DNA of 64,000 nucleotides, from the NCBI GenBank assembly GCA_037442885.1, contig JBBIPK010000004.1, positions 5,804-69,803 on the forward strand. Reading direction: 5' to 3'. The notes under the pieces were generated by a model, which saw nothing but the letters and a program-made list of their open reading frames with translations, made no database searches and had not been told where the DNA came from. Source of the DNA: Acidobacteriota bacterium. GTDB taxonomy: Bacteria; Acidobacteriota; Terriglobia; Acidiferrales; 2-02-FULL-67-57. Shown piece after piece: positions 1-64,000 of this stretch. A program made the translations under genes and the position numbers. Positions within the stretch are counted from its first letter, which is position 1. Each line of letters opens with the position of its first letter.

Positions 1-1
1 G

Positions 2-490
2 CAGATGGCGGCGGCGCTGGCGGGAGCGGTCAAAGGCGAAAAGTTCGACCTGCTGCTCACCGGCTTGCAGTCCGACGACCACGGCTTCGGGCAAACCGGC
101 GTCCTGCTGGCCGAGCTGCTCGGGCTGCCGCACGCTACCATCATCATGGAGATTCAGGTGCAAGATGGTCGGCTGCGCGTCAAGCGGGAACTGGAAGCCG
201 GCTGGTTCCAGTGGGTGGAGATGCCACTGCCGGCCGTGCTGACCATTCAGTCCGGCATCAACAAACCGCGCTACGCCAGCCTGAAAGGCATTATGGCGGC
301 GAAGAAGAAGGAGATTCGCGGCCTGGAGCGCAGCACCGTGCTGCCTGCCGACGCCCGGCCGACGCAGCAAACCAAACGAATCTACGTGCCGGAAAAAACC
401 AAGAAGACCGAGCTGCTGACCGGAACGGTGAAGGAAGCCGCTGGCAAGTTGCTCGAAAAGCTGCGGCACGAGGCGCGCATTCTCTCCTAG
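2..490 (+). CDS. etfB: Electron transfer flavoprotein beta subunit (5' truncated by window)
   Basis: DLLLTGLQSDD..GQTGVLLAELLG and PRYASLKGIMAAKKK motifs; directly upstream of ETF alpha. Confidence 0.93.
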   Translation, partial: QMAAALAGAVKGEKFDLLLTGLQSDDHGFGQTGVLLAELLGLPHATIIMEIQVQDGRLRVKRELEAGWFQWVEMPLPAVLTIQSGINKPRYASLKGIMAAKKKEIRGLERSTVLPADARPTQQTKRIYVPEKTKKTELLTGTVKEAAGKLLEKLRHEARILS

Positions 491-492
491 CT

Positions 493-1479
493 ATGGCGAA
501 GATACTCGTCATCGCAGAGCAACAACAAGGCAAGCTCCACCGGCAGAGCTGGGAGGCATTGGCGGCGGGGCAGCAACTGGGGGAGAAGCTCGGCCAGCCG
601 GTTGCGGTGGCCCTGGCGGGCAAGGAGCTAGCCGCGCTGGCGAAAGAGTTGGCGGCGAAAAAAGTAGAGGGGGTGTGGACGCTAGAGCACGACCTGCTCG
701 CGCGTTACACTCCAGACGGTTATGCACTGGCTTTCCGCCAACTGGTGGAAAAGCTCCAACCGAGCTACGTCGTCCTGCCCCACACCTATCAGGTGCGCGA
801 CTTCGCGCCGAAGCTCGCCGCCTCCCTCCAGCGTGGCCTCATCAGCGACTGCATCGGCTTCCGCGTAGAAGGCAATGTGCCTGTGTTTGTGCGCTTGATG
901 TTTCAGGGGAAGACGAACGCGGATACGGTCTTCGCCGGCGAGCCGCCCTGGTTTGTTACCGTGCAGGCGGGCGCGTTTCGCGCGGATGCTGTCGTGGCCG
1001 GGAGCGCCGCGGCTGCGGTGCAGAAATTTGATGTCGCATTGGAGGCTGGGGAAATTCGCACAAAAGCGGAGGAGCCGTTCCGCGAGGCGAAGCAGGCCGT
1101 GGACTTGAGCCAGGCGGAAATCATCGTGGCCGTGGGCCGCGGCATCAAAGAAGCGCAAAACATCGAACTGGCGCGCAAGCTGGCCAGCCTGCTGGGTGGA
1201 GAGATTGCCGCGTCGCGGCCCATCTGCGACGAAGGCTGGTTGCCGATGGAGCGCCAGGTGGGAAGCTCGGGGCAGACAGTGGCGCCCAAGCTCTATCTCG
1301 CCCTGGGGATTTCCGGCGCCATCCAGCACGTGGTGGGGATGAAAGGGTCGCGCACGGTGGTGGCCATCAACAAGGACGCGAATGCGCCTATTTTCGAGGT
1401 GGCCGACTACGGTATTGTAGGTGACCTCTTCGAGGTTGTGCCTGCGTTGATCGCTGAGCTGGAAAAAGCAAGCAGCTAG
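493..1479 (+). CDS. etfA: Electron transfer flavoprotein alpha subunit
   Basis: [32 protein letters not shown]-binding signature; ATG at 493 follows etfB stop. Confidence 0.95.
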
Positions 1480-1519
1480 CCCTTCCTCTCCCGCATCCCA
1501 AAATGTAGAATCCACTGCG

Positions 1520-2071
1520 ATGAGAATGCTGCCTACACCGATGCGCTGGGCTTTCTTGCTCCTTCTCGCGCTCCTGCTCGGCGCGGGCACGCTCGCTCGG
1601 CAGGCGCCTGCATCCAGGCAGGAAGCGAAACCCAAAGCGGCCGAGGCCAAGAAGAGCGAGAAGAAGAAAAAGGACGCGCCCGCGGGGAGCGAGCGGGAGC
1701 CGGAAACCAACGTCCGCAAAGTCCTGAGCCGCGTGCTCCGGAGCTACAGAGACGGGTTCGAGTCGCTCAGCCCCACCAGCGTAAGCGAGCAGATCGATCC
1801 CCAGAAGTTTTACGACTACCCCCGCTTCGAGGAAGGCGTCACGGTTTTCTTGCGCTCGGTGGGCGAGCTGCGCCTGTTCACACGCGAGGTGAATGTGCAA
1901 GTCGAGGGCGACAGGGCCGTCGTGATCGTGGACGCCGAGCTGGTCTTCAACCGGCGCGACTCCACCGACCCGCCGGAAACCCGCACGGCGCAGGTGACCT
2001 TCGACTTCCAGCGCACCGCGCAGGGCTGGAAGATTACCGAGATCAATCCCCGTTCGTTTTTCCTCCCCTAG
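1520..2071 (+). CDS. Secreted hypothetical protein, NTF2/SnoaL-like fold
   Basis: Signal peptide; C-terminal beta pattern ending GWKITEI; TAGAAT -10 box 8 nt upstream. Confidence 0.6.
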   Translation: MRMLPTPMRWAFLLLLALLLGAGTLARQAPASRQEAKPKAAEAKKSEKKKKDAPAGSEREPETNVRKVLSRVLRSYRDGFESLSPTSVSEQIDPQKFYDYPRFEEGVTVFLRSVGELRLFTREVNVQVEGDRAVVIVDAELVFNRRDSTDPPETRTAQVTFDFQRTAQGWKITEINPRSFFLP

Positions 2072-2096
2072 GGTTCGTCGGAAGGCGGTTTTTCGT

Positions 2097-2205
2097 TGTC
2101 ATTCCGAGCGAAGCCTACTTGCTGCAGGCGAGCGAGGAATCTGCTTGCTGAAGAATTCCAAGGAAAAGCAGATTCCTCGTCGCCAGCGGGCTCCTCGGAA
2201 TGACA
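2097..2205. repeat. REP/MITE-like palindromic element, family A
   Basis: Terminal IR TGTCATTCCGAG/CTCGGAATGACA and inner IR CGAGGAATCTGCTT/AAGCAGATTCCTCG; related copies at 41470 and 49121. Confidence 0.85.
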
Positions 2206-2275
2206 GTGTGTTCAACGAGTTGCTCGAGTTCGATTGTCTCGAAGCACCCGAGCAGGGTGTACTATAAGAGCCGCA

Positions 2276-3109
2276 ATGACCGAGACCGCATCTGCTGTCT
2301 CCGCCGAAGCGCGCGCGGAGCGCAACATCTTCTACGACGCCACACCGCGGCCCCTGACCCGCTGGCAACACTTTCTGGTGCGGGTCGTGGCCTGGGTCGG
2401 CTACTGGCTGATTGCCCTGATTGGGCGCACGCTGCGCTGGGACGTCGTGGGACAGGAAAACTGGGAAGCCATCCAGCACGCCGGCAAGCGGGTCATCTAC
2501 ACCTTCTGGCACCAGGGAATTTTCTCGGCCACCTGGTACTGGCGCCGGCGCGGCATCGTGGTGATGACCAGCTTAAATTTCGATGGCGAGTACATTGCCC
2601 GCATCATCCAGCGGCACGGCTACGGCGCCGCCCGCGGCTCAAGCTCGCGCGGTGGCCTGCGGGCGCTGGCGGAAATGAAGCAACACCTGGAAGACGGCCA
2701 CGATGTCGCCTTCACCATTGACGGCCCGCGCGGACCCCGGTTCGTGGCCAAGCCCGGACCGGTCTTTTTGGCGCGACGCAGGGGCGACGCCATCTTTTGC
2801 TTCCACATTGCGCCCGAGCGCGCCTATCTCTTCCAGAAGAGCTGGGATCTGTTCCAGATTCCCTATCCCTTCAGCCGCGTTGCCATCTTCCAGGCGCCGG
2901 CCATCTACGTTCCCGCCAACGCCGCCGAAGCCGATCAGGAAGCCAGGCACAGAGAGATGCAAGCGACGCTGGATCGCTTGCGCGAACTCGGGGAGGTTTG
3001 GTGGCAGCTTTCGGAGACAGAGCGCGCCCGGGTACGGGCCGAATTCAGCGCGGGCGTTCTTTCAGCCGTGCGGTCAAGCTCATCTGGCGGCCTCCGCGGT
3101 AAAGCTTGA
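2276..3109 (+). CDS. Lysophospholipid acyltransferase family protein (DUF374)
   Basis: FWH, S..FDGE, RGSSSRGG and TIDGPRGP motifs. Confidence 0.85.
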   Translation: MTETASAVSAEARAERNIFYDATPRPLTRWQHFLVRVVAWVGYWLIALIGRTLRWDVVGQENWEAIQHAGKRVIYTFWHQGIFSATWYWRRRGIVVMTSLNFDGEYIARIIQRHGYGAARGSSSRGGLRALAEMKQHLEDGHDVAFTIDGPRGPRFVAKPGPVFLARRRGDAIFCFHIAPERAYLFQKSWDLFQIPYPFSRVAIFQAPAIYVPANAAEADQEARHREMQATLDRLRELGEVWWQLSETERARVRAEFSAGVLSAVRSSSSGGLRGKA

Positions 3110-4229
3110 GCTCGACGGTGTCGCCCGGGCGTTTGCGGTTGAGCGTGCGGGTGATGTCGAGCTGGGATTCGATGGGCTGGCCGTTGAGGGCGACGATGAT
3201 GTCGCCGCCCACCAGCAGCCGCACGCGCCCGACCATCACGTAGCGGTCGCCGCCCCGGATGCCGGCTTCCTCCGCCCCGCTATTGGGGACGACCTCCGCC
3301 ACCAAAATCCCTTTTTCCACCGGCAGGCGCAGCGCCCCGGCGAGCGTGGGGTCAATCGGATAGCCGCTGATGCCCAGGTAGGGGCGGCGCACCCGGCCCT
3401 CGCGCAGGAGGTCGTTGAGGATGAGCTTGACGGTGTTGACCGGGATGGCAAAGCCGATGCCGACGCTGCCGCCGGTGGGTGAGAAAATGACTGAAGTGAT
3501 GCCGATGACGCGCCCGGCCGAGTCGAGCAGCGGGCCGCCGGAATTCCCTTGGTTGATAGCGGCATCCGTTTGGATGGCCTCGTCCAGAATCACGCCACGA
3601 TCCACCTCGAGCGTCCGTCCCAAAGCGCTGATGATGCCGGTGGTGAGCGTGCCTTCGAAGCCGAAGGGGTTGCCGATGGCTAGAACTTTCTGTCCTACCC
3701 GCAGCCCGTCGGAGTCGCCCAGTTGGACGGTGGGGAGGGTCTTGCGGCCGGGAGCAATCTTGAGGACGGCGATGTCGGTGGTGCGGTCGGCGCCGATGAC
3801 GCGTGCGGGGAAGCCGGAGCGGTCGGCGAGAGTAACCTGGATTTCGTCGGCATTGGCGATGACGTGGTAGTTGGTGAGGATGTGGCCCTGGCGGTCGATG
3901 ATGAAGCCGGAGCCGGAACCCTGCGAGGGGATGGCGCCATAGAAGAAATTCCACTCCACGGCTTGAGTCTTGACGTTGACTACGGCGGGCGACACCGTGC
4001 GATAGACTTCGATCGTGTTCTGTTCATCGCCGCTGAGCTGTGCCGCGGGCGGTGCGGGCTCTGCAACCGGTGCACCGATAGCAGAGGGTTCCACAGCCGC
4101 AACGGTGGGGGAGGACTCGTCGCCGGAAAGAATCGTGCGGTGCGTGTCCGCCATCCGCGACTTGGTCCAATAGCCGAGGGCGACGGCCAGCAGGAACAGG
4201 CCGACGCCGATCAGGTAGCGTTTCTTCAT
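3045..4229 (-). CDS. HtrA/DegP-family serine protease with one PDZ domain
   Basis: TNYHVI, DIAVLKI, AINQGNSGGPL catalytic triad; N-terminal TM; C-terminal PDZ. Confidence 0.93.
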   Translation of the reverse strand: MKKRYLIGVGLFLLAVALGYWTKSRMADTHRTILSGDESSPTVAAVEPSAIGAPVAEPAPPAAQLSGDEQNTIEVYRTVSPAVVNVKTQAVEWNFFYGAIPSQGSGSGFIIDRQGHILTNYHVIANADEIQVTLADRSGFPARVIGADRTTDIAVLKIAPGRKTLPTVQLGDSDGLRVGQKVLAIGNPFGFEGTLTTGIISALGRTLEVDRGVILDEAIQTDAAINQGNSGGPLLDSAGRVIGITSVIFSPTGGSVGIGFAIPVNTVKLILNDLLREGRVRRPYLGISGYPIDPTLAGALRLPVEKGILVAEVVPNSGAEEAGIRGGDRYVMVGRVRLLVGGDIIVALNGQPIESQLDITRTLNRKRPGDTVELKLYRGGRQMSLTARLKERPR

Positions 4230-4247
4230 GGTCTTTCTCTCCCGAAC

Positions 4248-4877
4248 TTAAGCCCCGGGCCGGATCGCCGCCGGACGCCGCTGGCGGCGCAGGTCAGCCA
4301 CAACACGCTCGACTTGCGCGCGGGTGGACTCCAGCGTACTCGAGCAGTCAATGAGGTAGTCGGCATGGCGGCGCTTCTCCGCTTGCGGCATCTGCGCGGC
4401 GATGCGTTGCTCGGCTTCCGCGGGCGACAAGCCCGTCCGTTCGATTAGACGCGCGCGCTGCTGTTCGCGGGTGCACCAGGTGACGATGAGCTTGTCGAGC
4501 CGCCGGTGATAGCCGCTCTCAACCAGCAAGGCTGCCTCCACGATAACGATAGCATCGGGCATGTCGTGCGCAATTTCTTCCAGGCGGCGTTCGGTCTCTT
4601 CGAGCACGCACGGATGCACGATGGCGTTCAACCGCGCCAGTTGCGCTGGGTCAGCAAAGACAAGCTGGGCGAGCTTGTTCCGGTCAATAGTGCCATCCGG
4701 GGCGCGGACCTCTGCGCCGAACGTGCGAATGATTTCGTCGTAAGCGGGGCGGCCGGGTGCCATCAATTCGTGCCCCAGTTGATCGAGCCGGAGCACGACG
4801 CAGCCGAGTTCCTCGAACATGCCCGCTACCGTGCTCTTGCCGGTGCCAATGCCGCCGGTGAGTCCCACTCGCAACAT
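4248..4877 (-). CDS. coaE: Dephospho-CoA kinase
   Basis: MLRVGLTGGIGTGKSTV P-loop, LNAIVHP, RIAAQMP. Confidence 0.95.
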   Translation of the reverse strand: MLRVGLTGGIGTGKSTVAGMFEELGCVVLRLDQLGHELMAPGRPAYDEIIRTFGAEVRAPDGTIDRNKLAQLVFADPAQLARLNAIVHPCVLEETERRLEEIAHDMPDAIVIVEAALLVESGYHRRLDKLIVTWCTREQQRARLIERTGLSPAEAEQRIAAQMPQAEKRRHADYLIDCSSTLESTRAQVERVVADLRRQRRPAAIRPGA

Positions 4878-4893
4878 AGGGGGAAATGGCCGT

Positions 4894-5856
4894 TCAGGCG
4901 ACGACCGCCTGCGATTTCGCCCGCCCGCCAACGCTGTTTGGCGAAGCCCGCCGCAGGCGTGCCGCTTTCACGGTGTTCACCATCAACATTGCAATTGTCA
5001 GCGGGCCCACGCCTCCGGGCACAGGGGTAAGCGCCCCTGCCACCTCGGCCACGTCCGGGTGCACGTCGCCCACCAGGATCGAGCCCTTGCGGCGAAACTC
5101 TTCCAGGCGCTCGGGATTGCGGGCAAAGATTTTCTCTGCGCTGGCCGCGTCGTCAATCCGGTTCACCCCCACATCGATGACCGTGGCCCCGGGACGAACA
5201 AAATCGGGAGTGACGAAGGCGGGGCGGCCCAGGGCGGCAACCAGAATGTCGGCCTCGCGCGCCACACCCGGCAGATTGCGCGTGCGGCTGTGACAGAGAG
5301 TGACGGTGGCGTGCTCGTGCAGCAGCAGCAGGGCAACCGGCTTGCCCACGATGTCGCTGCGGCCGATCACCACCGCGCGGCTCCCGGCCAGGACAATCCC
5401 ACTGCGCCGGAGGATTTCAAGAATCCCCGCCGGGGTGCAGGGGCGCAGGGCCTCGCGCTGCGTGACGAGGTTGCCGACGTTGACCGGGTGGAAGCCGTCC
5501 ACATCCTTGGCCGGGTCCACCGCCAGCAGAACGCGCTGGGAGTCCACCTGGGCCGGCAGAGGCAACTGAACGAGGATGCCGTCAATGGCGTCGCGGCGAT
5601 TCAGGGTGTCGACGTGAGCGAGTAATTCCTCCGTGCTGGTGCTCGCGGGCAGCAAGAGCTGCTCGCTGTGCAAGCCGAGCTCCTGGCAGGCGCGAATTTT
5701 GTTGCGCACGTAGATGTGGGAAGCCGGATTCTCGCCCACCAGGACGGCGGCCAGGCCCGGGGTGATCCCCAGTGCGCGCAACTGAGCGATTTCCTGGCGG
5801 AGCTCGTCTTGGATTTGTTTGCCGATTTGCTTGCCGTCGAGAAGGCGAGCCGCCAC
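4894..5856 (-). CDS. folD: Methylenetetrahydrofolate dehydrogenase/cyclohydrolase
   Basis: GILVQLPLP, KDVDGFHP, PCTPAG, TPVPGGVGPLT; GTG start behind GGAGGA. Confidence 0.96.
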   Translation of the reverse strand: MAARLLDGKQIGKQIQDELRQEIAQLRALGITPGLAAVLVGENPASHIYVRNKIRACQELGLHSEQLLLPASTSTEELLAHVDTLNRRDAIDGILVQLPLPAQVDSQRVLLAVDPAKDVDGFHPVNVGNLVTQREALRPCTPAGILEILRRSGIVLAGSRAVVIGRSDIVGKPVALLLLHEHATVTLCHSRTRNLPGVAREADILVAALGRPAFVTPDFVRPGATVIDVGVNRIDDAASAEKIFARNPERLEEFRRKGSILVGDVHPDVAEVAGALTPVPGGVGPLTIAMLMVNTVKAARLRRASPNSVGGRAKSQAVVA

Positions 5857-6039
5857 ACTTCCTCCGCAAAGAAACCAGAAGGGCATCTTAGCACAGGCTG
5901 TGGAGTAGGCGGTCGCCGTTCAACCCCGTGGCCCAGCGGCCGGTGCCGCTGGGTTGAACGAGGTTGCCGGATTGCGCGCGGTTGGGTTGAAAAGCTGGCG
6001 GCCCATCTGCTAGAGTCGTGCGCCATTGAGGGGAGTGCA

Positions 6040-6210
6040 ATGGCGGTGGATCCGGAGCTGCTGAAGATTCTCGTCTGCCCGGTATGCAAGACGCCGGTGG
6101 CGCTAACGGCGGACCAGAAGGGCCTCAAGTGCAGCACCTGCCGGCGCGTCTATCCCATCAAAGACGACATTCCCGTGATGCTGGTGGACGAAGCCCGCAT
6201 CGAATCCTGA
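6040..6210 (+). CDS. Trm112/YcaR family protein
   Basis: LLKILVCPVCK..LKC..C.RVYPIKDDIPVML. Confidence 0.9.
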   Translation: MAVDPELLKILVCPVCKTPVALTADQKGLKCSTCRRVYPIKDDIPVMLVDEARIES

Positions 6211-6217
6211 GCTTCCG

Positions 6218-7309
6218 ATGGTACGTCCCTCCGGGGGCAATCTGTTGGCGGAGTTGCCGACGGGCGCGCGCCTGCTCGTGTTGCGGTTGCGGTCGCTCGG
6301 CGACACGCTGCTCGTCACGCCGGCGTTGCGGGCGGTGAAGGCGTGGCGCCCGGATTTGGAAGTTTTTACCCTGGTCGAGAAGCGCTTTGTAGGCGTATTC
6401 GCGGGTAATCCCGACGTGACCGAGGCCATTGGCTTTGAGAGTCGGGCGCAGTTTCTCTCCACGGTGGCGGCCCTGCGGCGGCGGAGATTCGCGCTGGCAG
6501 TGGATGTGCACGGCGGTGCAACGAGCGCGCTGCTGACGCTGGCCAGCGGAGCCCGCCATCGCGCGGGACGCACGCACTACCGCTTCCGTTTCGCCTACAA
6601 CGTTCTTTGCCCCGAGCCGCCCGAGGTGCTGGGCCGGACAGTGATGCACAGCGTCGAAGATCGGATGGCGACGTTTCTCTGGCTGGGCGTGCCGTTTGCG
6701 GAGGTTCCTGCGATGCAAGTCTTTCCCCAGCCAGCGGCGCGGATGGCCGTACGCCAGCGGCTGGCGGCGTGCGGTGTGGCGGCCGGGGCTCGTTACGCGG
6801 TCATCCAGGCAACAGCGCGCTTCTTCACCAAGGAGTGGCCGCTCGCGCGGTTCGCGAAACTCGCGGACTGGTTGCACCGCGAGCACGGGCTGGTGCCCGT
6901 CTTCAACTGTGGCCCCAGCGAAGAGGAGCGGTTGAGGCCGGTGCTACGCGGGCGGCCGGGTCTCTGCCTCTCGACTTCAGTCGGCGAGTTGGCCGCCCTG
7001 ATCGAGGGAGCAGCCCTGTTCGTAGGCAACGACAGCGGCCCGACGCATCTTGCGGCCGCCCTGCGGCGGCCACTCGTGGTTCTGTTCGGCTCTTCCAGTT
7101 CCAGCATCTGGGGGCCGTGGAAAGCCGCGGCGGAAGTCGTGCAGAACGATTTTCCCTGCAATCCTTGTCCGGGGGATCGCTGCTACGCGTTCGCCGAACC
7201 GCAGTGCATCCTCTCGATCACACTCGAGCAGGTGCAGCGGGCGGTGGAGCGGGCGCTGCGTACCGTGGTGCCGGAAGTTTCTGCCGTTTCACAGGCGAGC
7301 ACAGGATGA
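6218..7309 (+). CDS. Glycosyltransferase family 9 (heptosyltransferase-like)
   Basis: LRSLGDTL, KEWP, GNDSGPTHLAAAL motifs. Confidence 0.9.
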   Translation: MVRPSGGNLLAELPTGARLLVLRLRSLGDTLLVTPALRAVKAWRPDLEVFTLVEKRFVGVFAGNPDVTEAIGFESRAQFLSTVAALRRRRFALAVDVHGGATSALLTLASGARHRAGRTHYRFRFAYNVLCPEPPEVLGRTVMHSVEDRMATFLWLGVPFAEVPAMQVFPQPAARMAVRQRLAACGVAAGARYAVIQATARFFTKEWPLARFAKLADWLHREHGLVPVFNCGPSEEERLRPVLRGRPGLCLSTSVGELAALIEGAALFVGNDSGPTHLAAALRRPLVVLFGSSSSSIWGPWKAAAEVVQNDFPCNPCPGDRCYAFAEPQCILSITLEQVQRAVERALRTVVPEVSAVSQASTG

Positions 7310-8349
7310 AGGCGGAAGCCGTGCCACGCGTTTCGCACCGCCGACTGCGCCAACTGATTGGCCGTTTCCGGGGTAAAAAGCTGGCCGTGGTCGGCGACGT
7401 TATGCTCGACCGCTTTCTGCGGGGCCGCGTCACGCGACTGTCACCGGAAGCCCCGGTACCGGTCGTCGAGGTGGACGACCTGGAGGGAAGTCCCCATCCG
7501 GGCGGGGCTGCCAATGTCGTGGCCAACCTGGCTGCGCTCGGAGCGACGCCGACACTGTTCGGAGTTATCGGACGCGACGCCGCCGGCCGGGCGCTCGAGG
7601 AGGAGTTGCGGCGGCAGCGGGTGCCGACGAGCGGATTGATTGCGGACCCGACGCGCCACACGACCGTCAAGGTGCGCATCAGTTCGGGGCACCTTCACAT
7701 TGCGCGCGTTGACTGGGAGCAGCGCACGCCGCTCAGCAAGGCAGCACAGACCAAGTTACTGGAACGATTCCAGCGTGTCCTGGGACGAGTGGGCGCGGTT
7801 GTGGTTTCCGACTACGACAAAGGGACGCTGACTGACCACGTGCTGAAAGTGATCCTGAATTCCTGCCGGGCGCGGGGCATTCCCGTGTTTGTGGACCTGA
7901 AGCGGTGGCGGGCGTGGGAGATTCCGGCGACGCTGGTGCTGGTGAACGAGCGGCGGGCTGCGGAGATGACCCACAGGGACGTCCGCAACCGCGAAACCGC
8001 CCACGCGGCGGGGCACCAACTCCTGGAGGCGCTCGACTGCGAGTATCTGGTGATGACGCGCGGGCCGGAAGGGATGATGCTGTTTGACCGGCGCGAGGTG
8101 CAGGACGGCGCGCCGATTCGCGACGTCAAGAGCCGCCCCTGGGAGGTCTTTGACGTCACCGGGGCGGGCGATACCGTGCTGGCCACGCTGGCGCTGGGAT
8201 TTGTGGCGGGGGCGACGCTGGCGGAGGCGGCCGAGCTGGCCACGCACGCGGCCGGCGTCGTGGTGAGCAAGCCGGGCACAGCCACCTGCAGCCCAAATGA
8301 CTTGCTGGAAAGCCTGCGCCGGAACTACAGCGGACGAGCGCAGCGATGA
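7306..8349 (+). CDS. rfaE1: D-glycero-D-manno-heptose-7-phosphate kinase (HldA/RfaE domain I, PfkB family)
   Basis: GDVMLDRF..RLSPEAPVPV, GGAANV, SDYDKG, VFDVTGAGDTV; ATGA overlap with GT9 gene. Confidence 0.9.
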   Translation: MKAEAVPRVSHRRLRQLIGRFRGKKLAVVGDVMLDRFLRGRVTRLSPEAPVPVVEVDDLEGSPHPGGAANVVANLAALGATPTLFGVIGRDAAGRALEEELRRQRVPTSGLIADPTRHTTVKVRISSGHLHIARVDWEQRTPLSKAAQTKLLERFQRVLGRVGAVVVSDYDKGTLTDHVLKVILNSCRARGIPVFVDLKRWRAWEIPATLVLVNERRAAEMTHRDVRNRETAHAAGHQLLEALDCEYLVMTRGPEGMMLFDRREVQDGAPIRDVKSRPWEVFDVTGAGDTVLATLALGFVAGATLAEAAELATHAAGVVVSKPGTATCSPNDLLESLRRNYSGRAQR

Positions 8350-8804
8350 GATCCTTGCACTTGGTTGTGGGTGGCATTGCGTTCGTCGTGTTTCTTTCCA
8401 CCGGCGGGTACATGCAGAGCCGCTTCCCCGACGTCTACCTGGGCAATGAAGTGATTCGCATGATGTTCCGGGCGAATCACGTCTACATCCTGCTGGCCGC
8501 GCTTCTGAATCTGGGGATCGGGTGCTACTTGGTCGTGCGGGCGGCGGGCTGGCGGCGGCGCCTGCAATGGCTGGGGTCACTGCTGATTCTGGCCTGCACG
8601 GGACTCCTGGTCGCCGCGTTCTATCAGGAACCGATTCGCGGCAGCTTTGAGCGACCGTTGACCACCGCCGGCATTTTCTTCTTGTTTCTCGGAACGCTCT
8701 TTCATGCGCTCAGTTCTCTGCCACGCCGGAAAGCGCTGGCTTCACGTGCTGCCGATCCTACTCAGGAAGCACAACAGCAGGAAGCGCTGGCAGCAAAAAG
8801 ATAA
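8346..8804 (+). CDS. Hypothetical 4-TM membrane protein
   Basis: Hydrophobic segments; ATGA overlap with upstream gene. Confidence 0.7.
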   Translation: MRSLHLVVGGIAFVVFLSTGGYMQSRFPDVYLGNEVIRMMFRANHVYILLAALLNLGIGCYLVVRAAGWRRRLQWLGSLLILACTGLLVAAFYQEPIRGSFERPLTTAGIFFLFLGTLFHALSSLPRRKALASRAADPTQEAQQQEALAAKR

Positions 8805-8827
8805 ATCTGAAAAGCGTTGGTGAAACC

Positions 8828-9298
8828 CTAGAAGGGCGGGAAGGAGAGGCTCTTATCCTTCTCTTCGACCCAGAGGCGGAGAGGCGGGTCGAGGCCGTTG
8901 AGGCGGACTTTGACGATGATGCCGGTGGGCTTTCCCTCCAGCGCCAGGGTGCGGCGGCGTTCGCCGCCCTCGACGGGCATCTGCAGCAGGAGCGCCTTCA
9001 TCGTTTCCACGCCGACGATTTCGTAGCGACGAATCACGCCGTAGTCGCCGCGAGGTCCCCAGATGGAGAGGAACTGCTCGTAGCTGAAGGTGGGCTTGGG
9101 TTTCCAGAGCTGGTAGGCGCGCGCGTAGTCCTGCGCTACGAGCGCGTCGAAAAAGCGCGCCACGTGGCGCTTTTCCGGATAATGCCGGAAAGCGAAATAG
9201 AGGACGGTGGCGAGCACGGCCGCTCCCGCCAGCCCGAGAATGAGCCAGCGCAGCCAGGGCCGCGGGGGCGGTAGCGGTTCGGGCTCCAGCAGCGACAT
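8828..9298 (-). CDS. Hypothetical membrane-anchored protein
   Basis: N-terminal TM followed by FFDALVAQDYARAYQLW; coding-like composition. Confidence 0.7.
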   Translation of the reverse strand: MSLLEPEPLPPPRPWLRWLILGLAGAAVLATVLYFAFRHYPEKRHVARFFDALVAQDYARAYQLWKPKPTFSYEQFLSIWGPRGDYGVIRRYEIVGVETMKALLLQMPVEGGERRRTLALEGKPTGIIVKVRLNGLDPPLRLWVEEKDKSLSFPPF

Positions 9299-9417
9299 CT
9301 GACCCCTACACCGTACGCTGAAAGAGGCGGATGGTGGCGACGGTGGTCACCAACGCGAAGGCTAGCAGATAGAGCAAGTCAGTGTAAATCCCGAGAACCG
9401 AGCCGGCGCTCCGCAGA

Positions 9418-10545
9418 TCAGGTGGCAATCACTTTTTTCTGGAAGCGCTTGGCGGCCAGCAGCAACAGCCCCATCCCCATCCCGAGCAAGACCAGGGCGT
9501 CCACCCAGAGGTGTACGACACCGGCTCCGCGCAGGATCACGCCGCGGGCGATGTTGACGAAGTAGGTACCGGGAACGAGAAAACTGACTAGGTAGAAGGG
9601 CAGGGGCATCGTCTCGCGGGGGAAGATGTATCCGGAAAAGAAGATCGTGGGCAGGATAATCATCATCGACATCTGCATCGCTTCCGACTGGGACTGCGCC
9701 TTGGCGGACACCAGCAATCCGATGGAGAGATTGACGAACAGGTACGGCACCGCCAGCCACAGCAACAGCACCGGGTTGCCGTGGATGGGGACGCGGAATA
9801 CGAAGCGCATAAAAAACAGCAGCGCACAGAGTTCCAGAAAGCCGATGCCGAGGTAGGGGATCAATTTGCCCACCAGCAGGCCCAAGGGACGCACCGGCGT
9901 GACAAACACCTGTTCGAGCGTGCCCTTCTCTTTTTCGCGCACAATGGAGACCGCGGTGAGAAGTGTAGTCACGAACAGCAGCAACACGGCCGTCATGCCG
10001 GGGAGCAAGAAGTTCGGGGTACGCGAGGCGGGATTGAACAACAAGCGCGGACGCATCTCCACGGGCAGCGCCTGGCGGGTTTGCAGCAGGCGTCGCAGGG
10101 ATTCGTCCAGCCCGATGGCGGTGGCCACGTTCAGCGCTTGTCCGGCTACGGCGGAGTCCGAACCATCAATCAGCACCAGGACCTGGGCCGTATCCCGGTC
10201 GAGCAACTGGTCGGAATAATCAACCGGAATCTTCACCCCCACCCGCGCGCGGCCGGCGACGATGGTTTCATTCAGTTCTTGGTCGGAGCGGACGTAGGCG
10301 ACGATGCGAAAGATGTCGGAGTTGCGCAGGCGGTCAATGAGCTCGCGGCTCGGCCGCCGCCCGTCCTCATTGAAGACGACCGTCTTTACTTGCCGGATAT
10401 TGGTGTCAATCCCGAAGCCGAGAACAGTGAGTTGGAACAGGGGGATAATCAGAGCCAGCACCATCGCCGTGCGGTCGCGCTGGATGTGCAGCACTTCCTT
10501 GTAGAGGATGGCATTGAGTCCGCGAAACGCCTTACGCATGCGCAC
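9418..10545 (-). CDS. ABC-2 type transporter permease (YbhS/YbhR-like)
   Basis: SIVREKEKGTLEQVFVTP motif, multiple TMs. Confidence 0.92.
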   Translation of the reverse strand: MRMRKAFRGLNAILYKEVLHIQRDRTAMVLALIIPLFQLTVLGFGIDTNIRQVKTVVFNEDGRRPSRELIDRLRNSDIFRIVAYVRSDQELNETIVAGRARVGVKIPVDYSDQLLDRDTAQVLVLIDGSDSAVAGQALNVATAIGLDESLRRLLQTRQALPVEMRPRLLFNPASRTPNFLLPGMTAVLLLFVTTLLTAVSIVREKEKGTLEQVFVTPVRPLGLLVGKLIPYLGIGFLELCALLFFMRFVFRVPIHGNPVLLLWLAVPYLFVNLSIGLLVSAKAQSQSEAMQMSMMIILPTIFFSGYIFPRETMPLPFYLVSFLVPGTYFVNIARGVILRGAGVVHLWVDALVLLGMGMGLLLLAAKRFQKKVIAT

Positions 10546-11488
10546 CGTCCAGTTGCGCCTGGTGCTGACTCGTCAGCTCCACAAACACATCTTCCAGTCC
10601 CGTGGTCCGCGGGCGGATTTCGCGGATGACAACCCCGCGCTCCGCCAGCTCGGCCTCGAGTTCCTTGGGATCGAGCCGCTCCTCTACCAGGGCGTGGATG
10701 GAATCGCCGAAGATATTGGCACTGCACACCGCCGGCAACTCGCGTGCGATGCGGAGGGTGCGCGTGATGTCTGGAGTTGTGATCTCGAGGCGGCGAGTGC
10801 CCGGGAGGTTCACCTGCGGCAAGGTTTTCAGGGCTTCCGGGGTGCCGTCAGCGATCAGGCGGGCGCTGAAGATGTAGCCGACGTGATGACAGCGCTCGGC
10901 TTCGTCCATGTTGTGGGTGGTGACAAAGAAGGTGATCCCGCGCCCGGAGAGGTCATAGAGGAGGTCCCATAACTGGCGGCGGGCCACGGGATCAATGCCC
11001 GAGGTGGGCTCGTCGAGGAACATGATCTTGGGCTCGTGCAGCATGGCACAGGCCAACGCCAAGCGCTGCTTCCACCCACCGGATAGCTTGCCCGCCTGCC
11101 GGTTGAGGTAAGGTGCCAAGCCATGGATGGTTACCAAGGCATCCAGACGCTCCCGAAGCCATTCACGCTCAAGCCCATAGATTCGTCCATAGAAACGGAG
11201 ATTTTCCGACACGGTCAGGTCTTCGTACAGGCTGAACTGCTGCGACATGTAGCCGATACGCTCGCGCACCTGCTCGGCGTGCGTGCGCACGTCGAGGCCG
11301 TCCACCCAGGCCGCGCCGTCGCTCACCGGCAACAGCCCGGTCAGCATCTTGATCAGAGTCGTCTTGCCGCTGCCGTTCGGTCCCAGGAAGCCAAACACTT
11401 CGCCGGGCTCGACCCGCAGGTTCACCCGATCGACGGCAACGAAGTCGCCGAAGCGCCGGGTGAGGTTCTCCGCAACGATAGCCGCCAT
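10532..11488 (-). CDS. ABC transporter ATP-binding protein
   Basis: GPNGSGKT Walker A, LSGG, FLDEPTSG. Confidence 0.95.
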   Translation of the reverse strand: MAAIVAENLTRRFGDFVAVDRVNLRVEPGEVFGFLGPNGSGKTTLIKMLTGLLPVSDGAAWVDGLDVRTHAEQVRERIGYMSQQFSLYEDLTVSENLRFYGRIYGLEREWLRERLDALVTIHGLAPYLNRQAGKLSGGWKQRLALACAMLHEPKIMFLDEPTSGIDPVARRQLWDLLYDLSGRGITFFVTTHNMDEAERCHHVGYIFSARLIADGTPEALKTLPQVNLPGTRRLEITTPDITRTLRIARELPAVCSANIFGDSIHALVEERLDPKELEAELAERGVVIREIRPRTTGLEDVFVELTSQHQAQLDGAHA

Positions 11489-11490
11489 CG

Positions 11491-12582
11491 TCAGTTCTCT
11501 TTGAGCCGCACGTCCGCCGTCATCCCGGGCCGCAGACGAGCCTCCGGGTCGCGCAGGCGCAGCTTGACCCCGAACATCTGGTGTACCCGCTCTTCGCGGG
11601 TCTGGATATTGCGCGGCAGGAACTCGGCCTTTTGGTTGATCTGCTCCACTTCCGCCGTAAAGACTTGGTCGGGGAAGGAGTCCACACGCACGTCCGCGCG
11701 CTGACCGAGACGCACGAGACCAATGCGGGTCTCGGGGAGGTAGATGCGAATGTAGAGTTGATCGCGCTCCAGGAGTGTTGCCACGGGTGTGTTGGGCGGA
11801 ATCAAGTCGCCGGGGCGAACGTCGAGTACCTCGACCACGGCCGCGGCCGGCGCCACCACCTTCCGTTCGCGATAGCGCGCTTCGGCGTCGCGCAGGGCGG
11901 CACGCGCCGCCGCGATGTCTTCCCTCCGGTAGCCACGCTCCATCCGTTCCCGGACGGCTTCCGCCTGCCGGTAGCGTGCTTCGGCTACGGCCACGTCCTC
12001 GGGGCGATACCCGCGCTCGAGCTCCCGGAATCGCTGTTCAGCGCTCTCCAGGCGCGCCAGGGACATTTTCCAGGCGGCTTCGGCGTCGTCGCGCTGCTGC
12101 GGGGCGAAGACTCCTTCCACCGCCAGTTGCTGGGCGCGACGGAAGGTGCGCTCGGCGTTTTCCGCATCGGCGTGAGCACGCTCCAGCTCCGCCTGCGCCT
12201 GGGCCACCTGCTCGCGCCGGTAGCCGCTCCGGGCTTCTTCGAGTTGTGCGCGCGCCTGCGCGGCTGCTGCCCGTGCCTCTTCGATTTCCTCGCGCCGGTA
12301 GCCTCGCTCGAGCTTCTCCAGGTTGGCGCGGGCTGACTCCAGCGCGGCCAGCAGTTCGTCTTCCTCAAACGTGATCAAGACGTCGCCGGGCTGCACGCTC
12401 TCCCCCTCGCGTACAAGGACTGCTTCGATGCGGCCGCCGATTTTCGAGCCCACGCGGATGTTGCGCGCTTCCACGGTGCCGGAGCCTTCCAGTACCGGAG
12501 CGCGTCCGGCAGCCCAGAGGTAGATCGTCAAGGCCACGATGACAATACTCGCAACCAGCAACAGCACGCGCTTTCGAGTCAT
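11491..12582 (-). CDS. HlyD-family membrane fusion protein (YbhG-like)
   Basis: N-terminal TM, lipoyl halves, coiled coil with GYR(R/P)E repeats, AEFLPRNIQT. Confidence 0.9.
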   Translation of the reverse strand: MTRKRVLLLVASIVIVALTIYLWAAGRAPVLEGSGTVEARNIRVGSKIGGRIEAVLVREGESVQPGDVLITFEEDELLAALESARANLEKLERGYRREEIEEARAAAAQARAQLEEARSGYRREQVAQAQAELERAHADAENAERTFRRAQQLAVEGVFAPQQRDDAEAAWKMSLARLESAEQRFRELERGYRPEDVAVAEARYRQAEAVRERMERGYRREDIAAARAALRDAEARYRERKVVAPAAAVVEVLDVRPGDLIPPNTPVATLLERDQLYIRIYLPETRIGLVRLGQRADVRVDSFPDQVFTAEVEQINQKAEFLPRNIQTREERVHQMFGVKLRLRDPEARLRPGMTADVRLKEN

Positions 12583-13271
12583 TTCCGTGCCTCCAAGAAT
12601 GCTGAGTGGCGAGCTGGCCGGCCGGCGGTGCCCGACCAAGAGAAGCGGCTCTGGCCGGGGTTGCGCAGGAGGGCGTGGTGAGCAAAGTCGAAGATGGCGC
12701 GCTTGCGGGCCGCGAGCGTCGATTCGCCGTAGGGGTCGGCGCGGAAGAGGTGGGCGAGCACGGGGGTGGCAGCGAAGTAGAAGACGGTGATGCCGATCAG
12801 GCTGACGATGGTGTTGGGGACGTCCACCGGACGGAAGAGGCGCTGGCGGATGCCCGCACGCAGAACGCGCCCCAGGTTCTGGTAGAGCGGTCGAAAGTAG
12901 CGGCTGGCAAGGGTGCGAAGGAAAGGAGTGCGGCTCATCACCTCGCGTTGAATCAGCCGCGGATAGTTGGGGTGAGACTTGAGGAACTCGAAGTAGGCGT
13001 CGAGGAAGCGGAGCAGGGCAGTGCGGGGGGAGGAAGCACCGCCCAGGGCCTGGCGGGCGGTAATGGCGAGTTCGCGGAAGAGGTTTTCCAGCACGGCGCG
13101 ATAGAGCCGTTCCTTAGTGTCGAAGTAGTAGTGGAGCATGGCCTTATTGACGCCGGCGGCGGCGGCGATCTCGTGGGTGCGGGTGCCGGCGCTGCCGTGT
13201 TCGGCGAAGAGGTGCTCGGCGGCAGCCAAGATGGCGGCCCGGGAGTGGATAGCGTTGCGGACTTTACTCAT
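12579..13271 (-). CDS. TetR/AcrR family regulator
   Basis: ILAAAEHLFAEHG..IAAAAGVNKAMLHYYF HTH; first gene of the efflux operon. Confidence 0.93.
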   Translation of the reverse strand: MSKVRNAIHSRAAILAAAEHLFAEHGSAGTRTHEIAAAAGVNKAMLHYYFDTKERLYRAVLENLFRELAITARQALGGASSPRTALLRFLDAYFEFLKSHPNYPRLIQREVMSRTPFLRTLASRYFRPLYQNLGRVLRAGIRQRLFRPVDVPNTIVSLIGITVFYFAATPVLAHLFRADPYGESTLAARKRAIFDFAHHALLRNPGQSRFSWSGTAGRPARHSAFLEARK

Positions 13272-13273
13272 AT

Positions 13274-13319
13274 TAACTAACCAGTTAGTTAGATTGCCAG
13301 AAACGGGAAAGGTTGTCAA
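13274..13319 (-). promoter_or_regulatory. Sigma70 promoter plus palindromic TetR operator
   Basis: Minus strand TTGACA-17bp-CAATCT; perfect IR TAACTAAC-CA-GTTAGTTA at 13274-13291 between the -10 box and the ATG. Confidence 0.8.
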
Positions 13320-13349
13320 GAAGAGCCGCCAAGAAACCGGAATTGCAGG

Positions 13350-14825
13350 TCAGAACGGACGCGTGAGGCCGGCAGCGCGGGTGAGGGTGAGGCAGCGACG
13401 CGGGGGCAGGCGCAGGGCGTTCCAGGGCTGCTGCCGCTGGCGGGTGAGGTGGTGCCAGAAGTCGCGGGCGCGGAGGGCGGCCGGGAGCTTGTCTCCGTTG
13501 TCCGCGGCTGGCGAGAGTCCGAAGGGGCCAGCGGTGGAAAGAACGAGACCCAGGGATTGCGTACGGCGGAGGTTGCCGTGGGTGGCAAGCAGAACGGCGA
13601 ATAGGTCGAGCGCGGTGCTGCCGGCGTAGTAGTCGTCCTCGAGGCTGACGATGACACTGGCGGGATGCTCGACGAGCAACTCAAAAGCGCCCCAGAGGCG
13701 CCGCGGGGCATCCGGGTAGATGTGGTCGGCCGTGGCGCGGAGCCAGTCGTCCTCGTGAATGAAATCCTCGGCGTCGGCATGGCCGTCGGCCCGTAGGCGT
13801 TCGACGACGGGCACGAGCGCCAGAGGATCGCCTTCAGCCGGAGCGTAGCGGTAGAAGGCATCGCGGCGGTAGATGCGGGCGCGGCCGCGGGGACCGAGCA
13901 GTTGCACGTACTCGGGGGTTTGGTAGACAGCAAATTCGACGCCACGGGTGCCAATGATGGCCTCGGCCGCTGCAGCTTCCTCCCCCGGTTGGGTGTAAAG
14001 AATGTCACAGCTCACCAGGCCGTAGGCCGGAATGACGACATCGCGCGGGCTTTTGAGTTTCTTGCGCAGGCGGAAGCCAGCGCGGCGAAGCGCGCGGGCG
14101 AGCTTGACCTTGCGCATGGTGTGCCAGGCGTTGCCATGGTCGGAGAAGACGACGACTTCGACCGGCACGGGACTTGCGCGGCGGAGCTCGGCCACCATCG
14201 GGTCGAGTCGTCGCAGCAGGTCACGCAGTAGGCCTTGACCGCTCACATGGGAGGCCGGGTCGGTCGAGCTGATATAGGCGAGGAAAACTGGCTCGCGGGA
14301 GAGCAGGAAGTTTTCCTTCAAGCTTGCTAGCAGCAAGTGGCCGCTGATCCAGGGGCCGAAGACGGGCAGAGCATATTCGGCGGACATAGCGATGGGATGA
14401 GGATGGTAGTCAAAGAGTTCGCGGAAGGTGCCGTGGATGAAACTCTTGCGGCTGATGCGCTGGAAGATGCCGCCGCGCATCTTGTTGGCCACGGGATCGA
14501 AGTAGTAATCCTCGTAGCCGCGCGCAGGCCGGGCGCCGAGGGGAAGGAGAATTTCAACCAGGCCGGTGTTGGTGACCGAAGGGAAGGGAGCAATCAGCGG
14601 CACCGGTGGGTGGAAATATCGGAGTTCACCCCGGCGGTACATTTCCTCGGCCAGGTCGAAGGCCACACCATCGAGGCAGATAACCAGGTAGCGCGCCTGC
14701 GCGCGAGCCAGGGGTGTGAGGGAGGGCCGGGGCGGAGTGGAGGGTTCATCGGCAACGAGCGGACAGGACCAGCAGCAGAGGAAAACTGCAACCCGTCGGA
14801 TGAATCGAGCTCGCCTGCGCATCAA
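13350..14825 (-). CDS. Alkaline phosphatase superfamily (nucleotide pyrophosphatase-like) secreted protein
   Basis: ICLDGV, PFPSVT, TDPASH, FSDHG and THG metal-ligand motifs. Confidence 0.75.
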   Translation of the reverse strand: MMRRRARFIRRVAVFLCCWSCPLVADEPSTPPRPSLTPLARAQARYLVICLDGVAFDLAEEMYRRGELRYFHPPVPLIAPFPSVTNTGLVEILLPLGARPARGYEDYYFDPVANKMRGGIFQRISRKSFIHGTFRELFDYHPHPIAMSAEYALPVFGPWISGHLLLASLKENFLLSREPVFLAYISSTDPASHVSGQGLLRDLLRRLDPMVAELRRASPVPVEVVVFSDHGNAWHTMRKVKLARALRRAGFRLRKKLKSPRDVVIPAYGLVSCDILYTQPGEEAAAAEAIIGTRGVEFAVYQTPEYVQLLGPRGRARIYRRDAFYRYAPAEGDPLALVPVVERLRADGHADAEDFIHEDDWLRATADHIYPDAPRRLWGAFELLVEHPASVIVSLEDDYYAGSTALDLFAVLLATHGNLRRTQSLGLVLSTAGPFGLSPAADNGDKLPAALRARDFWHHLTRQRQQPWNALRLPPRRCLTLTRAAGLTRPF

Positions 14826-14839
14826 GCTCTTCCGTGCTG

Positions 14840-16057
14840 TTATTTCTTCGTCTCGGAATCAGGTTCGCGCAAGACGCCGCCCCGACCTCTGGTCGGGGGG
14901 AGTTCGATGGAGAAGCGGGTGCGCTCTTTTTCCCGGTGGCGGGCGAGAGCGAGCTGAATGAGGCGGTCGAGAAGTTCGCGGTAGGAGATGCCGCTCGCCT
15001 CCCAGAGCTTGGGGTACATGCTGATGGCGGTAAAGCCGGGGATGGTGTTGACCTCGTTGATGTAGAACTTTCCAGTGCGGCGCTCGAGCAGGAAGTCCAC
15101 CCGGGCCATGCCTTCGCACTCGATGGCGCGGCAGGCGGCGACGGCCAATTCCTGGCACCGTCGGACTTGCGTGCGCGGGAGCTTGGCCGGGACGATAAGG
15201 CGGGTGTCGTCCTGCAGGTACTTGGCGGCGTAGTCGTAGAACTCGTTGGCCGGAATGACCTCGCCGGGCAGAGAAGCAGCAGGTTTCTCATTCCCCAACA
15301 CGGACACTTCGATTTCACGCCCCTGGATGGCGCGCTCGACGAGAATCTTGCGGTCGTACTCGGCCGCCAGGTCGAGCGCGGCGGACAGGTCGGCGGGCTT
15401 CTTGACTTTCGTGATACCGACCGAGGAGCCCAGATTGGCCGGCTTGACGAACACCGGCAGGCGCAAGCGGCGGCGAACCTCACGCAGGACGGCGGCGCGA
15501 TCAGCTTCCCACTCGTGCCGGCGGATACAGAGGAAATCCGGCACTGGCAGGCGTGCCTGCAGGAACAATCGTTTTTGAACTTCCTTGTCCATGCCGACGG
15601 CGGAGCCGAGGACGCCGGCGCCCACGTAAGGGATATTCGCGAGTTCGAGGAGGCCCTGAACCGTGCCATCCTCGCCGAAGGTGCCGTGGAGAACGGGGAA
15701 GAGGACGTCAAGCTGTGCGTGCACCGGCGGGACGCCGGTGCCTGCGAGCTCGGCGCGGGAATTCAGCGGAACGAGGGATGAGGAGGACGAGGGTTCGGCG
15801 GGAAGGACGACTGCGGTGCCGTGCTGGAGCGCGCGACGGAGGTCGGCGTGGGTGAGTTTGGAGTCGAGGAGCTTGCGCGTGGAGTCAGCCAAGCCGCGGG
15901 GGAGAACCCAGCGGCCTTCTTTGGTGATGCCGATGGGGATGACTTCGTATTTTTCAGGGTCGAGGCCCTGGATGACCGAGGCGGCCGAAACCAGCGAAAC
16001 CTCGTGCTCGCCCGAGCGCCCGCCGAAGAGGACGCCAACCCGCAGTTTTTTCGGCAT
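14840..16057 (-). CDS. ddl: D-alanine--D-alanine ligase
   Basis: [34 protein letters not shown]. Confidence 0.96.
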
Positions 16058-16139
16058 CGCGTGTGAGTCTAGCACAGTCATCCGGAAAGCAAAGGGGCGA
16101 CGCCCCGTGCGGGCGCCGGTCCGGGCAAAGCTCAACGCA

Positions 16140-17528
16140 TCAAGGCGTGGCGTCCACGCGGGTCGCAACGAAGACGAGCTCGCTGGGTGGGCCGAGCGCT
16201 TGCAGGAAGAGGAATCCCTTGATGCGAACGGGCTGGCCGACCGTGAGACCTGACACGCCCGACACGTCGTCGAAGCGCGTGCCGGCTGCGGTCTGGACTT
16301 CGACGTTCTGATCGGGGAAGAGGTCAGCGCCGGGGCGGAGCCAGAAGGTGGTGCCCGCCGTGGAGAGGACGGTACCGCGGATGGTCTGGTCTTCGAGCTT
16401 GATCTTGTCGGCGGTGATAGTGGAAGCAAACGCACCGACGGGGTCCACGTCCACTTTCTGGCCCACCGTCAAGTCCTCTGGGCCGTTGAAGAGGCTGGCG
16501 TTGACGGGAAAGCCATCGGCGTCGAGGCGGAAGCGGGTGCTGCCATCGAGGTTGACGGTGATGGTGTCGCCGATGCGGGCGGCGGTGGTGCAGGGGGCAA
16601 CTTCCTGCAGCAGGAGTTGGAAGCTGGTGACGCTCCCGCTGAAGTCGCGGGTGACAGCGACGATGAGGCCTTCGAGGTCGTCATCGTTGTCGGGTTCCTC
16701 CAGTTCGACTTTCCGGGCGAGCAGATCCGTATCAGCTCGCACATCGGCATTGACGTCCACGAATTGATTGGCCGCGAGGCTGGCGAAGCTGTTGGCGAGC
16801 GGGGGCGTGGCTTCGTCAAAATCCTCGAAGGCGGTTGTGCCGTCCACGTCGATGATGACCTGGATGCAGGTGGTGAACGGCTCGAAGACGAAGGAGCCGG
16901 TGGTGGGGCTGCTGCGGTTGACGCTGACCACACGGCCCTCGGCCTCGAACTCGTCAGGTACGCCGGCGAGGTTGAGGATCTGGCCGGTGAGCATGGGGTT
17001 GATGCCGGTGATTTTGCCGAGCATATCGGTGAGAACGGAGCGCTGGAGGTCAAAATCAATCAGCAGGCCGGTGGTCTGGCCGTTGACGATGGTGAAGTTG
17101 ATGTTGAGGGTGATCGTGACGTTCTGCAGCGGCGGGCGGATTTCGCAGATGGGGCCAGGACCCCCTCCAGGGCAGGTGCCGGAGGAGATGAAGAATTTGA
17201 TTTCGGGGTCAGAGACAGTGAGGGTGACGCTGGTGTAGTTTCCGGCGGGGATATTCTGAGCCAGGCGGATGAGGTCGCTGGTCAGTTGCAAACTCGTCAA
17301 CTCGAAGCGTACGGGTTGCGGGAGGACGGAGACCGAGCCGGGATTGAGGACGACGCTGACGACGGTGATTTCAAACTCGATGAGGTTGTCGAGCGGCCCG
17401 TCTTGGCCGAAGACGGCTAGGGAGCCGCGGCCGCCTCCGGTGAGGCTGGAGGGGGTACCGCCGCCGCAGGAAACCTGTGCCAGTGTCGCAACGAGCAGAA
17501 GCACAACAACGGCAGCCTGCCTCTTCAC
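16140..17528 (-). CDS. Lipoprotein with DUF4382/DUF5666-like domains
   Basis: GTG start behind GGAGG, lipobox QVSC, IDFDL motif, repeated OB-like units. Confidence 0.75.
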
Positions 17529-17718
17529 AATAGACCTCCGCGGCCAGTCGGATCTAGGTGCATCGCCCCTGTTATCGCTTTCCGATGCCAGCCTGCAGCA
17601 AAGCGTTGCTTGTTTCGAGTGCAAGTCTGAGCGAGAAAGGGGGTGCGAGTCAGGAATTCTCGAATCGGGGGCAGGATGGTAGACTCGCGCACATTCCGGA
17701 AGCAGGGAGGGAGAGAAG

Positions 17719-19512
17719 ATGCGAGCCGGCGCGGCGATAAGTTATCTACTGGTGCTGATGGCAGTGGCAGCGGGCGGTGTGGTGCAGGGAATGGCAGAGG
17801 AGAAGCAGGAGGCGGGCGTGCGGCTGCACGCGCTGTTCAAGGAGGAGTGGGAGTACACGCTGCGAGAGAACCCGACCTTTGCCTCGAGCCTGGGCGACCG
17901 GCGCTACAACGATCGCTGGCCGGACGTGTCGCTGGCGGCGATTGAGCGGCGCCACCAGCACGACCGTGAAGTCTTGCAGAAGCTGGCGGCGATCCCCTTT
18001 GATGAGCTCTCCGCGGCTGACCAGCTGAACTACACCCTGTTCAAAAAGGACTACGAGACCGACGTCGAAGGCCACAAGTTTCGCTTCTATTTGCTGGCAC
18101 TGAACCAGCGCGGTGGGATTCAAACGGCAAACGAACTGGCCGACTCCTTGCGCTTTCAGACCGTCAAGGATTACGAAGACTGGATCGCGCGGCTGCGGGG
18201 CCTGCCGGCCTACGTCGAGCAGGTCACGGCGCTGTTGCGGGAAGGGATGCGGGTGGGAATTGTGCACCCGAAGGTGATCATGCAGCGGGTGCCGGCACAG
18301 ATTGCGGCACAGATCGTAGATGACCCGACGAAGAGCCTGTTCTTCAAACCCTTCACGCGCTTCCCGGATGCGGTCGCGGGAGCGGAGCGCGAGCGGCTCG
18401 CGCGCGAGGCCACGCAGGCAATCGCGGACTTGGTGGTACCGGCCTACAGAAAGCTTCATCAGTTTTTCACCGAGGAGTACCTGCCTACCTGCTTGGACAA
18501 GGTGGGCATCTGGCAATTCCCGAACGGGAAAGAGATGTACGCCTTTGCAGCCCGTCGCTACACCACCACGAACCGGACGCCGGAGGAGATTCACCACATC
18601 GGGCAGGACGAGGTGCGCCGCATCCGCGCAGAGATGGAGAGAATCATCCAGCAGGTAGGCTTCAAGGGAACGTTCCCCGAGTTCCTGCACTTCCTGCGCA
18701 CGGATTCGCAGTTCTATTACAAGACACCCGAGGAGTTGCTGGAAGCCTATCGAGCGGTTGCCAAGCAGATTGATCCGACGCTGGTGAGGGTCTTTCGCCG
18801 GCTGCCGCGGATGCCCTACGGAGTAGAGCCGATTCCGGCCAACATCGCGCCCGACACCACCGCAGCCTATTACCGGCAGCCGGCCGCCGATGGCTCGCGC
18901 GCGGGGACCTACTTTGTGAACCTCTACCGGCCGGAGGCAAGGCCGAAGTACGAGATGGAGGTGCTCTCGATCCACGAGGCGGTGCCGGGGCACCACTTGC
19001 AGATCGCGCTGGCGATGGAGCTGGGCGAGCTGCCCGAGTTCCGCCGCTACGGGGGCTTCACGGCGTTTGTCGAGGGCTGGGGACTCTACAGCGAGAGCCT
19101 GGGCGAGGAGCTGGGCTTCTACAAAGATCCTTACTCAAAGTTCGGACAGTTGACCTACGAGATGTGGCGGGCGGTGCGGCTGGTGGTGGACACGGGGATG
19201 CATTATTTCGGCTGGACGCGCGAGCAGGCGATCGGGTTCTTCAAAGAGAACGCCGCCAAGACCGAACTCGACATCGTGAACGAGATTGACCGCTACATCG
19301 CCTGGCCGGGACAAGCGCTCGCCTACAAGATGGGCGAGCTGAAGATTAAAGAGCTGCGCGCCCGCGCTGCCCGCGAGCTGGGCGAGCGGTTTGACGTCAA
19401 GGAATTCCACGACGTGGTGCTGGGGAGCGGGGCGGTGCCGCTGGACGTGCTGGAGGCGAATGTGAATGCTTGGATGAGCCAGACGAAACAGAAAACAGAA
19501 AATAGAAAATAG
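17719..19512 (+). CDS. DUF885 family metallopeptidase-like protein
   Basis: HEAVPGHHLQ, EGWGLYSE, RAVRLVVDTGMH, PGQALAYK. Confidence 0.93.
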   Translation: MRAGAAISYLLVLMAVAAGGVVQGMAEEKQEAGVRLHALFKEEWEYTLRENPTFASSLGDRRYNDRWPDVSLAAIERRHQHDREVLQKLAAIPFDELSAADQLNYTLFKKDYETDVEGHKFRFYLLALNQRGGIQTANELADSLRFQTVKDYEDWIARLRGLPAYVEQVTALLREGMRVGIVHPKVIMQRVPAQIAAQIVDDPTKSLFFKPFTRFPDAVAGAERERLAREATQAIADLVVPAYRKLHQFFTEEYLPTCLDKVGIWQFPNGKEMYAFAARRYTTTNRTPEEIHHIGQDEVRRIRAEMERIIQQVGFKGTFPEFLHFLRTDSQFYYKTPEELLEAYRAVAKQIDPTLVRVFRRLPRMPYGVEPIPANIAPDTTAAYYRQPAADGSRAGTYFVNLYRPEARPKYEMEVLSIHEAVPGHHLQIALAMELGELPEFRRYGGFTAFVEGWGLYSESLGEELGFYKDPYSKFGQLTYEMWRAVRLVVDTGMHYFGWTREQAIGFFKENAAKTELDIVNEIDRYIAWPGQALAYKMGELKIKELRARAARELGERFDVKEFHDVVLGSGAVPLDVLEANVNAWMSQTKQKTENRK

Positions 19513-19520
19513 AAAACAGA
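19486..19520. repeat. Tandem heptamer repeat (AAAYAGA)x5
   Basis: Read directly; supplies the DUF885 stop codon. Confidence 0.9.
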
Positions 19521-19527
19521 AAAAAAG

Positions 19528-19854
19528 CTAGTCGCTCCAGATGTTCTGGGCGGGGTCGACGGCCTCGACGCCCCAGTCGGAGTAGGGTTCGTTGGGAGGA
19601 TTGTGGGCCAGGCCGACGACACGGAAGGGAGCCTCTTTCTTGGTCTTGAGGTTCATGATGCGGATGGTATCGTCCACGATGAGCGAGTGCCGGAGGCGGA
19701 TGAGGGCGCCATGGGGGGAGACGCGCAGGGAAACGCAGTCTTCGCTGAAGTCGCGCCCGCGGACGCTGGTGCCGAAGACGCGGATGGGGATGGCCAGCTC
19801 GCGGCGGCCGCTGCGGCGTCCTTTCTTCGCGGTTGATTCTTTTCGTTCGGCCAT
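19528..19854 (-). CDS. PilZ-like domain protein
   Basis: RRSGR and xVSxxGA motifs, about 108 aa. Confidence 0.7.
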   Translation of the reverse strand: MAERKESTAKKGRRSGRRELAIPIRVFGTSVRGRDFSEDCVSLRVSPHGALIRLRHSLIVDDTIRIMNLKTKKEAPFRVVGLAHNPPNEPYSDWGVEAVDPAQNIWSD

Positions 19855-19930
19855 TGCCAGCGCCCCGTAAGTTTATCCTGCAGGGAATCATTCGCCAATA
19901 GTCTAGTAGTAGGATTCAGGGGAGGGGGCG

Positions 19931-20620
19931 ATGGCGCGGAAGGGAGCGTATCCGTTCATCCGGCTGGCATTTGAGCGCTTGCCGGCCGAGGAGCAGCGGC
20001 GGCGGGCGGGGGAGTTCGAGGCACGGCTGAGGACGCGGCGGACGGTGCGGCAGTTTTCGGCCGAGCCGGTGCCGTTTGAGCTGATTGAGGCAGCCCTGCG
20101 GATTGCCAGCCGCGCTCCCTCAGGCGCGAACCAGCAGCCGTGGCACTTCGTGGTGGTGTCGAACCCGGAAGTAAAGCGCCAGATTCGCGAGGCGGCAGAG
20201 GCGGAAGAGCGGCACAACTACGAGCAGCGGTTTCCCGATGAGTGGCTGGAGGCGCTGGCGCCCCTCGGCACCGACTGGCACAAAGAGTTCCTCGAGATTG
20301 CGCCCTACCTGATTGTGGTCTTCCGGCAGGACTACGGGCTCGCAGCGACGCCGGAGGGCGGCGAGCGCAAGGTGAAGCACTACTACGTGCAGGAGTCGGT
20401 GGGGATTGCCTGCGGGTTCTTGCTGGCGGCGCTGCACTGGATGGGGCTGGCGACGCTGACGCATACGCCCAGCCCGATGGGTTTCCTCAGTCGCATCTTG
20501 CAGCGGCCGCAGAACGAGAAGCCCTACCTGCTGATTCCGGTCGGCTATCCCGCTCCGGACGCCGAAGTCCCCGCCATCCCGAAAAAGACACTGGCAGAAG
20601 TAATGACGCTGGTGGCGTGA
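19931..20620 (+). CDS. Nitroreductase family, iodotyrosine deiodinase-like
   Basis: [18 protein letters not shown], EEERxNY lid, [21 protein letters not shown]. Confidence 0.85.
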
Positions 20621-20857
20621 AATGCCGAGCCGTAGTTCCATCCGCAGCTTCTTCCCAGAATGGGAAGGTTTCCCGAAACGGGAAACCTCTCCCGCACCGC
20701 GAAACACTCATGCGCTCGGAGATGTAGGTCCCCCCCCACAGTAAGACCGCCTGCCCAGCGCAAATAAGCCGTTCGGCTAATTGACCTTTCGCTTTCACGA
20801 GTCTAGACGTGCACGTGGGCGCGCCCGGAAAGAAGTCACTCAAAAGAGGGTAATCTT

Positions 20858-21398
20858 ATGCGCAGGCTAATTCTGTTTCTCGTTCTAGGCGGTGGTCGAT
20901 CGAACCAACTACAAGTGTTATAGCCGCATTAGCGGGGGTCAACAGGCGGGGAGTGGCCTAGTAGGCTGCGGTCTAACTATCACCATGAATTGTTTCCCGC
21001 CTATCGCTACCGGCACCGCACTGGGCAGGCTCACCATTGATGGAGTGGGCGTAGAATGTCAGGAGTTTTGTTCCGAGCCGGAGTGTTTCAGGCAAAGACG
21101 GGTATGCAATAACACCACCATTTCCGTTACTATCAATGGGGTAACAGTGAGTGCCACGGCGCGGGAGGGCAGCACGGGCGCTTCGGTGGCGGCGGCCTTG
21201 GCTGGCGCGATCAACAACAATGCCACACTTTCGGCTATCGTCTATGCCACGGTTTCGGGCAATGTGGTTACCGTTTCCGCCGCCCAACCAGGGATGGAGC
21301 ACACCTATCCCTGGAATAGCTCTTGCAGGCATAGTCTGTACTTCGGCGAGTGCGCCTTTGATGCGCTGCGCGCTCCGATTGCTACGCTCGCACCCTGA
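20858..21398 (+). pseudogene. Frameshifted Cys-rich secreted protein
   Basis: ATG 20858 encodes MRRLILFLVLG then stops early; the 9-Cys body (ORF 20892-21398) is in another frame. Confidence 0.6.
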
Positions 21399-21400
21399 AG

Positions 21401-22075
21401 TTGAAAACTTTCCCGCCCAGCAATCCTCAAATAGCCATAGCAGGAGTTCTCTTCTTCTTTCTTTTTGCGCCCGGTCGAGAACTAGGCGCGCAGGAGGAAT
21501 CCTCACCGCCCCAGTTGGAACTCTTTGCTCAGGCAGGGCTGTCGGTTTTTAACAAAGGTTTTCGGCAAGGCACGATCCAGGATCCGTCAACGGGGGAATT
21601 CGGTTTCGTTCAGAGACCATATTTCGTATTCTGCGACGGGGGGATTTTCGCGGGCGTTCGCTTCTATTTGACCCCTAGCAATGCCGTAGAGGCAATTTAC
21701 TCGTACAGCCCGAATGATTGGAGGCTTAGGTTTGAAGAGACAACCGATTGGACCACCCGTACCGGTACGATCTTCTTGAAAATGCATACTCACCAATTGG
21801 CCTTCAATTATGTTCGGCCTCTTCCTGGCTGGGGCCGCTGGCAGCCGTTCCTCACCGGGGGCCTAGGTTTCATTGTCTACTCCGAGCCTTTTCAGGAAAC
21901 AAGAAAATTCGCCGCGAACTTCGGCGGCGGAGTTGACCTCCGCCTTCATCGCCGCGTTGCCTTGCGCACGGAGACACGAGATTTCGTTAGTGGGCGTCAG
22001 AAAATTCCTCCCGGCCACGGGCGGACGATGCACAATCTTGTGCCCTCCGTCGGCCTGGCCTTCCGCCTCTTCTGA
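21401..22075 (+). CDS. Outer membrane beta-barrel protein (OmpA/OmpW-like TM domain)
   Basis: Signal-like N-terminus, QPFLTGGLG, NFGGGVD, C-terminal aromatic strand ending in F; start codon uncertain. Confidence 0.75.
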   Translation: MKTFPPSNPQIAIAGVLFFFLFAPGRELGAQEESSPPQLELFAQAGLSVFNKGFRQGTIQDPSTGEFGFVQRPYFVFCDGGIFAGVRFYLTPSNAVEAIYSYSPNDWRLRFEETTDWTTRTGTIFLKMHTHQLAFNYVRPLPGWGRWQPFLTGGLGFIVYSEPFQETRKFAANFGGGVDLRLHRRVALRTETRDFVSGRQKIPPGHGRTMHNLVPSVGLAFRLF

Positions 22076-22159
22076 GTTAAGGCACCGTTCCTGGCACGAG
22101 CTGGGGCGGGCAGGGTTCTATCGGACGCAGGTAGCGGCGACAGATTCTTTCTCGCGGCC

Positions 22160-22319
22160 GGTCTTTGTCTGCAGGCAGAGGCAGATATGTGATCATAGCG
22201 CGATCTCAGTTATTATTAATGCAGCGACAGTGAGTGCGACGGCGCGGGAGGGCAGCACGGGCGCTTGGGTGGCGTTTGAGGCGCTGCGTTCGCCCAATTC
22301 TACGCTGGCCCCGGAATGA
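22160..22319 (+). pseudogene. Remnant duplicate of the 20858-21398 gene
   Basis: VCRQRQICDHSAISVIINAATVSATAREGSTGAWVA-FEALRSPNSTLAP matches the first copy with an internal deletion. Confidence 0.8.
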
Positions 22320-22969
22320 GGCGAGAATTTCACAAACTCGCCTTTCTGCTTTTGCTTGTCCTCGTAGGGGGGTCCAGTAGTCTGTGTAAGGCCGAGCAGC
22401 CCAACTTGCGATTTGAGTTTTTCGCTCAATTCGGGGGATCGTTCTTCACCAGCCAATCCGGCTTGTGGGTAATCCCCCAAGTGGATCCAAATACCGGTGA
22501 AGTCACTTTCTCTCCCACACTCCTAACGACTTCGCTGACCAAAAGCGGGCGGTTGTTCGCCGGTTTTCGCTACTACTTCCATGCCAACCAGGCGCTCGAG
22601 GCTGGTTACTCCTACAGCCCCAACGACCTCTTGGAACACCGGTCGCTAACGGGTTCTGTTTTCAGGAATGAGATTCAGGCCTCAACCCTCGCGTTCAACT
22701 ACGTCAGGTATATGAGACGGGGCAGTCGCTAGCGCCCTTTCATCACTGGCGGACTTGGATTCGTCTATTTTCGCGGCCTGGACCCGCCAAGCAAAACTAC
22801 GTTCACCCTCAACTTCGGGGGTGGCGCCGACATCCCGCTAAACGAAAAGCTCTCCATCCGCCTGGAGTATAGAGACTTCGTGATGGGACACCCTAAGGTA
22901 GTTTCTGCCTTTCCGGGTGGAGTTACCCATAACCAAGTACCGTCAGTCGGCCTCGTTTTCAAGTTCTGA
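22316..22969 (+). pseudogene. Outer membrane beta-barrel paralog interrupted by in-frame TAG (22730-22732)
   Basis: Frame continues RPFITGGLG..NFGGGAD..PSVGLVFKF; the TAG aligns with Trp of the paralog. Confidence 0.85.
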
Positions 22970-23237
22970 AGTCATGGCCGCGGTACCCCGTGGGCTCACG
23001 GCCGGCCGACCCGCCTGCGCGTGCCGACCGAGGAACCTTTGGGCTGTTCCGCGGCGTTCATTTACCGATAGCTAGCATCTCTGATCGTCAGCCGGAAGAA
23101 CTCGCCCTCCGCCTCAAACTGCTCCTGGCGGGAGCCCGCACAGCCATGCCGCACCAGCACGGCTTGCTTCCACGGGAGAATCGCTCGCGCGCATGCCGTC
23201 CCCAGTAAACTAGGCCGGGCGTTTTGTGAGGTGGAGA

Positions 23238-23588
23238 ATGGAGATCGTGCGCTGGGAAAGCGTGCCGGCGGAGAAAATCCACGACGGCGTGGAGCGCCAA
23301 GTGATCTGGGGTGAAAAGGCCACGCTGGCGCGGTTCGCTCTTGCGCGAGGCACGCACATCTCGAAGCACAGCCATGCCGCCGAGCAATTCACTTGCGTGA
23401 TCCGCGGCGTGATGCGCATGACGCTGGCGGGCCGGGAACTGGTGTTGCGCGTGGGCGACGTGCTGGTGGTCCCGCCGCACATCGAGCACGAAGTCTGGAT
23501 AGTCGAAGATTGCGTGGTCATTGACTACTTCTCTCCACCGCGCGACGACTGGAAAGAAGGTCGCAGTCAGTATCTCGCCGGGCGCTGA
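23238..23588 (+). CDS. Cupin domain protein
   Basis: HSHAAEQ..PPHIEH cupin motifs, DYFSPPR. Confidence 0.88.
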   Translation: MEIVRWESVPAEKIHDGVERQVIWGEKATLARFALARGTHISKHSHAAEQFTCVIRGVMRMTLAGRELVLRVGDVLVVPPHIEHEVWIVEDCVVIDYFSPPRDDWKEGRSQYLAGR

Positions 23589-23646
23589 GCGAAGCTGAAC
23601 TCACGCGCGGAACTTCATCCTCCCGCCACAGCGCAGCGAGCGTAGT

Positions 23647-25470
23647 TCAGGGCTGGGAGGTGGCGGGGGCTTCGCAGAGGGCGGAGACCTGGCCGACCTG
23701 GGCGGGCGGGAAGAGCAGGACGACGCGGCGGTTGCGCTCCTCGGCGGCTTCGGTGTCGATGACCGGTTCGCGCTCGCCCTTGCCGATGACGGTGTCGCCG
23801 AGTTGCGCCAGCAGGTCGAGCCGCTGCGCCTGGCTGCGGCGGGCTGTGGCGTAGTTCATGCCGAGCAGTTGGTTGGCGACCGCCAAGCGGTTCTGGAAGA
23901 TCTGGCGCATGGTGGGGTCGGTTTCGTAGCTCAGGCGCTCTTCGAGGAAGTAGCGGTTGACCGCCAGCGCCCGCTGCTCAGAGAGCCACTGGTTGTAGTC
24001 CTCCTCCCCCACGCGGTCGGTGTGGCCTTCGTAGCGGACTTCCGCTTCAGGGAAGAGCAGCAGACGCAGGACGGCGATCTTGGCGAGGTTCTCGCGAGAG
24101 ACCGGGCGCAGGTCGTAGCTGCCGAGATCGAAGAGAATGTCGGAAGCCAGCGTAAGCACCATGTTGCCGCCCTGCTGGGTGAGCTGGCCGAGAGAGGAAA
24201 GCTGGCGGCGGAGTTCGGCGCAGATTTTGTCGCGGTCTTCGCTCAGGCGCACGCCAGCCCGCTGGGCGTCGGCGAGCTGTTGCTCGAGCAAGGCGATGCG
24301 CTCCCGCAGCGCCGCCATCTGGCTCTGCGACTCGGTCGAGCGGCGGCGCTCTTGGTCGAGGGCGGCTTCCAGTTGCTGGAGGCGGTCGCGCAGGCCGCCC
24401 AATTCGCGCTGCGCCTCCGCCAGCTTGGCGTTCAACTCTTCATTCGCGCGGCGCAGCTTTTCCGCCTCCTCGCGCAGCGGGGCCCCTTCGGCGCGCATGC
24501 GAGCCATTTCGTTGCGCAACTGCTGCGCCTCCGCGGTGAACTTGTTCAGCTCGCGCTCCAGTTGGCGGACGAAGATGCCGCCGACAGCGCCGAGGGCGAG
24601 CGCGCGGGCGTTTTCCGCCACCTGCACGGCGGTGCGGGCAAACTGGATGGCTTCCGAGGTGCTGCCCCCGGCCAGGCGGAAAGCTTCTTCGGCGTTTTTC
24701 AGATACTCGCGGGCTTGCGCCAGCGTGGCGCGCGTGCGCTCTTCGTCGGGCAAGGGTTCCTGGCCGGGCGTTGCGGGCACGCCGAGAATCCCCGCCTTCG
24801 ACGCCAGTTCGACGGCTTTGCGCGCCTGCAGCAGTTCGTTGGGCACATCGAGGATGACGGGGGCGGGCGAGGTGTCATACGTGGTGTAGTGCGTGTAGAA
24901 CAGGAGCTTGCCCGGAACCGGCAGAGCCTTGTTTTCGGTGACGATATTGTCCTGGTTCAGGCTGTAGAGGACGACGACGGAGCTGGGGTCATTGACGGCG
25001 AAGTCGGGCTCGGCGGTGACCATCAGCCAGAAGGTTTGAGACGGGGTGGTGACGTTGATGCTGACGGGCCCGCTCGCGTCGAAGGTGATCTCACCCAGGT
25101 TCAACGCCTCGCCGTCCACCGAGACCGCCCAGAGCACGTAAGTCAAGAAGTCGCGGCCGAAGCGCCGCGCCGGCTGGATGCCTTTGATCTCGCCGCGGTT
25201 GATGTCAATCTCCAGGAAGCCGGGGCGGCTCTCGACCTTCAGCCGCACGGAGGCCAGCGGCTCAATCCGCGTGCCCTTCATCTCCACCACGGTGGTGCCG
25301 CGCTGGCGGAAGCTGAGAACCTGCCCGCCGGGCTCGGTCACTTCCACCGCCTTCAGTTCGGGCAAGACCGGCTTGGGGGCGGGCGCCTGCGCAGGTTCCT
25401 GCGCGGCCGACAGGCCGGCGAGGAGCACGGCCAGGCTTCCGAGCACGGCGGGAAGAAATCGGCGGGTCAT
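23647..25470 (-). CDS. OmpA-family protein with coiled-coil stalk
   Basis: Signal peptide, heptad region, DILFD, EGHTD..YNQWLSEQRA, RNRRV. Confidence 0.88.
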   Translation of the reverse strand: MTRRFLPAVLGSLAVLLAGLSAAQEPAQAPAPKPVLPELKAVEVTEPGGQVLSFRQRGTTVVEMKGTRIEPLASVRLKVESRPGFLEIDINRGEIKGIQPARRFGRDFLTYVLWAVSVDGEALNLGEITFDASGPVSINVTTPSQTFWLMVTAEPDFAVNDPSSVVVLYSLNQDNIVTENKALPVPGKLLFYTHYTTYDTSPAPVILDVPNELLQARKAVELASKAGILGVPATPGQEPLPDEERTRATLAQAREYLKNAEEAFRLAGGSTSEAIQFARTAVQVAENARALALGAVGGIFVRQLERELNKFTAEAQQLRNEMARMRAEGAPLREEAEKLRRANEELNAKLAEAQRELGGLRDRLQQLEAALDQERRRSTESQSQMAALRERIALLEQQLADAQRAGVRLSEDRDKICAELRRQLSSLGQLTQQGGNMVLTLASDILFDLGSYDLRPVSRENLAKIAVLRLLLFPEAEVRYEGHTDRVGEEDYNQWLSEQRALAVNRYFLEERLSYETDPTMRQIFQNRLAVANQLLGMNYATARRSQAQRLDLLAQLGDTVIGKGEREPVIDTEAAEERNRRVVLLFPPAQVGQVSALCEAPATSQP

Positions 25471-25482
25471 TCCTGTCTCCTG

Positions 25483-26394
25483 CTAGAGAATTTTCTTACC
25501 CAGAGCGGAGAGTGCCAGCTCGACGGCGAGTTCCGCCGTCTGGTTGCGCACGTCCCGCATCGGGTTGATCTCCACGACTTCCAGCGAGAGCATTGTACCC
25601 GTATCGGCAATCATTTCCATCGCCAAATGTGCCTCCCGATAGGTGAGGCCGCCGCGCACGGGTGTGCCGACCCCGGGGGCGAGGTCGGGGTTGAGGGCGT
25701 CCATGTCGAGGCTGACGTGGAAGCCGGCGGTGCCGGTGCTGGCGAGACGCAGCGCTTTCGTCATCACCGTGCGCATCCCGTGCTCGTCAATCTCGCGCAT
25801 GGTGAAAACGCGGAGGCCGGCGCGGCGCAGGTTCCGCTTCTCGCCCCGGTCGAGCTCCCGCGCGCCCACCAGCGCGCAGTTCGCCGCAGCTACCTTGGGC
25901 GCAAAGCCGAGCAGGTGCGTGAGCGGGCGCGCACCCATCCCGAGCACGCAAGCAAGTGGCATCCCGTGGATGTTGCCGCTGGGGCTCGTCTCGGGCGTGT
26001 TCATGTCACCGTGGGCATCCATCCAGATGAGTCCGATGCGTTGGCGGCGCGGCCGGAAATGAGCGGCCACGCCGGCGAGCGTGCCGATGGCGATGGAGTG
26101 GTCGCCGCCCAGCACGAGCGGGAGGCGACGCTCCCCCAACGCCTGCGCGACCTGCCCGGCCAGTGCCTTGCAGGTTTCGGCGATGGGCCGGAGGTATTTG
26201 ATCCGCTGCGCGCCGCTGGGAATCTCTTCCGCGACTCGCACGGGGAGATTGCCGCAGTCCTCGACGCGGTAGCCGAGCGCGGCAATGCGCGCGCCGAGCC
26301 GCGCCACGCGCAACGCCGACGGCCCCATGTCCACTCCCCGGCGGTCCTGACCCAAATCCATTGGGACGCCCAGGATGCGAATGCGGCGCGGCAT
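25483..26394 (-). CDS. rocF: Arginase
   Basis: [32 protein letters not shown]. Confidence 0.94.
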
Positions 26395-26397
26395 ACG

Positions 26398-27702
26398 CTA
26401 GGGGTAGATGCGGTAGAGCAGGCGGGGGAAAGGGATGGTTTCGCGGACGTGCTCGATGCCGGCGATCCAGGCCACCGTGCGCTCGACGCCGAGGCCGAAG
26501 CCCCCGTGCGGCACGCTGCCCCAGCGGCGCAGGTCGAGGTACCACTGGAAGGCCTCTTCGGGCAGCTTCTGTTCGCGGATGCGGTTGAGCAGAAGATTGT
26601 AGTCGCTCACGCGCTGGCTGCCGCCGATGATTTCGCCATAGCCTTCCGGCGCAATCATGTCCATACAGAGCGCGAGCTCGGGATTCTCCGGGTCGGGTTC
26701 CATATAGAAGGCTTTGGCCTTGGCCGGATAGCGATGGACGATGACGGGCTTCTCGTAGTGCTTGGAGAGCGTGGTTTCGTCGGCCCCGCCCAAGTCGTCG
26801 CCCCACTCGATCTGGCTGCCGTGCTCGCGCAGGAGTTTTACCGCGTCGTCGTAGCGCAGGCGGGGAAAGGGAGGCTCGATGTGGGCGAGCTTCGCGGTGT
26901 CGCGTTCCAGCGTCTCGAGTTCCCGTGCGCGGCGCGCGAGCACCGCCTGCACGGTATGCGTTACCAGATCTTCGCCCAGCTTCATCAAGTCGTCCAGCGT
27001 TGCGTAGGCCACTTCCGGCTCCACCATCCAGAACTCCGTCAGGTGGCGCCGGGTCTTCGACTTCTCGGCGCGAAAGGTGGGCCCGAAACAATAGACCTTG
27101 CCCAGCGCCGCGGCTGTGGCCTCGACATAGAGTTGTCCCGACTGCGTCAGGTAGGCCTTGCCGAGGTCGAAGTACTCGAGCTCAAACAGGGTGGTGGTGC
27201 CTTCGCAGGCGGCAGGGGTGAGGATGGGGGCATCGGTGAGGATGAAGCCGCGCGAGTCGAAGAATTCCCGGATGGCGCGGATGACCTCGTGGCGCACGCG
27301 CAGCAGAGCGGCCTGCCGCGGCGAGCGCACCCAGAGGTGGCGGTGGCTGAGCAGGAAGTCCGGCCCGTGTTCCTTGAGCGCAATCGGATAGGGCGTGGCT
27401 TCGGGCACGCGCTGGAGGACTTCGATTCCGGTCACCACGATTTCATAGCCGCCCGGCGCGCGCGGCTCGCGGCGAATGCGCCCGTGGACGCGGAGGCTCG
27501 ACTCCTGCGTCAGCGCGCGCGCGGTCTCCCAGACGGCGGGCGTAACTTCGGCCTTCGACACCACGCCTTGCAGGAGTCCGGTGCCGTCGCGGAAAAGGGG
27601 AAAGAGAATTTTTCCCGATTCGCGCAGGTTGTAGAGCCAACCCTGAAGGGTAACTTCCTCGCCTTCGTGGCGGGCGACCTCTTCAATCGCAACGACGGCC
27701 AT
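26398..27702 (-). CDS. asnS: Asparagine--tRNA ligase
   Basis: [50 protein letters not shown]. Confidence 0.95.
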
Positions 27703-28556
27703 TAGGAACGAGCCTTCGCGGGTGCGCTGGCACGCAGGGTTTCCTGGAAGCGGGCAAAGACTTTGAGAGCTTCCTCCAGCGGCTGGGGGAATTCGCCGTG
27801 GTCGCGCAACTCGAGTTGCAGAGGAAAGTCGCCGCGGGCCTGGGCGAGTGCGTGCAGGGTGGCCTTCCAGTCAATCGTGCCCTGGCCCGGAAACAGATGG
27901 TCGTCCTTGTCGCCGTGGTTGTCGTGGAGGTGGGTCGAAACCACCAGGTCGCGGAGCGCCTCGAACTCGGTCACCACCCCGTCGCCCAGATGAGCGTGCC
28001 CGCTGTCAAAGCAGACGCGCAGGTCGGTCAGGTGCGTGTAGTCGCGGAAGTAACGGAGCTTTTCGGGGCGGGAAAGTTCGTTTGGGATGTTTTCGAGCAG
28101 AATCTCGACGCCCCGCTGCTTGGCATAGACGAGCAGGGGCTCCAGGCTGGCGAAGGCAGCGTCGAACTTGGCGATGTCATATTTTTCGTGCGCCACACCC
28201 AGATGCTGGACCAGGTAGCGGAAGGGGATGTGCTCGGCCACGTCGAGCGCCCGCTTGATTTCCTCGACCGACTCGAGCCGGCGGTGACGGCCGGTTTCCG
28301 CGATGTTAATGGCAGCGCCGGTGGTGCGGCCCCAGCTGTAGTCTTGATGGAGCGGCGAGTGCAGCGAGCGCAGCTCGAGTTTGTGGTCGGCGAACCACGC
28401 GGCAAGCTCGCGCACCTGCGCTTCGTCGGTGTAATCAAAGTGTTGCTTGGCGCAGAAAATCTCGACCGCGGGGATGCCGGCGCGCTCAATCGCGTCCAGG
28501 GTCGTGACCGAGAGCTTGTGATTGACGAAGAGATGAGTCGAGAGCGCCTGCTTCAT
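27702..28556 (-). CDS. Sugar phosphate isomerase/epimerase (AP endonuclease 2 TIM barrel) family
   Basis: [28 protein letters not shown]. Confidence 0.85.
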
Positions 28557-30346
28557 CGGTTCGTTCCTGTGGAGGCGGCCGCAGTCGGCGCGCCCGAAAC
28601 CGGCACGCGCTCTAGCCCCAGTGCCACCGCGCCGCGGCGCGCGTCGCCCACCCCCGTGAGCTCGCGTGTTGCGGGCGCGATCTCGATGGCATTCAGCGCC
28701 CCGAAGCCGCGTTCCCTCCACTCAATCGTGTGACCGCGCGCCTCCAGCGTCCGTGCCAGCCCTTCGTCGAAGCCCGTTCTCTCCAGCACCAGCTTGTCCG
28801 GCATCCATTGATGATGATACCGCGCCCGCTGCACGGCCTGGGGGAGATCCAGTCCGAAGACGAGCCGGTTGAGCAGCGTCAGCAGCACCGAGTTGATGAT
28901 GGTTGGGCCGCCCGGCGCGCCCAGGACCAGCACGGGCTGGGCGTCGCGCACCACAATCGTCGGCGTCATCGAGGAGAGCGGCCGCTTGCGCGGCTCGATC
29001 CGGTTGGCTTCGCCCTGCACAAGTTCCGCGCTCGCATTGGCCGCGCCGGGCTTGGCGGCAAAGTCGTCCATCTCGTTGTTCAACAGGAAACCGAGGCCAG
29101 GCACGGTGACGCCGTTGCCGAAGAAATCGTTGATGGTGTAGGTGTTCGCCACGGCGTTGCCGACGGCGTCCACCACCGAGAAGTGCGTCGTCTCCTCGCT
29201 CTCGCGGCCGCCCGCCACCGCCGGCGTCGCTTCGTAGGGGGCGGGGTCGGGCAGCGGCAGGTGGGCGCTGGGCGTGGCGCGAGCAAAGTCAATCGTGGCG
29301 CGGTGCGCGGCGGCGTAGCGCGGGTCGAGCAAGGCGTCCACGGGGATGCGCGCGAAGTCGGGGTCGCCCAGGAAGCGCGCCCGGTCGGCAAAGGCCCGCC
29401 GCATCACCTCGACGATGAGATGGACGGTGCCGGCATCGTCAAGGCGCGCGTCCGGGGGAAGGAGAGGGTCGAGGATGTTCAGCATCTCGAGCAGAGCCAC
29501 GCCGCCCGAGCTGGGCGGGGGAGCGGTGAGGATTTCGTAGTCGCGAAAGCTGCCCCGCAGCGGCTCGCGCAGCCGTGCCCGGTAGCGGCGCAAGTCTTCG
29601 AGAGTAAACAGCCCGCCCTGCGCACGGTTTTCTTTTGCCAGCCGCTTGGCAATCGAGCCTTCATAGAATTCTTGCGCGCCGCCGCGCGCAATTTTCTTGA
29701 GCGTCTTGGCAAGATTCTTCTGTCTGAAGATTTCTCCCGGCGTGTAGAAGCGTCCCTTGCGGAGAAAAATCTTGCGGCTTTCGGGGAATCGTTCCAGGCG
29801 TTTTGCCGCCCGGCGGAAGTCTTCCGCCAGGCGCTCGCTCAGGGGGAAGCCGTTCTCGGCCAGGCGAATGGCCGGCTCCATTACTTCGGGGAGTGACATT
29901 GTGCCGAGCGCGCGCAGGGCGAGCTCCATTCCGGCCACCGTTCCGGGCACGCCCGCCGCCAGCCAGCCGAGCGTGCTGCGTTCGGGGACGAAGTTGCCCT
30001 GCGCATCGAGATACATGTCCCGGCGCGCGGCCAGCGGCGCGACTTCGCGGTAGTCAATGAAGAAGGTTCCGCCGTTGGCCATCCGCACGAGCAGGAAGCC
30101 CCCGCCGCCGATGTTGCCCGCTCCGGGGTGAGTCACGGCGAGCGCAAAGGCGACCGCCACGGCCGCGTCCACGGCATTGCCGCCCCGGCGGAGGATTTCG
30201 ATGCCGGCTTCGACCGCGTGGCGCTCATCCGCCACCACCATCCCGCCCTGCGCGCGCGCCACCGACGGCTCGGCGGACAGAAGAGACGGAGCCGGCGTCA
30301 GGAGGAGCGCCAGGAACGCTACGCAGGTGCTGCGAGAAAACTGCAT
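28553..30346 (-). CDS. ggt: Gamma-glutamyltransferase
   Basis: GGNAVDAAVA, ETTHFSVVD, LNNEMDDF, PLSSMTP. Confidence 0.96.
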   Translation of the reverse strand: MQFSRSTCVAFLALLLTPAPSLLSAEPSVARAQGGMVVADERHAVEAGIEILRRGGNAVDAAVAVAFALAVTHPGAGNIGGGGFLLVRMANGGTFFIDYREVAPLAARRDMYLDAQGNFVPERSTLGWLAAGVPGTVAGMELALRALGTMSLPEVMEPAIRLAENGFPLSERLAEDFRRAAKRLERFPESRKIFLRKGRFYTPGEIFRQKNLAKTLKKIARGGAQEFYEGSIAKRLAKENRAQGGLFTLEDLRRYRARLREPLRGSFRDYEILTAPPPSSGGVALLEMLNILDPLLPPDARLDDAGTVHLIVEVMRRAFADRARFLGDPDFARIPVDALLDPRYAAAHRATIDFARATPSAHLPLPDPAPYEATPAVAGGRESEETTHFSVVDAVGNAVANTYTINDFFGNGVTVPGLGFLLNNEMDDFAAKPGAANASAELVQGEANRIEPRKRPLSSMTPTIVVRDAQPVLVLGAPGGPTIINSVLLTLLNRLVFGLDLPQAVQRARYHHQWMPDKLVLERTGFDEGLARTLEARGHTIEWRERGFGALNAIEIAPATRELTGVGDARRGAVALGLERVPVSGAPTAAASTGTNR

Positions 30347-30421
30347 TGCGGGTTCTGCTGTGAAACGGAAAACAGACTGTAGTCGAAAGGTCGCGGAGCG
30401 TCAAGGCAAGCAACGGCGCAG

Positions 30422-30454
30422 AAAAAATGAATGGCGCCCGGGAGGGCGCCACTC
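30422..30454 (-). terminator. Rho-independent terminator
   Basis: TGGCGCCC/GGGCGCCA stem followed by a U-rich tract on the minus strand. Confidence 0.65.
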
Positions 30455-30478
30455 CTTCAAGCTAGCAGCTTAGATGCC

Positions 30479-31429
30479 TTACGGCCGCGGCGGCCGACCG
30501 CCGGGGCGACCACTCGGCGGGCCGGGACGCGAACTGGGCGGACCGCTGGCCCCCCGGCCAGAGGCGCTGCCTCGCGCTCCGGCATCTGCCGGGCGGCCTG
30601 CCTGGACATCACCCGCGCGCGTGCGGGCCAGAGCTTCCGTGGCGGCCATATTGCCGTGGCGGGACTTTTCGATGGCGCGCTCGATGGCCGGCCGCGCCTG
30701 GTCGGGCACGCGATCCAGCAGGCCTTCGAGCACGGCGGTGTGTTTGCTGGTGGCGGCATCCACACGCTCCAGCACGCTCACCGCATCGCCCGCATCCACC
30801 TGCCCGTTCTCAATGGCGCGGTTGATCTCTTCCGTATTGCCGGCGATCTGCTCGGCGGCACGCCCAACGGTGGCGTTGTCGCCGCGTGCCTGCGCGCGCT
30901 CGGCGTGGCGCAGCAGGGCCTCGTTTCGCTCGAGCGCCCGGCGCGTGCTGCGTTTGTTCAGGGATTCATCACCGAGGTTTACCTCGCTGTGCTTGAGCAC
31001 GGCTTCCGTCGCGGTGTCGTGCCCGCGGCGGGAAACCTCCAGAGCGCGCTCAATGCCGCGGCAACCCTGATGGGCTTCCGCTGTCCCGCACTGGAAGCGG
31101 GCGAAGATACCTTCGAGTACCGCCACGTGCTTCAAGGTGGCCTGATCCACGCGCTCGGCGACGTCGAGCGCGTCGTTCTCATTCACCTGCCCGCTCTCAA
31201 CGCGCTGCTGTAGTGTGCGAGCCTGCGCGGCGAAGTCGTTCACGTTGCGCTCGACGCCCGCCGTGTCGCCTCGCTGCTGCGCCTTCTCTGCGGCCTTGAG
31301 AAGCTTGTCCTGTGCCTTGATCGCTTTCTGCGCAGCCTTTTCCGTCAGAGGAAGCTCCTCGGCCGCCAGCGCAACCGCCAGAGCGAACACGACTGCGGTC
31401 GCCAGTACAAACCATCTCGTGCGTCTCAT
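30479..31429 (-). CDS. Secreted helical protein with two ~115-aa internal repeats
   Basis: Signal peptide; ERVDxATxKHxAVLEG..IERAxExSRxG occurs twice; Gly/Pro tail. Confidence 0.75.
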   Translation of the reverse strand: MRRTRWFVLATAVVFALAVALAAEELPLTEKAAQKAIKAQDKLLKAAEKAQQRGDTAGVERNVNDFAAQARTLQQRVESGQVNENDALDVAERVDQATLKHVAVLEGIFARFQCGTAEAHQGCRGIERALEVSRRGHDTATEAVLKHSEVNLGDESLNKRSTRRALERNEALLRHAERAQARGDNATVGRAAEQIAGNTEEINRAIENGQVDAGDAVSVLERVDAATSKHTAVLEGLLDRVPDQARPAIERAIEKSRHGNMAATEALARTRAGDVQAGRPADAGARGSASGRGASGPPSSRPGPPSGRPGGRPPRP

Positions 31430-31562
31430 CCTTCCTACCTCCGGTTGGTGTCCTGCCCTCGTCTTTCTAAGAACCACATCGTGGGGCCGAGGTTGCCCGG
31501 TCCTCAATGGTACGCCCGGGCTAGCAGTACCCCGAGTACCAAAAAGCGGGACGCGCGCCCGC

Positions 31563-32555
31563 TCAGCCGCGCAGGCTGCGCGCGGCCTCGACGATGACGC
31601 CCATCTTGCCGACGGCTTCCTCGACCGTGCGGGTCTTCAGCCCGCAGTCGGGGTCGAGCCAGACTTGTTCCTTGGGTAACACCTCCAGCGCCTGCTGGAC
31701 GCGCTGGCGCACGGTCTCGACCGGCTCGACGATGTGGGAGTGCGAGTCGGTGGCGCCGAAGCTGATGTCCTTGGTGAAGGGATGCTGGCGGAAGAGCGCC
31801 AGCATATCGAGGCCGCTGTTTGTCATTTCCAGATCGAAGTTGTCCACCGGCAGCTCGAGCATCTGCGGGTAGATGTGCTCGAAGGCGCCATAGCAGGCAT
31901 GGGTGATGAAGTAGGCGGGAAGATCGTGGGTCACTGTTCGCATGGCTTCGATGACGATGGGCAGCTCTTCGGGGCGCACGGAGAGGGCGGGCTCATCAAT
32001 CTGGATGATCTTGCAGCCAGCCGCGACCAGCGCCTCGACCTCTTTGCGGATGACGCCCGCCAGCGCCAGACAGGTGCTCTTGCGGTCGGGATAGAATTCG
32101 TTGAACGACCAGTCCATCACCGTGTAGGGGCCGGTCAACATTCCTTTCACCGGTTTCTTCGTCAGTCCTTGCGCGAACTTCCACCATTCGACGGTGATGG
32201 GCCGCTCCCATTTCACTTCGCCGGTGATCACCGGCTTGCGGTAGTAGCGGTTGCCGTAGCTGCGCACCAGCCCGCCGGTCTGGAACCCGGGAAGGTTCTC
32301 AGCGAAGTAGGCCACCATGTCGCCGCGGTACTGCTCGCCGTCCACGAGCACATCCACGCCCAGCTCTTCCTGCTTCTCGATCCAGAAGGCGGTGGCCTTC
32401 TCTTCGAGTTGCTGGAGTTCGGCGGCGGTGATCTTGCCGCGGGCAAAGTCGGTGCGGGCGCGGGCGACGAAGTCGGGCTTGGGGTAGCTGCCGACAGCCG
32501 TCACCGGCAGCAGCGGGAGTTCGATACCGAGTTGGGCGAGTTTGGCGCGGCTCAT
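31563..32555 (-). CDS. metE: Cobalamin-independent methionine synthase, catalytic (Zn) half
   Basis: VGSYPKP, DGEQYRGDMVAYF, KGMLTGP, IQIDEPA; Zn ligands HAC, E, PDCGLK. Confidence 0.9.
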   Translation of the reverse strand: MSRAKLAQLGIELPLLPVTAVGSYPKPDFVARARTDFARGKITAAELQQLEEKATAFWIEKQEELGVDVLVDGEQYRGDMVAYFAENLPGFQTGGLVRSYGNRYYRKPVITGEVKWERPITVEWWKFAQGLTKKPVKGMLTGPYTVMDWSFNEFYPDRKSTCLALAGVIRKEVEALVAAGCKIIQIDEPALSVRPEELPIVIEAMRTVTHDLPAYFITHACYGAFEHIYPQMLELPVDNFDLEMTNSGLDMLALFRQHPFTKDISFGATDSHSHIVEPVETVRQRVQQALEVLPKEQVWLDPDCGLKTRTVEEAVGKMGVIVEAARSLRG

Positions 32556-33541
32556 TTGGTCACGGCTCGGACGGCGGCGCGGATGGCGGCCATCCGCTCC
32601 AGTTTGGCAAAGGCGCGGTCGCGGGGCAAGTACTCGAGTCCGCAGGAAGGATTCAGGTAGCAGAACTCGGCGCGCACGCGGGGGAGGATGCGATCGATCT
32701 GTTGGGCAATGCTGTTGATGTCTTCGAGCTTGGTGTTGCGGCCGTCAATCAAACCGATGCCCAGCGCCTTGCTCGGCCCGCCCATGACAATCTTGTTCAC
32801 CAGCTTCGGGTTGTAGGTGAAGTCCAGCCCCAGAACATCAATCGGGAGTTTCTGCAGGCGTTCATAGAGAGGCGAGGGGTCGCCAAAATAGACGTAGAGC
32901 GCCAAGCGCGCCCGGCCCTTGTGGTGAGCAAGGAATTCGATGGCGCGGCTGAACAGCGGGTAGTCGGTCGGGTGTTTCAGGATAGCGGGCTCATCGAGTT
33001 GGATGAGCTCGGCGCCCCCCGCCGCCAGCGCTTCCAGTTCCGGTGCCAGGCACTCGGCATAGGCGTGCACGAGGGACTCGAGCCGTTGGTAGGCAACGTG
33101 CTCGACCAGGCTGGCGCGCGCCAGCGTATAGGGTCCCGTCAGCACCGGCTTGACCGGCTTGGGCGAAACCGACTTGGCAAACGCAAACTCGGGAAGGATG
33201 ATGCCTTCTTTCCGGCTCAGCGGGCCCTTGACCACGGGTTGGCGGAAATAGAAATTGGTGTCGAAGAAGCGCAGCAGGCCGTTGATTTCGACGCCCGTGA
33301 GTTTTCCGGCCAGATGAGAGATGGGGTCGTACCAGCGAATCTGGCCATCGGTGACGAGGTCGAGGCCGGCGCGCACCTGTTCTTCGATGGCGGCGCGCAC
33401 GGCGGTATCTTCGGCCGCCCCGAGGTGCTCGGTCGTCTTTTCGCCGCGCTCCAGAGCGGCAATCATGCGGCGGACTTCCTGCTGCTCGGGCGCTTCGCCG
33501 ATGCGCGGATAACTACCCGTGTTCGCCAGGAGCAGTCTCAT
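32552..33541 (-). CDS. Methionine synthase N-terminal-like half (split MetE partner)
   Basis: GSYPRIG, TDGQIRWYD, RFFDTNFYFRQP, DGRNT; no HxC Zn site; ATGA overlap with the catalytic half. Confidence 0.85.
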   Translation of the reverse strand: MRLLLANTGSYPRIGEAPEQQEVRRMIAALERGEKTTEHLGAAEDTAVRAAIEEQVRAGLDLVTDGQIRWYDPISHLAGKLTGVEINGLLRFFDTNFYFRQPVVKGPLSRKEGIILPEFAFAKSVSPKPVKPVLTGPYTLARASLVEHVAYQRLESLVHAYAECLAPELEALAAGGAELIQLDEPAILKHPTDYPLFSRAIEFLAHHKGRARLALYVYFGDPSPLYERLQKLPIDVLGLDFTYNPKLVNKIVMGGPSKALGIGLIDGRNTKLEDINSIAQQIDRILPRVRAEFCYLNPSCGLEYLPRDRAFAKLERMAAIRAAVRAVTK

Positions 33542-33631
33542 CACTTCAATTCTACTGAGGATTAGGCAGGCTTGGGAGGCAAAAAGCGAACCTCTGTGTC
33601 AAAAGACAACATGGGGAGGAGACGGTCTGCG

Positions 33632-34714
33632 CTACTGAGGGTGGGTGGTGCGAATCACCCACTGGTCGTCTTTACTCCCAAGGAACGTGAACCCATTCGG
33701 GGTGTAGCAGGCCAAGGCACCCCCGATTTCGGGGGTATCAACGTAGTGCGCAATTGTTTCTCCCGTGTGCCAATCTGCGACTGCGAATACATGGCGCTTG
33801 AATCTCCCGGAGGCGTGCCTTTCAACAAACATGACGACTACTTTGCCTGCCGCCGCTTGCATTGTTATAGCGCGCGCGTGCTCCGCAGGGGGTGTTATGA
33901 CAAGTCGCCGCACTACGTCCCCTCTGGGGGAAACCACGTATATGAGTGGCTTCGAAGTAGCACGCATTAGGTAGATATTCCCATCCTCCGCAGCCACCGC
34001 ATTTCCTTCGCTCAGGGCGCGCCTGAACTCAGCGACTGGCAGCCTCTGCGGAGTCTCGCCCAGCTTAGGTTCGGCTCCCTGCTCTGCCTCGACATCATCG
34101 GGGAGTGTCACTTCGGCAACCAGTGCTCCGTGTCGGTCGAAGATTCCCGTGAAAGGCTTCCCACCAGCTTGAATATCTGCATTTGTTTCAGTGAGCTTTT
34201 CACCCGAGGCGAGGAATTCTCCGGACAAGAAGACTGCCAGTTGTGCTGGCTGGAAAAACGCTTCCAGTTTGATTGTGGAGTCATGGTCCCCGTCAGATTC
34301 ATACCCCACGATTACCTGTTCGACCTTGAGCGGCTGTTCTCTGATCACTCTATTTGCAACCAAATAAACCTTGCCCCGCAAGTCCACAGCAAAATCATCG
34401 AATGTACCCGCGTTTTCGAATCCAGGAGCCGCTTCAAGCCGAAACTCGGCAGTTCGCTTTCCCTCCCGTGAAATCCTCATTACAGGTGACGCTAAATGGC
34501 GACCAACGGGATCCGTATAGCGCACGTACAGATTGCCCCGCGAATCACACTTGATCGGATGCATGATGGCCACGGCGTCTTCGGCACTGATGGGGACAGT
34601 TTCTCTGACTCGGAGGAGCAGTTCAGGCGGTTGCTGGGCCGACAGAGCCTGAGTAAAGCCAATGACGATCAGCAGGAGGGCAGCGCTCCGCCGTGAGGAA
34701 TGGGTTTTCCTCAT
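33632..34714 (-). CDS. Secreted hypothetical protein, probable beta-propeller
   Basis: Signal peptide, repeated blade-like motifs (DSRGNLYV, DLRGKVYL, EDGNIYL); lower GC. Confidence 0.7.
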   Translation of the reverse strand: MRKTHSSRRSAALLLIVIGFTQALSAQQPPELLLRVRETVPISAEDAVAIMHPIKCDSRGNLYVRYTDPVGRHLASPVMRISREGKRTAEFRLEAAPGFENAGTFDDFAVDLRGKVYLVANRVIREQPLKVEQVIVGYESDGDHDSTIKLEAFFQPAQLAVFLSGEFLASGEKLTETNADIQAGGKPFTGIFDRHGALVAEVTLPDDVEAEQGAEPKLGETPQRLPVAEFRRALSEGNAVAAEDGNIYLMRATSKPLIYVVSPRGDVVRRLVITPPAEHARAITMQAAAGKVVVMFVERHASGRFKRHVFAVADWHTGETIAHYVDTPEIGGALACYTPNGFTFLGSKDDQWVIRTTHPQ

Positions 34715-34721
34715 AAGCGTG

Positions 34722-35117
34722 TCAGTGCTTTGCCTTGCCCTGCTTCTGACCGCCAACGAATAGAGCGGAAGGCACGTAACCTCCCCGACAACTGGGGACA
34801 TAGAGGCGCGCCGAGAACCCCGTGTCAGCCACTCCGGTCCCCGTCTGGGGAGCGACTGCACAGGGTCCGCCACAATTCCCCATTGAGCATGCGCTCCCCA
34901 CGAAACACCTGCTGCCACACTGAACTCAGTCACACGCCCCGCAGCAGTTGATTTCGCTGTCGAGGCCCTGACAGGCAAGCACCGTAACCTCCTCACCGCA
35001 TCTGCAGGTGACGGATTTAGAGGTCAATCGCGGACATCCAGCCATGCTGTGCAGCGGCCATAAGAACGCTACGGCCAACACACCGACAATAGACGCAAGT
35101 TGGGTCTGCTTCTTCAT
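34722..35117 (-). pseudogene. Cys-rich secreted protein with in-frame TGA (nonsense or recoded)
   Basis: Signal peptide and 7 Cys, TGA at 34928-34926, then 6 more Cys in frame to a stop 7 nt before the next gene. Confidence 0.7.
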
Positions 35118-35147
35118 TGGAGTCCCTCGGCCGGAAATTTCTGGGTA

Positions 35148-35179
35148 ATTTTACCCCCCCCCGGTGAGGGGTTTGTCAA
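35148..35179 (-). promoter_or_regulatory. Sigma70-like promoter with G9 tract in the spacer
   Basis: TTGACA-20bp-TAAAAT on the minus strand; C9 at 35154-35162. Confidence 0.6.
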
Positions 35180-35240
35180 GCAGAATCATGAAGCTCCGTT
35201 GTTGGAATGGCTGGCGGTCTCGCTCAGGAATTGCCCACTA

Positions 35241-35302
35241 CCTCAGCGGCAAAAGCCGACCTCTTTTTCTCGTGTCGACGGCACGGCGAGAGCGGTGCCC
35301 TC
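35241..35302. repeat. Degenerate REP-like element, family B
   Basis: CCTCAGCGGCAAAAGCCG and GGCACGGCGAGAGCGGTGCCC resemble copies at 50417 and 61035. Confidence 0.6.
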
Positions 35303-35340
35303 ACGAGCGCTGGCTAAAATGAAACCCTAGCAGAATCTCA

Positions 35341-36186
35341 TTATCCCGTCAGCTCAACGCGAACCGAGCTCCGGATGAGCTTGGCGGCATGGGCGCGGTC
35401 GAGAAGTTCCTGGATGGCGCGCTGGCCGGTTTCGCCGCAGTCGAGCGTCCACTGATTCACATACATTCCGACGAACTTGTCGCCCAGCTCGCGCGGCATT
35501 CCGCGGCCGAACTGGAGGGCGTAGTCAAGCGCTTCCTTCCGGTGGTCGAGGGCGTAGCGGATGCTGGCTTCGAGCACGCGCGCGATGCGGTGGACAAGAT
35601 CGAGCGGCAGGTCGCGCCGCACCCCATTGCCGCCCAGCGGCACGGGCAAGCCGGTCTCGCCTTTCCACCAGGCGCCGAGATCGGCGAGGGCGTGCAGGCC
35701 TGCGCCGGCATAGGTCAGTTGCCCTTCGTGAATCAACAGGCCGATGTCCACCTCGCCAGCGCGCACGGCTTCCGGGATGCGATCGAAGGCGAGGGTAACG
35801 GTCTCGACTCCGGGCGCATAGAGTTGAAGCAGCAGATAGGCGGTGGTCAGCTTGCCCGGGATGGCAACCTGATGGCCTCGAAGGTCCGGAAGCGGCTCGC
35901 GGGCGACCAGCAGCGGCCCATAGCCGTCGCCGAAGCTGGAGCCGCAGCGCAGCAACCGGTAGCGGTCAGCCAGATAGGCGTAGGCGTGGAAGGAAATCGC
36001 TGTGATGTCGTAGGCGGACTGGAGGGCTTTCTCATTCAGCGTTTGAATGTCGGCGAGCACATGTTCGAACCGCAGGCCGGCGGTGTCGAGTCCGGTCTTC
36101 GCCGCGTGTGCCAGAGCGTAGAACATGAACGCGTCATCCGCATCAGGGCTGTGCGCGAGCGTGAGGGTGCGCGTGGCCGCGGCCAT
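35341..36186 (-). CDS. mqnD: 1,4-dihydroxy-6-naphthoate synthase (futalosine menaquinone pathway)
   Basis: HSPDADDAFMFYAL, GYGP, LLIHEGQLTY, GLPVPLGG, MYVN. Confidence 0.85.
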   Translation of the reverse strand: MAAATRTLTLAHSPDADDAFMFYALAHAAKTGLDTAGLRFEHVLADIQTLNEKALQSAYDITAISFHAYAYLADRYRLLRCGSSFGDGYGPLLVAREPLPDLRGHQVAIPGKLTTAYLLLQLYAPGVETVTLAFDRIPEAVRAGEVDIGLLIHEGQLTYAGAGLHALADLGAWWKGETGLPVPLGGNGVRRDLPLDLVHRIARVLEASIRYALDHRKEALDYALQFGRGMPRELGDKFVGMYVNQWTLDCGETGQRAIQELLDRAHAAKLIRSSVRVELTG

Positions 36187-36188
36187 CG

Positions 36189-36623
36189 TCAAGGGACGTC
36201 CACCTCGGTCATGATGTTGTCCCAGTGCCGGGCGGTGATCTCCCAGCGACGTTGCTCGGCGCGGCGGTGCGCGTCCGAGTCAGGATAGAGCCTTCGCTCG
36301 ATGGCCTCCTGCTCGGCGCGGTTACCCAGCGCGGTGAAGTCGCGATAGACGAGAATCACCTTGTAATCCCAGGCCGGGCCGCCCTGATGGAGGAAAGGCC
36401 GGTAGATGACGATGCGCTGGATGCTGCCGAGTTTCTGCCGCTCGCGCAGGATAGGCAGGTGTTCCTTGGTGTAGAGCGCGAACCACTCCTCTGCCTTGCC
36501 CGGAGCCAGTTGGTAGTAGCTTTCGACGACGGGCTGCAAGGGCGTTTCCGGCGGCGCTGGCCGGCTGAGGAGCGGAACGGCCAGGGCTGCGATCAGCAAA
36601 GAAGAAAGAAGAACACGTGGCAC
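36189..36623 (-). CDS. Secreted NIPSNAP-like/dimeric alpha-beta barrel protein
   Basis: Signal peptide from GTG; YYQLAPGKAEEW..HWD. Confidence 0.55.
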   Translation of the reverse strand: MPRVLLSSLLIAALAVPLLSRPAPPETPLQPVVESYYQLAPGKAEEWFALYTKEHLPILRERQKLGSIQRIVIYRPFLHQGGPAWDYKVILVYRDFTALGNRAEQEAIERRLYPDSDAHRRAEQRRWEITARHWDNIMTEVDVP

Positions 36624-36685
36624 AGCTATCCTCCTCTGGGATTTCAGTTGGCTTCCAGGACTTGATCTTCCTGCCCGCAGGCCGC

Positions 36686-37282
36686 TCAGCTTCCTCGCCG
36701 GCGCTCCAGCGCCCACCAGGAGGCCGGCAAGCAGACTCCCACGAGCATCATCTTGATGACTTCGCCCGGAACAAACGGCAGCAGGCCGGCTTGCACGGCC
36801 TGCAACCAACTCACTCCCGTGACGTACTTCAACCAAACCGTCCCGTAGCTGAAGATGACGGCTTCGGCGGCGAGCAATGCCCCGACGAGAGTGGTGACCC
36901 GGCGTTCGAGAGACGTCTCAAGCACCTTGCCCACCAGAAACGCAGCCAGCGGGCACGCCCAGAGGTAGCCCGCCGTCGGCCCCAGCAGCCGCGCCAGCCC
37001 CGGCGCGCCCACGGGGGCAAAGACCGGCAAGCCGACGGCGCCTTCCGCCAGGTAGAGCAGCAGCGCCGCCGCACTCCGCCGCGATCCCAGTGTCGCCCCC
37101 AGCAGCAGCACGGCGAACGTCTGCCCCGTAACCGGCACGGGGCTGAACGGCAGCGGCAGCGCCACCTGCGCGCAGAGCGCCACGAGCACACTTCCCGCCG
37201 CCACCAGCAGCACGTTCTGCGCGAAGCTGGCGCGCGGCAGAATAGCTTCGAGCAAAATCGCCTGCGAAGGTGAAGCTTTCAT
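36686..37282 (-). CDS. bioY: Biotin ECF transporter S component
   Basis: PVPVTGQTFAV, YLAEGAVGLPVFA, GPTAGYL, PFVPGEVIK. Confidence 0.92.
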   Translation of the reverse strand: MKASPSQAILLEAILPRASFAQNVLLVAAGSVLVALCAQVALPLPFSPVPVTGQTFAVLLLGATLGSRRSAAALLLYLAEGAVGLPVFAPVGAPGLARLLGPTAGYLWACPLAAFLVGKVLETSLERRVTTLVGALLAAEAVIFSYGTVWLKYVTGVSWLQAVQAGLLPFVPGEVIKMMLVGVCLPASWWALERRRGS

Positions 37283-37412
37283 CGTCAGCACTTTTCCTCT
37301 GGTTCGCTTCCCGGCGAACCCGGATTCTACACCAGCCGGGGCACAGCGTGTGCAGGGAAAAATCAGGCCGCGTGATACAATGCGCGGAGCTGTTCGCAGG
37401 GAGCGTCCACGC

Positions 37413-38138
37413 ATGCGCCGAATCCTGATGCTCGGGCTGTTCGCGATCCTCGTGGCGTGCGGCCAGCGGGCGGATCAGCAAGAGCTCGAGCGGCTGCGGC
37501 AAGAGAAAGCCACGCTGGAAGCCGAGACCGAGCGCCTCCGCGGCGAAATCCGCCGTCTGCGCGGCCAGCCGGAAACGTCGAGCGCCGTCGCGCAGTTCTT
37601 CGCCAACGACCCGCGCGCCGGCACGCTCGCCGGGCTGACGCCGGGGGATCCGATTGAGAAGGCGCGGCTGCTCTTCGGCCGCGAAACCCGGATGAATGTG
37701 GACGGACGCGAGCGTCGCTCGGACTACGAATGGGAGTTGCCCGGCGTCACCCTTCGGCTGGGTGCCGACGACAACGGCCGCATCTTCCGCATCGGCGTCG
37801 TCGTGGACACCAGCCAGCCGCCGATCATCGCGACGCTCGAGGGCATCACCATCGGCAAGGACACCTTCTTTGATACTGACAAGCGGTTCGGGCGGGCGCT
37901 CTGGACGAACCTGCACATCTGGGGCGTCAACAACATCTACACCGTGGCACAGACTCTGCCGCGCGGGGAAGGGCGCGCGTGGCAGTTGCAGCTTGCCTAT
38001 GAAGTTCCCAAGGAACTTTCGGCCGAGCAACTGGAGCGCATCCGGGTGGAGGTGGGCAAGAACCGCAACGTCGGCTACCTGATGCAGTTTGTCGGCGACC
38101 GCCTCCCCTACTTGATTGTCCTGGAAGAACCCCGCTGA
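37413..38138 (+). CDS. Hypothetical lipoprotein
   Basis: Lipobox LVAC followed by a short coiled coil. Confidence 0.7.
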   Translation: MRRILMLGLFAILVACGQRADQQELERLRQEKATLEAETERLRGEIRRLRGQPETSSAVAQFFANDPRAGTLAGLTPGDPIEKARLLFGRETRMNVDGRERRSDYEWELPGVTLRLGADDNGRIFRIGVVVDTSQPPIIATLEGITIGKDTFFDTDKRFGRALWTNLHIWGVNNIYTVAQTLPRGEGRAWQLQLAYEVPKELSAEQLERIRVEVGKNRNVGYLMQFVGDRLPYLIVLEEPR

Positions 38139-38146
38139 GCAAAAAA

Positions 38147-38174
38147 GAAATTCGAAACTCGAAAATCGAAAAGC
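38147..38174. repeat. Tandem heptamer repeat (GAAAnTC-like)x4
   Basis: GAAATTC GAAACTC GAAAATC GAAAAGC between convergent genes. Confidence 0.75.
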
Positions 38175-38176
38175 GG

Positions 38177-38557
38177 TCAGGAACCGGGCGAGGGGACGGT
38201 ATAGCGGCGGAGGAGGGCGGGGAGGGTGGCAGAGAATTTCGAGCGGGGGAGAACTGCGTCGCAGCCGGCGGCGCGGGCTGCCTGCTGCACTTCTACTTGT
38301 ACGTGCGAGACGAAGCCCACCACCGGAACGGACCCGAGCGCGGGGTCGCTCTTGAGCTGTTGGATGAGGGCAACGGCATCGGCGGAGGTGGCGTTGAGGT
38401 CGAGAATAATCACGGCAGGCCGAGCTTGAGTCAATCGAACGGAGGTGAAATCGGCGGGGCGGATGATCTCGCTTTCGAGGCCGACTGACTTGGCCGCGTC
38501 GAGAATTTTGGCGGCGAAGAAGAGGTCGTCCAGGACGGCGACGGCTTTCGCCGCCAC
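38177..38557 (-). CDS. Stand-alone atypical receiver-domain protein
   Basis: VAVLDDLFF, IILDLN, ARAAGCDAVLPRS; Arg in place of the conserved Lys. Confidence 0.75.
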   Translation of the reverse strand: MAAKAVAVLDDLFFAAKILDAAKSVGLESEIIRPADFTSVRLTQARPAVIILDLNATSADAVALIQQLKSDPALGSVPVVGFVSHVQVEVQQAARAAGCDAVLPRSKFSATLPALLRRYTVPSPGS

Positions 38558-38739
38558 TACTTTCCCTGTTCGTCCCGGCCGACGCCAGCTCCGACCGGTT
38601 CCTTCTCCTCCGCGCCCTCGCGGTAGCCCTTCTTGAAGCCCTCGACCATCTGCTTGCCGGTGCCGCCGAGTTCCTTCACCAGCATGCCGGCAAACTTCCC
38701 CAGCGTCTCGGCCATCTCGGCAAATGCTTCTTTGCCCAT
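38557..38739 (-). CDS. Small hypothetical protein (60 aa)
   Basis: Strong SD GAGGAG; amphipathic helix; stop overlaps next start. Confidence 0.65.
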   Translation of the reverse strand: MGKEAFAEMAETLGKFAGMLVKELGGTGKQMVEGFKKGYREGAEEKEPVGAGVGRDEQGK

Positions 38740-38753
38740 CGCGTTCTCCTCTC

Positions 38754-39188
38754 TTACTTCTCGTCGGTGGGACCGCGGCCGCGCAACCGATCATACGCGG
38801 TCACGTGGCAGGTGGTTCCCAGCGACTCGTTGTAAAAACTCGGAATCCCGAGAATCGTGCGCAACTCTTCCGTCACCTTGTGCAGTTCCTTCAACTCGTC
38901 GGCCACCACCGGGACGCGCGGAGTCTTCCCCGGCTCGGGGCTGGCGTCGCCCAGCAGCCAGAATTTCTGATAGCCGGCATCCCAGAGCCGCGCCAACTGC
39001 CCGCGGATGAGATAGCCGGGCGGCTCCTGCAAACGCAGCTTCCTCTTGCGGTCGCGCACGAAAACTGCCGCCACGTTGTGCTTGCTGGCCTGCACGCGGC
39101 CGTCCGTGAGCTCCGTGCACTCGAAGCCGTGCGTGCGCAGCTTCTCGAGCACTTTCTTGTCGAACAAATAGTCAGCGAGCGGCCACAT
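38754..39188 (-). CDS. Conserved hypothetical protein
   Basis: Coding-like codon usage; GYQKF and YNESLGT motifs. Confidence 0.7.
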   Translation of the reverse strand: MWPLADYLFDKKVLEKLRTHGFECTELTDGRVQASKHNVAAVFVRDRKRKLRLQEPPGYLIRGQLARLWDAGYQKFWLLGDASPEPGKTPRVPVVADELKELHKVTEELRTILGIPSFYNESLGTTCHVTAYDRLRGRGPTDEK

Positions 39189-39348
39189 CCCAATTCCGAG
39201 TCTAGCTGAGGCGGCCAACCCAGGCAAGCCAGCCCGGGCCGCGAAGAGATTTGTCTTTGCCGCGTGGTGGTGGATGTGGTAGTGTGCGCAACGACAGGGC
39301 AGGTTTCAGTTTGGGCAGTTCCGAAAAGACCGAGGCGCGAGGCATACC

Positions 39349-41097
39349 CTGAAGATTACACTCATCGAACCCCCTTCCACGATTGATGGCCGACTGGATG
39401 GCAAGCTCGCCAAAGACATCTACTCGCTGCTGAAGTTCCCGCCCCGCGGGCTTCCCACGCTGGAGGCGCTCTTGCGCCAGCGGGGTTACACCGACGTGGT
39501 GTCGATTGACCCGGAATACAACCCGGGCACGGACGGCCGCCTGACGCCGGCGCAATGGCAACGCCTGGCGGAGTCCGACGTGGTCGGCATCTCTGCCATC
39601 ACCCGCACGGCCAACCAGTCCTACGAATTGGCCGACCGCATCCGCACGGCGAACCCGCGCGCCCACATCGTCTTCGGCGGCCCCCACACCACCTCGTTGC
39701 CCGAGGAGGCGCTGGCGCACGGCGACAGCGTAGTCTTGCACGAGGGCGATTTCACGATCTTGGATCTGCTGGCGCGGCTGGAGGAGAACCCGGCGCGCCC
39801 GCACCTGGAGGCGGTGGCGGGCCTCTGCTATCGCGGCGCGAACGGCGAACTCTGCCGCACGGCCGAACGCCCGTTCCTCACCAGCGAGGAGCTCTCGCGC
39901 CTGCCATTCCCTGTGTTTGCCCCGGAAGTGCTGCGGGGGATGACGTGCAACGTCATCACCACGTCGCGTGGCTGCCCCTTCGAGTGCGAGTTCTGCGATG
40001 TGATTGTGAATTTCGGCAAGCAGTTCCGCTTCCTCGACGATGACACCACCGTCGCCCTCATCCGCCACGCCCTCTCGTATTCTCGCAAGCCGATCTTTTT
40101 CGGCGACGACATCTTCACCGCCAATCGCGCGCGCATCAAGCGCGTGCTCACGCGGCTGTTGGAGCTGGGGGTGAAGATGCCGCGCTGGTTCGCGCAGGTG
40201 CGGATCGAGTCGGCCCAGGACCGCGAGCTGCTCCAGCTCATGAAGCGCGCGAATTGCTCCACCGTCTTCATCGGGCTGGAATCCATCAACCCGGAAACCT
40301 TGAAGCTCTACCACAAGCACGCCACGGTCGAGCGCAACCGCGAGGCGATTGAGAACTACCACGCCGCCGGCATCAAAGTGCACGGGATGTTCGTGCTCGG
40401 CTCGGATGCCGACACCGTCGAAACCATCTGGGAAACCTACCGCTTTGCGCAAGAGATGCGCCTGGACACGGCGCAGTTCTTCTCCTTGACCGCGGTGCCG
40501 GGCCCGCCGCTGACGCAGCGGCTGGAGCGGGAAGGCCGCGTGCTCTGCCGCGGCCAGTGGCATCTGTTCGACGCCCAGCACACGGTGGTCGTGCCCAAGC
40601 TGATGTCGCCGGTCGAGTTGCAGATGGGTGTGTTCAAAGCCTCGGTCGAGTTCTACTCCTTGCGCGAGGCCTTTCGCCGCCTGTTCAGCGGCGACCACCG
40701 CTGGTACAACTTCCTCATCCGCATCCAGGGACGCTATCTCGCCCGGCAGATCATCCGCGACAACCGGGAATATCTCGAGTCGCTCGAGATTCTCCACAAT
40801 TGGCACCGCCAGCTGGAGCGGGAGGCGCAGGAGTTGAGCCAGCGCGTGCGCAAGGTGGTGAGCGAACTTGGGGTTTCGCTGGAGACGAAGCGGGTGCGCG
40901 CCCGGAGCTATCTGCAGGAGGCGATGAAGAAACTTTCCGAGAGCGCGCACCACCTGCCGGAGGAGTACAAGACCTACGCCAGCGGCTTGGTTGACCGCAC
41001 GCTGGCGCAACTGCACAAGCACCTCGACGCCTTCCTGGCGTCAGCCTCGTCCCCGTCGGGCTCGATCGGGCGCGAGCCCACCGTCAGCCAAGCCTGA
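39349..41097 (+). CDS. Cobalamin-binding radical SAM protein (probable CTG start)
   Basis: [41 protein letters not shown]. Confidence 0.9.
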
Positions 41098-41176
41098 AGT
41101 CTACTCTCGTCTTCTCCCTCGAGGTTGCGGCAGCGGAAGTGTTCTGCTAAAATTTATTTTTTGTGAAGAAAGGCAA

Positions 41177-41443
41177 ATGAAGGCTGGCATCCATCCCGAA
41201 TACCACGAAGTCATGGTTTCCTGCGCCTGCGGGAACACCTTCAAGACCCGCTCGACGCACAAAGGCGACATCCGCCTGGAAATCTGCTCCGCCTGCCACC
41301 CCTACTTTACCGGCAAGATGAAGTTCGTCGACACGGCCGGGCGCGTCGAGCGCTTCCAGCGCAAGTACGGCCCGACGGTAGCCCAGCCCGCCACCAAGAC
41401 TGCGGCCAAACCCGCGCCCAAGCCCGCCCCCGCCAAGAAGTAG
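41177..41443 (+). CDS. rpmE: 50S ribosomal protein L31 (Zn-binding type)
   Basis: [31 protein letters not shown]. Confidence 0.97.
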
Positions 41444-41469
41444 CCTGAGGGTGCGCACACCTCTACTTT

Positions 41470-41529
41470 GTCATTCTGCGCGAAGCGAAGAATCTGCTAG
41501 TTTAGATCCTTCCCTTCGTTCAGGATGAC
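41470..41529. repeat. REP/MITE-like palindromic element, family A (short)
   Basis: GTCATTCTG..GAAGAATCT..AGATCCTTC..CAGGATGAC. Confidence 0.75.
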
Positions 41530-41596
41530 TTCGTAAGAGGGCTTGCCGGCGCTACCAAGAGTTGGGTAGACTCGCCGGCGGACGGGCATCCCATCG

Positions 41597-43129
41597 ATGG
41601 TCGAGACGGCGCCGCCGCGCGTCACCCTGCGGAATTGTTTCTCCCGCCCCTACGATTCAGCTATCGCCGCCGCCCGCACTTGCTATTCGCCTACCATCGT
41701 CACTCCCGAGCAGGTTACCGACAAGCAACGGGTGACGATCGGCGCCGCCACCTTCTTCGGCGGCCACCACACGGTCTACCAGCACGCCCACTTCGAATTC
41801 GGCCTGGAGAACGTCAGCCGACAGTTCGTCTGGAGCTTCCTCCACAGCCATCCCTTCTACAACTCCGAGCAGCAGTCCCAGCGCTACGTGCGGCTTGACC
41901 GCGTGCAGGCCTACGTGCCGCCGCTCGCGGGCGAAGCGCGCCAAGTCTACGAAGCCGCCATCGAGCGCGCCTGGGAAACCTACCGGAAGCTGAGCGAACT
42001 GCTCAAGCCCGACACGCACGCCATCCTGGCCGACATCTGGCATCTCTCGGAGATGTCCCACGAGCGCCGACTGAAGAAGGTAAAGCAGCAGGCGGAAAAA
42101 AAAGCTATTGAGATCGCCCGCTACGTCCTGCCCGTAGCGGCCTTCACCACCCTGGTGCACACGCTGAGCGGCATCACGCTCCACCGGCTCTGGCGGATGC
42201 AGCGCGCGGGCGACACCCCCCAGGAAGCTGCGCTTGTCGTCCAGCAGATGGTCGCGCGGGTGAAAGAAGTCGACCCGCAGTTCTTTGAGCGCGTCGGCGT
42301 CGAGCCGTTGGGCGATGAGGAATTGCCGGAACGGAATTTCATCCAGCAGCCGAGCTCCAACGGATTTGTCCGCGACTTTGACGTTCGCCTCAACGGGCGT
42401 GTTTCCGTCCTGGTGGACTATTCGCCTAACGCGGAGCGCGTGGTCGCCGAGGCATTGCGGGCCACGCTGGGGCGAAGCGAGGCCGAGTTGAGCGACGAGG
42501 CCGCGCTTGAGCTGCTGCTCGATCCGGCGAAGAACCACTATCGGCTGGAAACGCTGAACGTCGCCGTGCACTCGCCCTTGATGCGGGCGCTTCACCACGC
42601 CAGCTACACCTTCGCCAAGCGCATCTCGCACACCGCCGACAGCCAGGACCAGCGCCACCGCATGGTGCCGGCCTCGCGCCCGCTGCTGCTGCTGACCGAC
42701 TCGCCTACGCCCGACTACATCACGCCCATGCTCATCCGGCGGAACGCGGCCGCGCGGGAAGTTTTCGAGCAGGCGATGGAGGAGGCCTGGGCGGCAAAGA
42801 ACCGGCTGCTCGCGCTCGGTGTGCGGCGCGAGTTCGCCCTCTACGTCCTGCCCAACGCCACCGCGCTGCGCTTCCTCGAGTCCGGCGCGCTCATCCACCT
42901 GCTGCACAAGTGGACGATGCGCACCTGCTTCAACGCGCAGGAGGAGATTTACCAGGCCTCGAGGGAGGAGATCGAGCAAGTGCGGCGCGTGCATCCGCGC
43001 CTGGGGCGCTACCTCGGCCCGCCCTGCTACCTCCGCGCCGGCATCACCACCCCCATCTGCACCGAGGGCTCGCACTTCTGCGGCCTCAAAGTCTGGCTCG
43101 ACTTCCCCAAGATTGAGCGCCGCCTCTAG
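41597..43129 (+). CDS. thyX: FAD-dependent thymidylate synthase, tandem two-domain form
   Basis: HHTVYQH..NVSR..QQSQRYV..ARYVLP in domain 1; QDQRHR..YVLPNA..AQEEI in domain 2. Confidence 0.85.
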   Translation: MVETAPPRVTLRNCFSRPYDSAIAAARTCYSPTIVTPEQVTDKQRVTIGAATFFGGHHTVYQHAHFEFGLENVSRQFVWSFLHSHPFYNSEQQSQRYVRLDRVQAYVPPLAGEARQVYEAAIERAWETYRKLSELLKPDTHAILADIWHLSEMSHERRLKKVKQQAEKKAIEIARYVLPVAAFTTLVHTLSGITLHRLWRMQRAGDTPQEAALVVQQMVARVKEVDPQFFERVGVEPLGDEELPERNFIQQPSSNGFVRDFDVRLNGRVSVLVDYSPNAERVVAEALRATLGRSEAELSDEAALELLLDPAKNHYRLETLNVAVHSPLMRALHHASYTFAKRISHTADSQDQRHRMVPASRPLLLLTDSPTPDYITPMLIRRNAAAREVFEQAMEEAWAAKNRLLALGVRREFALYVLPNATALRFLESGALIHLLHKWTMRTCFNAQEEIYQASREEIEQVRRVHPRLGRYLGPPCYLRAGITTPICTEGSHFCGLKVWLDFPKIERRL

Positions 43130-43164
43130 GTCTTTGGGTGTAGAATTCTGGCGAGGAGACGCCT

Positions 43165-43524
43165 ATGGAGCAGTTTTCGGTGCGCGCCACCATCGCCCAT
43201 CCCACCGATCGCACAAAGAGCGTTGAGGTGGAATTACTCGTGGATACTGGCGCCACGTTGAGTTGGGTGCCCCGAGAGTTGGTTGAGCGTCTTGGAATGC
43301 CCCGCCTTCGCCGCCGATCCTTCGTGGTCGCCGACGGGCGTGCGATTGAACGTGAGACGGCCGGAGCGGTCGTGCGGCTGAACGGAAACGAGGCGAACGT
43401 GACGATTGTCGTGGCTGAGCCGGGAGATGGCCATCTACTCGGAGCGACGACCCTCGAAAGTCTCGGCTTCGGTGTCGACCCGATTCGCCGGCAGCTCGTT
43501 CCCCAAGAGCTGCTGGCCATGTAG
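43165..43524 (+). CDS. Clan AA (retropepsin-like) aspartic protease
   Basis: LLVDTGAT, ADGR, LLGATTLE. Confidence 0.88.
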   Translation: MEQFSVRATIAHPTDRTKSVEVELLVDTGATLSWVPRELVERLGMPRLRRRSFVVADGRAIERETAGAVVRLNGNEANVTIVVAEPGDGHLLGATTLESLGFGVDPIRRQLVPQELLAM

Positions 43525-43625
43525 AGCCACGGGCTGGGATTCTGCGGTATTCCTACGCGATGGCTCCTTTCTACCGCCTCCAGGCTGGCTCCATTTCCAA
43601 GAAACTGAGCGATCCAAGAAATAAG

Positions 43626-44114
43626 ATGTACTTCGTGTCTCGCAAGCGAATCAGTGAACTTCTTGACAAACCTGGGGATTTCCTCGCATCGGTGCGCGGT
43701 GCAGCCCTGCTCGGCACGCTGTTCGGAGTCTTTCTATTTCCGTGGGGAGCGCATTCTTGGCGAGGTTGGCCCTTTGATTCCGCTGAAGACTTTGGCAAGC
43801 TAATGGTTACTGCATTGGTTTTCATCCCCTTCGTTACCGTCCTCGCTCTGTGGGAGAGGAGTGGCAGCTGGAAGAACAGGTTCAAACGCACAAGCACTTT
43901 TAGCTTTCTGGCGTTTCTGGTTGTGCCTATTGTCCTAACTCTCATTCATGAGCTTCCGCGAGAAGGTTGGAGAGTATTGGACCGCAGATTTGGGTTGCAG
44001 TTCGGAGTTCCAGTGCTTTTTGTTTGGAGCCTTGTCATTGCCTTGGCAAGCTTTGTTGTGGCGAGGACACTGTGCGCAATCCGGCGGCGTGCGATACGCC
44101 AGCCCGGTAAGTGA
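43626..44114 (+). CDS. Hypothetical 4-TM membrane protein (lower GC)
   Basis: Hydrophobic helices; start uncertain (43560 or 43626). Confidence 0.55.
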   Translation: MYFVSRKRISELLDKPGDFLASVRGAALLGTLFGVFLFPWGAHSWRGWPFDSAEDFGKLMVTALVFIPFVTVLALWERSGSWKNRFKRTSTFSFLAFLVVPIVLTLIHELPREGWRVLDRRFGLQFGVPVLFVWSLVIALASFVVARTLCAIRRRAIRQPGK

Positions 44115-44147
44115 GGTTAAGGGACCTAGGTTTGTGAAGAGAAAGAC

Positions 44148-44795
44148 GTGTTGGCAGTGAACAGGATGAGGGTCGCAGGATTTACGATGGTGCTCGGAGC
44201 GGTTTTGAGTGCGACTGCGTATGAGCGGGAGTTGACGAGCTGGCAGGTGCGGGAGGCCGTCTTTCTCGGACGCGGGAACGACGCCCGGACGACGGCGTTC
44301 CTGAAGGATTACGTGCAGGCGTTTCCGGCCACGGGAAGCGGCGTCTACCTCTCGCGCGTCGAGCTCGCGACTCCCTACAAGCAGATCGTGGATCGCGCAC
44401 GGCGGGCAGCGAGCGGCTCCTACAGCGCCTTGCAAGCGCAGACCGACTACGAGTTGAGCCCGCGGCGCCTCCTGCTTGACCTGACGTTCTTGCGTGCACT
44501 GGCTACGCCGCCGCAACCCAGCCGGGCTGTGCGGCTGCTGGTCAGTGAGTCTCCCCTCGATCTCTTGGAAGGTTTCACGTATGGCGTGGCGCAGGGGGAG
44601 CGCGAGGTGCCCGTGTTCATCCAGGTGATTGACGGCATCTATGACTGCGGGCCGTTCGGCTGTTTCCTGACAGGGGCGCGCGTGCAACTGGCGGCGGAAG
44701 TGGCCCGGGTGGAGTCGGTACCACTCGAACTTGAGGTCGCCACCCCGGACGGCCGGCTCATCCGCTCCCGCTTCGACCTGGGCCGCCTGCGCTGA
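44148..44795 (+). CDS. Secreted hypothetical protein
   Basis: Signal peptide, AVFLG motif, C-terminal FDLGRLR; start uncertain. Confidence 0.6.
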   Translation: MLAVNRMRVAGFTMVLGAVLSATAYERELTSWQVREAVFLGRGNDARTTAFLKDYVQAFPATGSGVYLSRVELATPYKQIVDRARRAASGSYSALQAQTDYELSPRRLLLDLTFLRALATPPQPSRAVRLLVSESPLDLLEGFTYGVAQGEREVPVFIQVIDGIYDCGPFGCFLTGARVQLAAEVARVESVPLELEVATPDGRLIRSRFDLGRLR

Positions 44796-44854
44796 CGCGC
44801 CAATGAACTTCTGATTTACCCCCGCCACCACTTTGTAGATAATCCACGCACCCA

Positions 44855-46150
44855 ATGGCAAAAAAGGGGCTGGCGCTTCACAACAAGGTCTTCATCGGCT
44901 TGATCGCCGGAGCGGCGGCGGGCGTGGCCGCCAACGCCTTCTTCGGCGGTGCCGCATGGCTCGGCTGGACGGTGGACAAAATCACGCAGCCGGCGGGCCA
45001 GATCTTCCTCCGCCTGCTGTTCATGGTCGTCATCCCGCTGATATTTGCCTCGCTGAGCCTGGGGGTGGCGCAACTGGGCGACCTGCGCAAGCTGGGGCGG
45101 ATCGGATTGAAGACGCTGGCCTACTTTGCGCTGGTCACGGCGCTGGCCACAACGATCGGTCTCTCTCTCGTCAATCTGATTCGCCCCGGCGCGGGTGTCT
45201 CGGCCGAAGTGCGCGATCAGCTCATCGGCGCCTATGCCGGGCAGGCGCAGAGCGCGGTGGCACAGGTGGCAGGGTTCAAGCTGGGCGTGGAGATGATCGT
45301 GAATCTGGTGCCGCGCAACCCGGTGGCGGCGGCGGCGCAGGGCGATATGCTCGCCTGGATCGTCTTCTCGCTCATCTTCGGCCTCGCTGTGGGCTTGTTG
45401 CCGCGCGAGCGGGCAGCGCCGATGCTGGGGTTCCTGCAAGCGCTCGCCGATGCGGTCGTCGTCATCATTGACCTGGTGATGAAGCTGGCGCCCTATGGAG
45501 TGGCGGCGCTGCTCTTCAGCGTCACGGCGCGTTTCGGCTACGATCTGCTCCAGAAGCTGCTCTGGTACGTGCTGACGGTGCTCATCGGCTTGGCGATTCA
45601 CCAGTTCGGTGTTTATTCGTTGTTGGTGAAGTTCCTGGGCGGGATGTCGCCGCGATTTTTCTTCGCCCGCGCCAAAATGGTGATGCTCACCGCCTTTTCC
45701 ACCTCTTCGAGCAATGCCACCCTGCCCACCACGATGCGAGTAAGCGAGAACGAACTGGGCCTTCCGCGCGAGGTCGGCGGCTTCGTGCTCCCGCTGGGGG
45801 CGACCATGAACATGAACGGCACCGCCCTCTTCGAAGGCGTTACCGTGCTCTTCCTGGCGCAGGTGTTCGGGATTGAGTTGAACTTGGCCGCGCAGGGCAT
45901 CGTGGTGCTGCTCTCGGTGGTTACGGCCATTGGCACGGCGGGTGTGCCCAGCGGCTCGATTCCGCTGCTCGTGCTGGTGCTCCAGGCCGTGGGGGTGCCG
46001 GGCGAAGGGATTGCGCTGATTCTGGGTGTGGACCGGCTGCTCGATATGTGCCGCACCACGCTCAATGTTACCGGCGACCTGACCGCCGCCGCCTTCATCG
46101 CCCGCAGCGAAGGCTACAGCCTGAAGGCTGCGCATGTCCCGGCGCGTTAG
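44855..46150 (+). CDS. Dicarboxylate/amino acid:cation symporter (GltP-like)
   Basis: AFSTSSSNATLP, GATMNMNGTAL, DRLLDMCRTTLNVTGD. Confidence 0.93.
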   Translation: MAKKGLALHNKVFIGLIAGAAAGVAANAFFGGAAWLGWTVDKITQPAGQIFLRLLFMVVIPLIFASLSLGVAQLGDLRKLGRIGLKTLAYFALVTALATTIGLSLVNLIRPGAGVSAEVRDQLIGAYAGQAQSAVAQVAGFKLGVEMIVNLVPRNPVAAAAQGDMLAWIVFSLIFGLAVGLLPRERAAPMLGFLQALADAVVVIIDLVMKLAPYGVAALLFSVTARFGYDLLQKLLWYVLTVLIGLAIHQFGVYSLLVKFLGGMSPRFFFARAKMVMLTAFSTSSSNATLPTTMRVSENELGLPREVGGFVLPLGATMNMNGTALFEGVTVLFLAQVFGIELNLAAQGIVVLLSVVTAIGTAGVPSGSIPLLVLVLQAVGVPGEGIALILGVDRLLDMCRTTLNVTGDLTAAAFIARSEGYSLKAAHVPAR

Positions 46151-46164
46151 CTCCCTAGGCGGGT

Positions 46165-46193
46165 TTGACTTTCGCCAACACCTGCGCTACTCT
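46165..46193 (+). promoter_or_regulatory. Sigma70 promoter of the prfA transcript
   Basis: TTGACT-17bp-TACTCT; ATG of the uORF 7 nt downstream. Confidence 0.75.
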
Positions 46194-46200
46194 ATTTGCG

Positions 46201-46236
46201 ATGACAATGAGCGCGTCAGGCTCGCTCTTCCTCTAG
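46201..46236 (+). CDS. Putative leaderless regulatory uORF MTMSASGSLFL* (UAG) in the prfA leader
   Basis: Starts at the predicted TSS, in frame with prfA, 3' end complementary to the prfA SD. Confidence 0.55.
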   Translation: MTMSASGSLFL

Positions 46237-46308
46237 GCCCCTGCGGCCACCCTACCCGTTTGTTTTCTCGAAACCCTTTTCCGGGGACGAAGTGTGTGAG
46301 AGGAAGCG

Positions 46309-47394
46309 ATGAATCTGTTTGAAAAACTCGACCAGGTCGAGGCGCGCTACGACGAGCTGACGCAGGAGCTCGCCACGCCCGCGGTGTTGGCCGACAGCGC
46401 CCGCTACCAGAAGCTCGCCCGAACCCATGCCGAGCTGGGCGCGATTGTCGAAACCTACCGCCAGTGGAAGAAGACCGATGCCGACCTGCGCGAAGCCAGG
46501 ACGCTGGCGGCGGAATCGGCGAGCGATCCGGAAATGAAGAAGATGGCGCAGGAAGAAGCCGCGCGGCTGGAGGCGCGGCGCACGGTTCTGGAACAGGAGT
46601 TGAAGCTGGCGTTGCTGCCGAAGGACCCGAACGACGAGAAGAACGTGATTCTCGAGATTCGCGCTGGCACGGGCGGGGACGAGGCGACGCTCTTTGCCCA
46701 GGAGCTGTTCCGGATGTACTCGAAGTACGCCGAGCGGCAGCGCTGGAAGGTGGAGGTGTTGAACTCAAGCGTGAGCGGTGTGGGCGGGGTGAAAGAAATT
46801 ATCGCCGCCATTCAAGGGGCAAAGGTTTACAGCCGGCTGAAGTACGAGAGTGGCGTGCACCGCGTGCAGCGCGTGCCGGAAACCGAGCAGCAGGGGCGCA
46901 TCCACACCTCGGCGGCCACCGTCGCCGTGCTGCCGGAGGCGGATGAGATCGAGATTCAGGTGGACGCGAAAGACATTCGCATTGATACCTTCTGCTCCTC
47001 CGGCCCGGGCGGGCAGTCGGTGAACACGACGTATTCGGCCGTGCGGGTTACGCACCTGCCGACGGGGTTGGTCGTCTCCTGCCAGGACGAGAAGTCGCAG
47101 ATCAAGAACAAGGCGCGAGCGCTGCGGGTGTTGCGGGCGCGGCTCTACGAGTTGGAGCGCGAGAAGCAGCAGGCAGCGATTGCCGCCGAGCGCCGCGAGA
47201 TGGTCAAGAGCGGCGACCGCAGCGAGAAGATTCGCACCTACAACTTCCCTCAGAACCGCGTCACCGACCATCGCATCGGGCTCACACTGCACCAACTGGG
47301 CGACGTTCTCGACGGCAAGATGGACGCGCTGGTCGACGCGCTCGTCACCCATTACCAGGCCGAGCGGCTCAAGCGGGAACTCGTCGGGGTCTGA
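46309..47394 (+). CDS. prfA: Peptide chain release factor 1
   Basis: RVPETE (PxT discriminator), [20 protein letters not shown]. Confidence 0.98.
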
Positions 47395-47451
47395 TTCCCA
47401 AAACCGCGCGGACGCGCTAGACTCCCCCCAGAACGCAGCGAGGAGGGCGGC

Positions 47452-47913
47452 ATGGAGGCGCAGTCGCTGACCGTGCAGATTTCGGTTGCTTTGATCCGGG
47501 ACTTTCTGGTGTCGGTGGTGGCGCTGGTGGGGCTGTGGCAGTTGCTCGAGTGGCGCAAGCAGCGCCGGCTGCACGCGATGGCGCAGGTGAACGAACGCCT
47601 CCAGCGCGGGGACGTGCGCCGCGCACGGCGGACGGTCTACAACCTGCCGGAAGATGCCAGCCCGGAAGACGCCGCCCATTGGCCCGACGAGGCCAAATGG
47701 GACGCAGAGCTGGTCTGCTCAAGCTTCGAGGTCATCGGCTTGATGGCGGAGGAAGACATGGTGCCGGCCAAATGGCTGATCGAGAACTGGCGCTACGCGA
47801 TTGTGCAAAGCTGGGACCGCGCCAAGCCCTTGATTGACTACTACCGGCGCACGCGGGCGGCCGATTACTGGCACTACTACGAGAAGCTCGTCGAGCGCGC
47901 GCGCAAGCTTTAG
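47452..47913 (+). CDS. Hypothetical protein, DUF4760-like
   Basis: SD GGAGG, N-terminal TM, FE.IGLM..W....PLI...R..YEKL pattern. Confidence 0.6.
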   Translation: MEAQSLTVQISVALIRDFLVSVVALVGLWQLLEWRKQRRLHAMAQVNERLQRGDVRRARRTVYNLPEDASPEDAAHWPDEAKWDAELVCSSFEVIGLMAEEDMVPAKWLIENWRYAIVQSWDRAKPLIDYYRRTRAADYWHYYEKLVERARKL

Positions 47914-47964
47914 CCACCACCCCAGTCTGGAAGAGGTGCTTTGCACCCGCTTTCGTCCAGTAGG

Positions 47965-49104
47965 ATGCTTGCCAAGGAGAATCGGGTAGCGAACGTGCGC
48001 GGAGCCTTGCGCCAGGCGATCGAGCGGCTGACGGCGGCGCAGGTGCCTTCCGCGACGACGACGGCTGAAGTTCTCCTCCTGCACGTCCTCGGCCGCGACC
48101 GTGCCTTCCTCTATGCGCATCCCGAAGCTCTGCTGACCCCTGACCAGGAGCGCGCCTATCACCATCTCGTCAACGAACGCGCCGCCGGCAAGCCCACCCA
48201 GTACCTGACCGGCGAGCAGGAGTTCTGGGGGCTGACTTTCCGTGTCCGCCCCGGCGTCTTCATTCCGCGCCCGGAGACCGAGCACGTGGTGGAAGTCGCC
48301 CTGGCGCTTGCCCGTCGGATCGAGGCGGAACGCGTCGCAAGGCAGCGGGAAAGTGCGAACATCGTCGGGGAACCGGTATGCATCGTGGACGTGGGCACGG
48401 GTACCGGCTGCATCGCCCTCGCCCTGGCGAGCGAGCTCCCCGGGGCGGACGTCATCGGCCTCGACATTGACCCCGCCGCCCTCGCCCTCGCCCGCGAAAA
48501 CGCCGCAGCCCTGGGATTGGCCGGCAGGGTGCGGTTTTTCGAGAGTGATTTGCTGAGCATTTTCTTGGAGGCAGCGCCTCGCACTGCTCAGCAGGAATGC
48601 TACGCCCCGCTCGGGGTAAAGAAGCAGGCAGGCAAGGAAGCAAAGCAGGCAGAGGAAGCAGAGGAGGCAAAGGAAGAAAACGAAGCCCGCAGCGCGGTGC
48701 CCGATGCCCGAACTGCTCCCTCCGATTCACGGTTCCCGTTTCCCGATTCCCGAATTGATTTGATCGTCTCCAATCCTCCCTACGTCAGCGAGGCCGAAGC
48801 CACTCAACTCCCCCGCGAGGTGCGCGACTTCGAACCGCCCGCTGCCCTCTATTCCGCCGGCGAAGGCTTAGAAGTCACGCGCCGCCTGATTCAGCAGGCC
48901 GCGCAGCTTCTTTCTCCTGCACGCTTCCCGGTTCCCGATGCCCGAGTCACGAACGAGCCAGCCGGGGGCGGCTGGCTCGTTCTCGAACTGGGCTACCAGA
49001 TGGCTGCCCGCGTCCGCTCCCTGTTGGGCGAGGGCTGGACAAACGTCGAAATCACCAACGACCTGCGCGGCCTCCCCCGCGTCCTCGCCGCCCAAAAACA
49101 ATGA
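47965..49104 (+). CDS. prmC: Release factor glutamine methyltransferase with low-complexity insertions
   Basis: PTQYLTG..EFWG, IPRPETE, DVGTGTG, SNPPY; start uncertain. Confidence 0.93.
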   Translation: MLAKENRVANVRGALRQAIERLTAAQVPSATTTAEVLLLHVLGRDRAFLYAHPEALLTPDQERAYHHLVNERAAGKPTQYLTGEQEFWGLTFRVRPGVFIPRPETEHVVEVALALARRIEAERVARQRESANIVGEPVCIVDVGTGTGCIALALASELPGADVIGLDIDPAALALARENAAALGLAGRVRFFESDLLSIFLEAAPRTAQQECYAPLGVKKQAGKEAKQAEEAEEAKEENEARSAVPDARTAPSDSRFPFPDSRIDLIVSNPPYVSEAEATQLPREVRDFEPPAALYSAGEGLEVTRRLIQQAAQLLSPARFPVPDARVTNEPAGGGWLVLELGYQMAARVRSLLGEGWTNVEITNDLRGLPRVLAAQKQ

Positions 49105-49120
49105 AGCAAAGAAGCAAGGC

Positions 49121-49218
49121 GTCATTCCCAGGGCCGAGGCTTCGGGGCGAGGAATCTGTATTTCTCAGCACACACCGGCTGACAAGCAGATCCCTCGCCC
49201 GTGCGGGCTCGGGATGAC
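49121..49218. repeat. REP/MITE-like palindromic element, family A
   Basis: GTCATTCCCAG..CGAGGAATCTG..CAGATCCCTCG..CTCGGGATGAC. Confidence 0.8.
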
Positions 49219-49243
49219 AGAATAGGGCCTCAAGCTCGGCGCG

Positions 49244-50413
49244 ATGAAGCAGATTGCCTGCGTGGATATGGATGCGTTCTTCGTCTCGGTCGAACTGCTC
49301 TACCGGCCGGAGCTGCGCGGCCAGCCCGTCATCGTGGGCGCGCCGGGCGACCAGCGCGGCGTCGTGGCGGCGGCGAGCTATGAGGCGCGGCAGTTCGGCA
49401 TCCACTCGGCCATGCCCTCGCGCACCGCCAAACGGCTGTGCCCCCAGGCCATCTTCCTGCCGCCGCGCTCTGAGCTCTACGAGGAGTGGTCGGGGAAGGT
49501 GCGCAAGATTCTCGAGCGGTTCACCCCCGTCGTGCAGATGGTTTCGATTGACGAAGCCTACCTCGACCTCACCGGCACCGAGCGCCTGCACGGGAAGGCC
49601 TGGCAGGCGGCGCAGAAAATCCAGCAGGCCATCAACGACGAAACCCAACTGCCATGTTCCATCGGCGTTGCCCGCACCTATCTCGTCGCCAAAGTCGCGA
49701 GCGACCTGGCCAAGCCGCGCGGGCTGCTCTGGGTGCCGCCGGGAACCGAAGCTGCTTTCCTCGCGCCCCTGCCCGTGCGACGCATTCCCGGCATCGGGCC
49801 GGTGACCGAGAAAGCGCTCGCCGCGCTCGGCATCAAGACCGTGGGCGAGCTAGCACGCGTCGAGCGCGCGCGGCTGGAAAAAGACTTCGGCCGCTGGGGC
49901 GAGGCGCTCTATCGGAAGGCGCGCGGGGAGGACAGCGACCTCTGGTTCGTGGATGAGGAGCAGAAGTCCATCTCCCACGAGCGCACCTTCGACCACGACG
50001 TCGCCGACCGGGAGAAGCTCGAGGCTGCCCTGTCCCATCTCGCGCAACTCGTTGCCGGACGCCTGCGCGCGGAAAAGCTCTACGCCCGCACGATCACGCT
50101 CAAGCTCCGCTATGCCAACTTCCAAACCCTGACGCGGGCGCAGACGTTGCCGGAGGCCACTGACCTTGACCGCGCCATCTTCGACACGGCGCGCAAGCTC
50201 TTCGCCCGGCACGGGAAAGCCGGCCGCGCCGTGCGCCTGCTGGGGATTGCCGCAAGCAACCTGGTGGCCGGGCCGGGACAGCTTTCCTTGCTGGAGGAGA
50301 GCCAGCGAGTGCGGCAAGAAGAGCTGGCGCGCGCCACCGACCGCGTCCGCGCCCGCCACGGCGCCGACGCTGTCCGCACCGCCCGCACCCTCCTGCACAA
50401 GCCCTCACGCTAA
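49244..50413 (+). CDS. dinB: DNA polymerase IV
   Basis: VDMDAFFVSVE, SYEARQFG, SIDEAYLD, AKVASD..KP. Confidence 0.95.
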   Translation: MKQIACVDMDAFFVSVELLYRPELRGQPVIVGAPGDQRGVVAAASYEARQFGIHSAMPSRTAKRLCPQAIFLPPRSELYEEWSGKVRKILERFTPVVQMVSIDEAYLDLTGTERLHGKAWQAAQKIQQAINDETQLPCSIGVARTYLVAKVASDLAKPRGLLWVPPGTEAAFLAPLPVRRIPGIGPVTEKALAALGIKTVGELARVERARLEKDFGRWGEALYRKARGEDSDLWFVDEEQKSISHERTFDHDVADREKLEAALSHLAQLVAGRLRAEKLYARTITLKLRYANFQTLTRAQTLPEATDLDRAIFDTARKLFARHGKAGRAVRLLGIAASNLVAGPGQLSLLEESQRVRQEELARATDRVRARHGADAVRTARTLLHKPSR

Positions 50414-50416
50414 CGC

Positions 50417-50557
50417 CTCAGGGGCTAAAGCCCGCCTAAGAGATGGGAGCTGAATGTCAGGGCTGAAGCCCTGACCCGCCTTAAGCGTTGTTTTGGCGGG
50501 GCGGGGTTTCAACCCCGCCGTTCGAGCGTGCCTTCTTCCGGCTTTAGCCGCTGAGGT
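50417..50557. repeat. Cluster of REP-like hairpins, family B
   Basis: CCTCAGGGGCTAAAGCCC..GGCTTTAGCCGCTGAGG outer IR with inner GTCAGGGCTGAAGCCCTGAC and GGCGGGGTTTCAACCCCGCC. Confidence 0.8.
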
Positions 50558-50607
50558 AATCTTTCAGTATCCCGGGTGAGTAGTGACTTGCGGGTATAAT
50601 CGAAACA

Positions 50608-51960
50608 ATGCAGACACTGCGAGAAAAGGCGACCGAAGTGGTGCGCCGGTTGCGTGCTGCCGGCTACGAGGCCTACTTCGTGGGCGGGTGTGTGCGCGAC
50701 CTCGTGCTGGGGCAGGAGCCTGCTGACTACGACGTCGCCACCGATGCCCCACCGGGCGCGGTGATGAAGCTCTTTTCAAAAACCGTAGCCGTGGGCGCGC
50801 GCTTTGGGGTGGTGCTCGTGATCGAAGACGGCGACCAGATCGAGGTCGCCACCTATCGCTCCGACCACGGCTACACCGACGGGCGGCATCCCGACGCGGT
50901 GCGGTTTGCTCGCAGCGCCGAGGAGGACGTCCGGCGGCGCGATTTCACCATCAACGGCCTGCTCTTCGACCCGCTCGCCGGCAAGGTGCTGGACTACGTG
51001 GGCGGCCAGGATGACATCCGAGCGGGCATCATCCGAACGATTGGCAGCCCGCGGGAGCGCTTCGCGGAGGACAAGCTGCGGATGCTGCGCGCGATTCGCT
51101 TTGCCGCGCGCTTTGCCTATCGGATTGAGCCGGAAACCTTCCGCGCCATTCAAGCCGAGTGCCGCGAGATTGAAGTGGTGTCGAAGGAGCGGGTCCGGGA
51201 TGAGCTGGTGAAGATGCTGACCGAAGGGCAGGCGCGGCGGGCGATGGAGTTGCTGGATGAGTCGGGGCTGCTGGCGGTCATCCTGCCAGAGGTCGCCCGG
51301 ATGAAAGGCGTGCCCCAGCCGCCCCAGTTTCATCCGGAGGGCGATGTGTGGGTGCACACGTTGCTGCTGCTGGAAAAGATGGAGAAGCCGAGCGTCACGC
51401 TGGCGCTGGCGGCGCTCCTGCACGATGTGGGCAAGCCGCCGACGCTGCGGCTGCCCGATGGGCCGGAGGAGCGCATCCGCTTCGACGAGCACGCGGATGT
51501 GGGCGCGGTGATGGCGGAGGAGATTCTGCGGCGGCTGCGGTTTTCGAACGAGGAAATCGAGCAGGTGGCGGCGCTGGTGCGGCATCACCTGCGCTTCAAG
51601 GATGCGCCCAAGATGCGCCCGAGCACGCTCAAGCGTTTCCTGGCGTTGGAGCGCTTCGAGGAGCACCTGGAGCTGCACCGGCTCGACTGCCTGGCCAGCC
51701 ACGGCCAACTCGATAACTACGAGTTCGTGCGCCGCGCTCGGGAGACGATGCCGCCGGAAGAGATTCGTCCGCCGCGCCTGTTGACCGGGGACGACCTGAG
51801 GGCCATGGGCTACCAGCCCGGACCCGAGATGGGGCGCATCCTGGCGGCGGTGGAGGAGGCGCAACTGGAGGGTACACTGAAGACGCGGGAAGAGGCGCAG
51901 GCGTTCGTGCTGCGGAACTTCGCCCCCGGGGAGGCAAAATGGCTGAACGGGCGCGGGTAG
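50608..51960 (+). CDS. cca: CCA tRNA nucleotidyltransferase with HD domain
   Basis: VGGCVRD, DYDVAT, RRDFTIN, EDKLRMLRAIRF, HPEGDVWVHT, LLHDVGK; TATAAT 7 nt upstream. Confidence 0.9.
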   Translation: MQTLREKATEVVRRLRAAGYEAYFVGGCVRDLVLGQEPADYDVATDAPPGAVMKLFSKTVAVGARFGVVLVIEDGDQIEVATYRSDHGYTDGRHPDAVRFARSAEEDVRRRDFTINGLLFDPLAGKVLDYVGGQDDIRAGIIRTIGSPRERFAEDKLRMLRAIRFAARFAYRIEPETFRAIQAECREIEVVSKERVRDELVKMLTEGQARRAMELLDESGLLAVILPEVARMKGVPQPPQFHPEGDVWVHTLLLLEKMEKPSVTLALAALLHDVGKPPTLRLPDGPEERIRFDEHADVGAVMAEEILRRLRFSNEEIEQVAALVRHHLRFKDAPKMRPSTLKRFLALERFEEHLELHRLDCLASHGQLDNYEFVRRARETMPPEEIRPPRLLTGDDLRAMGYQPGPEMGRILAAVEEAQLEGTLKTREEAQAFVLRNFAPGEAKWLNGRG

Positions 51961-51988
51961 GCGGGACTGTCAGCGAAGAGGGAACGGG

Positions 51989-52216
51989 CTAGCGGAGAAT
52001 CAGGAGCATCACGGCGCCGACCAGAAAGACCGTGGCCAGCACCACGATGCCCTCCAGCAGCCAGAGCCGCCGCTCATCGGCAGAAGGCTGGAGCCAACCG
52101 ATGCGTTGCAGCATGGCTGCGCCCCGACGAGCCACCGCGCGCGCCAGGAACCCCTCCCGGCCCAAGGCTCCGGAGGAGGGACTGGCGGGAGATGAACTTT
52201 CAGAGGATTCCAGCAT
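51989..52216 (-). CDS. Small hypothetical membrane protein
   Basis: C-terminal TM helix; fills the gap between cca and lon. Confidence 0.5.
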   Translation of the reverse strand: MLESSESSSPASPSSGALGREGFLARAVARRGAAMLQRIGWLQPSADERRLWLLEGIVVLATVFLVGAVMLLILR

Positions 52217-52473
52217 TGGCTAGCACCGCGGAAGAGCCTCTATTATCTTGCGGCAGGGTTGGGGAAGTCAAGCTCCGTCCCTGCCAACAGCCCTCTGGGG
52301 GCAGATGAGCCTACGGAGAGAATACAGGGAGAGCTCGAATGCAGGTCGTCCCTGTTCGTAACGAATTGAGGTTACGCGACTTATGTCTGTACGCCTATCC
52401 ACATGGGAGTTAGCAGATTCCTTGATATTGACAAATTCATATTCCTGACCTAGCCTAGCCCTTGAGGTGAAGA

Positions 52474-54891
<2,418 letters not shown>

Positions 54892-54895
54892 TTAG

Positions 54896-54947
54896 CAGTC
54901 CTCAGGTTTCAGTTCTCAGTTCTCAGTTTTCAGTTATCAGTCTTCAG
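54896..54947. repeat. Tandem heptamer repeat (CAGTTCT-like)x7
   Basis: Read directly after the lon stop codon. Confidence 0.88.
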
Positions 54948-55055
54948 AGCAGAGCCTCCAGGATGTAATCCCGAGCGGGGAGCCGATCCTTGCTCCGATG
55001 GGGCGGGGCGGGGTAGAGTGGGCGCGCCCGATTCGGGCGCGCATTCGTGCTCGCC

Positions 55056-56603
55056 ATGGAATCACCCGAAAGTATCGACGACAGCTCCGAACTGGGGCAG
55101 CTTTCGCCGCTGGAAGAAAGGTTCGAGCGGGAGCGGAAGCGCTGGGGCTTGTGGACCGGGCCGCTGCTGGCGCTGGTGGTGTACTTCTGGCTGGCAGCGA
55201 ACTACGCCCCGGGCCCGCGGCGGCTGGCGGCGGTCTTGACCCTCGTCATCACCTACTGGGTCACAGAAGCGATTCCGATTCCGGTGACCGCGCTGGTGGG
55301 GCCGGCGCTGTGCGTGCTGCTGGGAGTGGGCGCGGCGCCGGGCGTGTTTGCGAGTTTCGCCGACCCCATCATCTTTGTTTTTCTGGGCAGCTTTCTGCTG
55401 GCGCGGGCGATGGCGGTGAACGGGCTCGACCGCCGGGTGGCGTTGTGGGTGCTGTCGCTGCGCGGGGTGGGCCAGTCGGCGTTTCGCGTGCTGGTGGCCG
55501 CGAGCGCGGTGGCGGTGGGGATGTCGATGTGGGTCAGCAACACGGCCACGACCGCCATTCTCTATCCCATCGTTCTGGGCGTCCTGGGCACACTGGTCGC
55601 AGTCAGAGGGAGGGCGGCGGGCGGGCGGCGCTACGCCACGGGGGTGCTCCTGGGGGTTGCGTACGGTTCCTCGGTCGGGGGGATTGCGACGCCGGTGGGC
55701 TCACCTCCGAACCTGATCGGGTTGGGGATGATCGAGAACCTGGCGCAGCGGAAGATCACCTTCTTCGAGTGGATGACGCTGAACCTGCCGCTGGTGGCGG
55801 TGACGTTCGTGGCGATGGTGGTGCTGCTGGGAGGACTGCATCCGGGGCCGCGCGGGCGGCTGGAGGGGCTGGGGCAACGATTGCGGGAGTTGCGGGGGGA
55901 ATTGGCGCCCTGGGGGCGCGCGCAGAGCTACACGCTGGCGGCGTTTCTGGTGGCGGTGACCTTGTGGCTGCTGCCGGGGATTTTGCTGGTGGCGCGGGGC
56001 GTCGAAGACCCTGTGGCGCGGGCCGTGAGTGCGCGCCTGCCGGAAGGGGTGGCAGCATTGGCGGGCGCGGCGCTGCTGTTTCTGCTGCCGCTTGACTGGC
56101 GCGCGGGACCCGCGGGCGGATCTGCGCTGCCGTGGCGCGAGGCGGTGAGGATTGATTGGGGAACCATCCTGCTTTTCGGCGGCGGGTTGAGCCTGGGACG
56201 GATGATGTACGAGACCGGGCTGGCCCAGGTCTGGGCCAATAGCCTGCTCGCGACCACGGGGATCACGAGCCTCTGGGGGATTACGGCCGCCTCGATCTTG
56301 ATTGCGCTGCTGATTACGGAAACCACCTCGAACACGGCCGCGGCCAGCATGGTGGTGCCGGTGGCGATTGCGGTGGCGCAGGGCGCCGGCGTCTCGCCGC
56401 TGCCGCCGGCGCTGGGGGCGACGCTGGCCGCCAGCTTCGCCTTCATGCTGCCGGTCTCGACCCCGCCGAATGCGATTGTCTATGGCTCGGGGCAGGTCTC
56501 CATCCTGGCCATGCTGCGCGCGGGCGTGCTGCTGGACTTGATCGGGGGCGTGGTTATCTGGCTGGGGCTGCGGTTGCTCTGCCCGGCGCTGGGACTGGTG
56601 TGA
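55056..56603 (+). CDS. SLC13/DASS family anion:sodium symporter
   Basis: SMWVSNTAT, TPVGSPPN, TETTSNTA, FMLPVSTPPNAIV. Confidence 0.93.
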   Translation: MESPESIDDSSELGQLSPLEERFERERKRWGLWTGPLLALVVYFWLAANYAPGPRRLAAVLTLVITYWVTEAIPIPVTALVGPALCVLLGVGAAPGVFASFADPIIFVFLGSFLLARAMAVNGLDRRVALWVLSLRGVGQSAFRVLVAASAVAVGMSMWVSNTATTAILYPIVLGVLGTLVAVRGRAAGGRRYATGVLLGVAYGSSVGGIATPVGSPPNLIGLGMIENLAQRKITFFEWMTLNLPLVAVTFVAMVVLLGGLHPGPRGRLEGLGQRLRELRGELAPWGRAQSYTLAAFLVAVTLWLLPGILLVARGVEDPVARAVSARLPEGVAALAGAALLFLLPLDWRAGPAGGSALPWREAVRIDWGTILLFGGGLSLGRMMYETGLAQVWANSLLATTGITSLWGITAASILIALLITETTSNTAAASMVVPVAIAVAQGAGVSPLPPALGATLAASFAFMLPVSTPPNAIVYGSGQVSILAMLRAGVLLDLIGGVVIWLGLRLLCPALGLV

Positions 56604-56641
56604 GGCAAGCCCCTTGCTCACCCGGAGCAGAGTCTTGAGTC

Positions 56642-56667
56642 TGAACAAATAGAGCGTTTCTTGCGTA
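56642..56667 (+). promoter_or_regulatory. Possible ECF-sigma promoter
   Basis: TGAAC-17bp-CGTA upstream of the DUF4097 pair. Confidence 0.35.
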
Positions 56668-56704
56668 TGTAAGGGCAAGGGGAACTTTGTCTGGAGGGGA
56701 AACA

Positions 56705-57703
56705 ATGACGACGGTCTGGCGGGAACGGGGACGAGTGTGGCTGCTGCTCGCGGTGGCGCTGGCAGCGGCGCCGGCGCTGGCTGGCAGCGTGTTCAGCGCC
56801 GTGGGGTCGTTCGAGCGCACCTTGAGCGTGACCGGGCCGGTGGCGCTGGACGTGACGACAGGCTCGGGCAACATCCAGATTCGCGCCGGCGAGTCCGGCC
56901 GCGTGCGCGTCTTCGGGCGGATTCGCGCCACGCGGGGTTTTCTGGGCGGCAGCCGTGGTGCGGAGGAAAAAGTCCGGTATCTGGAGGCCAATCCACCCGT
57001 CGAGCAGAGCGGGAATTCGATCCGCATCGGCTACATCGAGCAGGAAGAGCTGCGGCGCAACATTTCCATCAGCTACGAGATCGAGGCCCCTGTCGAGACG
57101 CGGGTGAAGGCGCATACAGGCTCGGGCAACCAGACGATTGAAGGCGTGAAGGGTCCGGTCGAGGCGGGGACGGGCTCGGGCGAGTTGCACATCAGCGGCA
57201 TTGGCGGCGAAGTGCGGGCCAGCACCGGCTCGGGCGACATCGAGCTGGACTCCGTCCAGGGCATGGTGCGCGCCGACACCGGCAGCGGCACCATCCGCGC
57301 ATTTGGGGTTGGTGGAACCTTCATCGCTGAAACCGGCAGCGGCAACGTGGTGGCGGAGTTGACCAAGGGGGGCGACGCCGAAGTCGGCACCGGCTCCGGC
57401 AACATCGAGGTGCGCGGGGTGCGGGGCGGCGTGCGCGCCAGCACCGGCAGCGGCAACATCCGGATTGAGGGCGAGCCAACGGGGACGTGGAAGTTGGAAG
57501 CGGGCTCGGGCGGGATTGCCCTGCGGCTACCGGCCAACGCGGCCTTCGAGCTGAACGCCCGCACCGGCTCCGGTTCGATCTCGAGCGACCACCCTATTAC
57601 CGTTCAGGGAACCTTCGGCCGGCGGCAGTTGCGCGGCACGGTGCGGGGCGGCGGGCCGCTGATTGACGTGCACACAGCTTCGGGGAATATTCGAATTGAA
57701 TAA
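56705..57703 (+). CDS. DUF4097 beta-strand repeat protein (TGSG repeats)
   Basis: Signal peptide; repeated xTGSGxI units. Confidence 0.88.
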   Translation: MTTVWRERGRVWLLLAVALAAAPALAGSVFSAVGSFERTLSVTGPVALDVTTGSGNIQIRAGESGRVRVFGRIRATRGFLGGSRGAEEKVRYLEANPPVEQSGNSIRIGYIEQEELRRNISISYEIEAPVETRVKAHTGSGNQTIEGVKGPVEAGTGSGELHISGIGGEVRASTGSGDIELDSVQGMVRADTGSGTIRAFGVGGTFIAETGSGNVVAELTKGGDAEVGTGSGNIEVRGVRGGVRASTGSGNIRIEGEPTGTWKLEAGSGGIALRLPANAAFELNARTGSGSISSDHPITVQGTFGRRQLRGTVRGGGPLIDVHTASGNIRIE

Positions 57704-57745
57704 GCGAAAGGTTCAAGGGTTGCCGAGTTGCAGGGAGGAAGAGCG

Positions 57746-58585
57746 ATGAGAGACAGGCTTTTCATTCTCGCTCTGGCTACAGTGCTCCTGCCGTCGGCCC
57801 TGCTCGCGCAGAGCCCGCAGCGGAAGGAGTTCAGGCGCACGGTGGCCTTGCAGCCAGGGGGCTACCTGACGCTGGAAACCTACAAAGGAAGCATCCGCCT
57901 GAGCCCGTGGGAGCAGAACCAGGTGGAGATTACGGCCGAGATCGAACCAGCCGAGGACACGAGCGAGGCCTACGCCCGCCGCTCGGTGGAAGCGACGGAA
58001 GTGGACGTTTGGGGCTCGGGGCGCTCGGTGACGATCCGCTCCGACTACGACGCCGTGCCATGCGAGGAGCGGTTCCCTTGGCCGGGCTGCTCCAAGACGC
58101 TTCCCTACGTTCATTATGTCATTCGCGCCCCGCGCAGGCTCAACCTGCGTATCAAGGACTACAAGTCGGAGATTGACCTGACCGAGCTCGACGGCCGACT
58201 GGAGGTGGACACCTACAAGGGCACGCTGCGCGCGCAGGGGTTGACAGGCGACATGCGGTTGGAGACCTACAAGGGAACCGTCAAAGGAGTGGGCTTGCGC
58301 GGAGGTCTGCGGGCGGAAACCTACAAAGGCGAGATGCGCTTGGAGGCAGCGCTGGAAGACCGCTCGCGACTGGAAACCTACAAAGGGACGATCGAGTTGC
58401 AGTTGCCCGCGACCCAGCGCTTATCCGTGCGGGGCGAGATGAGCCGGCGCGCCGACTTTGTGAGTGATTTTGAGATGGCCGTGCGGGCGCTGGGCGGCGA
58501 GCGCCTGGAGGGACACATCAACGGCGGCGGGCCGGAGTTAGAGATCTACTCGCGCCGGGGAACCATCCGCCTGCGGCGGCGCTAG
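57746..58585 (+). CDS. DUF4097-like beta-strand repeat protein (TYKG repeats)
   Basis: Signal peptide; repeated (E/D)TYKG units; INGGGP C-terminus. Confidence 0.8.
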   Translation: MRDRLFILALATVLLPSALLAQSPQRKEFRRTVALQPGGYLTLETYKGSIRLSPWEQNQVEITAEIEPAEDTSEAYARRSVEATEVDVWGSGRSVTIRSDYDAVPCEERFPWPGCSKTLPYVHYVIRAPRRLNLRIKDYKSEIDLTELDGRLEVDTYKGTLRAQGLTGDMRLETYKGTVKGVGLRGGLRAETYKGEMRLEAALEDRSRLETYKGTIELQLPATQRLSVRGEMSRRADFVSDFEMAVRALGGERLEGHINGGGPELEIYSRRGTIRLRRR

Positions 58586-58602
58586 GCGCGGGGCGCGATC
58601 CG

Positions 58603-59028
58603 TTAGTCGCGATAGAGCCAGCCGGCAGCCAGCGTCGCCAGCAGCGCGCCCACCCAGAGGTCGAGCATCCACCAGAGCGGGAGGTAGCGGTCAAAGGACG
58701 CCCAGGTGGCGAGGGAGAAGTTCATCGGAAAGCCGGCAATGAAACCCACGGCCAGGCCGACCTTGGCGGCGGTGGCGGGTCCGGGGCCGGCGATGGTGCG
58801 GACGTTGGCGTAGAGCCGGGCAGCGAGATAGGTGACGGCGAAGATAGTCAGAATCCAGACGGGAACGAAGTAGGGGTAGCGCGCGTCTTTGAGCAAGTGC
58901 TCCGCCTCCTGTGCGGCGGTGTAACGGGAAGCCAGCACGACGTTGTTCACCACCGTTGTCCAGATAACCCAGACAATCCCACCCGCCACTGTCCCCAGCA
59001 AGAGCCGACGCTGATTGATGGCAGCCAT
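58603..59028 (-). CDS. Hypothetical 4-TM membrane protein
   Basis: SD GGAGG, hydrophobic helices, GPGPATA motif. Confidence 0.75.
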   Translation of the reverse strand: MAAINQRRLLLGTVAGGIVWVIWTTVVNNVVLASRYTAAQEAEHLLKDARYPYFVPVWILTIFAVTYLAARLYANVRTIAGPGPATAAKVGLAVGFIAGFPMNFSLATWASFDRYLPLWWMLDLWVGALLATLAAGWLYRD

Positions 59029-59273
59029 GGACGCCCTCCTCGGAGGAATCCCGGACGGTACTTGAGCGGGGATGCTAACGGGGTGCGGGAATCATGTCAA
59101 GAACGGCGCTGAATGGGCAGCGATGAACATTGAACAATGAGGTTGCGTGGGCGGCGCCTGCCTAGGATAGAGGGAGTCAGTAGTAATCTTCAATTGGGGG
59201 AGGATGATTCTCGTATCAACCGGCGGTATACCAAAGGGGCCAATGCATTTTTCGACCTTGGAGGCGACATTAA

Positions 59274-59805
59274 ATGAGGAGAATTATCGTTTCTCTCTTT
59301 GTTAGTGTTGGTACTTGCTGCAGCTGCCTACGCGCAGCTGTATGCCACGCTGCGCGAGGAGGTACGGGCACGGGGTTTCGCCCGGCACGTTCTTGCCTAT
59401 CCCGATGATTTCGAGCTGGCCACATTCGACGTTCTTGTGACGCGCAGCGATGTCATCGTCCGGGGCCGCGTGGTGGATGAAAGCACACGACTTTCAGCTA
59501 GTGAGAGTACTGTACTGACTGACTACATCATTGAAGTCTTGGAGGTCTTCAAAGACCCGCAGCGGCTGGCGCCCGTCGGTAGCCGGCTGCGCGTAACTAG
59601 ACGCGGCGGAAACCTTGTGCTCGAAGGCAAGCCTGTAAGCGTGGAAACCCCGTATTTCCCCCCCGTCCCCTGGATTGCCCCACATCTGTTTGGACCGTCC
59701 CCGCTGGGCTTACGACGTCTTCTTCGCGGTAGCCCGCTAACTCCGAGTCCTGTGAGGTGCGCTCCTCTGAACAATCGAGTTGCGCCGGCGGCGGCGTCTG
59801 CCTAG
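59274..59805 (+). pseudogene. Frameshifted and truncated secreted protein
   Basis: MRRIIVSL (ATG 59274) is one base out of frame with LLVLVLAAAAYAQ; body has SDVIVRGRV..TDY..GG; tail degenerates. Confidence 0.6.
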
Positions 59806-59842
59806 GATAGGGGCACCCGGAAGAAATCAGAGGAGGCGAAGG

Positions 59843-60898
59843 ATGAGGCGAGGGCGGCGGTATCTGGCAGTGGGGATCTTGACTGTGCTCGGGCTGGCAC
59901 TGATGGCGTGCCAGCGCGAGCCGGAGTTGGCGGAGCCGGTGGCGTGGCCGGAGATTGCGGCCTACGAGAAAATGAAAATTCCCGCCGACAACCCGCTGTC
60001 GGCGGCGAAGGTGGAGCTGGGCAAGCAGCTCTACTACGACCCGCGGCTGAGCGGCGACGGCTCGCGCTCCTGCTACTCCTGTCATCTGGCCGAGCATGGG
60101 CTAACCGACGGCAAGCCCAAGGCCATCGGCGCCTACAACGCAGCGTTGCCGCGCTCCAGCCCCACGCTCTGGAACATCGGCTACCACGCCGAGTTTTACT
60201 GGGACGGGCGCAGCGGCTCGCTCGAGGCGCAGGCCAAAGCGGCCTGGACGGGCGGCAACATGGGGGTCTCGGGCAAGGACGGTCGGCCGAGCGTGGACGA
60301 CATCTGCGCCAAACTCAACCAGATTCGCGCTTACCGGCGGCAGTTCGAGCGCGTGTTCGGCCAGCCGTGCACGCCGGACAACGTGGTGAAGGCGATCAGC
60401 GCGTTTGAGCGGACGATCGTGGCGAACGAGTCGGCCTGGATCCGCTTTCGCGCGGGCGACGAGAACGCGCTGAGCGAGGCCGCCCGGAGAGGCTGGCAGG
60501 TGTTCAGCGGCAAGGCTGGCTGCACCGGCTGCCACGACGGTTTGCTGCTGACCGATTTGCAGTACCACAACGTCGGCATTGGTTGGGACGCGAAGAAGAA
60601 GGAGTTTGCCGACGTCGGCCGCGTCAAGGTGACGAACAACGAGCGTGACACCGGCGCCTTCAAGACCCCGACCTTGCTCGACATCAGCAAGTCAGCGCCC
60701 TATTTCCACGACGGCAGCGTCGCCACGCTGGAAGAGGCCGTGGATCTGATGCTGGGCGGCGGGATTGCCAACCCGCAACTCGACCGCACGAACCTGAAAC
60801 GCGTCAAGCTGACCAAGCAGGAGCGAGACGACCTGCTCGCCTTCCTGCGCGCGCTGGACGTGGACTACCGGGTGACGCCGCCCAAGCTGCCGGAATAG
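59843..60898 (+). CDS. Diheme cytochrome c peroxidase/MauG family lipoprotein
   Basis: CYSCH and CTGCH, YWDGR, FKTPTL, PYFHDG; lipobox LMAC. Confidence 0.92.
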   Translation: MRRGRRYLAVGILTVLGLALMACQREPELAEPVAWPEIAAYEKMKIPADNPLSAAKVELGKQLYYDPRLSGDGSRSCYSCHLAEHGLTDGKPKAIGAYNAALPRSSPTLWNIGYHAEFYWDGRSGSLEAQAKAAWTGGNMGVSGKDGRPSVDDICAKLNQIRAYRRQFERVFGQPCTPDNVVKAISAFERTIVANESAWIRFRAGDENALSEAARRGWQVFSGKAGCTGCHDGLLLTDLQYHNVGIGWDAKKKEFADVGRVKVTNNERDTGAFKTPTLLDISKSAPYFHDGSVATLEEAVDLMLGGGIANPQLDRTNLKRVKLTKQERDDLLAFLRALDVDYRVTPPKLPE

Positions 60899-60938
60899 AC
60901 GGCCATCCTCGGGCAGCTCATTAGCCGAAACAGGAATC

Positions 60939-61055
60939 CCTCAGGGGCTTCCCGCTGCGCGGGATCTCCGCTCGTCCCGAATGCTTTCGGGACTTGCTCC
61001 GAAAAGCCCCTATTATTTTTCACCCCTTTTGGCGGCACGACTGAAGTCGTGCCCT
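60939..61055. repeat. REP-like hairpins, family B
   Basis: CCTCAGGGGCTT..AAGCCCC and GGCACGACTGAAGTCGTGCC between convergent genes. Confidence 0.75.
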
Positions 61056-61062
61056 CCCGGGT

Positions 61063-61596
61063 TTAGCCGCCGCCGGCTTTGAAGACGATGCCAAAGCCGA
61101 GGCGGATGTTGTTCATCCACTCTCCACCAGTACCGAACAGATCCAGCCGCGTGGGGAGGTAGTCAAACTGGATGACGCGGACGGCGAAGCGCTCGTTCAG
61201 GCTGATGTCGGCGCCGCCGCCGAAGCCCATGGCGAAGCCGGTTTCCGAGCCTCCCCCGCCGCGGAGCGTGGCCGCGCCGAAGAGCATATGGGTAAAGGCG
61301 TTGACGTTCTCGCCCCGGCTGACGAAGCGCAAGCCTCCCATGTATTGGTAGAACTGGAAGTTTGTCCCGGCAATGCTCTTGAAGTCGACGCCGAAGTCGC
61401 CCACGATGCCCCAGCTCGGGCCTCGGTTGGCCGCCCCCTGGAACTGGAAACCGTACCCAAAGGTTTCCCGCGCCAGGACGAAATCCACGCTGGCCAGGGA
61501 GTAGCCCGCGAAGATTTCCGCCGACGGAGCCTCCTGCGCCTGGACGGGAAGCCCGGCCAGAAGTAACAAACCTGCCAGAAGTGTAGCTTTTCTCAT
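61063..61596 (-). CDS. Small outer membrane beta-barrel protein
   Basis: Signal peptide, EIFAGYS, YMGGLRF, FAMGFGGGAD. Confidence 0.85.
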   Translation of the reverse strand: MRKATLLAGLLLLAGLPVQAQEAPSAEIFAGYSLASVDFVLARETFGYGFQFQGAANRGPSWGIVGDFGVDFKSIAGTNFQFYQYMGGLRFVSRGENVNAFTHMLFGAATLRGGGGSETGFAMGFGGGADISLNERFAVRVIQFDYLPTRLDLFGTGGEWMNNIRLGFGIVFKAGGG

Positions 61597-61659
61597 TCTC
61601 GCCCTCCCCCTTGCGTGCTTTCGCCGAATGGTCGCGACAGCCTACACGAGAAGGGGCTG

Positions 61660-61702
61660 AAAAACAAGAATGCGCGGGAACCTCCCCGGCTCCCGCGCAT
61701 TC
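61660..61702 (-). terminator. Rho-independent terminator
   Basis: 12-bp perfect stem GAATGCGCGGGA/TCCCGCGCATTC followed by TTGTTTTT on the minus strand. Confidence 0.75.
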
Positions 61703-61722
61703 AGTAATCGCTCAGAAGCTGG

Positions 61723-62211
61723 CTACTGGCCCCACTTGAAGACGACACCGCCGCCGACGCGGAAGGTGTCGGTGAACCACTCGCCCGAAAAGCGGGTGGG
61801 GATCCAGAGGACTTCAGCCCGGAATCCGACGCGGTCGGTGGCGTACGCATCCACGCCGCCGCCGAAGCCAAAGGCCAGGCCGCTTTCGGAGGCGCCATTG
61901 CCAATCGTGGCCCCGCCAACCATCCCGTGAACCCAGCCGGTGGCCCGTTCGCCGCGACCGGCGATACGGATGCCGCCCATGTAGGTATAGGCGTTGGCAC
62001 CGCTCTTGGTACCGTAGCCGAAATCACCGACGACGCCGATGTTCGTGTGGAAGTTCCCCGCGAAGTTGACAGCGAAGCCGCCCGGCACGTTGGTATCCGT
62101 AATCCGGTGGAAGGCGTAGCCAGCATAGAACTCGCCTTTCGGATAGTCTTGCGCCAGCGCCGGCATGGCGGCCAGCGCTACGAGCCCAACAAGCAACGTA
62201 AATTTCCTCAT
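61723..62211 (-). CDS. Small outer membrane beta-barrel protein
   Basis: Paralog: EFYAGYA, YMGGIRI, LAFGFGGGVD. Confidence 0.85.
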   Translation of the reverse strand: MRKFTLLVGLVALAAMPALAQDYPKGEFYAGYAFHRITDTNVPGGFAVNFAGNFHTNIGVVGDFGYGTKSGANAYTYMGGIRIAGRGERATGWVHGMVGGATIGNGASESGLAFGFGGGVDAYATDRVGFRAEVLWIPTRFSGEWFTDTFRVGGGVVFKWGQ

Positions 62212-62430
62212 GTGTTCTTCTAGTCTCCTCGTAACCCAGGTTACTTGCGCCCGTGTATATAGGGGGGAGGGGGCGGAAATGTCAAGAAAAATAAGCAGAA
62301 AGCCGCCACAAGTGCAGCCTGAATGGCGATTTGGCGGGGACGAGCGGAGGGCAGCGAGCAGGGGCTGGGCGAATGGCGGATGGGTGACGACGAATGACTG
62401 AGGACTGAAGGCTCGATGCTGGCCGCTCGA

Positions 62431-62949
62431 TCAGGGGCCGCCGGGTTTGATGACGAAGCCGACGCCGAGTCGCGACTGGTGGCCCCAGATGCCCGAGATC
62501 TTTGCGGGGACGTAGTCAATCTGGAAGAGGCGGAGGGCATACTGGTCGCCGAGGTTCCAGTCCAGGCCGCCGCCCAACCCCAGTGCCAGGCCGCTGGCGC
62601 TGCCGCCGCCGGCCGTGAGCTGCGCGAAGCCCACCAGCCCGTGGAGGAAGCCGGTGAAGCGCTCGCCGCGTGCGGCGATGCGCGGGCCGAAGAGATACTG
62701 GTACTCGGCCACGTCAAAGCGGCCGACGCCGGGCACGGTGATGCGCGCGTACTGGCCGCTGAAGTCGGCGGTGAAGCCGTAGCGGGACTTGAAGTTGAAG
62801 GTCAGATCGGACTGCCAGCCGAAAAAGTGGTCGCCTTGGGAGTTGAGCCAGGAGAAGCCGCTGAAGATTTCAAACGGCGGCTGCTCCTGCCCCTGCGCCG
62901 ACAGCGCGGCGAGAAAGAGCAGCGCGAGTGCGGCAGCGGTGTTCTTCAT
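62431..62949 (-). CDS. Small outer membrane beta-barrel protein
   Basis: Paralog: EIFSGFS, YLFGPRI, LALGLGGGLD. Confidence 0.85.
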   Translation of the reverse strand: MKNTAAALALLFLAALSAQGQEQPPFEIFSGFSWLNSQGDHFFGWQSDLTFNFKSRYGFTADFSGQYARITVPGVGRFDVAEYQYLFGPRIAARGERFTGFLHGLVGFAQLTAGGGSASGLALGLGGGLDWNLGDQYALRLFQIDYVPAKISGIWGHQSRLGVGFVIKPGGP

Positions 62950-63115
62950 TGTCGCCTCCGTGTTTCGCCCCAGCCCTGCGTGAGTACGGTATTAGGTAGG
63001 CGCGCCAGCGCCAAAAAGCAAGGAAAAATGCGGCAGGATGCGGCGACAGAGCGGCGCGACGCATCTATGGTAGGATCAGCGCCGTCAGGGCTTGGGCGGG
63101 CACAGGCGGGCCAGC

Positions 63116-64000
63116 ATGCTGATCAAGATTCCGAAAGGGTGGGAGATTCCCGAGCGGGAGGCGACGCCGGAGAGCGTCTATCGCACGCGCCGAGGCTTCC
63201 TCAAGCAACTGGCGGCTGCGGGCATCGTCGGCGCGGGTGCGGTCGCGGGGCTGAATCTGGGAATGAAGGCGCTCGCGCCGGAGGCGCCGTTTGACGCGAA
63301 GAAGTTCGCGCCGCTCAAGGCTGCGCGCAATCCGAAATTCGCCGCCGTCGAGCGCCCCATCACCGCCGAGAGCATCGTCGCGCGCTACAACAACTTCTAC
63401 GAATTCACCACCGACAAGGAAAAAGTCTGGACGCTCGCGGACAAGCTCGTGGTGCGGCCGTGGGAGATTGAAGTCAAGGGGCTGGTCGAGAAACCCGTCA
63501 GGATTGACGTGGACGCGCTCATCCGCCAGATGCCGCTCGAGGAGCGCGTCTATCGCCTGCGCTGCGTCGAGGCCTGGTCGGTGGTGGTGCCGTGGACGGG
63601 CTTTCCGATGGCGAAGTTCGTCGAGTGGGCGAAGCCGCTCGCCAAAGCGCGCTACGTGCGCATGGTCAGCTTCCTGCGGCCCGAGCAGGCCATCGGCCAG
63701 GCGACGCAGACCTGGTATCCCTGGCCCTACTTCGAAGGCCTGACGATGGAAGAAGCAACGAACGAGTTGACCATGCTCGTCGTCGGCAGCTACGGCCACC
63801 TGCTGCCGACGCAGAACGGCGCGCCCATTCGCCTCATCACACCCTGGAAGTACGGCTTCAAGAGCATCAAGTCCATCGTGCGCTTTGAATTCCTCGAGAA
63901 GCGCCCGGCGAATTTCTGGAACGTGGTCGCGCCCGCCGAGTACGACTTCTTCGCCAACGTCAACCCGAAGGTTCCCCACCCGCGCTGGTCGCAGGCCACC
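63116..64000 (+). CDS. msrP: Protein-methionine-sulfoxide reductase catalytic subunit (3' truncated by window)
   Basis: Hand translation: TPESVY.TRRGFLK Tat motif, YNNFYEF, YRLRCVEAWS, QNGAPIRL..PWKYGFKSIKSI; not listed in the ORF track because it runs off the end. Confidence 0.95.
   Translation, partial: MLIKIPKGWEIPEREATPESVYRTRRGFLKQLAAAGIVGAGAVAGLNLGMKALAPEAPFDAKKFAPLKAARNPKFAAVERPITAESIVARYNNFYEFTTDKEKVWTLADKLVVRPWEIEVKGLVEKPVRIDVDALIRQMPLEERVYRLRCVEAWSVVVPWTGFPMAKFVEWAKPLAKARYVRMVSFLRPEQAIGQATQTWYPWPYFEGLTMEEATNELTMLVVGSYGHLLPTQNGAPIRLITPWKYGFKSIKSIVRFEFLEKRPANFWNVVAPAEYDFFANVNPKVPHPRWSQAT

Follow-up and report, generated by a model that had tools for sequence, protein, structure and literature searches.

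An RF1-sensing leader ORF that ends in UAG and precedes prfA, the gene for peptide chain release factor 1 (RF1), is well supported by the comparison of leader sequences among Terriglobia (Acidobacteriota). In the window, the whole stretch of 64,000 nucleotides analysed here, positions 46165-47394 comprise the promoter, the 5' leader and the coding sequence of prfA, and the leader holds a short ORF closed by UAG. A sequence-only reading of this DNA had proposed that the ORF senses RF1, and that central idea fits the relatives, where a TAG-ended ORF stands ahead of prfA in 45/45 genomes of the sister family, and where upstream genes of the DUF1385 type end in TAG in 42/51 cases when set apart from prfA against 2/36 when adjoining it. 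The reading that we favour, a UAG sensor whose output is read-through towards prfA, seems to us rather likely as an explanation of the whole. The broader proposal, a natural RF1 autoregulator spread over several Terriglobia families that uses the UAG of a leader ORF or of an upstream gene as its gauge and that works in the sister family by regulated read-through, is in our judgement slightly favoured on balance.

The prfA gene is a single unbroken ORF on the forward strand (46309-47394, ATG at 46309) which encodes 361 amino acids and closes, as the sequence-only reading had it, with TGA; all the features listed in that reading are present in the sequence where it had placed them. The product is RF1: its score for the NCBIfam model NF001859 is 537 bits, where 400 is the cut-off, and its score for the prfB model is 301, under that model's cut-off of 370; it also carries the Pfam domains PCRF and RF-1. 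RF1 matches from 41 genomes contain no internal stops. The prfB gene of the same genome has the canonical frameshift site, GGAG..CTT TGA C. A search of public reads with positions 45900-46900 returned five DNA entries, with shares of at most 0.11, and listed no RNA entry.

The leader begins with a putative promoter on the forward strand, formed by a -35-like hexamer, TTGACT (46165-46170), and a -10-like hexamer, TACTCT (46188-46193), 17 nt 3' of it. TTGACTTT is kept in the closest relative (L002) with a different spacer, and the -10 hexamer aligns with TAAGCT, TAAAAT and TAAACT of other relatives. The hexamers and the spacing of the promoter proposed from sequence are thus there, but a consensus scan of the window leader calls no site, because the -10 element agrees with TATAAT at just 3/6 positions. 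Seven nucleotides 3' of this element lies the ATG (46201) of the leader ORF (46201-46236, forward strand), whose 11 sense codons, ATG ACA ATG AGC GCG TCA GGC TCG CTC TTC CTC, encode MTMSASGSLFL and are followed by TAG. It is probably leaderless or has a very short 5' UTR, and the near-leaderless geometry recurs throughout an alignment of the window's own family (f1) and a third family (f4), in which the start codon is found 4-10 nt 3' of the -10 box. Homologues of the ORF occur in L002 (MMTNVSADSSFL, then the stop) and L009 of f1 and in L039, L041, L043 and L045 of f4, all with a Leu-Leu or Phe-Leu C-terminus followed by TAG. The UAG at 46234-46236 (forward strand), the proposed sensor codon, is read by RF1 alone and is invariant in the homologous leader ORFs examined; in the window it stands in the context CUC UAG G, without an SD-like element ahead of it. 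The leader ORF is separate from the coding sequence of prfA, 72 nt upstream of it.

Taken in isolation, these features of the window exceed chance by little. TAG closes 599/1588 long ORFs of the window genome (38%), so that a single TAG is unremarkable and the argument rests on the relatives; the observation is significant because of the comparison with them, and only through it. The comparison took in Terriglobia relatives, among them f1, the sister family (f3) and f4. In f3 the leader ORF has 6-7 codons and the form M-[F/Y]-x-x-F-[Y/H]-TAG, with inner codons that vary freely. The pattern ATG-N9-TTY-TAT-TAG has exactly one match in each of 37/45 f3 genomes and none in the 16 genomes of f1 and f2; the reversed pattern, used as control, gave 25 matches across 61 genomes. 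By manual count 34 of the 37 matches are distinct sequences, and all 20 for which the coordinates of prfA are known lie on its strand, about 90-390 nt upstream. The 8 f3 genomes that escape the pattern (L012, L019, L029 and L191-L195) carry variants which begin with GTG, have CAT for TAT or, in L029, L193 and L194, run to seven codons, and every one of them ends in TAG. The stop is likewise TAG in 3/3 f1 loci that bear the ORF (the window, L002 and L009), and a TAG-ended ORF precedes prfA in 10/18 f4 loci; no variant ending in TAA or TGA was seen among the f3 genomes, the ORF-bearing f1 loci and the f4 leader ORFs. Conservation of a short ORF with its TAG, for which the sequence-only reading had asked to look, is thus seen in f3 and in the ORF-bearing f1 and f4 loci of these related soil bacteria. 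The leader peptides are 6-22 residues long; within each group it is the C-terminal residues alone that are kept, F-Y or F-H in f3, F-L or L-L in f1 and f4 and R-H-D-F-[L/A] in part of f4, and the rest varies.

A blind count gave a similar picture, with 51/95 of the ATG ORFs of 3-30 codons lying wholly inside the leaders of the class ended by TAG, 36/53 when restricted to f1, f3 and f4, and TAG accounting for 175/636 of the stop trinucleotides in any frame of the same class leaders. Taken across the relatives, the sequences show that a UAG-ended ORF in front of prfA is under selection. The relatives are kin and not independent, and counts of this sort overstate independence. The UAG leader system is not class-wide: the small leader ORFs of f94 (TGA 5, TAG 3, TAA 5) and f95 (TAA 3, TGA 2, TAG 3) show no TAG enrichment, locus L114 has a promoter-proximal small ORF with a TAA stop, and in five f4 loci (L031-L035) another gene is inserted and there is no leader ORF. 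TAG enrichment of upstream genes beyond Terriglobia was considered and rejected, the proportion in other classes of the phylum being about 10/34, near background; rpmE upstream of prfA ends there in TAG in about 3/17 cases, by an approximate reading. The reading frame of the leader ORF relative to prfA was rejected as a conserved feature; the two are in frame in the window, as had been pointed out, but frames split 14/16/11 among the loci.

The last sense codon of the f3 ORF is always NAT (TAT or CAT) and never TAC or CAC, despite the G+C-rich genomes, which points to a constraint at the nucleotide level. This, together with the weak or absent Shine-Dalgarno (SD) sequences of the mini-ORFs, would suit an untranslated stretch, an operator in the DNA or a motif in the RNA (...UAUUAG... 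in f3, for example) bound by a protein or an RNA, in which the frame is coincidental. We consider it very improbable, given that every one of the 45 f3 genomes has the start codon, ATG or GTG, in frame and at a constant distance, that variants in length depart from the rest by a single whole codon, that the frame downstream is kept free of stops in f3, and that f4 peptides retain N-P ... R-H-D-F-[L/A] although their codons change, synonymously and otherwise. Nor did a known RNA family emerge: the Rfam search that the sequence-only reading had suggested found no relevant match for 45900-46600 at E up to 10, and 0 matches at gathering score in the loci of 10 relatives.

In some relatives a full-size DUF1385 gene (Pfam) takes the upstream place, and its stop codon changes with its distance from prfA. 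Among DUF1385 genes that adjoin prfA (within 30 nt) TAG is the stop in 2/36; at 60-250 nt it is the stop in the 42/51 already mentioned, and beyond 250 nt in 13/13. Pooling all spacers of at least 60 nt gives 55/64 against 2/36 (Fisher p = 4.6e-16, kinship ignored), and 8/9 of the stops other than TAG at 60-250 nt belong to f94-like loci. The upstream ORFs that end in TAG are of several kinds, mini-ORFs of three peptide types, DUF1385 genes and STAS genes, which are otherwise unrelated.

The sensor codon has a characteristic setting as well. Of the 41 curated loci, 36 have C and 5 have G as the base after the UAG, and C follows 234/599 of the other TAG stops in the window genome; by the general ranking of stop-context strengths, either base makes for a weak context. 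Both the window (UAG G) and the 36/41 sensors with UAG C have the upstream UAG in such a context. UAGC is termed a weak stop signal in the accessible part of PMC2680264. In the minimum-free-energy fold of the window there is a small hairpin, GGCC-CCUGC-GGCC (46236-46248, forward strand), the 5' arm of which starts at the stop codon's G; its 4-bp GGCC/GGCC stem is modest (-6.9 kcal/mol over 33 nt, a stability equalled by 42% of other gene ends). The predicted hairpin is stronger in the relatives, many of which have one that begins within the stop codon: a stem of at least 5 bp whose first base lies 1-4 nt past the T of TAG occurs at 38/73 sensors, against 6.45/73 in shuffles and 109/1584 for other genes of the window genome. 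There are 15 different stems, such as GCGGC/GCCGC, GCGGT/ACCGC, GGGGT/ACCCC and GCCCC/GGGGC. RNAalifold gave no consensus structure for the 73 unfiltered stretches of stop plus 30 nt because the alignment was poor, and the hairpins were counted sequence by sequence with controls in its place.

These hairpins bear on whether RF1 is sensed at all. An ordinary uORF or stand-by site could tune prfA, its TAG being kept by structure, by TAG usage or by ancestry; the G or AG of the stop does sit in a hairpin stem at many loci, TAG is as frequent in the window genome as stated above, the relatives are kin, and several Terriglobia families are without the feature. In f3, however, the hairpin often lies well 3' of the stop, yet TAG is found in 45/45 genomes while the inner codons vary. 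Three unrelated kinds of upstream ORF share nothing but their TAG and the prfA gene behind them, the DUF1385 stop shifts from TAA or TGA to TAG as the spacer lengthens, and the bias to C after the stop is above the genome background. An explanation that dispenses with sensing is unlikely on this evidence.

If the UAG is indeed a sensor, several outputs are conceivable. One is transcriptional and resembles tnaC and speFL: the stop hairpin would pause RNA polymerase, and a ribosome slow to leave the UAG would mask the start of a C-rich Rho-loading region or block a terminator and so let transcription proceed into prfA, whereas fast release would expose the leader and lead to an early end of transcription. 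The stop-embedded hairpin at 38/73 sensors, with compensatory changes in its stem, is in keeping with this, as is the stronger structure of the 33 nt that follow sensor stops (median -9.7 against -6.2 kcal/mol for other genes, Mann-Whitney p = 8e-7), and the accessible part of a study of speFL (bioRxiv 10.1101/604074) describes a matching layout of pause hairpin, UAG stop and ribosome-masked rut site. Composition also lends itself to the idea. The window leader continues with a C/U-rich, G-poor spacer (46249-46296, forward strand) that has no stop in the frame of the leader ORF; C and G make up 0.37 and 0.23 of 46237-46293 and pyrimidines 0.63, the C/G ratio is above 1 in 39/41 leaders, and in the 40 nt that follow the sensor stop C amounts to 0.37-0.44 and G to 0.23-0.29. 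The bias in the window is nevertheless moderate, its values being reached by 12.5% (C minus G) and 7.9% (pyrimidine) of other upstream regions, and a spacer of about 57 nt is short for a Rho site. The f3 hairpin often begins 11-15 nt past the stop, beyond the footprint of a terminating ribosome, and a transcriptional output gives no reason for the frame that stays open behind the UAG in f3. Canonical intrinsic terminators were found in 7/40 leaders where 3.2 are expected, and no terminator-like site lies on the forward strand of 45900-46500. We regard the transcriptional output as doubtful. Attenuation by an intrinsic terminator as a general mechanism was rejected on the same 7/40 leaders. The sole terminator-like site is on the minus strand, inside prfA.

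A second output was the one put forward from the window sequence itself. The last codons of the leader ORF, CTTCCTCT (46227-46234), are the exact reverse complement of the prfA SD region, AGAGGAAG (46299-46306), both on the forward strand; a ribosome stalled on the UAG would cover the anti-SD-like element CUUCCUCU and free the SD, and with ample RF1 the helix would sequester it. The fold that had been called for gave a divided answer: the helix is part of the minimum-free-energy structure of 46200-46330, but this structure (-35.5 kcal/mol) is no more stable than those of shuffled sequences (mean -35.3, z = -0.06), 90/200 of which were equal or better. Opening the region from -16 to +3 of prfA costs 11.7 kcal/mol in the free window leader and 5.0 kcal/mol less when a ribosome footprint on the UAG (from 15 nt before the stop to 12 nt after it) is masked, the largest effect among 15 positions, exceeding all 14 controls; in this the window also fits a sensor at the UAG in general. 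Relatives commonly have stretches rich in C and U at or just after the stop as well (CTCCTCTAG, TTCCTCTAG, or CGCTTCC behind the TAG), which can be read in favour of masking; CU-rich leaders, however, often pair with the purine-rich SD anyway. As a conserved feature the helix failed, since the footprint effect exceeds 2 kcal/mol in 10/39 loci, is top-ranked in 4/39, and is 0.69 kcal/mol in the closest relative, where 8/19 control windows do as well or better. A perfect complement of at least 8 nt between the leader and the block of SD and start codon also arises in 270/5000 dinucleotide shuffles. Masking of the anti-SD as the output is, in our view, distinctly improbable.

The output that we prefer, read-through of the UAG, draws on the frame behind it. 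In the window this frame is open for 20 codons up to a UGA (46297-46299, forward strand) which overlaps the SD block and lies 9 nt before the prfA AUG, at -12. In 23/24 f3 loci no stop interrupts it until 25 nt or less separate it from the start of prfA. Of the two remaining frames, one is open in 12 of these loci and the other in 15, and the shuffle expectation is 13.3; the leaders used group into 19 clusters when cut at 70% identity, and their median pairwise identity is 0.57. In some f3 loci, L027 among them, the frame continues into prfA itself. The idea of read-through towards the start of prfA, suggested by the sequence-only reading, thus gains support from the sister family. The signal is confined to f3; in f1 (7/8, 6.2 expected) and f4 (7/13, 7.2 expected) there is no departure from chance. 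The exact placing of the second stop beside the AUG, which the same reading had stressed, was rejected as a conserved feature (13/41 loci, 6 and 10 in the control frames). Its identity was rejected as evidence too: TGA makes up 59/69 of the stop trinucleotides near the start in all frames and is uninformative because it belongs to a TGAGG-type SD context in many relatives.

We infer the path from the UAG signal to the output of prfA as follows. Termination at the UAG of the leader ORF would report the activity of RF1, and expression of prfA would be set inversely to it. When RF1 is scarce, ribosomes would dwell on the UAG and a larger share would read through it, translating the stop-free C/U-rich leader and melting the structure that holds the prfA SD, which in the window genome would be the helix between 46227-46234 and 46299-46306. 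Such ribosomes would end at the UGA at 46297-46299, 9 nt 5' of the AUG, and could raise initiation or re-initiation at prfA. With ample RF1, release at the UAG would be quick, the leader would stay untranslated and folded, and translation of prfA would be low.

A sensor of this kind would be new. Our literature search, which covered few subscription journals, turned up neither a UAG leader ORF nor any account of RF1 regulating itself, in agreement with the sequence-only reading, which had pointed to the lack of any described uORF attenuator dedicated to prfA. In the accessible part of PMC8073009 its authors state that, to their knowledge, no RF1 autoregulation has been reported, and the accessible parts of reviews and of a 2021 study say the same of an RF1 counterpart to the RF2 frameshift. 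If the proposal is correct, the leader ORF would be that counterpart, a long-missing feedback sensor, and also a natural RF1-responsive switch that could serve amber-suppression work. The conserved UAG makes the balancing of RF1 against UAG demand in bacteria directly testable; the cis element is compact and clearly delimited, and Terriglobia supply natural variants in the form of three mini-ORF types and the stops of DUF1385 and STAS genes. It also suggests a comparative screen in other phyla for the identity of the stop in the ORF that precedes prfA, or prfB where this lacks the frameshift.

Self-regulation of RF2 has been a textbook case for decades. In prfB, as in our proposal, the factor sets its own synthesis through termination at its own stop in a weak context, there by a +1 frameshift at CUU UGA C. 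The prfB stop is internal to the sequence that encodes RF2, where an SD aids the shift, whereas the UAG considered here ends a separate ORF; prfA is uninterrupted by a premature in-frame stop, and the window has CUC, not the shifty CUU (CUU UAG occurs in L002 and L045 only), with no SD-like element about 3 nt upstream. Classical attenuators and regulators of the ermC type share the principle that the position of a ribosome on a leader ORF picks the downstream RNA structure, but what they respond to, at sense codons, is charged tRNA or an antibiotic. A trp-type G+C-rich hairpin with a U run is absent from the forward strand of 45900-46500 and, in the relatives, is limited to the 7/40 leaders cited above, and fewer than half of the loci are predicted to free the SD in the ermC manner when a ribosome stalls. 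Closer in layout are tnaC (UGA/RF2) and speFL (UAG/RF1), for which the accessible sources describe, as proposed here, a short leader ORF, delayed release at its stop, a hairpin over its 3' end and a C-rich region after it. Their peptides recognise a small molecule and keep the release factor from acting; here the release factor would itself be the variable, and what is conserved is the identity of the stop. Plant eRF1, in the accessible part of PMC5397192, also has its level sensed by stop read-through on its own mRNA, although in a eukaryotic setting that involves the 3'UTR and NMD and a single omnipotent factor with no codon specificity.

The nearest relation is with hemA-prfA of enterobacteria, for which the one existing proposal of this sort was made. 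According to the accessible part of PMC2680264, which cites Elliott 1989, read-through of hemA (UAGC) and re-initiation at prfA were hypothesized for Salmonella and E. coli; the same source, citing unpublished data, reports that little RF1 is made that way in E. coli when hemA-UAGC read-through is tested. The E. coli result is a negative precedent for a read-through reading. The two arrangements have in common an upstream UAG in a weak context and ribosomes that, having read through it, would stop near the prfA AUG and re-initiate; a frame open to a stop near the prfA start is found both in the window (20 codons) and in f3 (23/24), and the DUF1385-TAG and STAS-TAG arrangements of relatives have the very layout of hemA-prfA. 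Unlike hemA-prfA, the leader described here is built around a dedicated mini-ORF, with a putative promoter of its own, conserved over many genera.

The gene behind the putative leader ORF is identified as prfA (46309-47394) by two NCBIfam RF1 equivalogs, which it matches with 537 bits (cut-off 400) and 532 bits (cut-off 423), and the NCBIfam RF2 model scored below its cut-off on this gene. A spacer (46151-46308) separates it from a sodium:dicarboxylate symporter gene (44855-46150; Pfam SDF), and a DUF4760 gene (47452-47913) lies between prfA and prmC, which are normally neighbours. The symporter stop (46148-46150) is likewise a TAG with C after it, 15 nt upstream of the -35 hexamer, but this is probably incidental, since the corresponding stop at L002, another prfA locus of the window's family, is TGA. 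Stop usage among 1588 long ORFs of the genome carrying the window (TGA 48%, TAG 38% or 599 ORFs, TAA 14%) is unusually rich in TAG, so RF1 demand should be high in this organism.

A sequence-only reading had proposed that this leader senses RF1 through a UAG-ended uORF, a helix between an anti-SD (46227-46234) and the prfA SD (46299-46306), and in-frame read-through to a UGA. Its elements are indeed present: the hexamers TTGACT and TACTCT, 17 nt apart, with an ATG 7 nt downstream; the uORF MTMSASGSLFL-TAG at 46201-46236; the complementarity of CTTCCTCT and AGAGGAAG; and, behind the UAG, 20 open codons and then a UGA at -12 (46297-46299). The helix forms part of the predicted minimum-energy fold, but the leader is no more stable than shuffled sequences (z = -0.06; 90 of 200 shuffles were at least equally stable), and an 8-nt complement between leader and SD block arises in 270 of 5000 dinucleotide shuffles. 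At the window leader, a promoter scan called no site and an Rfam search returned no match. Taken alone, these features are weak evidence for the proposed regulation.

RF1 was detected in all 41 close relatives, in 158 of 161 genomes of the class and in 298 of the 301 in a phylum sample; its closest labelled relatives come from metagenome-assembled genomes of Terriglobia, Terriglobales, Bryobacteraceae and Acidiferrales, which places the window in the class Terriglobia of the phylum Acidobacteriota. Upstream DNA of prfA was examined at 195 genome loci and at 80 loci on public contigs. The sister family in the same order (f3) carries, about 100 nt before prfA, a 6-codon ORF, M-[F/Y]-[A/S/T]-x-F-[Y/H]-TAG, preceded by a TTGACA-17-TATyCT promoter, and ATTAG is invariant in the leader alignment (A1). 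The pattern ATG-N9-TTY-TAT-TAG has exactly one match in 37 of 45 f3 genomes and none in 16 genomes of f1 (the window's family) and f2, compared with 25 scattered matches of the reversed control pattern over the 61 genomes. Where prfA coordinates were known (20 of the 37), every match lay on the same strand just upstream of prfA, and 34 of the 37 were distinct sequences by manual count. The remaining eight f3 genomes have variants (a GTG start, CAT replacing TAT, or seven codons), all ended by TAG. The expectation of a conserved short uORF with an invariant TAG before prfA is thus borne out in 45 of 45 f3 genomes (two of them, G023 and G027, are unpublished, and our claims are independent of both), as well as in the window, L002 and L009 within f1 and at ten loci of family f4. 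The last sense codon in f3 is always TAT or CAT and never TAC or CAC, although these genomes are G+C-rich; this NAT codon next to the UAG is an apparent nucleotide- or tRNA-level constraint.

Among the nine f1 loci, L002, whose RF1 is 81% identical to that of the window, and L009 have 12-13-codon ORFs resembling the window's and ending in F-L or G-L before the TAG. At five others a STAS-domain gene with a TAG stop and a hairpin directly 3' of it replaces the mini-ORF, and at one a DUF1385 gene with a TGA stop adjoins prfA. In the L005 leader the STAS stop is separated from a second copy of the TAG plus hairpin by an inserted long inverted repeat (ccccgttccaacggcg ... cgccgttggaacgagg; 63-143 nt before prfA), which creates a new 14-codon TAG-ended ORF. 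In f4, the TAG-ended leader ORFs (10 of 18 loci) encode two peptide types, M..P.ALL and M.R...NP....RHDF[L/A]; three further loci have a DUF1385 gene with a TAG stop and hairpin, and five have an additional inserted gene and no uORF. The alignment common to f1 and f4 (A2: -10 box, start codon 4-10 nt on, ...CTCCTCTAG, hairpin, GCCCT) shows that the leader elements of both families are homologous. Small ATG-ORFs in leaders of the class, counted blind, stopped at TAG in 51 of 95 cases; TAG makes up 175 of the 636 stop trinucleotides in any frame of the same leaders. Family f94 has no TAG-ended mini-ORFs in its leaders and a different conserved motif; at L096, L101, L114 and L231 (f94 and a named Acidobacteriota MAG) the region 60-110 nt before prfA holds no TAG ORF, and the common motif ..GGAGTTTGAAGGACTCTTG.GCG.., with a short inverted repeat, may be another type of prfA regulatory RNA.

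Full-size upstream genes tell a similar story. DUF1385 genes (Pfam; C-terminus ..GGELVIA), counted after removal of three duplicate loci, end in TAG in 42 of 51 cases when 60-250 nt from prfA (TGA 8, TAA 1), in 13 of 13 beyond 250 nt (no TGA or TAA), and in only 2 of 36 at 30 nt or less (TGA 14, TAA 20). With kinship ignored, the difference between spacers of at least 60 nt (55/64) and those of at most 30 nt (2/36) gives a Fisher p of 4.6e-16, and the long-spacer exceptions are mostly from f94. The abutting pairs (e.g. L130, L131, L134, L197 and L220) use TAA in 20 of 36 cases, though it is the rarest stop in the window's genome, which suggests that tight coupling selects for a stop readable by both factors. 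Beyond the class, about 10 of 34 upstream genes, often rpmE, are TAG-ended by manual reading, near background. Several Terriglobales loci (L031-L035, L206, L212, L221, L225, L228, L232, L239, L245, L252, L257 and L261) have a small gene inserted between DUF1385 and prfA, flanked by CAACGAC/CGACGAAC-like repeat runs just before the prfA start, and the more distant DUF1385 stop at such loci is TAG in 13 of 13. In f97 (L105, L106 and L107) the DUF1385 TAG-C stop is followed by a canonical intrinsic terminator (CCCTCCG-CCCG-GCGGAGGG, then TTTTGTTT) that precedes the prfA start by only about 10-30 nt, a clearly attenuator-like layout.

The surroundings of the sensor, that is, the TAG of the ORF preceding prfA, were characterized from counts drawn from related genomes. 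C follows the sensor at 36 of 41 curated loci and G at 5, compared with C after 234 of 599 other TAG stops in the window's genome, and the leaders are C/U-rich and G-poor (C/G above 1 in 39 of 41). The 33 nt 3' of the sensor are more structured than those behind other genes (median -9.7 vs -6.2 kcal/mol), and a stem of at least 5 bp starts in or directly after the stop at 38 of 73 sensors, against 6.45 of 73 in shuffles and 109 of 1584 other genes of the genome. This stem occurs in 15 different sequences with pairing kept; the window's own has only 4 bp (46236-46239 with 46245-46248).

These comparisons show selection for a UAG-ended ORF before prfA whenever the spacer is untranslated, and against UAG where the upstream gene abuts prfA. 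Nothing but the stop codon and prfA downstream is common to the three unrelated kinds of ORF, and UAG is decoded only by RF1; an RF1 sensor with negative feedback would be the most economical explanation. In this respect the sequence-only reading appears to have been right, and it was wrong or unproven in taking the helix as a conserved switch and the uORF as being in frame with prfA, for which there is no preference, since only 14 of 41 loci have it. A ribosome stalled at the UAG may act on the helix or on Rho, as an additional or alternative output. In the window, a 28-nt footprint at the UAG is computed to make the prfA SD region 5.0 kcal/mol cheaper to open, a larger gain than with control footprints placed anywhere else in the leader; however, the effect exceeds 2 kcal/mol at only 10 of 39 loci (0.69 at L002) and ranks first at only four of the 39, so the anti-SD helix is not a conserved feature. 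Intrinsic terminators occur in 7 of 40 leaders (3.2 expected).

Read-through into the leader is the favoured candidate output, as the only one with a comparative signal of its own. The frame behind the TAG is stop-free to 25 nt before prfA at 23 of 24 f3 loci (13.3 expected; the other two frames are open at 12 and 15), in leaders so diverged that they form 19 clusters at 70% identity. Over all families the frame is open at 32 of 40 loci (24.1 expected), but f1 and f4 alone are near chance (7/8, 6.2 expected; 7/13, 7.2 expected), so that the claimed read-through to a stop near the prfA start finds its signal in f3 and none in f1 or f4. At L027 and one more f3 locus the frame runs open into that of prfA, and read-through there would give an N-terminally extended RF1. 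In the window's genome, a ribosome that reads through would in addition unfold the anti-SD helix and would terminate 9 nt before the prfA AUG.

The RF2 gene of this genome, prfB (contig C29, ~27428-28900, minus strand, outside the window), contains the canonical autoregulatory frameshift site ...GGAGCTAT CTT TGA C..., beyond which the RF2 body is encoded in the +1 frame, and RF2 is apparently regulated here by the classic UGA frameshift. The prfA leader falls outside that class because it has neither an internal stop nor a shifty site, and it does not belong to the trp-type attenuators. Autoregulation of RF1 is described as unreported in excerpts from two sources (PMC8073009, PMC5009743), and our literature search found no later description of it; an RF1-sensing leader would bear on this long-standing gap and is directly testable. 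Closest in its working is the hemA(UAGC)-prfA hypothesis; according to an excerpt (PMC2680264), a test of it in E. coli showed that this route supplies little RF1. The stop-codon arrest leaders tnaC and speFL are similar, and an excerpt on speFL describes a like layout, with a hairpin that takes in the ORF's 3' end, a UAG stop and a rut site that is masked (bioRxiv 10.1101/604074); in the prfA leader, however, the variable would be the release factor itself.
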